Origin: Podarcis cretensis
Lineage: Eukaryota
Length of the DNA: 64,000 nt
Assembly: GCA_951804945.1 (NCBI GenBank)
Contig: OX638161.1
Span: forward strand, 40,114,001 to 40,178,000
Direction: 5' to 3'
Part shown: positions 1 to 64,000 of the stretch, piece after piece
Position numbering within the stretch: the stretch's first letter is position 1
Layout of the letters: every line of letters begins with the position of its first letter
Position numbers and translations under genes: made by a program
The notes under the pieces: model-generated
What the model saw: the letters and a program-made list of their open reading frames with translations, nothing else
Told to the model about the DNA's origin: nothing
The model's database searches: none

Positions 1-2160
1 GAAACTTGGAAGGGAGGAGAGAGCTCAGAGTGTATTATGGTGTGAAAGTCAATAGGAAGGACGGCTTTGAGGGGGGAAGGGGTCAGGAAAGTGGTGAGGG
101 GGCTGGCAGGTGAATGGCGGTCTCTTAGAGGAGGGAAAATAGGGTTCGGTTTGGTGGGAGATGGAATACCAGCGGGACCAAAATGGAAGGAGAGGTGGGT
201 TCAGCGGGATTCAGGAAACCCAAATCTCAAGCAGGACAGGGTCAGGAACAAGGAATTGTTTTGGGATGGATTGCAAATAACAGTGAGGGAAGAATTAGAA
301 CTTCGCACAGGGATCAGTAACTGGGGCCTGCTTAGTTATAGCCAGCCCGCCGAGAGGGAGGTATCCAGTCCTCTCTTTAGCAAGAAGGACAGTGGATTGG
401 CCCACAGTCCACTTGGAGAAGGACTATTGTCCTGCAACCGCCATCCTGTAGCAGCTAACTTCAAGTGACCTGCTAAGTAGAATCGACTGCTGATCTGAGA
501 CTTCAGATCAAAGTTGGGGTCCACAATGCAATCTGAAAGGAGAGGTTCCATTGCAGCAATCTTCTCTCAAAGCTACCTTACCTGTTGCCCCTTCCCACCC
601 AGCCACCCCCGGTCTACAAAATAATCTGTTGCCTTGTTTTACACTCAAAACCATGCTTTAAACCACCACCAGACCCTGGGGGACAGGAGAGGGTGGGCAC
701 GAAGGGGGGTTAAAATCAGAATTTGAGGAGGCGCCTATGGAACGATAGGAGAGACTATTTGTTGGAGGAGAGGGGTTTTACATTTACACGTATCCGTTAT
801 TGAATGAAAAACCACATAACCTATATCTTTGACATGATGCTTGATAGATGTTTTCATATTTGGGGTGGGGCAAAATTTTGGATGCTGAAGAATGAAGTTT
901 GCTTTACTATTATACAATTCGGGGCAGGGTGAGGTTTTTAGGGGGGAAAGAACAAGAGGGAGATTTTATTTTGTATTTCCTTCCCCCCCCCTCCGTTTTT
1001 GAGACGTAGTTTAGTTTTTCACTTTGTGGAGCACTAAGCGTGCCTTCATATGTGGCGGCGTTGAGGAGGGAACAGGAAACATCATAGCCTGACACTTCCT
1101 ATCCCTCTGCAACACCGTCTCAGTGAAAATATAAATTTCCACCATCTTTCCTGATGGGGAGATATGGAAGCAGGTCTATTTACGCCAGGAGAACCAATTT
1201 CAATCATGCCATCATTCCAAAAAACAAATCGCAGCTCATTGTTTTCCATATAGCGCTCGTAACATAATGTTGAGCAAAAATGGGTAAGCACTTTTATTCA
1301 CTAGATTTGCTTATTTTGTAACTAATTGGTTCCTGTTCATTTTTCTGCTCGGTTCTGCATTATTTGTGCCTGCTAATTAAAATTATTATATTAAAAACAG
1401 GAAAGGGTGGGGTCTTCCTGAGTCTGGGACCAATCAAATCCTTTCATAAGATTCAGAATTTTGTTTTGGTTTTTGTGTGTGGGGGGTGGGGAGTTCCAAG
1501 AAATATTACAAATCCTATTATCAGTTTGTATAAAGAAATGGTGGGTGGGGTGGGGCGGGAGAAGGTCAAATTATAAACTGCTACAGATTTTTGTATCAAC
1601 GCATGAATCGAGTAAATAAACTCAGATGCATGAAGGCCGTGTCTGTCCCTGTTTCCTGCAAAGCTTTTGTGTCTGTGCCAATTCTCTACCCAACAAGAAA
1701 ACTCACAAGGAAAACCGAATTTAATTCAGGGTGGTCCAACACGTAGCCCTCAGTGTATTTTCTGGTGGCCCTCTGCAACATTTGCACACACACACACACA
1801 CCCTGCCACAAGCCCTTGCATTGCCTTCCGAAAGCCAGGTAAGGAGGCACGAGACTCTGGCAGCACCCTAGAGCCTCCTGCCTCCTTCCCAAAGACTCAA
1901 ACTGCCCACATAATCAAGATTGTGCAGTTTGATCAACCTCATCCGTGAGATTAGGATCCAGGACCAAATCTAAGCATACAGAGCACTGTGAGCACTTGAC
2001 CATGTTGACTTTCTCAACCCTTTCAGAATGCAGTTAAATTCAGAGCTGGGAACTGTGGCTGAGCAACCCGCCCCCAACAAACCAGTTATTCTTCAAGATC
2101 CTTATATCAAACCTCCCACCAAATTAAAAACACACACAATCAGATGGTTACACAGTTGTC

Positions 2161-2166
2161 TTTATT
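2161..2166 (-). terminator. Probable CDIPT polyadenylation signal (3'UTR about 1.95 kb)
   Basis: Minus-strand AATAAA followed about 25 nt later by GU/U-rich TGTGTGTGTTTTT. Confidence 0.6.
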
Positions 2167-4108
2167 ACAGCAACTCCCACTCCGTTGAGAGAGGGGGTGT
2201 CTTATTGCACCAAGTCTTAATTTTTAAAAACCTACATACAAATTACACACCACTGGGGGTTGTGAGGGTGTGGCAGTGACGCTGCGAAGGAGAGGAGAGG
2301 ACATGGCAAGGTAACAACTGCTCCCCATACGGCAGGAGACAGCGCGCGACAATCCACAGAAGCAATAATTACCCTCAGCACCTGTGCGTCCCTCTGCCCC
2401 CACCGCACCATTTGGATGAAGGAAGTTTCTAGCAAATAATAATCTAGTTTGGCTCAATATATGAAGACATGGGGCAGGTTTCCCGAAGTTGGTCTGCTCC
2501 AATACAGCTGCCAAGTCCTTAGTGCCACTTCAGGTCCTTAATGTGGTTTTTCTAAGATGGCCGCCAAATCCCATCTCCACAGTCCCCTTCATCAGTCACC
2601 TCTATCTCCTCTTGTCAAAAGAAGAACTGGCTTTTGTGGGGAGCTGAGAGAAGGAAGCTTTAAAGTGGATATCGGGAACCTTTAGCCCTCTAGATGATGC
2701 TGAACTACAACTCTCATAATCCCAGGCCATGCTTGCTGGAGCTGATGGGAGTTGCAGTTCAGCAACATCTGGAGGGCCAAAGGCCCTACTTAGTCTTAGG
2801 AGTGGCTAGGATGGCTACCATGTCACTGTAAACCTAGCCATCACTGATAACAACAACAACAAAAATCACATGGAGGAAAACAGAACTGTGGTGTGATATG
2901 GCAACTTATGTTCATGCACAAATGATTGAGGAAAGGGAAAAGAGGAAGACAGGTGTGCAAGGACAGGACCCAGAATATCTCAGGGAACTACCAAGAACTC
3001 AGAAATAGGGGGAGAAACCCACAAATAATTGCCCTGCCTTCAGAGGAAGAAAGGACAGAGAAGCCAGACTGGGCAAGATGGCTGCTAAACTGCCCAATGT
3101 TTACCTCACATTCGAATTCTACTGCACTCTTTCAAAATTGCACATGCATGATTGAGGGGGAAAGAACAGCCAATCTCAACTATGGTCAGTCCGAAATTGC
3201 GTGCAAAGAAGGTGGGGAAAGTTGTGTGAAGAAACAGCGGGCCAAGGTAATGTTCAATAGCAATGCTACAAAATGGCTCCTCTATGCCCTGTGCTCCTCC
3301 AGGGTATTTAGAAGCCTACAGCTCCATGTAGCAAAAACAGCCAACAACAGCAGAAAAAGGAATGCAGATGCTCTCACAATGACAGAAAAGAGAATCTGGG
3401 AGCAGGATCCAAATGGCTGTTTACGGCCAAGCATGTCTAAGCAACATGGACCATCGGCTAAAAGTAGATGCAGAAATTTACAGCCAGAGATAATCTTAAA
3501 ATGGATAATACTGCACACAGACCTCAAGCCTCAATGGGGCTTCTTTCCCAAGAACCTAGGATAGTCATTTTCAAATGTATAATCCAAATAAAATGGCCAC
3601 CAACTGGCCAATTCATTCACTGCCCAGGCCTAGATATACTTGGGAATTTGGAGAATGATATGGCCTCCTAACTCAAGAGCAATACTTCCACGCACTTTTG
3701 GGAAACGAAAAGGTACTTCTTTTGTGGCTGAATTTTGTCCTGCCCCACCCAAATATACAGCAAGTTTTGAAGCACAGAACCAAAAAGCTGGAAACGAAGG
3801 TCTATTTAGCTGCCCTCAAAATGGCCGATCCAATCCCTCCTTTTCAGCCCACAGGCGAAGTCAATATTCCGCCCTACCAGCCAATCTTCTCCTAAGTGCA
3901 AAGCATCATGGGAATGCAGGAGGGAGCCGGGAGGAGCAGGACGTATTCCCATCATCCTATACATTCGTGGGAAGGTGGGGTCATCGCATCAAGCAAGAGC
4001 TGTGAAAGTGGAGTGGCTAACCCTGTCACGGCGAGGGATGGTAAGCTGGTCCCACTGCAAGCGTGAAAGGGAGTGATGCTCCTGCCCCTCCGCTGGGGTC
4101 GTTTGACG

Positions 4109-4260
4109 CTACTTCCTCTTTGCGCGTTCCGCGACATCCAGAGCAGCCATATTGCACGAGGCGCAGATCAGGTGGACCAGGCTGATGAGGCTCTTGGTGA
4201 TGGCGATGGGGGCAGAAACCCACAGGACTAGGCGGTAGAGACCAGCCTGTCCGGGCAGGA
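4109..4260 (-). CDS. CDIPT: CDIPT coding exon 6 (LPGQAGLYRLVLW...AERAKRK*)
   Basis: tttttccag acceptor; TAG at 4111-4109. Confidence 0.95.
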
Positions 4261-7200
4261 CTGGAAAAATAAAAAAGGGGTGGGGGTAAGGAAGGAGTCC
4301 TTTGAAATCCCCTTTGACCCCTAGGCATCGTCCCTCTGGCTTAGGATACTCACTTTCTGGTCCTTCCCCAAAACACAGCAAATAGAGCATGCAGTAGAAG
4401 AGCTCATTCCCAGCGCACATGATGAAGAGAACAGTCTGGAAGGAGGAAGAGGAGGAGAAACCATGTCAAACCAGGCCAGAGAAAAAAGAGCAAAGAGAAG
4501 CTACCTGAGTTGTCCCCTGCACACATAAGAATGTCAGCTCTGTTTGGCTGCTAGCTTATTCAAAAACGTATGCAGACTGCAATCACCACTAAATTAGCTT
4601 ACAAGCATGCAGTACAGCATCATGTACGTACTGTATTTTTTGCTCTATAAGACTCACTTTTTCCCTCCTAAAAAGTAAGGGGGATGTGTGCATCTTATGG
4701 AGTGAATGCAGGCTGCGCAGCTATCCCAGAAGCCAGAACAGCAAGACGGATTGCTGCTTTCACTGCGCAGCGATCCCTCTTGCTGTTCTGGCTTCTGAGA
4801 TTCAGAATATTTTTTTTCTTGTTTTCCTCCTCCAAAAACTAGGTGCGTCTTGTGGTCTGGTGCATCTTATAGAGCGAAAAATACGGTAAGTACCACTGGT
4901 ACTACTAATACTACAATCCAAGAGGGCATAGCTGTCAACTTTTCCCTTTTCTTGCAAGGAATCCTATTCGGAATAAGGGAATTTCCCTTAAAAAAAGGGA
5001 AACTATGTCAAGAGGGAAACAAAGTTAATATAAGTAGCAGGCACATTATCCCAGTGGTTGGATACTCTCAACACTTTGCAGAAAAGGGCAGCCTTGGCCT
5101 GCCGTCTGATGACCAACAATGAAGGAGTCAGGTGGGTTCTCTAGGAAGAGAGCTCTATTGCTTTGATGCCATCATAGAGAAGTCCCTGATCCCTCGGGGC
5201 AGGGACCCTGAGGGAGATCTTAAGATACAGACAGCTTCATATGGGAAGCTGGACTTGGAGGTGCATGACAACTACTGCCCAGCTGCAAATATCCCCTTTC
5301 TGGGCATATTTCAAGGTGCTCAGGAGAGGGATGATCATGCAGCTCCAGATGTTTCAGGAGGAAATGGATTATCTAGACATCTTCCAGCTTGGTTTCAGGC
5401 CTTGTTTGGGGAATGAAGCTGCGTTTGGTCAACTTCTGTTGTTTTTCCAGCTACAGCCATTTCTGGGTAGAGATAGCCTGGCTACAGCAACACTAATAAC
5501 CTTCTGACTGGATTACTGCAATGCACTCTATGTGGGGCTGCTGTTGAAGACTACTCAGAAACAACTTTGATTTTGTTTTGGCACTAGCTTAAGACCTGGT
5601 TAATTTGCTCAGGCATTCTGGAATTGTTATCCTTATCAACTTAATAGTGTAGCTACTGGCCCCTGTGTTTTAAGTTTATTTACTGTCTTTATCCACTTTT
5701 GATTTGCAACTGGGATTGCTTTAATGATCTGCATATCCCATCCTGAGATCATTTGATATAAAGTGCATTACAAACAATCCTGGAACCAGATGACTTAGGG
5801 CTTTAAAAGATCCAAAAGAGCCCTTTAAAAAAATCAGGCCTTGAAACTGACTGGAAGCCAATGGAGACGCTGCAGAAGTGAAATATGAAACACTCTCCCA
5901 AACACTTTCCAAACTTTTAAAATATGATACAACAGCCACAAACCCTCTTCGAGCAGACAGCTAAATCTGCAGGCGACCGAGTGGAAATTAAATCCCCCAT
6001 AGTTCATTGCGTACTGCGGTATATTTTTTAATGACAATGAATGGACCCTCCCTTTCTGTTCATACTTTTCAAGAAGGCTTCCAAATACAAGATTTGGAGT
6101 GGAGAGTGGGGCAGAACTAGGAGAGAGGGAGGGATCTCCCAATATTGAGAGACTCTCTGATGGTGGAGGGGAATGAATGGGGCAGTATTTTGCCTTTGAG
6201 GAAATGGGATAGCAAGCGATATTTCTATTTTGATTCCAAGGGGAAAGGGCCCGTAGGAAGCAGTGGAAATAGAAAATTATTCAATTACACCAGCCTTGCA
6301 CCAACAATTCTGATTTCTTTTGCCTTTACTGAAAGATCTGGGTGGGGTTTCACACTACGGCCCCCCCACACCAATCTTCTTGCTTTATTTGTTTTGTCAT
6401 TTGTTCAATAAAGCTTTTGAACATACTTTTTTTTTTAAGGGATGGAAGCCTGGAGAAATGTAGTAGGAACAGTTCAGAGAGAGGGAGAGGGAGTTCAGAG
6501 CGAGGGAGCAGGAGAGAGAGACAGTTCAGAGAGAAGGAGAGAGAGTTCAGAGAGAGGGAGAGTTCTAAATAAATTATCACTCACCCGGGAGCTGTAATAC
6601 ACCCGCAGGATTGGATTCCCTGACAAGTCGATGGTCTTGTGGCTCTCCCCACCTTTTACCACGGTGCTGGTGGGAGCAGAGAAGGTAGTTAAAATGGGAG
6701 CCAGGAGTGCTCAGCCCCTCTTCCCTTCCACGCCTCTCTATCCCAGCAGGGGAGGCACCATAGCTGAGCGGCAGAGGATCTGGGTTGTTTGCAAAAGACC
6801 CCAGGTTTGGTCTCCGGCACCTCCAGTTAAAAGGAATAGGCAGATGGGTGATACGAAAGGCTCCCTTTCAGCCCGAGACCCTGCCGCGAGTCACAGCAGG
6901 CGAGGCTGAGCCAGACCTGGACATCATTGTCCAATATTGTACAAGGCAACTTCTGATGCCGCCATCGAGGGCAGAGTCCCTCCTTTCCCCAGCTGGTACC
7001 TGTGGAGATGGAGCCAGTGGGAGGCGACGTCAAGGCTCATGCTGAGTTGGAACCAAAGGGCAGATTCAGGGTAGAGCATAGCAAGGTTCACCAGCAGGCA
7101 CATGGTGGCGCAGCGGTCTGTCAGCATGTCCAGCATGGCGCCAAAGCGGGTGCCTGGGAAGAACAGCGCACATTAGAAAGGCAAGGGCACTGTAAACCAA

Positions 7201-9756
7201 TGGGGAGGAAGCTATGCATACAGTAGAGACTGCAGCCACACGTCACCCGCAACCCATCAAAATTTTAAGGCATATATTCCCTGTTTAGGGAAGTTTTTAA
7301 TATTTAATGCTGTATTGTTTTTAACACTTGATTGGAAGCCGCCCAGAGTGGCTGGGGAAACTCAGCCAGATGGGCGGGGTATAAATAATAAATTAATTAT
7401 TATTATTATTATTATTATTATTATAATATTGTGGCTTGCTATGTGCTTGACAAGTTTTTGCTGCCCCGGGCAGGTGACGGGCACAGGTGGCTGTGCTTCT
7501 GCTGGGAGGCCAAGAGTTCTGTGGTCCAGGCAGGCACACTTGAAAACAACAGGTTTCAGTGTGCAGCTTACACAGACGGAAAGTAACGAGAGCCTTGTGA
7601 AACCTTCCCATCTCAGCAAGAAAAACTCAGTCTATTTGGACACGCTTCCTTTTGGCTACAGTCGTGGATCTGGAGGGTTTTACCCAGAGCCAGGCATTAT
7701 TCCTGTCGATTTCTGGAAGGGAGGGTGAGGCAAAGAGTAGCACTGCGTTGCAAGAGGAAGTGGGGTGGGGAACATTGCACAAAGGAGCCTCCTTCTTTGT
7801 GGCTGCTGCTGGCAGGGGAGGTTCAGGCAGGCAGTGCCTTGTTGCAGCAGCAGCAGCAAAGTACAGATCTGAGGACGGGTGAGACTGAGTGATAGCTCCT
7901 TGCCTGCTGCCACCCAGTGAGCTCAAACCTGAACCAAGCTTTGAGGCAGGGACCTTGTAGCTCATACTCTTAAGCAACACGGCAACCTCAGTCGTCTTCT
8001 GAGGACGGAATGCAGCTCAGCAGTGGGAGACATGCTGCCCACACAGGAGGCCTCAGGCGCATCCTCCAGCATCTTCACCTAATAAGGGGACATTTAGCCA
8101 GGCTTCTGCCTGAGACTATAGAGAGCTGCTGCCACCATTCAAAGCAGACAGGACTGAAATAGATGGACCAGTGATCTAACTCTGTGTGGGACAGCTTCAT
8201 CTCCTCATATATGTGCTCCTTGACTCTCTCTCTTTTTCTTCAAACTGACTGCATTACACCACAACAAATTGTTACATACCATACAGAATGCATACATGCC
8301 ATGCATTTAAAAGCACCCCAAAAGAATCCTGGGAACTATAGTTTGCCGCTCACAAAGCCATGTGCTTTCAGTGCATGGCTTGTATGAGCCACCCTGTAGC
8401 CCTCTCTGCCTTGAGGCGAACAAGCCTTACCTTGGTCCAGGGCCCGAGCCGCATAGCCATCGAAGGCATCAAGGAAACCACTTAGGAGGTAAAAGAAGGA
8501 TGCTATTATGTGGGAGGTTGGCATAAAATAGAATGCGATAAAAGCGAAGATTATGCGGGCATAACCTGCAAAGGACAAGGAAGCAAAATGAGACTTTGTC
8601 CTGGAATCTTTTAACCCCCAAGCCCTGCAGCCCTCAGAAAACTGGGGAAATGGGTCGTGCAAATTCTAGTTGGTTCCCCTCCTTTGCTACCCACAACCCC
8701 ACCTCCCCAGATATCTAGGCAAGAGTCAAAGATCAGTAACATTTCCTTCAGGAGTGTTGAAGAGGAGAAACAAACTCCCTATTTTAGAAACACCCTTTTC
8801 CTCTTTTGTTTTTGGCACTGAAAGCTACAATCAACTGTAAGAAATGAAAGGGTCCAGACTGAGCCTACAAGAGACAGGTGAGTCACTTGCCTGCCTGTCA
8901 CATCTGATCTGGAGGAGACAGTCCAGATGCTGATGCTGCTGCTGCCTTCAGCTGCAGATTAACACTTGTGAAAATAACAGGGCAGGAAATAGACGGGAGT
9001 GTTGAAGCAGAAGGCCCGGAGGCAAGGCAAAGGAGGCGGGGAAGGGGCCGGAGCACGAGGCACTTCTCAGCTTTTACCAAGCGAGATCAGACCAAAGGTC
9101 GATCTAGTCCGGCATCGGCACCCGGTTTTCCAGGCTGCATTCGGGAAGTCTGTAAACGAAGCATGAAGGCAAGGAGCCTTCACCCACCTGTGTCTGTCTC
9201 CCAGCACCGGGATTTGGAGCTCTTACTGCTTCTGAACATCTCGAGAGGCCCAGAACTAGGTCAGGTCTCCTGGGCCAGGCCTGTCCTCCCTGGAAGAGCA
9301 TCACAGCAGCCCACCCTAAGCACGTTTACACAGAAGCGACTCCCCCAGTGCAGTTCAGCTGGGTTGATGAGGCTCTTCCCGGGGCTCATGGATTACACCA
9401 TTAGCCACAGCAGGGCTGCCTCATCGAGATTAATGGGCGTGACTAACGAGGCCCCCATTCATTCCAGCCGGTCTACTCATTCAGGATGCGAACACACACA
9501 CACACCATCCATTTAAAGCATCCTTAAAGCACATATGAATCCTGGGAACGGTGGTTTGCAAGGGCTAAAAAGTCCGTGCCGGGTAAACTACACTTCCCAG
9601 CATTTCGGGGAGGCTTTTAAGTGCGCTTTTAAGTGGATGGGGCGCGCGCAGCCCGACGTGTTTCAGGATCGCAGCCTCCTCCTCTCCCGCGCCCGGCACC
9701 CCGGGGAACGTACCGATGAGGTTGGGGACGAAGAGGAAGATGTTTTCTTGCTTCAT
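4109..9756 (-). CDS. CDIPT: CDP-diacylglycerol--inositol 3-phosphatidyltransferase (PI synthase), 6 coding exons, 648 nt / 215 aa
   Basis: Exons 9714-9756, 8431-8565, 7000-7153, 6585-6666, 4354-4435 and 4109-4260 join in frame with GT-AG introns. The protein MKQENIFLFVPNLIGYARII...DAFDGYAARALDQGTRFGAMLDMLTDRC...AERAKRK contains the CDP-alcohol phosphotransferase motif. Confidence 0.97.
4354..4435 (-). CDS. CDIPT: CDIPT coding exon 5 (TVLFIMCAGNELFYCMLYLLCFGEGPE)
   Basis: ttccag acceptor, A|GTGAGT donor; 82 nt. Confidence 0.95.
4631..4886. mobile_element. Non-autonomous Tc1/mariner-type DNA element
   Basis: About 27-bp TIRs C(T/C)GTATTTTT(T/C)GCTCTATAAGA, TA on both flanks, internal inverted repeat. 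Confidence 0.8.
5330..6000. mobile_element. Degenerate L2-type LINE fragments
   Basis: RT-like DYLDIFQLGFRPCLGNEAA, 'ctggattactgcaatgcactctatgtggggctg', and a minus-strand LQRLHWLPV segment. Confidence 0.6.
6471..6566. repeat. Purine-rich minisatellite (AGTTCAGAGAGAGGGAG-like, about 5 units)
   Basis: Five AGTTC-anchored units visible. Confidence 0.75.
6585..6666 (-). CDS. CDIPT: CDIPT coding exon 4 (TVVKGGESHKTIDLSGNPILRVYYSSR)
   Basis: ccag acceptor, CGG|GTGAGT donor; 82 nt; absent from the ORF track, translated by hand. Confidence 0.95.
6750..6958 (+). mobile_element. tRNA-derived SINE (related copies near 8005-8210, 31700-31910, 42340-42510)
   Basis: A-box-like CATAGCTGAGCGGCAGAG head, B-box-like segment, shared body. 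Confidence 0.6.
7000..7153 (-). CDS. CDIPT: CDIPT coding exon 3 (TRFGAMLDMLTDRC...HWLHLHS)
   Basis: ttcccag acceptor, AG|GTACCA donor; 154 nt. Confidence 0.96.
7278..7425 (+). mobile_element. 3' end of an L2-type LINE with (ATT)n tail
   Basis: gccgcccagagtggctgggg...gggcggggtataaataataa + ATT repeat; same end at 39650-39963. Confidence 0.7.
8431..8565 (-). CDS. CDIPT: CDIPT coding exon 2 (YARIIFAF...AARALDQG)
   Basis: ttgcag acceptor, G|GTAAGG donor; 135 nt. Confidence 0.96.
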
Positions 9757-10345
9757 CTCGCGGCCAGCTGTTGCTCCGGCGGCGGAACCTCCTTGCAAAC
9801 CCCGCTCCAGCCCCGATGCAACGCTCGGACCACGCAGCGCCCACCCGCTGCAGGAGCCCCTCGTACTCCGCTCTTTCTCTTCCTCACGATGGACTCGGAG
9901 ACTCCCGCTCCCCGCTTTCTGCCTTCCTGCTTTGGCCCAATGCACGCAGCTTCCCCCGGTTTCCGCAACCTTCAGCTACTCTGTTCAGGTTCGGAAAGGA
10001 AAATGTCTGCCTGTCTCTTTAAAAACTGCGCTCCCGCCCCTTCCCCGGGGAAGAGGGACATTTCGGAACGCCAATGGTTTCGTCTCCGTACGCTCCCCTG
10101 CCGGCTTTCGTTTTGGTGTAGCCCCACCAACAAGAAGCCGGGCTAGAAGGACCACTTCTCCTCGTCTTCTTCCTGTGATTTATGGTTACTCCGCTCCTAG
10201 AGCGTTCGGAGGACCGAGGCTTCAGAAAAGCTCCATTTAGTAGAGAGAGTCGGGCGAACAGCCGCCGACATGGAGGTTGGCTTTGGAGCGCTTCCGGCTT
10301 CCCCTGGGGCGGCTCCTTCGCACCCTCCTGTTTTCTTATTGGCCA
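9560..10345 (-). promoter_or_regulatory. CDIPT CpG-island promoter / 5'UTR
   Basis: CpG-dense region with several ETS-type TTCCG/CGGAA cores and CCAAT boxes (10071, 10338). Confidence 0.75.
9714..9756 (-). CDS. CDIPT: CDIPT coding exon 1 (MKQENIFLFVPNLIG)
   Basis: ATG at 9756; donor G|GTACGT; 43 nt. Confidence 0.95.
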
Positions 10346-10902
10346 GTCAGAAAGTATGGAAAGGGAACTGTTATTTCCCCACGCTAAAAGACTCGCCAGA
10401 TCCAGTGCTTTTGTATAGTCTTGAGAGTAAGAATTGCTGTGCAAAAGTCTTTAGCAAGAAAGTGGCCGCCTTTAAGAATATATCTTGCAATTGAAAGCAT
10501 AACTTTTACCTCGAGAGATCATATTTTTTTCCTGTTTTGACAACAAACAAACGTGTTTTTTAATGAGTGGTATTTCTTAACGGGAATATGAAATAAATTT
10601 CGAAAACATGACTTGAATCGGTGGTCTTTCTAATCATTTCTTCTTTGGTTGATAAGTTTTATTTACAAGCTGCTGGGCGACTGAAGATGCCACATGAAGG
10701 GATAAAGAATCTTCAGATAAAATATGTCTGATTTTCAAATTCCATAGTTTTTGCTTTAATGGAGTTAATAGTGGCTACTGGCACGCTTTGGTATTGTTAC
10801 AGATTATGGCTAGGCACCTAGTATTTATATCAGTGTGCTGACCTTTCACCAGGGCTATGTATAAATTTAACAGTAAATTGCCTGTTAATGGCGCCACGTA
10901 TA

Positions 10903-11144
10903 CAGTGGTACCTCAGTTTTCGAACATAATCCGTTCCGGAAGACCATTCGAGTTCTGAAATGTTCGAAAACAAAAAAATCAATAGTCGACAGCTAGGCCT
11001 CAGGATCTTTCACTCAGTGGAAGCCGTGTGGCATGTTCAACTTCCGAGGCATATTCGAAAACCGAAGCATTTATTTGCAGGTTTACGGTGTTCAAAAACT
11101 GAAATGCTCGTCAACAGAGAAGTTCGAAAACAGAGGTACCACTG
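10903..11144. mobile_element. Tigger/mariner-like MITE
   Basis: TIR CAGTGGTACCTC...GAGGTACCACTG, TA at the left flank. Confidence 0.8.
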
Positions 11145-11722
11145 TGTGTGTGTATAAATCAAAATCACAAGCATGGGTCCAGCTGGGATTTGAACTCAAG
11201 ACTCCTTGGCCAAGTCCAGCACTCAGTCCATTACACCACACCACCTCTTGCTTGCTAATCTGTGAACAGATATGCAGGCTGTACAGTATATGAATTCACT
11301 CATGTATATGCACCGGTCAGGGTTTTCACTTGTTTGTTCATTTGCATTTTATTTAAATATATTTTGGAAGAGGTGGCAGTGCCAGCTGCTTTGAGTGGTT
11401 CTTCAATCCCTTCATGGACAGAACCTGATGTTTACCCAGAATGCATCTTATGGCAATTAACCCAACATGCTTTGCAGCTTTCCCCCCCTTCCCAATTCTG
11501 CTTGCTGTGATTATTGCAAGGATAGCCAACCTGGTGCCCTTCAGATTATAACTCCCAACAGCCGCAGCCAGCATGGCCAATGGCCAGGGATGGTGGGAAC
11601 CATAGCTGACCAACATCGGGAGGGTGCCATTTTGGCTCTCTCCGATGGAATGGGCGAGAGATGCATTGTCCTTTCCCCCTCCAGATCCTGGAGGGAAATG
11701 GGAGAGGGGTTCAAGCGGAGTG

Positions 11723-11728
11723 TTTATT
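11723..11728 (-). terminator. Polyadenylation signal of the uncharacterised gene
   Basis: AATAAA on the minus strand, 40 nt after the TGA at 11769. Confidence 0.55.
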
Positions 11729-11768
11729 ATTCTCTCTTGTGAATACAGTGGGTCTGGAGCCAGGTTGA

Positions 11769-11906
11769 TCAGGTGTCCTCAGACAAAGCCTCTGGCTGGT
11801 CGGTGTCGCTGTCCAAATTCTCTGGCTGAGGCGGATCCTTGCGCCGAGACACTTTGCTCAGGAACTTGCCTGGCCCACCCTGGCGGGACGGGCAGCAGAT
11901 CAGGGG
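11769..11906 (-). CDS. Uncharacterised gene, terminal coding exon (PLICCPSRQGG...ALSEDT*, or alternative frame ending 11779)
   Basis: Acceptor ttttcttccttccctgcactacag; AATAAA at 11728-11723. Confidence 0.68.
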   Translation of the reverse strand, partial: PLICCPSRQGGPGKFLSKVSRRKDPPQPENLDSDTDQPEALSEDT

Positions 11907-14900
11907 CTGTAGTGCAGGGAAGGAAGAAAATGAGAAGCAAAACACAGTTTCCAAGCACCTCCTCCTCCACCAACACCCTGACACTGAAAAAGTCTGTTTC
12001 TTACTTGGCATAGAATGTGGCTATGATTATACCAAGGAACGTGATGATTTATGGTCAAAAGTTCCCCAGCTCTGGACTTGGTCCTGCTGGAAGTGTGGGG
12101 TTAGGGTTGCCACCCTCCCAGACGGAAACAGACCTTGCTCTTTTACATGTTTCATATATTCACTGAAACACATCCAAAATTAAAATTATCCCTGGCAACA
12201 CAATTTCCCCCAAAGTTGGCAGTCCACCCCCAGCCTTGCTAGTATAAAACCCGTGACTGGAGTGTGGTGATGCTAAACGTTTCAGAATTTCTGAAAATAA
12301 GAAAAATGGAGTGTTTTATAGTCCCACGCATGAGGGAAATCCTCTTCTTTCTCCCTCCTCCCTCAGCCTGGATGTGGGCAGGAGTCACAGCTGATACCTG
12401 GATGCATTCTGCACAGGTTGGGTTGAGGACAGGAGAAAGAGAGGGAGGCTCCATAGAAGAAGAGATTGTGGCTTGCCGGAATGCAAAGACCCACATCTGC
12501 TGAAATTCTTGCTTTTGCATAACTATGAAGTATGGCAATCAGTGTGTTGGACTAGGAAGAGCTGGATTCAAATCCACAACAAAGCATGATGCTTGCAGGA
12601 TGACCTGGAGGCCAGTAACAGTTGCTGTCGGCATAGCCTATTTCGCAGGGTTGTTCTGGGGATAAAATGGGAAAACCCTAGATTTGCATCTACAAATGCA
12701 ACATTCCGCAGCTTGCAGAAAAGATCCACCGGTGTCACTATGTGTTGCCTTGCAAACTGTCAAGCAATTATTCACAGCTTTAAGGACTCCAGTTAAAAGT
12801 CTGTTTGCTTTGTGGTATAATCAATGTAACCCTAGGGGCACCCTACTTCTTGTCTGGAGTTGTGACTCACAAGTTGTGGATGGGGCCTGGCAGGCTGTCC
12901 TCCCTCCCTCCCTCCCTTCCACATGGTCTCCTGTCCAGTCTCTCTTTGTCTGCTTAGAAAAGCAGAGATCAGCTGATGACAATGTTCCCATTAGTGCATT
13001 CCTATGCCAGGGAAAGCAGTACCAGTAGATTTGTAAGTCCTTGTAGTATAACAGACTTTAAAGTGTTGGACTAGGACCTGGGAGACCAAGGTTCAAATCC
13101 CGACTCAGCCAGTGAAGCTCACTGGGTGATCTTGGGCCAGTCACTGCCTCTCAGTCTAGCCTACCTCACAGGGTTGCTGTGAGGGGGGGGGAATGGGAGG
13201 GAAGAACCAAGTACACCACCTTGAGCTGCTTGGGGGGGGGAAGATTGTACATAAATGTAATAAATATACATCAAACAAACAAATCCTGCTCCTCTTGCCT
13301 CTACCACCTGTCCTCTCCAATTTTCCCTGGTGCCTTATGCCCAGAGAGTCAATACCTGAATGGTGTTGAGGTCCTGCTCAGATACTAGGGGAGAAAGCCC
13401 CTCCACGCCAGCCGAGGGGGACCGTCGGGGCCGGCGCTGGGTCACATACCCCATCTGATCTTCCAGAAGCACAGTCTCCACCTGGTAAGGGAAGAAAGCA
13501 TCTTCAAAGCCATTTTTCAGTCTTGGGAGTCAAAGCCCACACACATACTACTACTAGCATTAACAAATACGAGAGATGACCTGTGTTAGGGTTTGCAGCA
13601 AAAACAACAGATGGCCTTGTGGCACTTTGAAGACAGACGGATTCATTACCACATCAGTTTTCACAGACTAGCACAAGAGGAGCTGTCCTCAGCTGGCAGA
13701 TTAGGCACACACAAGTACAGAGGGGAAGACAACCCCCGCCCCGTATTTAGGGGTGGGACCCAAAAGCTATTAAATGGAAGAGGTAGGGCCTGTCACATTG
13801 TCACAGTATATTTCTATCTGCCTACTGAGGATACATTTCCTGCATTTGGTATAGTGGCTGCTAGTTTATGCCACAAAATTCAGGCTTTAAAGTACCACAC
13901 AAGACCCCTCTGGTTCTTTAGTGGGAGCCACAGAAGGGCAGTGCCACTGAGCACATGCAGAATCTCTCGCTCACAACTTAGCGACCACAGGCAGCTTCCC
14001 AAATGCCATATTCCTTAGGAAAAATAGGTTCCCAGGCCAGAACTCCAGCACCTTCTAGTTTAGAAATGAAAGGGGGGCAGAAGAGCCATGCTTGGTCCAT
14101 ATCAGCCCCTGCTGGCAGCCACCTCTGTAGCCAAGAAACTTGCAAACTCCTCAATGGGCTGCAGCATGGCATAAATCTGCAGTTTGGGTGGCTTGTAAAT
14201 AGAAGCTGAGACCTGTCAAATGGAGGTCTTTTGAGTATCAAAGTGGGGAGGTTTGAGCAGGGGCAAGAATAATGAGGAGAAAGGAGACAGGGTAGTTACA
14301 AATCTAAAGGGATGGTTAAATGTGTCAGGAATATGAATGACAGAATGGAGACAAGCAATTCACAAAGTGTCATGACTGATACATTAGAAACCATGCAAAT
14401 TACACGTGCCCCACTTTCACTGGGCAGCCCCTCCTTCCACGACCTTTTGTGTCTTTCTTGCCAAGGCGGCTGGACACAAGTTTCAAAAGTAGCTCCCACT
14501 TTGTTTGGGGCCCTTCTTCTTCTCTCTGTTGTGGGAGGGGGAGATCCTGTTGCAACTGATCCGCAAGGATCAGGCTCAGCATCCAGCCTTGCTTTCTTGT
14601 ATGTGATTAATGTCTCCATTTATTTCTCTGACCAATAGCGGACCTCAAGGGATCCAAAGTCGCTTGGTGGGGAGCCGGGCTGCAAAAGCCAACCCCGATT
14701 TCTATAATGATACGAAACAGCGGTTTGAGGGCACGTACTTGCTTATGGCGTGAGGGGTTTCGGCCTCGAATCTGCAGAGACAGACCCTCCTCTTCCTCTG
14801 TGCAGTCCACATCCTGCTGTGGGAGAAAAGGGAAGGATGGAAGGGGGGGACCCAGAAGCAACCCCTCTCTCCCCCCCCCTTATTGGGCCCCTCCTCACTA

Positions 14901-17900
14901 TTTCATAGGATCTCCATAGTGCTTCCTGCTATTTCCATTAAAAAAAAATGATATTTGGTTTTACAAGTGTAAAGATACAACAGTACCACAGTACCAAGTA
15001 CGTATTCATATTTAGAGATTTCTCGGAATCTCCAGACTTCCCACCATCCCCTCCCTGGGTCCTACTGTCAACATTTTCAACACTGTATTATTTCACAATC
15101 CATATTCTATACCTCCTCATGTTGTCCATAGTGTTTGTTACAAGTGTTATTAAAACCCTGCTAATGTTTTCATCTGCTTACAGTGGTCTCCTAAATATAT
15201 TAATTTTTTTGCTTCCTGTTACTTCCTGATTCCCCTTAGCCCCTCCTACTTCAGATTAAGCCCCACCCACCTCAGTCAGCTGTCAGGCCTGAGGCCAGCT
15301 GTGCCGGGCTCAGAGCCCACAGCTGACGTTGCCCTTTATTATTAACAGTGATAATTAAATCTATATACCACCCTCCATCCAAAGATCACAGGGCAGTTTA
15401 CAGCATAAAATACAAAAGGAAACACAAAATACATATCACAACAAAAGGGGGGAAAGCCAGTCACCCTATCCCGCAAACGCATTAAAAAGGCCATAAATTG
15501 TTTGCTCAGCCAAATGCCTGTTTATACAGAGTTATTACATAACACAGGTGAGACACGCATACGCTCTGTTGCTACCTGGCCCCTGGCACTTTTCTGGTCT
15601 CTGGATCTGGTGGTCTCTGGATCTGGAAATCTCTGTTTAAATTTGAGAGTACCAACAACTGCTCTGTGGGGAGGGTTTTTAGGAAGGCAGACAGCGAAGA
15701 AATAGAACCCAGAGCTTGCTCCTGTGGCACCTGGACTGCCCTCTCCCCTCACAGAGACATCAACCATCCTCTTTTTTATCACTAATTTCTGTCAAGAACA
15801 CAGCTGAGGAGCAAATGGTTAAATTGCACCTCCCCATCTGCTGTGGTCATAATATATAACCACCTCCGAGCACTACATTTAAAAAATATTCTGACGTGGC
15901 TGCAAGCATGGGCATAGCTAGGGTTTTTGTTAGGGAGGGGCAGACATCCTGTTAGGTGGGGGGCAGAACCTCAGTTTGCTGTGTATTTTTATTGATTTTT
16001 ATTGATTATGGGGGGGGCAGCTGCCTCTCCCTGCCGCCCCTCGGCTATGCCCATGGCTGCAAGCCTAGACCCTTGGCTTCAAAGCTGTAATGCATCTCAG
16101 CATGTGCCGAGTGCCTTCCTCTCGTCAGAGGGCAGATTACAACCAGCCCCTGCTCATCAAAACATTTAGGTTGAAGACCAGAGGGGACGCATATCACTCA
16201 CTCTTTCACAGGCACAAGAGGATATGAAGCACCGGAAGTCATGACCCCCTCCTTGAAGGCCATCATCACTAAGATCTGGTCTGGAAAGAGGAGCATGGAA
16301 ATAAAAGCATATATATATATAAAGTGTGGAATTGTAGAGTTGGAAAAGACCCTGAGGATCATCATATAGTCCAACCCCCTGCAATGTGGGAATATTCAGC
16401 CATCCCATACAGGGAATGAACCTGCAACCTTGGCGTTAGTTATCAGCACCACGCTCTCCCCAACGTTAAAATGATGGGTTTGCCCCACAAGGGCCTCCCA
16501 CAAGGTCACTCACGGACAGGTGAATTCAGAGCCTGGGCTGGGTTCTCGTCTGGCTGGGAATCCTGGCTTGCACTTCAGAACAGGGTGCAGGAGTGCTGCA
16601 AGGCAGGAGGAAACAGTGGGGTGGCCTTCTTTAATGATTTATATATCCTGCACCTTCAACACAAATTTACATGTGCAGAGCTGCTGGCAAGGCAGTAAGA
16701 AGCAAAAGTAAGAAAATAAATAAAGATAGCAATTTATTATTATTATTATTATTGCCCACAAGTTATTACAGCAAACTAAAACAGCAGCAGTCCATTGAAG
16801 GAGAGAGTAAAAACTGGACTGCACTAAATTAAAAATGGTAACATTAAAGGTAAAGGTACCCCTGCCCGTACGGGCCAGTCTTGACAGACTCTGGGGTTGT
16901 GCGCCCATCTCACTTAAGAGGCCAGGGGCCAGCGCTGTCCGGAGACACTTCCGGGTCACGTGGCCAGCGTGACATCGCTGCTCTGGCGAGCCAGAGCCGC
17001 ACACGGAAACGCCGTTTACCTTCCCGCTGGTAAGCGGTCCCTATTTATCTACTTGCACCCGGAGGTGCTTTCGAACTGCTAGGTTGGCAGGCGCTGGGAC
17101 CGAGCAGCGGGAGCGCACCCCGCCGCAGGGATTCGAACCGCTGACCTTTCGATCGGCAAGCCCTAGGCGCTGAGGCTTTAACCCACAGCGCCACCTGCGT
17201 CCCTTAGCAGCTCTTTAAAAAGAAACCTGGGAAAACAGAAATAAGACTTCTGCTAGGCCCTAAATGGTAGGGCCCACCATATTCGCTTTAACATTTTAAT
17301 ATTGTACTTCTAAAGCTCTTGTAACCTGCCTTGGAATAGCATGGTGAAGTGCAGAAATACGGTGAGCAATAATAATTCTAGCAGCAAGAGCTCCAGGCAG
17401 GCCTCCTCGGGGAGTACAGTGGTACCTTGGCTTACGAACTTAATCCGTTCCGGAAATCCATTCTTAAACTGAGGCGCGCTTTCCCTAATGAGGCCTCCTG
17501 CCGCCAGTGCCCTTCCACCGTTCGGATTCCATTCTCAGACTGAGGTAAAGTTCTCAAACCGGGACACTACTTCCGGTTTTCAAGAGTTCGTAAACCGAAT
17601 CGTTCAAAAACAGGACTGTTCTTAAACCGAGGTACCATTGTATATGCCACAGTTGAGGGCCACCCACAAAAAGGCTCTGTTGCTCCATTCACCGTGCCAC
17701 ATGTCATCTGAACCCTGCCTACTCTCTCTCAGTAGCCCCGCCCATTCTTATGGAGGCCACACCCACTGAATTCTTAGCTTCACGCAGAACCTGAAGTAGG
17801 TAAAGATATGGGGGTCAGTGGGTGTGACCCCCATAAGAATGGGCGGGGCTACTGAGGGAGTAGGCAGGATCCAGATGGACAGCGACAGAGACGACGGGTG

Positions 17901-20054
17901 TCCAGGCAGAAAACAAATTCCCAGCACCAGGGATATTGATACTGACCATTTTCTGTACGTCGGATGATGGTGCAGAATTCAGAATAGGGTAGCGGGGGCT
18001 CTGTCAGGAGCTGGAAGAGCCCTTGGTAGTCAGGGGGGTTCAGGAACCCCAAAAGTCGCTCGGCCAACCCCCGGGCTGCCATGTAGCTCAGCCGGGCCTG
18101 GGCCAGGGACTGCTCTGCATGGAAACAAGCGAGCTGGAGAGAAGGCAGAAGGGGACAAGTCATGGCTATGCAGGCTTTGAGCCCCACACAGTTGTCTCTA
18201 GAAGCCATGCCAGGCCCCAGATACAAGAGATTCCTACATAAAACTGCAATAAAAAGAGCTCATTTTTGTCATTCTTAACCGTGCCATGGGTCTTTTATAA
18301 ATGACAACAATTTTATTCATTTATTTTTAAATCTTACATACTGATTTATTTACAAATCTTCAATATCTTTTCATTTATAAGCTTACAAATCTCAAAGAAG
18401 TCCACAATACGCAAAAACCATTAAAATAACCACTGAAACGTCAACATACTCGTATAATTGCAGCAACTCCAACAGCTTGAACAACAACAAAAACAGTCAG
18501 GAAATGCCCAAGAAAAAGGAAACTTCTTAAAATTTATGGCCTGTACTACATTGAAGGAAAATATAATGAAAATGGTATACAGATGGTATGTAACGCCAGT
18601 ATAACTGGCTAAAATGTATAAAACATGTAATAAGTGTTGGAAATGTAAAGAAAAAGAAGGAACATTCTATCATATGTGGTGGGAGTGTAAAAAGGTGAAA
18701 GGCTTCTGGGAAATGATATATAATGAATTGAAAAAGATGTTGAAATATACGTTTGTTAAGAAACCGGAGGCCTTCCTACTAGGATTGGTAGGTAATGAAA
18801 TAAATAAGAAAGACTGTAAACTTTTCCAATACGCAGTAACAGCAGCGAGAATACTTCTGGCCCAAAGATGGAAACAGGAAGAAATTCCAATGGTGAAAGA
18901 ATGGAGAACGAAATTGACTGAATACGCAGAATTGGATAAACTAACAGGGAAGATTCGATACCAGCGAGACCAAAAGTTCATCGAGGACTGGGGGAGATTT
19001 ACAGACTATCTGAAAAGCATATGTGATGAACAGATAACGCTTGTTGGTTTTCAAGAGACTCTGTGAAAAATTAAGAAATATTGTAAAAAAGAGTAAGAAG
19101 GGAGAGGTGATTTTTAAAGGCAATATTAAGCTTAGAAATGTGTTAAATAATATAAATTTAAAACGAAAGATTGGCAGAGAAACTGAGGGAAGTCAAAAAA
19201 TAGATGAATGTGTGACAAAATGTGAATGGATTGTATAAAATTGTTGTTGAAAATGAATAAAAATGTTATTAAAAAAGAAAGAAAAAGGAAACGTCTTTAA
19301 CAGTCTGTGAAAGCACCCTATTGTTGGGTGCTTGCTGATCTCCTTCCACAAAATGGGTGACAGAGTGTAAAAGCCCCCCTCCTTTGGCACTGGCAGCAAA
19401 AGTGCTAAAGGCTGGTTGTTACACACCTGTCACAGTGGCTGTGTACACACACCTTACATTTAAAGCGCATTACTTTCCCCAATGAACCACGAAGTTTGTT
19501 AAGTGATCAGGGCATTGGATGGAGCCAGTGTTAGAATATGTGTGGGGGGGTTCAGGGTTCAAATCATCCCTCAGCCCAAGGTTGGGTGTCCTGGGCTAGA
19601 AACTATCCTTCAGCCAGGCTTCCTCAAACCTGGCCCTCCAGATGTTTTTGGCCTACAACTCCCATGATCCCTAGCTAGCAGGACCAGTGGCCAGGGATGA
19701 TGGGAACTGTAGTCTCAAAACATCTGGAGGGACAAGTCTGAGGAAGCCTGCTTCAGCCGAACTCCCAGTGTACTCTCTGTGTGCAAAGGCTGAGAAATGA
19801 TATTGGGAGTTTTGAGCAAGGGAATTATTTCTCTCATTCAGTCTCTCTAATACTGGTCATTCCTAGAGCCTGGGCTCAGGTACCTGAGCAGACTTTTGTG
19901 CTTCCACAGAAGCCTGGACCATTTTGGCAGTGCCGGCCACAGTGTTCACCAAGTACTCAGCCATGGCTTCCGATATTCTGGGTGCAAAGCCAGTTGGGGC
20001 AGCTTTATCGTCCTGAGGAGGGCTGTTCCTGGGGGTGCGACAGCTCTCTTCCAT
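11769..20054 (-). CDS. Uncharacterised multi-exon protein-coding gene (286 aa, or 310 aa with the cassette exon)
   Basis: Exons 19884-20054, 17947-18133, 16514-16595, 16202-16280, 14739-14816, 13356-13481, (12871-12952) and 11769-11906 all have polypyrimidine-AG acceptors and GT donors. Phases 0,1,2,0,0,0 chain into one open frame. Kozak AAAATGG at the start; AATAAA 40 nt after the stop. Confidence 0.75.
12871..12952 (-). CDS. Uncharacterised gene, candidate cassette exon (QTKRDWTGDHVEGREGGRTACQAPSTT)
   Basis: Acceptor ctctgcttttctaag(cag), donor CTT|GTGAGT; 82 nt, open in phase 0. Confidence 0.5.
13060..13268 (+). mobile_element. tRNA-derived SINE with L2-like tail (copies at 20365-20590, 48445-48660)
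   Basis: B-box GGTTCAAATCC, conserved core ctcagcctaacctacctcacagggttg, A-rich tail. Confidence 0.7.
13356..13481 (-). CDS. Uncharacterised gene, coding exon 6 (VETVLLEDQMGY...EQDLNTIQ)
   Basis: Acceptor ctttcttcccttaccag, donor CAG|GTATTG; 126 nt, open only in phase 0. Confidence 0.72.
14739..14816 (-). CDS. Uncharacterised gene, coding exon 5 (QDVDCTEEEEGLSLQIRGRNPSRHKQ)
   Basis: Acceptor cccttttctcccacag (NAGNAG), donor CAA|GTACGT; 78 nt. Confidence 0.72.
14940..15210 (-). mobile_element. L1-like 3' end fragment
   Basis: Composition and gacttcccacc motif resemble the 3'UTR of the 18524-19278 element in reverse orientation. Confidence 0.4.
15907..16055. mobile_element. hAT-type MITE
   Basis: TIR CATGGGCATAGC/GCTATGCCCATG with perfect 8-bp TSD GCTGCAAG. 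Confidence 0.85.
16202..16280 (-). CDS. Uncharacterised gene, coding exon 4 (PDLSDDGLQGGGHDFRCFISSCACER)
   Basis: Acceptor ctcctctttccag, donor AGA|GTGAGT; 79 nt. Confidence 0.72.
16324..16460 (-). mobile_element. SINE with tRNA-Ile-like head and CR1-like tail
   Basis: Reverse complement reads gagcgtggtgctgataac...ccaaggttgcaggttc, then ggggttggactatatgatgatcctcagggtcttttccaactctacaattc. Confidence 0.55.
16514..16595 (-). CDS. Uncharacterised gene, coding exon 3 (ALLHPVLKCKPGFPARREPSPGSEFTCP)
   Basis: Acceptor tttcctcctgccttgcag, donor CC|GTGAGT; 82 nt, converts phase 1 to phase 2 as the next exon requires. Confidence 0.72.
16846..17203 (-). mobile_element. Full-length Sauria SINE
   Basis: tRNA-like head GGGACGCAGGTGGCGCTGTGGG...GGTTCGAATCCC, typical body, ACCTTT-repeat tail, CpGs retained (young). 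Confidence 0.9.
17417..17640. mobile_element. Tigger/mariner-like MITE
   Basis: TA-CAGTGGTACCT...AGGTACCATTG-TA. Confidence 0.8.
17703..17880. repeat. Inverted repeat, arms of about 66 bp and a 45-nt loop
   Basis: 17703-17769 is the near-perfect reverse complement of 17815-17880. Confidence 0.9.
17947..18133 (-). CDS. Uncharacterised gene, coding exon 2 (LACFHAEQSLAQARLSY...RRTEN)
   Basis: Acceptor ccttctctccag, donor ATG|GTCAGT; 187 nt. Confidence 0.75.
18524..19278 (+). mobile_element. 5'-truncated L1-clade LINE (ORF2 C-terminal CCHC region + 3'UTR)
   Basis: ORF 18614-19066 CWKCKEKEGTFYHMWWEC; AATAAA 19256; 14-bp TSD AAGAAAAAGGAAAC at 18510-18523 and 19279-19292. Confidence 0.9.
19615..19750. 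mobile_element. hAT-type palindromic MITE (related copies near 2670, 11530, 28540, 34940, 47570, 52740)
   Basis: TIR CAGGCTTCCTCA, flanking CTTCAGC duplication, core ccctccagatgtt...ctacaactcccat. Confidence 0.8.
19884..20054 (-). CDS. Uncharacterised gene, first coding exon (MEESCRTPRN...VEAQKSAQ)
   Basis: Acceptor ctctctctttcttag at 20062, ATG 20054, donor CAG|GTACCT. Confidence 0.72.
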
Positions 20055-22156
20055 TTTGGATCTAAGAAAGAGAGAGAAAGATGGACACTGGGCAGAGAAA
20101 GGAATGTGTAATTGGCGATAAAAAGAAGTAGGAGCAAACAGCGGCTGAAAGAATCCATTTCAGAAGCAGTTGTTGGGCCATGAGGCTTGACTTTTCTATC
20201 CAGAGCACGAACCAGAGCTATTGTTGTTTCTCTCTACCGGGCCTGAAGATGATGATTCTGAGCTAGAGTATCTTTTATCCTTCACTGAATTGCTGGAACA
20301 CATGATTTTGAACTTGAGACATGTATCCACAACATGCATTGTTAATACTATGGGAAGATCAGCACAGTGTTAGTGGTTAGAGGGTTGGATTAGGACCTGG
20401 GTTCAAATCTTCACTCAGCCATGAAGGTCACTGGGTAACTTTGGGCCAACCGCTGCCTCTCAGCCTAACTTGACTTACAAGGTGGTTGTAGGGATTAAAT
20501 GGGGTCAGGGGGAACCATGTACACTACCTTGAGTTCCTTGGAGAAGAAAGTAAGATATAAATGCAATGAACTAAATAAAAAAAAAAAAAGCTGAGCCCAT
20601 TGCTTGCCATTTATTCTCACATGAATCTCTCCAGTGACTGAGATCATTTAAGGAGGCCCAAGGCTGAGGACTTTCATCTTACCAGCAGTGGGGGCTTTCT
20701 GACTAGAGACATTTCAATGATGTAAATCCCCGCTTTTCTGCTTGCTTAAAAATTTAATTTTTAAACACCAGGTAAAGATTAGCTTGTTTCTTCAGGCACT
20801 TCATGGCTTTTGAAATGGCTTTGAGAAATTCACCCCTGCAAGTGCACTCCATTGTCTTTTGAGATGGATGGAAGCCAGCCACAACCGTGAGAGATCCAGC
20901 CACTCTAAACTGTTCCCATCTACGGCTGGTTGAGGACACAATTTGTCGTTTACCTATCATGTATTTTAGATTGACATTTTAGAACATACACTGTCTTAGA
21001 TTCTTTTTTAATTATCAAAGGATGGGATAAAAAAACTTTAAATATATTGGGGAGAAAGATCATAAGTCTTCATTTCTGGTGTCCCCGTAAAAAAGTAAGT
21101 TAGCATAGGCTCATATTTGCAATAAGTGTGGCTTCTGGACCTGTCTCTGAAGCAATTTGTTGTTGCTTTCGTTTCTTAATATTACTTTCTTAATTTGTAT
21201 CCCATCACGGAACACAAGATGGCATAAGGGTGGTCACCTATGACCAGGCCTAAACCTTCTCAGCTTCAGGACTCAAAAAATACCCATCACTGAAATTTTG
21301 CAGGCAACGCAGAGCTCCTTGGGAAAACACAAGATTTACCCTTCCATTAACCAGCAGGTGCAGACTATTGTATCAGGAGAAAGCAGAGTTACAGAAAGAA
21401 GTTACAGACTTCTGCCTTCCCTGAGGGCAATTTTTGCTCTTAAAGCAGCAACCACAAGCTTCTCTCTTGTTTATGACTAGTGCTGTGAATTAAGATGTAA
21501 GTCCACATACCTCTTTACTCCCCGCCCCCCTTGCTTGCAAATGTGATATGAGCAGAGTACTGCCACTTTTCTGCTTGCTTTGTGTGTGCATGTGTCCACG
21601 ACTAAAAATGCAGAAACAGGATAAGAGGGACTGACTGATGGGAGGCACTCTCAGGGGCAATCACAAACTTGATGTAGCCCCTAGTGCACTTCTGGAAACC
21701 ATGTAGCCTGCAACTAATCCTGAGCCAGGACTGTACGGTAAGCGGGAGAAAGCGCAGGGCACCAACGAGTGCACTGCTTTAACTGGGAAAGGTAGACAGC
21801 GCTCCCTTCCATTCCACATACCTACACAGATAAAGTAATTCTAAAGTGCTGGATTTTGTCAGCTGATTCCACTGTGCCCAATATTAAGTGGGAGTTTGAT
21901 GTACCAAGGGTGTTTGCTAGGTGGCTTAGGAAGCTGCTCTTGTGAGTCAGGTCTATTTAGTTCAGTACTGTTTACACTGACTGGCAGCATGGCTTGCAGG
22001 GTTTCAGGCAGGGCGTAACTTCTGCAAGTCCTACCTAGATTTGCAACGTATTGAACCCGCGACCTCGTATGCTCCCAATGACACAAATTCGCATATGCTA
22101 CCACAAAGTACTGCCTCTGAACGAATTAAAAAGAGGGTAAGTGCCTGGGGTCTTAC

Positions 22157-22188
22157 CAACACTGTATTTTACAGCATTCCCAGCTGCC
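22157..22188 (-). other. Candidate 32-nt 5'UTR exon of the uncharacterised gene
   Basis: Long pyrimidine tract + ttttgtttacag acceptor and TTG|GTAAGA donor; another strong donor CTG|GTAAGA at 20683. Confidence 0.45.
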
Positions 22189-22511
22189 CTGTAAACAAAA
22201 GTTTTTTTAAAAAAGAAGGAAAAGGGGGGGATTTTTTTGGAGGCACCCTCTATCAATGCCTCTGCGGCCCACACTTAATGGACAGGACTCTCTCACTGAG
22301 TACGAAGGTGGTGGCCTGGAAATTGAGCAACTGGGAACACAATGTGGCTTAGTGGCAAATGCCCTTCCTATTCAGGGGACTTCACCTTCACACCTCCCAT
22401 TTTCTATGCAGAAAAGGCCCTTGAGCTCTGTTAAGATACAAACCATCAGCCCCTTCCTTCCCTTTCAAGCCCCGTCCTGTGGGGGTAGGATGCAACCAAG
22501 ATGCTCCTTCA

Positions 22512-22578
22512 ATTGGTAGCCAACTGCCAGGGATGCAGTTGCCATGGGAATGCTTCCAGAGCCCAGTTGCTAGGCGAT
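22512..22578. promoter_or_regulatory. Two RFX X-box-like sites plus a CCAAT box (candidate promoter of the uncharacterised gene)
   Basis: GTTGCCATGGGAAT 22538-22551, GTTGCTAGGCGAT 22566-22578, ATTGG 22512-22516. Confidence 0.5.
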
Positions 22579-22864
22579 GGAATTCCTTGTAATGTAAGAG
22601 GGTTGAATGTTTCAGAGGCAGAACAGGGCAGGCCTGCAGAGGCTGAGATGGAGCACATATACAACGGCAGGCTTGTGAGTAGGGGAAAGAGGGTCTTCCA
22701 GAAGGAAATGCATCCTTCTGTTATTATCAGATAAGTGAATACACACACACACACATATATTTAGATACTGCTAGTAGTCACTTGAATTCAACTTGCTTCT
22801 GAGCCCAAGAATATATATTTTTTCCCAAGTCTGAGAAGGAAGGGATATAGATTTAGGGAACTCC

Positions 22865-23376
22865 AGCACCGTAATTGTTGTTCAATATCTTTATAAATAA
22901 CTTGGATGAAGGTATTGAGAGGATGCTAATCAAATCTGCTGATGATGCCAAACTGGGACAGGTAGCCATGCTGCTGAAAACAGAATCAGGAATCAGGATG
23001 ACCATAAAAAACTAACAAAATTGATTTCAATAGGGACAAATGTCAGGTTCTACACTTGGGCAAGAACAACCAGCTGCAAAAAAATATAAAATGAAGGACT
23101 TGCCAGTAGTACATGTGAAAAGTATTTAAGTGCCTTAGTAGACTGCTCAACATGTGTCAACAGCCTGATACTGCAGGAATAAAAGCTAATGTTATCCTAG
23201 GCTGCATCAACAGGAGGATACTGTTCTGACCAAGAGAAGTCGTCCCCGCGCTCTATTCTGCTTTGGTCAGACCACATCTGTGTCCAGTTCTGGGCACCAC
23301 AATTTAAGGATATTGACAAATTGGAACGTGTGCAGAGGAGGTTGACCAAGATGATAAAGGGTCTGGAAACCAAGTC
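22865..23376 (+). mobile_element. Degenerate CR1 LINE reverse-transcriptase fragment
   Basis: LFNIFINNLDEGIERMLIKSADDAKLG and downstream VQFWAP / [16 protein letters not shown] segments with frameshifts. Confidence 0.85.
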
Positions 23377-23730
23377 TTTTGAATTCCACATGGTAGGATG
23401 CATATAGACAAAAGTACCCATTATTCCAGATTAATTCAACTGAATGACCACTACACTCATGGTTGTGCATACAATAATGACGTTAATATGTTTCAGGAAC
23501 TCCATCCCACACGTAAACATGACTTGAAAGTAGTCAGAATCCTTTAACCTCCCTGTATGTGTATAAAATGGGGGCAACTGACATATTAATCAGTTATCCA
23601 GACATTAAAAAAAAACCTTTAGGATCTTGTCCCATGGGAACCTGGGTTGGATAATATCTTGATGCCTTGACCCCATTCCCTCTTAAAACCCCAAAGAGAC
23701 AGAATACTTTTTTTTTTAATAGTCAACATT

Positions 23731-23736
23731 TTTATT
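23731..23736 (-). terminator. Probable TAOK2-beta polyadenylation signal (3'UTR about 3.7 kb)
   Basis: AATAAA on the minus strand with a downstream GU-rich tract; second AATAAA at 23892-23887. Confidence 0.5.
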
Positions 23737-26700
23737 AAAAGATTTCTCACCCCACCCCAAAATCTCTCCTACTGGTAGCCCTCTAGAGAGCAACCAGTTC
23801 CATCTTTGTGTTCTCTTTCCAGTTTTTGCTCTCCCAAGTAAGATTCAAGATCACCCACCCCGTTCCTGTTTGTTTTTAAAAAGTGTTTTATTTTCTAATA
23901 CATTCCATAGGACACATATGTCTAAGTTCCCCCCCGCCAACATTTTTTCTTCATATATAAAAAAAGACATACACACATACATACACACACTCACATTAGT
24001 TTTTAATCACCCACACAGAGGGAGACAGGAAAAAAACTGGGGAGGGGGAGGGGAGGAAAAGCGCAAAAAGAGAAAAGAAAAAGACTGGAAGAGGTAAACT
24101 GTACATGGGGAGTTATGGCACCAAAAAACAGAAATATTTTTTTAAAGCAAAAGGATTAATTATTATAATACATCAAGCCCCTCCAGCCCACCCAAAACCC
24201 CATTTCCCAATCCCAGGCAGGCAGAAATCACTAACTGAACACCTTGAAGTAACAAAAGATCCCATTCAGTTCTCCCCTCCCTCCCACCCCCAACCCCTCT
24301 GGTTTAAAACAGTGGCCTTGTTCAATCACAAAATTAGCTTGAGGAACTTGAAGAGGGTTCTGGGAGAAGTCTGAGAAGTTTAGATAGGATAATTTTATGG
24401 TTGTAGCCAAACCAGTGCCCTTGGGGTTGGGTGGGTGGGAGACAGGTGTGGGCAGCAGCGTTTGGTGAGGAAGGAGGGGGATTTTAATAGGGTTGTGTGT
24501 TGTAAAGGACAAGTCTTACTTCAGCTGCTTACAATAGAAAAAAAAATGATTCAGTTCCTGGCCCAAATATGAGGGCGGGAGGCGGGAATCTAAGAAACTA
24601 CAATGTCTTCCACAGATAAAGAAGTACTACACCACATTTCCCGCCAACAGATGGAAAATTTCTACTTCCAGATCTTCCCTGGCTCGTTTTACTACTTGTG
24701 ATAATTCTGTAACCCATTTCTGCTTTCCTGGAACATGCGGCTCTCCTTCGCTTCCACACCCCCCCCCCCTTCGGACTTTTCTTCCATCACTAGTGAGAAA
24801 TGGTTTCCAGAGCTGCGTGCTCTACCTATGAGATTAAAAAAAAAATTCCCCTGGTCTCTAGGAGGAATTTGTGAGATGTGGAAGTTTTGTTTCACATTTC
24901 AAAAGAAGAAAGCTTGGATTTCCCCAATCTTCCTGAAAAAAGGGGTTTATGTGGTTCCTTTTGGACAGTCAATGTACCATAATACCAACACTGCTGGCTG
25001 ATCCTTGGGCTTAATTCACACAAACAGCTGGTAGAACTTCCTACAGTGTCCCACTTCAGAGAGCCAACATGGCCAAATGCTCCCAAATGGGAAACAAGAA
25101 ACAGCTATGCATTTAACAAAGCCAGTGTGCCAGGAGGAGGCTACCCTCGAGATCATCTTCCCAGCTTCCAATTCTCACGTAAGCAGCAGGGGTATTTTTT
25201 AAAATATGGGTTCAAATGGTACAGTTTGATCACAGCTCTTCACCTGCTGTGGCCAAGAATCTAGCATTCCTCCCTACATGGTGAAAACTTTGAGCGATGG
25301 TTCAGAACAAAACGAAAAGGGGAAGACCAACCTCTGAAAGCTGACTTTGCACAAGAGTGATCATACAGGATTTCAACATGATGCCGCCACTCCCAATTGG
25401 GCTCCCAACTCAGAAGAGCTTTGAACATGCAAAATGTCGTCCCCCCCCCCCAGGTTCTCCTTTAGCTGGCCAGAGTTGAAACACCCACTTGCAAAACTCC
25501 CCTCCCTCTTAGCTGGGCAAACCACCCCGGCGGCTTCAGGAAGTCTTCTCTATTTACTGGTGGGATATGTGGGTCTGACTCAGATAAATTATAGCTCTAG
25601 AGGAACTAGGGGCCCATTTTCCACCAGAGGTTTGGTTCTTAAGTACAGGAGGAGGAGAGGAGGGCAACTGGCCACAGATATATAGTTTGCCGATTCTGAC
25701 AGGCTGACCCTGATCCCAAACCCTGGGTAGCCAGCCTTGGGGTTTGTTCATACTGGGTATTATGTAACCAAATAAGTTTTTCCAGGGGGTAGGAACGGTT
25801 CTGGGGGTGGGGAGAATGTATAGGAAGGAGATGGGTTGAAGGTGGCTTCTGAACCGAAAGGTGTCCTTCATTCTGCTGGGCGCTCAGATTCTGCAGCCGA
25901 TCTCCTGCATGCAAATACGAACTCAGGGCTGCAGATCTGGCGAGTCTAAACTGGGCAGGTGGGGTGCATGGGAGCGATGCTGAGAAGTGGCTGGAGGACA
26001 ACGGGAATGACAGGAGGCAAATTTGTAGGGTGGCACGGTGGTTTCTGGGAGGAGGTGGCGGCTTAAGGGAGCAACCGGGTGCAACGGAAGCAGGTGACCC
26101 TCCGATGCCCTCGGCCAGGGAGGGAGCCTGACCTTCCAGAGGTTTTGGCTGGGCCAGGAAACTAAAGTTAATGCTCAGGACCGGGTGGCAGAGGGAGGCC
26201 TGCCATTCAGAGTCCCTCTGGGTGGCAAGAGTGGTGGGGCAGTCTTTCCTTCAGAGGGGGGAAAGAGACGTAATCCATGTGGGTAAGGTGGTGAGTATTA
26301 ACACAAAAACACATCCCTGGGCTGGCATGGGCTAAAATCCGTGTCTCAAAACAGACATATGGGGCGGGTATGTAGAGGGCACCGTTTAAAATCTACATTC
26401 TGTTTCATGACAGGAACGCGAGGCCTGGTTCCGGAACCTCAATCCCCGCTCCATCCCGTGGGACCAGCCTGGCGCCGTGACAGGAGGAGCTGGAGGAGGC
26501 CGCCTCTGTGAGAAATGGGGCGATGCAGATAAAGAGCCCAGAGCTGCTTGCAATTTACAATTCCTTCTCCAGCCATAGACTGTGGTGAGGTAAGGAAGGT
26601 TCCGGGAGCTGAGAACGGTCCAGAAACAACGGATTTCGGTAATGGTCGCCTGTGAATTCGGGCAGGATCAGAAGCCACTGTCCAGGCCTCAGGAAGGAGG

Positions 26701-27465
26701 CAAAGTTCTTTAACTGTCAATCTGGAAATTCTATGCATGCACCGATCAGCCGCCACCAATGGCAATCCAGGGTTCTCCCAAAATCCACGCCCGTTAATTT
26801 ACTTTCTCTCTCTCTCTCACTGCCTGAACTGATTGAAAGGAACCATGACGCAGGAGACACAGAACAGGCTCTCCCGAGCGCATCAGCTCTGATTGTAGCG
26901 CATGGGGCAAGCTATGGATGCACAATCAAGAATTCTGGATTTGCTGCGATGTGGGGGGCCTTTCTCCCCACCCGCCCCTCATCCTGGGAATATTCAGCCA
27001 CATCTTGAAGACACAATTTAGCCTCCGCTGCCGGGGCACCGCTCTCTGCCTCTCTCCATCTACAGATTGTGGCAACGCTGGGGGAAGCGGCTGACAACCA
27101 CCAGGGACGCAAAAAACCGATTGCCAACGTCACGTTCACAAGCTTCGGTGTCTCCATCCATTTGGCGGGGGATAGGAAACCACAATCTGAGGAGGAGGCC
27201 CCAGCCATGCTCCAGAGGGCATGAGTGCAACCTTCCGCCGCACAGTCCAATCTTCTGTGTCTCTGCGCTTGCAAGGTGGGTGGCAAGTCAAAGGCCACAG
27301 ATGACGACTGAGGAGCCTTCACACTGCGGTTCGGTTTCTCCCAGTTCTAGCTTGCTGAGCCCCGGCAAACGTGCCGCCCCCCTGCCTGCTCCTCCCCTCC
27401 CCCTTTCCACCAGCCAATTCCCCCGTCTCCCTCCAGCAAAGTTTCCCTGTTCTCTCCCCATCGCC

Positions 27466-51552
<24,087 letters not shown>

Positions 51553-53278
51553 GGCGGCCGTGGAGGAGGCTGGGCTTCACCTTTGCCCTTCTCCTAAGGT
51601 GGGGAAACAGAGGTTAGCAAGCGCTCACCAAGGGTAAGACATGGTCTGATAGGACACACAATGAGGCTACTTTCCTGAAGCTAAACATATCTAGGCCTGA
51701 TCAGTGAGGGGACTGGACCGGGGGAGGGGCATTTAAGGACCTCATGTAGGTTGCCTTGAGTTCCTTAGTGGAAGAAAGGCAGGTTATAAAAATATATCAG
51801 ACTCCCTACAAAAGGCCCATTCTTTTGCTAAATCAGCCAGGATGGGGAATCTTCCACAGCTGCATCCAATCTAGTCACTGCTCATACAGGACATCCTTCA
51901 AAAGAGAATCCAGGAGTCGCAAGTTCCCACCCACAAAAATAAGAGAAGTGGTGTAGAATGGTAATCAAGGAGAAGAATTTGGAAGGGGGGGAACCAATGC
52001 CAGCAATTGGGGTAAGACTCCATAGAGATCAGAGAAGATATAACTGTTTCTCTTCTTCATGTTGTGCTCCTGCTGCACTAGCAGCAGCATTCAATTGGGA
52101 ACTGAAAATGTACTGAATTGGGGAACTGCATGCACCCGAAACTTTGCTTATCACTAAGTTTTCCAACTTTTCTGCTCTAACCACAACAATATACCCTGGC
52201 AAGCAAATTTCTTTCATAAAATAAATTACAGGCTCCAATTCTTTCTAAGAAAACTCAGGAGTATCTCCCTGAGATACAATACACTCTGACTCAGAGCACA
52301 CTTGTCCCTGCTGCTTTCCCAACTAAAATAACCTCCATGACTTGCTCCTTCTATGACAGGATGAAGGTTCTTGCTGGGTTTTCCCTCTTCAGTGTGGAAG
52401 GACTGAACATGCTCCAGCTCCACGGACTTGCATGCGCAGTGCCACCTCCCCCCTGCAGTGGGCAAAGACCTGGATGTACAGCAGCCACATTCTCACAAAG
52501 AATTGCCTCAGCTTAATAAACTTCTTTCTTGCTTTAGTTTCCCTTCTGCTCTTGATGACAGTCAAGTTAGGGAGGAGGAAGAAATTAATAAGATCTTCTT
52601 TAAAAACTACTTCTTCGGTGGCAAGTACTCCCAAGGATGTATAAACAAAACCAAAAAGAAATAATCAAGTCCAACCCTTCCAAGGTTGCTTTTGTGATTT
52701 GGCTATATTGTGCTGCTTTCCTTAACAAGTTTTTCTAGAGCAGGGATGGATGGAGAACACATGGACCTCCAGAGGTTGTTGGCATTCAAACCCCTATCAG
52801 AATAAGCCAATGGTTAGAAATAATGCAAGTTAAATAGTCCACCACCATCTTGAAGGCCACAGGTTCCCCACTTGGGTAAACTGAGGTCAGTCAGTTGTGA
52901 GGGGCTGAAGGGAATTATGGGAAATGTAGCAAATGAGACTTTTGAGAGGCTTGCCTGAGATTTTACTGGGCTTGGTACAGGAGAAGTGGACTAGGTAATT
53001 TCTTTCTTTCTAAGATTTTATACCTGCCCTTCTCCAACAGGTTCCAGGGTGGGTTACAATATTATAATATACGGTTATAAGTTAAGACCATTGCAATGAT
53101 AATAATGTAGTAAATCCTCTCTGAATGGAACAAAACAGTATAAATCCAACAAAAGTTCAGTCCCCAAAAAACAAAGGCCAGGGCAAAGAGGTGTGTCTTT
53201 TACATACAGTGAAAGCTGTCCAATGAAGATGTTGCACACTACTCTGTGGGGAGGGTGTCCCACAATTTAGAGGCTGCC

Positions 53279-53496
53279 GCTTGGTCAGACTCATGCTGGT
53301 AACCTCGAAAACACTGTCCAACCATCTCGTCGGGGGCGACAGAGGACGAGATGGTTGGACAGTGTTTTCGAGGTTACCAGCATGAGTCTGACCAAGCTGC
53401 GGGGGGCAGTGGAGGACAGGAGTGCCTGGCGTTCTCTGGTCCATGGGGTCACGAAGAGTCGGACACGACTAAACGACTAAACAACAACAACAACAA
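53279..53496 (+). mobile_element. 5'-truncated RTE/BovB LINE 3' end with inverted duplication
   Basis: gtccatggggtcacgaagagtcggacacgactaaacgactaa(aca)n terminus; 53279-53331 is the exact reverse complement of 53345-53397. Confidence 0.88.
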
Positions 53497-55631
53497 AGAA
53501 AGGCCTCTCCTGGGCCACTCTTCCCCACACTTCTGAGGATGAGGATACCAAGGGAGCCCCCTCAGTCGATCTTAACACCCAACAACTTTGGAAGGGGTGG
53601 AGGCAGTCTTTCAGATATTTGGGGCCTGAGCTTTTTAGGGCTCACTAATGTGATCATCCTGAACTGGGCCCAGAGACCAATAACCCTGTACACAGGAAGC
53701 ATGGACAGTACAGAAGTTGCTTACTCCTTATTAGTCCTCAAAGAGGTGCTCAGAGCTGTTCACCACTGGGAAAATGTCACCTCCATCATACAATTTTATG
53801 TTAAAAGCTAACCATCCACATATGAAACAGTTGCATGTCACTACGTTGAAATGTTTTACCTGCAACACACTGCCCCAATTGGTACATCTATGGAGTTTAT
53901 TTTAATCAAGGTATTTAAGACTAAAAGATGCAGGTGGCATAGAAGTAAAAAAAAGGGGAGGAAAGAGCAGAAATACATTTCAGATTGTAAGCCTGCAGGC
54001 AGGGGCTGTCTTGCAAGCTATTGTATGCAAGCCACTCCAGGTAACTTTTAGGTTGAAGAGTGGGGTACAAGTGCTCTAAATCAATCAATCAATTCTATGG
54101 CAAGATGACCCATACTTCTTTGATGTGGCATTATATAGCGTACAAGAGGCTGAAGCTTCTATAAGAGATCAGAGACAAATCCAGGCAGCCTAGACTTTAG
54201 CTCTGAACCCTACATCAAACAACTCAAATTTCCAGACATACCAACCTAAATTCCCCGGAAGAGATCCTTCAGCAGGAGAATGTGTTTGCCGCTTGCAGTG
54301 GACTGCCATGCTGCTTCCCACCCTGGCCCAAGAAAGACACTCCCAACATGGTTACCCTGCTTTCCAGAGGGGGAACCTCACTATTTTGGAGTCTATGCTT
54401 AATGCAGGTATAAGCCACTATTCTGACCTTATTGCTAATCACACCCTGGCAGGCTGGGCACTCTTCATCTTTGCTCAACACAAAAGGCAAGAAAGAGGTC
54501 TGTAAAAGTTGGCACCAGCTACTCCCCCCCCCCCATAGCACCTCTGAAGGCTGCAAAACTCCACAGTGATCCTTTGCAGGCCTCCATCAGCTGAATGAAC
54601 CAGCAGGGTATTCATATAGGCTAAAACATCTTGTATGTCTGGACTGTGGATCCATTCCTTGCCCTTGACATTAGTCAGCTGGATGTAACCCCCTGGAGTC
54701 TTTGCCTATGGGAATGGGTCAGGCCAGGCTGGCTAGATGAACATTAGAAAAACAAGGCCCATGGCCTTTGCCTTTTGAGGGGCGCCAACCTGCATCTAAA
54801 CTCCGTTTGCCAAAACAAGTTTCTTGGGGTACCTCTTCACCTTCTGGGATGGGCAGAGCTCATTGAACCAATTCCCTCCTCCACCCAATGAACAGAAAAA
54901 CAAGGAAATCAAGAGCCTGCAGGCAGGCCATGTCAGCGAGAGGAAATCCTTGCATTGTTCAGTTGCTTCCCAGGGAACAATCCAAAGCAAAAAGGCAAAT
55001 CACAAGGCCAGCCTGGCAGCAGTAATGCGGGTGGGAAGGCATCCTTCTGCTGTACCTCACTTCACTAAGCAGTGCACAGAATTTAACCTCTCAAGTTTGG
55101 TTTTCAGTTCCAGGCTAAAGTCAACGGAACAGGGTTATACAAGGAATTCAGAGAAGTCATCTACGGCTACTCCTTACACAGAAAGAAATGCCCCCTGCAG
55201 CATAAGCTGTATCGTCTGCAAAAAGGATCTGCAAAAGTAGATCAGGCTCTCACCCAACATGGAACAGTAGACCTGCTTTCAGGTCATCATCAGCAGGTCT
55301 GGATGTCACACTTGACCCAAGATGTGCAGACTAAAAGTGGAACCAGTTTATAGGCCTGTGACTCTTAAAGAGTCGTGCAAGATCTTGCTGCTTCCGCTGA
55401 AGCTTTGGGAGGCTGCAATTAGACACAGAAAGCAGCAGTTACCATTTGCCAGCATACTTCTATGCCACTTTTCCAGTAGTTCTCATGGCACAAGACACTT
55501 CCAATAAACACAAAAAGAATATATAATCTTTAATTATTGTAATATAACTATTAAAAAGGACCTGTGCTAGAGGGTTAAGAGCACTCCTGAAGGCAGGCTT
55601 AAGGATTTCTTCTCAACTGCAGAGTGTAACA

Positions 55632-55974
55632 CAGGGGTGGGGAACCTCAGGCCCCTCAGGCCTCTCTATCTGGCCCTCAGAACTTTCCCCAGGCATTCCC
55701 CTCTCCCCAGGCAACAGCTCTCACTGGCCCTGCTTGACTGCCTGTGTGTTTCTGCCCGGCTAGAAGGTGTCTTTGAATTCTGATAATGCCTCTTGCTTGC
55801 CTGGATGGCAGAAAGAGAAAGGGGAGTGTGAGTTTTTCGTAGAAACTAACCTACTGTTCAAAGGTTGTTCTGCCCGCTTTTGCCTCCGTCCCTGTGCACC
55901 ACCAGCATGTGACCCTCAGAAGGCTGCCTAGAAGGGAAAGCAGCCATTGGGCTAAAAAAGGTTCCTCATCCCTG
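55632..55974. mobile_element. hAT-type non-autonomous element
   Basis: CAGGGGTGGGGAACCT ... AGGTTCCTCATCCCTG termini. Confidence 0.65.
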
Positions 55975-58900
55975 CTGTACCGGATAAGCACATTTGGAAA
56001 GGAGTTAACCACCCAGGACAAACAATACACCTTGCTTTTTCTATAGCATGTGCTTTGGCTCACTTGCTCAATCCAGCTACAGTGAGTTATGAAAATTAGT
56101 CAGGAAGCTCTGACACAGGACCTGCTGCCAGTTTCAACAATCTGCTTGCAGAACACGCTACCCAGAATGACATTTGCCAAGGGTGGGTGGACGGACATGT
56201 TGGAAAAAGTTAAGTGTCTATCCAAAGGCTGGGAGATGGACCCTTGACCTTAATGGCTTTCCAGCTACTACAATTTAGAGAACTGCAGATAGTGATCCTG
56301 AATTCTTCTGTTTGTTTTCACAAACTGAGGATGTAACTTGAGGATCTCCTGAAGAAAATGCACCTCATAGGCCTGGATGGCAAAGAGGGGTACCAGATTT
56401 CTGACAGGGAGTAGCAACAAGCTTATTTATTTAGCTGGGGATGCCAACATGCTAAGTAGGTTGACAATGATGGGCTCAACTATGCAGGAAAAAGGAACAA
56501 AAATGCATTACCTAGTATACCAATGTCCACCCCAAGTGATTGCCACTGTACCCCATCTACTAATAAGGGTTTTTCCTCAAAAGCTGCTGGGATTGTTATG
56601 TGTGCTTGGAAAGCCAAAATTGGTGAGGTTGCTTCTACTCTATTTTACCACCTGAAATATATCAAGCATTGAGCTGTTTACACTGCATTCTTTAAGATAC
56701 AGAGATTAAAGTAAACAGAAGAACTAAAAGAACAGCCTGATTATTCTGGGTTTAATCAGTGAAACAATATACAGTGAAAGCTGGTTAGGGGAAAGTCTTA
56801 AGAGAAGTGGTCAGGAGGCCTCAGGCCTAACTTGGCAATTAAAGCTAGGTAACTTATGACAGCAGACACTTGGCAACAGTGAAATGTAAAATCCTAAGGC
56901 AGACTTTCCACAAACATAAAGTCATTAAATTGCAGGTGAAAACAGATACACTAGGAGACGGTAGCATTAGGCTGCTGAAGTCCCATTAAAAAGTGAAGAA
57001 GATATAAACTCCATCAGGTTCTCCCTATTGCAAAACATCATCAGCGGTGGGGATATGGTTGCAAGGAAGAGCCATCTGAACCTAGAGAGGAAGGGGGCAG
57101 AATTATCCAGTACCACAGGTGGGCTTTAAGTATTTGAAAGCGGGATAGTGCCACAGTTGTGGCACATGTGGATCTTTCCACACACCCAAAATCAAGAGGC
57201 CTAAAGATCACCTGCCTGCAACACTGGAAGCCACAACGTCTGGACTGCTCCCAATCTCCAAATGTTAGCCACTGTCCTTTGTGGTAGTGGCAGAGAAGCA
57301 AGTTGTGGGTTTTCTTTCTTTCTTCACTGGCCCAGTAAATGCTTTTAGACAGCACCTTGTGCCAAATACCACCAATGAGCAATGAAATACTATCACAGAA
57401 TGAAAGAAAGGACAAACTCTGGTCCAGTTTGTTGAACTTACTCAAGGGAGGCCGCTGCACCTCCACAAAGGGCTTCTGATCCCTTCTCCTTACTTAAGCC
57501 TCCAAAATATTCACACGTGGCCCATTTGGATACCCTCTTGATAGAAACCTAGGAAACGCTTTAAAGCTCCAGCCACAAAACAGCAGAAGAGCTGCCCTTC
57601 ACCTGTTGCTGCCCTCTTCATATTTGCTGGCTTTGCACTGCAACTACAAGGATTATAAAGTGCTTATTAAAAATTATGGCAGCAATTTCTATATTTAATA
57701 GATGTATATCCTGTCTTTTTTCCATCATGGAACTCAAGTCCCCAGGCACTCTTGCCATCCAGGAACTAACCAGGCCCAGACCTGCTTAGCTTCAGCAAAG
57801 CTACAGCATCCTGGGTCCACAGAAGCACATCTCTGTTCTGTTACTGCTTCCTAGTCCTTGCTTCCCAGGCAGCACAATCCTTTGAATGTTTACACAGAAG
57901 CAACTCCTACAGTGCTCAATGGGGTTCATCTCAATTAAGTATACAGGGTTACAAATCATACAGTGCCATCCTACACGCCTACTTAGACCTAAGCCCTTCT
58001 GAATTCAATGGGGCTTACTCCAGGTAAATGGACTCCAGCCTTAAAGTCTCTTTCCTAAATATTATGAAATACCCTGTCCTGGCCTCTTTCCTTTCAGAGG
58101 TTCTAGAATGCTTTCATTCCAGGGGGTCTTCTCCTCCGCACTACCAATTCCTTCTGTGCTGGAAGAATACAGAGCTTACTGAGTAACCTGTGGGTAACTC
58201 AGAAGCAAGCCCTAGGGGTTGTATTCTACCACAACAGCATGACAGAAAATAATGCTTTGAGAACACAATGCAGCCATTTCCAGAGATTTTGCTGCAACCA
58301 TTAGAAAACTATTTTAAGAAAGAATTGGAAGGAGTTCAGTTACCTTAACAAATGCCCTTCGCCGGCCGGAAGAAAATATTGCATTTGTCCAGACTACTGA
58401 GGTGATTTAGTTTTGCATACCCTGTCACATATGTTAAGCCCATGGAAAGGCCTGTAGTCATGAGACGTACATAAGACAGACTCTCACCAAACCAGATTCA
58501 ACTGAAAACTAAAGGCAGAAAACAAGACTGGTGTTGGATGTTATAGAAAGCACTTCCACTTTTCGCAAGTCCTCCATAGTGTCTAAAGGGGAACTTTTGT
58601 ATGTGTCGAGGGGGTGGGGTGTGCGTGTGTGAAAGAGAGAAGTTCTAATCGTATCTCAAGCTTCTACATGTGTCCTTTCAGACATTATACTGGAACTCTC
58701 ATTCATTCCTCTGCTTGCCAGCTCTTCTTAACAACATATTCTCTGACAAAGGACAAGATAAAAGTTAGAAACTTTGGGCTGTTAAATTTATCTGACCAAA
58801 GAGGGTTGCCAATTATTATTTTATGTCACATCGTGGTGAGATGTGCAAAAAGAGGCAGCCTCTTAACACAGAATCAGCAGCCACAAATATAGAAACAATT

Positions 58901-61473
58901 TCACCTCCCCTAAGTAGTGCCTGGGCAAGAGGGGTAGGATGCTTTTATTCTTAGTCTGGGTTGGCTTGTTTGCAGTCCTTTGGCTCAAAGCAACACTTTT
59001 GTTACACCATCATAATCATCTTTTTTAAAAAAAATCTGAATATTCCAGGATAAAACTTCTCTCATGATGACATGTCCAGCTGAAAGGAGGCTCATGATTC
59101 TGTTTTAGATTACTGGAAGTAAGTGTATTATAATCAAGAACATAGGTGGGGGGAATCCAGCAAAGGAAAAATCCTAAATGCTCATTGAGAAGTCATGCTC
59201 TTTCTAGCAACAGGGGCAGAAACAGGGTTTTAAATGGACATGTGTATTAGAGGAATGGGGCTGCAATTCTAACCTCACTTACATGGGAATAAGCCCCACT
59301 GAACTCAACAGGACATGTTTCCAACTTGTCACAGAAGTGTGCTGTAAGTCAGAGAAACTGGAAAAAGTGTTGGTTCTTTTCCTTTCTTTTGAGCTCTTGA
59401 TATAATTGAAATGACCGAATAAACATATGTGGACAGATTAGTAACTTTGGGGCATTCATTTGCAAGGCTGTCCCCAACTAAACAGACTAAAATAAGAGTG
59501 TTACTGGTCACAAGAGAGAATCAGCTGGGTTAAAAGTCTGAGGAGCTCCTGTCAACAAAAGAAAAGCAATTTATCCCATTATCTCGGTGGCCAAGCACTT
59601 CAGAAAGAGCCTTCAAAAAAATATCACAGGAAAAGCTTTGTCAAAAAGCAACCAAGTAGATACTGGGCCCCATCTTGCATGATAAAACTACTGCCTATTA
59701 GGACAGTGGATGGAGGAGCCCCAAAAGCAACATAGATTTCAAGGACTCTTACTCATCCTTGATAGAAGCATGCCACACAAAACCTTTCCTGAAACCTTCT
59801 GGAATGATGTTCAAGCTACAATGAAAATTGTTGGATGCACACCACAAGAAACACCCCTTATTCTCAGACTCATTTTAAATTCCTACCTTAAATTGGTACG
59901 TCCCAGAGAAATGTGCAATCCCTTGAGGTGGTAATATTCCCAACTCCCATTTTTTGACCCAGGTCAAGCAGCAATACAATCCATGAAAGTGGAGGTCTTG
60001 AAACTTGTGTGCTTTGTGTTAATGGGCTTGATAAACATGCCATCATTCATTAATTGATCTTCTGAGACAAGACATGTACAGAAATCTAGACTGCTGAAGA
60101 CCTCTTCTTTAAAGGTACTAGCCCCCATGTTTCTAGAGAGATATCTGAAAACAATCCTGGTCCACAGGTGGGCGGGGGTGCGGGGAGTAAAACAGACAAC
60201 TGCCATTGCTCAAGGAACACACTCCTGGTTTTCTTATACCCCACTGTTTATAGATACTGCCTCCTAACAGCACCTTCACACCACCAAGTACTAAATAATG
60301 CTCAATTTACCTAAAACTCTGAATTAAATGTGAAACTCCTGCATACTAACAGAATTGATATTTTTTGTACAATGTTATATTGAATGCTGATTTTTATTTT
60401 CCTCTCTGTGGAATATGGGTTTCTTTGACATTAAATCTTTTTCTGGTTGCCCCTCAGAATACAAAAAGAGCAGGCCCAGTGTGAAGTGGTCCCTGTAGCT
60501 TAAAAGGATGTCAAACTGAACACTATCCACCATTTAGGACAAGCCATTCATCCTCCTTCCTTCCAAGTGGTCACGTTAAACCTTATTACTCTGCAGTATC
60601 TGTGTGAAGCACCCCTGCAACCAAATACAGTTTCACCATGTCTTCCTCCTAACCCATTATAAACACACATACAAAACTTTTGGTAGCGTGCTACGTTAAA
60701 ATCCAACCCCAGACCACAAGCCAAGGGCAATCATCCCATTTCCCCAAAATTCACTCCTGGTTGCATGCTCAAGATTTACAACAAAGTTTCAGCCTGAATG
60801 ATGATTCCTAGGGAAGCCAACAGTAGTCCATCATGTTAACCTACCTTGATAACACCTACACCCCCAACCTTGTCATCAAATATTTAAGGGCATAACAACA
60901 GGCCTCTAGGTTTCCTTAAAAGCTGAACAAGACCTAATGGAGAGGAACAGGACTAGGAGCCAGGGGCTTTTAGTTGCATAGTCAAGAAATGAGTCTAGCA
61001 GTCATAGTGAGATGCAATTGCTAGGTTGCAAAGGAGGTTTTTGGGAGGGATCGGGGTGGTGGTGTCAGCTTTTATTCTCAATAAAAAGAAGACAAGGATT
61101 TGAGGTGGCAGAATGGAAACCCAGGATCCATGTTCTGGTGAACAGAACTCCTGGCTTCTTCAGAAGAGAGAAGTGGGGCCCAGATGTGGCAGGGGAAAGC
61201 TGCAAGTTGCTACTCCTTCATTAAGCCTTTAGAAGAAGAAAATGAGTTCAGGGTGGGGTGGGAGGGCGTGTGCTTCTCAACATAGGAGGGATGATTGTTG
61301 GGGGAAGGCGGGGGAAGCAGACAGAAAGAAAATCGGATTTCCACAAAATTGGTGCATACAACCTCTTTGTTCTGCAAACGTTCACCTTCTGTTATCTTCC
61401 CAGCCTCCCCATCACCACCACCAAAACACACATCCCTTCACCTCTCCCCTGTATCAGTACGTTCAGGTCTCAC

Positions 61474-62430
61474 CTGTAAGTCTCGGCAGCTGCCTTGATA
61501 CTGTTCCCCTTGCGGCTCCAGCTCCAGGATATTGGGGGTGGGGAGTACACCCCCGACCTCCTCCTCCTCCTCTTCCCCAACTCCTCCAATCAAGGAAGAG
61601 GGTTTAGAGGGAACTGTCACTGGCTCCCCTGGACGAGCGAGGCCTCTGCGTAGGAGACATAGGGCACCTAGAGTATCTCCCTCTCTCTGGCTTGGCTAGG
61701 GAAGAAAGGATCCGCAGCAGCGAAGACGTGCAGGGGGCTCTACTTAAAGGGGAAGGATGGGGGGCATCCCTTTGAAAAGGTGAATGAGGAGTCTCGCAGC
61801 AGACCCAATTCTACGGAGACTCTTCAGGGCGGTGGGGGGGGGGAGGGAGGAGAGGAGAGAATATCCCAATTTAGAGGAGGGTAAATCTCTATCAGACAAG
61901 AGGCCCTACCGACAGACGACTCTTTGGGAAGCCTATTAAGGGAAGGAAGACGCGGGCTAAGTGGGACGTTGCAGCCCCTGTCATATATTTCAGGTGGGGT
62001 GAGCTATAAAGGACCCACAGGTAATGGATGCGGAGGGGACTCAGGCTTGCACCTCCGAAGCGGAACGCGCCACCGCCCTCACGGGGAAACTGGGGCGGGG
62101 GGTCAGGAGCGGGGTGGGCGGACGGGGGCGGGCTGGTCCTCCAGGAGCCCCAGAAATCCTCCAACGTCCAGGGAGCCCTGCGGGGCGGGGGGCCGGGGGA
62201 AGGGAGGGGCTACCTCTCTACGGCAGAGGGTGGGGTCGGTGATGTGGAGTACTGTGGGGATGGGGGGCCTGGCGCTATCCGGCCCCCCCTCCCCTCTCTC
62301 GCCTCCTCGGGCTCCTCTGCCTTCTCACTCACTCACTCACTCCAGTTGTCCCCAAATCCAAGATGGCGCCCAAGGCAGGAGCCAGACCGGAACCAAGGCA
62401 GAGAGAAGCCCGGGCGCATGCGCATAGGCG
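61474..62430 (-). other. TAOK2: TAOK2 non-coding exon 1 (5' end approximate)
   Basis: Strong donor CAG|GTGAGA at 61473 at the edge of the CpG island; the next exon carries the ATG. Confidence 0.6.
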
Positions 62431-63620
62431 GCGGCGCGCGGCGGAGGAGAGGGCGCACGCGCAGTGAGCCGTGGGAGGGAGCCGGGAGAAAGCCGCATGC
62501 GCCGCGGACTGGACACGCGCCGAACGCCTTTCCGAAGCCAAGGAACGGCCGCATGCGTAGAGCGGAGCGGAGACGTAGCGTACGGCTTGCGCCTTGGTAA
62601 GGGCGTTCTGGAGAGAGAGAGAGAGAGTTAACCGAGCATGAGCTGTGAGGAAACAAGGTGTTGCTGAGTGAGACAAAGCGCATGTACACTAATATAAAGG
62701 GAGCGAGCGAGCCGAATCGCTCGCGAGGGCGCTGCGTTCATTGGGTTGCTGCGGCGTCGATGGGCGGGACCGTGGCTTCCCTTGACAATACGAAAAGAGT
62801 GCGGGCGGATGTCTGGAACCGGGCCTAGGGGCGAGGAAGCCGCGCCGGGCTTGGAGGAGGCGGGGCTTCGGGAAGGGCGAGGGCAAACAAGGAGGTCGGC
62901 GTCCTGGTTGGCTGATAGGGGAAAGAGCTGTTCAATGAAAGGAGTCAGATTGGGACGGCACAAGCCCTCCAGCCAGTTTTGATTGGGACATACGGTGGAG
63001 GCGAGATGTGATTGGTAGGTTGGCGTTGTTGGGGGCGGAGCTTCTAGCGCTCAGCTGTTACTGGGGCAGGATTCCGAAAAAACAGGCGCGCGCGCGCATA
63101 GGAAACGGGCGAAGGGACGACAGCTGTTGAAGGGGAGGGGGAGGAATAAAGGACGCTTTGGCGACCGTTAAAGCGTCACGAGCGCGCGGCCACTCGCCCG
63201 AACCACTCTGGAGGAGGGCGGGGTCAGGCTCCCCTCACTCGACGGAATGTTCAGGTGCCGCGCGGTCTCCCTAGGGTGACCTTTCCCTCGCCTTATATGG
63301 GAGCAGCAGCACCTTGGCACCTGCGCAGTTGGGACCAAGGCGAGCTATAACCGCCCTTTCTCAAGGGGGCGGCGGCAGCGGCGGCGGAATAAATCGTACG
63401 CCCTTTTCGCCGTAAATTTTAAACCCTCAAAACCAAGCAAAAATGAAAAAGCGGCAAAATAGAAACACTCCAAAAAAAACCCCCGAAAGGCTCTACCTGC
63501 TTCGGAACAACCCCCTCCCCACAGTGTCACGTGATTTGGCCTCGCTTGTTGACTCCGCGAATGCTAATGCAGCACAGCCTGTACATTGTTGAGCCCGGTG
63601 ACGTATCGGACACAGATTGG
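61900..63620. promoter_or_regulatory. CpG-island promoter of TAOK2
   Basis: High CpG; NRF1 palindrome GCGCATGCGC 62414-62423 plus variants, YY1-type CAAGATGGCG 62359-62368, CTCGCGAG 62720-62727, several ATTGG and GC boxes. Confidence 0.8.
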
Positions 63621-64000
63621 CTGGGCTGATGCATTGGCTGGGACAGTTCAGAGCAGATCGTGGTCCACCTTCTGTGAGGAAAAGAGGGTTGGTTGGTGTT
63701 CATTAAAACATCTCAGGGGAATGGTTGAAGATTGTGATGGCCCTGAGAGGAGGTAGAGAAGCTAATGGACAGGGAGCCCCAAGGCAAGGAAGCTGAATGA
63801 AGGGGCAGAGTGGAGAAAATGGCTTCTTTCTTCAACGCAGATGTTTTTTTTAATGCAGATTTTAATGTATTGTTGCAAAAGCCCTGTGCCTGCCCTCTCT
63901 CCACCCAGCAGTGGCCAGAGCACTCAGGGCCAAAGGCACACACACGGGGTCTGTGTCCCTTTGGAGAACAGAAGACACGGTGGAGACTGTTGTGCTTTAA

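Follow-up and report, generated by a model that had tools for sequence, protein, structure and literature searches.

In the human genome, the interval just upstream of CDIPT harbors a multi-exon unit designated 'CDIP transferase opposite strand, pseudogene' (CDIPTOSP) (PMC11211608), and in the mouse, Cdiptos is regarded as a gene (bioRxiv 10.1101/2025.05.26.656183). For wall lizards, RefSeq holds an unnamed model, Podarcis muralis LOC114582816, whose product XP_028559948.1 is described as an "uncharacterized protein". Uncharacterized-protein records of the same model are found in RefSeq and other public records for P. muralis, P. raffonei, P. lilfordi, Lacerta agilis and Zootoca, and the lacertid counterparts LOC128400908, LOC117058054 and LOC118095513 are all devoid of a name, domain or function. 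Literature searches under twelve of the family's LOC identifiers turned up no paper. The locus described here is part of a window of 64,000 nucleotides from Podarcis cretensis, the window being the whole stretch of DNA that was analysed, and it lies inside a block syntenic to human 16p11.2, a heavily studied region. We hold with high confidence that it is a genuine, transcribed protein-coding gene and a member of the LOC114582816 family.

An earlier sequence-only reading had placed an intact, unrecognised gene between CDIPT and TAOK2, with seven exons whose canonical splice sites and interlocking phases combine into a single 861-nt frame. Both its position and its structure were borne out. In the letters of the window, seven minus-strand coding exons run from 20054 to 11769 and sum to 861 nt including the TGA, all introns are of the GT..AG type with phases 0,1,2,0,0,0, and the in-frame pieces of every exon are open. 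The start and end signals proposed at the same time are also in place: the ATG is in a strong Kozak context (A at -3, G at +4), with an in-frame stop 108 nt 5' of it, and the nearest AATAAA begins 43 nt past the first base of the stop codon. The gene stands in tandem with TAOK2 and CDIPT on the same strand, as follows.

48059 and 51450, minus strand: exons of a TAO2-type kinase (TAOK2)
20468-20055, minus strand: sequence 5' of the ATG, contiguous with exon 1, from a 1812-nt contig of run X1
20054-19884, minus strand: coding part of exon 1 (171 nt, 57 codons), with the ATG at 20054-20052 and a phase 0 donor
18476-18134, minus strand: sequence directly 5' of exon 2, found in some X1 contigs and out of frame with exon 2
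18133-17947, minus strand: exon 2 (187 nt), encoding most of the conserved helical domain
16595-16514, minus strand: exon 3 (82 nt), entered at phase 1 and left at phase 2
16280-16202, minus strand: exon 4 (79 nt), encoding the stretch of the protein with the lowest conservation
14816-14739, minus strand: exon 5 (78 nt), with an acidic patch, an RxRxxS site and a tandem CAG/CAG acceptor
13481-13356, minus strand: exon 6 (126 nt), encoding the core with the highest conservation and the RRSPS and SPLVSE motifs
11906-11769, minus strand: coding part of exon 7 (138 nt including the TGA stop at 11771-11769)
11768-11070, minus strand: probable 3' UTR, with AATAAA at 11728-11723, 11353-11348 and 11075-11070
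about 8470, minus strand: CDIPT exon

Reads across the predicted junctions, the check put forward with the original model, came from X1, an RNA-like sequencing run of a related organism (a lizard), whose contigs were compared with a 6-kb part of the locus. Spliced contigs match the model to the base at all four junctions within that part (19884/18133, 17947/16595, 16514/16280 and 16202/14816); junctions 5/6 and 6/7 lie beyond the 6-kb comparison and are based on the orthologous proteins only. A 1437-nt contig spans positions 17947-18130 of exon 2 with one mismatch, and about 747 nt of it exceed the length of exons 2-7, which would fit use of the distal AATAAA signal. A 383-nt contig at 18107-18476 and a joint 18475/19883 at depth 69 include the segment directly upstream of exon 2, and positions 18134-18476 may reflect either the use of another acceptor, near 18476, or the retention of this piece. 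The segment 20055-20468 is either a long 5' leader or unprocessed RNA. In three runs of another organism, coverage was found on intronic repeats only and none on the exons. The claim that the transposable elements are intronic agrees with the position of the high-copy repeats, which appear as very deep read bins inside introns 1-3. An Rfam scan of 10500-23000 yielded no RNA family.

The same contigs bear on the question of whether these exons might belong to the upstream TAOK2 gene, either as alternative 3' exons or by read-through. They share its strand and direction and begin about 6 kb downstream of it. Nevertheless, exon 1 possesses its own strong-context ATG preceded by an in-frame stop, the 1812-nt X1 contig, which covers 19884-20468 and stops exactly at the exon 1 donor, continues from exon 1 straight into the genomic sequence 5' of it, for 414 nt and with no acceptor, and the public records all annotate a stand-alone protein of about 280-340 aa. 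An origin as part of TAOK2 is thus highly improbable.

What the sequence-only reading called unrecognised is in fact already present in RefSeq as an uncharacterized LOC of P. muralis and other lacertids. The exon translations are collinear with XP_028559948.1, those of exons 1-6 exactly and that of exon 7 at 44 of 45 residues; exon 1 corresponds to residues 1-57 and exon 2 to residues 58-119, and the pieces abut on the RefSeq protein, with one residue between them at both split codons. The two genes share the same seven-piece coding structure and the same 286-aa length, and they differ only by an exchange of L for S within the acidic cluster of the tail. They also have in common a one-codon isoform generated at the tandem acceptor, since RefSeq isoform X2 is 285 aa long and is missing exactly the Q codon with which exon 5 begins. 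The exact X1 joints, together with exon pieces that are collinear substrings of an independently annotated RefSeq protein, place the gene model beyond chance. Judged from these sequence matches, the locus is already catalogued, and the window gene is the Podarcis orthologue of LOC114582816.

Orthologues were found in squamates, turtles, alligator, axolotl, coelacanth, sharks and chimaera (E values from 1e-14 to 1e-133), and a 1214-nt Logan contig contains the full coding sequence of a skink-like orthologue (290 aa). The suggestion that the gene might be lineage-restricted is not supported by this distribution. The shark-tetrapod split gives the gene an age of about 450 million years. In a tree with one sequence per species, the supported groups (lacertids with Rhineura, skinks with the cordylid, geckos, snakes, and turtles with alligator) agree with accepted relationships, the deeper squamate branching is not resolved, and axolotl, coelacanth and the cartilaginous fishes fall outside, the root being arbitrary. 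By sequence comparison, the genes thus form an unnamed family, with one copy per species in the tree, that stems from the jawed-vertebrate ancestor.

Such depth has to be set against the idea that the frame is a chance or decaying ORF within a non-coding transcript. The promoter region has no CpG island, the putative leader upstream of the exon 1 ATG contains seven upstream ATGs, and the alligator orthologue has a very long branch in the tree, all of which could be read in that sense. However, the frame is open and retains invariant residues from lizard to shark, the listed substitutions are skewed to synonymous changes (six of the seven differences between exon 1 and the X1 contig), and the N-terminal domain is predicted with confidence to be structured. 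We therefore regard a chance ORF as extremely improbable.

Profile searches, which covered proteins of roughly 160-550 aa, found no family member in mammals, birds, teleosts or frogs. Non-family proteins were not retrieved up to E=1 with profile A2 or up to E=0.1 with profile A1. A search with exon 2, run without a length limit, retrieved no mammal, although it was too weak to reach even the coelacanth. Loss in mammals, as had been suggested, fits these blank searches but is not proven, because only proteins in that size range were covered.

The blindness of the full-length searches to short proteins also matters for the relation of the family to the mammalian units. Like the window gene, whose end is separated from the CDIPT 5' region by about 1 kb, Cdiptos and CDIPTOSP are small multi-exon units directly upstream of CDIPT, and the lizard gene could be the reptile counterpart of a named gene that has decayed to a transcribed pseudogene in human. 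The family would then not have been lost in mammals. In contrast with this proposal, the window gene is arranged tail to head with CDIPT on the same (minus) strand, while the mammalian unit is, by its name, on the opposite strand. Furthermore, the Cdiptos name is absent from the family's reptile, shark and coelacanth records, public records contain no link between the LOC114582816 family and Cdiptos/CDIPTOSP, and the exon 2 search described above, for all its weakness, was blank for mammals. Correspondence with Cdiptos is accordingly considered improbable.

The product is a soluble, acidic protein of 286 aa and about 31 kDa, with no membrane segment by hydropathy (19-residue maximum of 1.17 or less). 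The predicted organization, an Ala-rich helix at about residues 27-88 followed by a small folded segment and a disordered tail, is matched by the AlphaFold2 model of the lizard protein, in which helices 29-86, 93-99 and 107-122 lie in a region (residues 30-125) with pLDDT values above 90 and the remainder is below 50; equivalent helices are predicted for the coelacanth protein. The identity of the gene, taken together with this architecture, is very likely correct. The 58-residue helix carries an Ala/Leu/Val stripe at heptad spacing, its hydrophobic moment peaks at 102.9 degrees, and a 7-residue indel between lineages amounts to exactly one heptad. Exon 6 is the most conserved exon, with 58% identity when the lizard is compared with axolotl, coelacanth and sharks. 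The core of the tail (S.H.Q.E, MGG, RRSPS and SPL, then acidic residues), encoded by exons 5-6 of the window gene, occupies invariant columns of alignment A2, and its exon 6 part is more conserved across vertebrates than the helix. Lacertids have two 2-residue deletions inside this core. A CxxxxCxC cluster noted in the tail is present in lacertids, but it is specific to them and lacks conservation across the family.

That the protein resembles no known family, as the sequence-only reading had found, was confirmed at several levels. The window gene was searched exon by exon, and analyses of complete proteins relied on orthologues from the databases. Pfam searches with each exon and with 18 full-length members gave only sub-threshold, non-recurrent matches. 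FIGL1_N (PF24347) matched residues 4-32 of exon 2 weakly (13.3 bits against a cut-off of 27, E 0.075), and membership was rejected, as the score is below the gathering cut-off and none of the 18 whole family members matched; P53_tetramer (PF07710) was likewise discarded, having matched exon 5 alone (14 bits against 20.7) and being absent among the 18 members. When the PDB was searched by sequence, neither exon 6 nor either profile (A1 or A2) had a hit below E=1, Foldseek found no match in the PDB, and VIA-align fold comparison returned generic long helices only, with Z scores of 6.7 or less. In the ESM Atlas, the lizard orthologue drew a blank, and all TM scores for the coelacanth protein were under 0.3. 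Two metagenomic tandem-repeat proteins that emerged from the exon 2 search are not relatives, the match being to a 15-residue or TPR-like repeat.

These features leave room for the product being mainly a structural coiled-coil protein, for instance of the cytoskeleton, centrosome or cilium, whose tail would only tune assembly. The heptad periodicity of the long helix and its one-heptad indel would suit such a role, as would the best fold matches, which are coiled coils of axonemal, kinetochore and myosin proteins, all with Z of about 6.5. The annotated colubroid snake proteins, which lack the exon 6 core and keep an almost invariant N-domain, point the same way, and the tail is thus not indispensable everywhere. 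On the other hand, the protein has only one helix, whose length of about 58 residues is small for a structural rod; the Z scores fall in a range that is uninformative for long helices, and across vertebrates it is the exon 6 core of the tail that is conserved above the helix. A model of self-association between two copies of residues 22-128 scored 0.02, a value that bears neither for nor against dimerisation. A mainly structural function seems unlikely on balance.

A regulatory role may be tentatively preferred. The N-terminal helical domain (residues about 28-122) would most likely serve as a protein-binding module. From shark to lizard, the tail predicted to be disordered displays an RxRxxS motif that precedes HKQVE, the basic stretch RRSPS, the motif SP-L-[VL]-[ST]-E with acidic residues after it, and, at its end, a DSD-type acidic cluster. 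We take these motifs, from their consensus, to resemble basophilic, proline-directed and CK2-type phosphorylation sites. Phosphorylation of the tail might then recruit or release a partner, and the protein could possibly be a phosphorylation-switched adaptor or regulator. Among described proteins, geminin and GEMC1 provide a comparison, since their single heptad-spaced helix of about 60 residues superposes with the family helix at Z 6.3-6.4, and regulators of this type also have a disordered region bearing proline-directed sites. In contrast, there is no sequence similarity between them, the match is no better than those with dozens of unrelated long helices, and no destruction box or other defining motif was found in the family.

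The gene is real, already annotated and functionally uncharacterised. Its model was rebuilt correctly from raw sequence, and gene catalogues gain nothing from it; what is new here is the description at the level of the family, namely its age and the way in which a helical module with a confidently predicted fold is combined with a highly conserved core of phospho-motifs. The family was not detected in mouse, chicken, zebrafish or Xenopus, the main model vertebrates, which would explain that it has not been studied. A speculative and rather doubtful history would be that of an ancient jawed-vertebrate gene, with a helical domain and a phospho-motif tail unlike those of described families, that has been kept in slowly evolving lineages (cartilaginous fishes, coelacanth, salamander, turtles, crocodilians and squamates), whereas mammals, birds, teleosts and frogs would each have lost it independently; the gene order at the TAOK2/CDIPT junction, where it lies, differs from that of the human 16p11.2 block, and mammalian loss may have been tied to this rearrangement. 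An ancestral gene of the 16p11.2 block would be of some comparative interest if it is missing in humans or survives there solely as a pseudogene. If this history is true, the function of the family would represent a regulatory module that once belonged to the 16p11.2 neighbourhood and is absent in humans.

The seven-exon gene between TAOK2 and CDIPT is real. All of the exon pieces proposed by the sequence-only reading were found on the minus strand, and every boundary was read via short tags, which bore out both the claimed phases (0,1,2,0,0,0) and a GT...AG pair at every intron. The exons sum to 861 nt.

Exons of the gene, in window coordinates
20054-19884, minus strand, exon 1, coding part, 171 nt
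18133-17947, minus strand, exon 2, 187 nt
16595-16514, minus strand, exon 3, 82 nt
16280-16202, minus strand, exon 4, 79 nt
14816-14739, minus strand, exon 5, 78 nt
13481-13356, minus strand, exon 6, 126 nt
11906-11769, minus strand, exon 7, coding part, 138 nt with TGA

The start ATG is flanked by A at -3 and G at +4 and preceded, at a distance of 108 nt, by an in-frame stop. An AATAAA starts 43 nt past the first base of the stop codon, other copies starting at 11353 and 11075. The window is free of N. No CpG island was found around the gene start at 19500-23000 (CpG observed/expected 0.09-0.35); the CDIPT 5' region, at 8-10 kb, has a higher G+C content (0.53).

The gene had been taken for an unrecognised one, but RefSeq holds the identical model as an uncharacterized protein. 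Pfam searches with each single exon were blank. Exon 2, searched without a length limit against 1.84 billion representatives, matched proteins of snake, gecko and turtle that all bear the name hypothetical or uncharacterized, and the gecko protein, used as a full-length query, retrieved 31 members of the family. The cluster of the P. lilfordi protein includes RefSeq entries of P. muralis, P. raffonei, Lacerta agilis and Zootoca, and P. muralis LOC114582816 has isoforms of 286 and 285 aa. The translations of exons 1-6 are exact substrings of its protein XP_028559948.1, exon 7 matches at 44 of 45 residues, and the pieces are collinear with it, single residues falling between them at two split codons. 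Because of this collinear match, the model is that of RefSeq and the gene is annotated. A family fragment of Platysternon megacephalum (P0038, 147 aa) has been deposited as "transcription initiation factor TFIID subunit 6", a name that is probably an annotation transfer error.

In a run search over the 8.4-kb stretch, organism A, a related organism, was represented by four small RNA-like runs, each with about one-tenth of the sampled words of the stretch, approximately the size of the mRNA. Read contigs from one of them, X1, and from three runs of another organism, B, were placed on 14720-20719 (6 kb), which spans four junctions. The X1 joints 16202/14816, 16514/16280 and 17947/16595 are correct to the base, each at depth 141.3, which is the depth of a 1437-nt X1 contig that also spans exon 2 with a single mismatch; the joint 19884/18133 is at depth 82.8. 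On the plus strand all four are bordered by CT..AC, i.e. GT..AG on the minus strand. A contig of 1812 nt stops precisely at the exon 1 donor; since it continues unbroken 414 nt upstream of the ATG, either the leader is long or this contig represents unprocessed RNA. In exon 1, six of the seven differences listed between it and the window are synonymous, a count that is indicative only. Junctions 5/6 and 6/7, outside 14720-20719, rest on the orthologue proteins and on the room in the 1437-nt contig, whose length accommodates exons 3-7 plus about 747 nt; this remainder would fit the AATAAA at 11075 as the 3' signal. An independent spliced transcript of the family is provided by a 1214-nt Logan contig, whose complete 290-aa orthologue groups with a skink in the tree.

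The exon 5 acceptor (14814-14818, minus strand) is a tandem CAG|CAG, of which the X1 contig takes the upstream site; the 285-aa RefSeq isoform X2 of P. muralis and P. raffonei lacks exactly the first exon 5 codon (glutamine). A 383-nt X1 contig lies just upstream of exon 2 (18107-18476, minus strand), and run X1 also has a joint 18475/19883; together they suggest that an alternative acceptor, out of frame with exon 2, may lie about 343 nt before it. In P. lilfordi, a 230-aa isoform is annotated that begins at exon 2. At 17720-17919, a candidate poison micro-exon site, depth was zero in all four runs, and the X1 exon 2/3 joint bypasses the whole site. The organism B runs covered high-copy intronic repeats only. 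Very high summed contig depth was seen in all four runs at intronic 16320-16519, 16720-17720, 18520-18920 and 19520-19880; these stretches consist of transcribed interspersed repeats of high copy number. Inside one of them, a 150-aa ORF (18614-19066, plus strand) has no Pfam match.

The product has no membrane segment, and its P. muralis orthologue has a pI of 5.1 and a mass of about 31 kDa. AlphaFold2, run on a lizard orthologue with an 18-sequence alignment, gave pLDDT >90 for residues about 30-125 and below 50 beyond about 130, with predicted helices at 29-86, 93-99 and 107-122. The coelacanth model has equivalent helices, the long one being interrupted once, and a short low-confidence helix across the HKQVE stretch. 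The long helix has its hydrophobic moment maximum at 102.9 degrees and three apolar Ala-rich positions per heptad. Seven of its residues, present in turtles, axolotl, coelacanth and sharks, are absent from squamates and alligator (columns about 177-183 of family alignment A1); an indel of exactly one heptad is what an in-register packed helix would tolerate.

Between the lizard and the axolotl/coelacanth/shark group, exon 6 is 58% identical, as against 14% for exon 3 and 8% for exon 4. The invariant pattern is, in order, S.H.Q.E, MGG, RRSPS, G.SPL and acidic residues; the cysteine cluster initially pointed out in the tail is not conserved outside lacertids in the alignment. The annotated colubroid snake proteins (P0026, P0027, P0028, P0006 and P0032 in the snake alignment A3) lack the exon 6 core and the exon 7 start, and their N-terminal domain is nearly invariant, indicating that the helical domain and the tail core are separable. 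The python protein keeps the exon 6 core, with changes at otherwise invariant positions.

By known kinase consensus sites, RxRxxS in the tail resembles a basophilic site, the SP sites inside the basic run resemble proline-directed sites, and the terminal DSD-type cluster resembles a CK2 cluster. SP-x-x-S/T followed by acidic residues is spaced like CK2-primed, GSK3-type double sites and like certain phosphodegrons; it comes near the LxxIxE phosphatase-docking motif without matching it. Taken with the helical module, which would bind a partner, such a tail would act as a switch, and the product could tentatively be viewed as a phosphorylation-switched adaptor or regulator. The chief alternative is that the product serves a mainly structural coiled-coil role.

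Along the minus strand, TAOK2 comes first, then this gene, then CDIPT, all three pointing the same way. The two neighbours were located by TAO-family kinase exons at 51450 and 48059 (best solved relative, TAO2) and by a CDIPT exon at about 8470 that bears the CDP-alcohol transferase motif. In human, SEZ6L2, ASPHD1, KCTD13 and TMEM219 lie between CDIPT and TAOK2, themselves on opposite strands, and from this difference in order and strands we infer an inversion in one lineage. A human gene table gives the order SEZ6L2, ASPHD1, KCTD13, TMEM219 (PMC11211608). By the same paper, the human interval immediately upstream of CDIPT contains the transcribed "opposite strand pseudogene" CDIPTOSP; in mouse there is Cdiptos (bioRxiv 10.1101/2025.05.26.656183). 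This gene shares their position just upstream of CDIPT but differs in orientation relative to CDIPT; that it is their counterpart is improbable.

The family was found in many squamates and in turtles, alligator, axolotl, coelacanth, two catsharks, bamboo shark and elephant fish. No other taxon came from two profile searches, one limited to 8000 candidates and one based on the most divergent members; the latter had no hits in the range from E 1e-25 to E 1. Mammal, bird, teleost and frog members were not detected. Since the full-length and profile searches were confined to proteins about 0.55-1.75 times as long as the query, and the exon 2 search lacked the sensitivity to recover even the coelacanth orthologue, this absence means "not detected" only. 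In a maximum-likelihood tree with one sequence per species, the supported groups match accepted relationships, deeper squamate branching being without resolution. The orthologue of Alligator mississippiensis (P0036, 383 aa) stands out by its very long branch (1.61), its odd composition and a long N-terminal extension that is unrelated; faster evolution or decay of the gene in archosaurs is a possible cause. The family is uncharacterised, ancient, without known relatives and undetected in standard model vertebrates, and as such is of modest interest.
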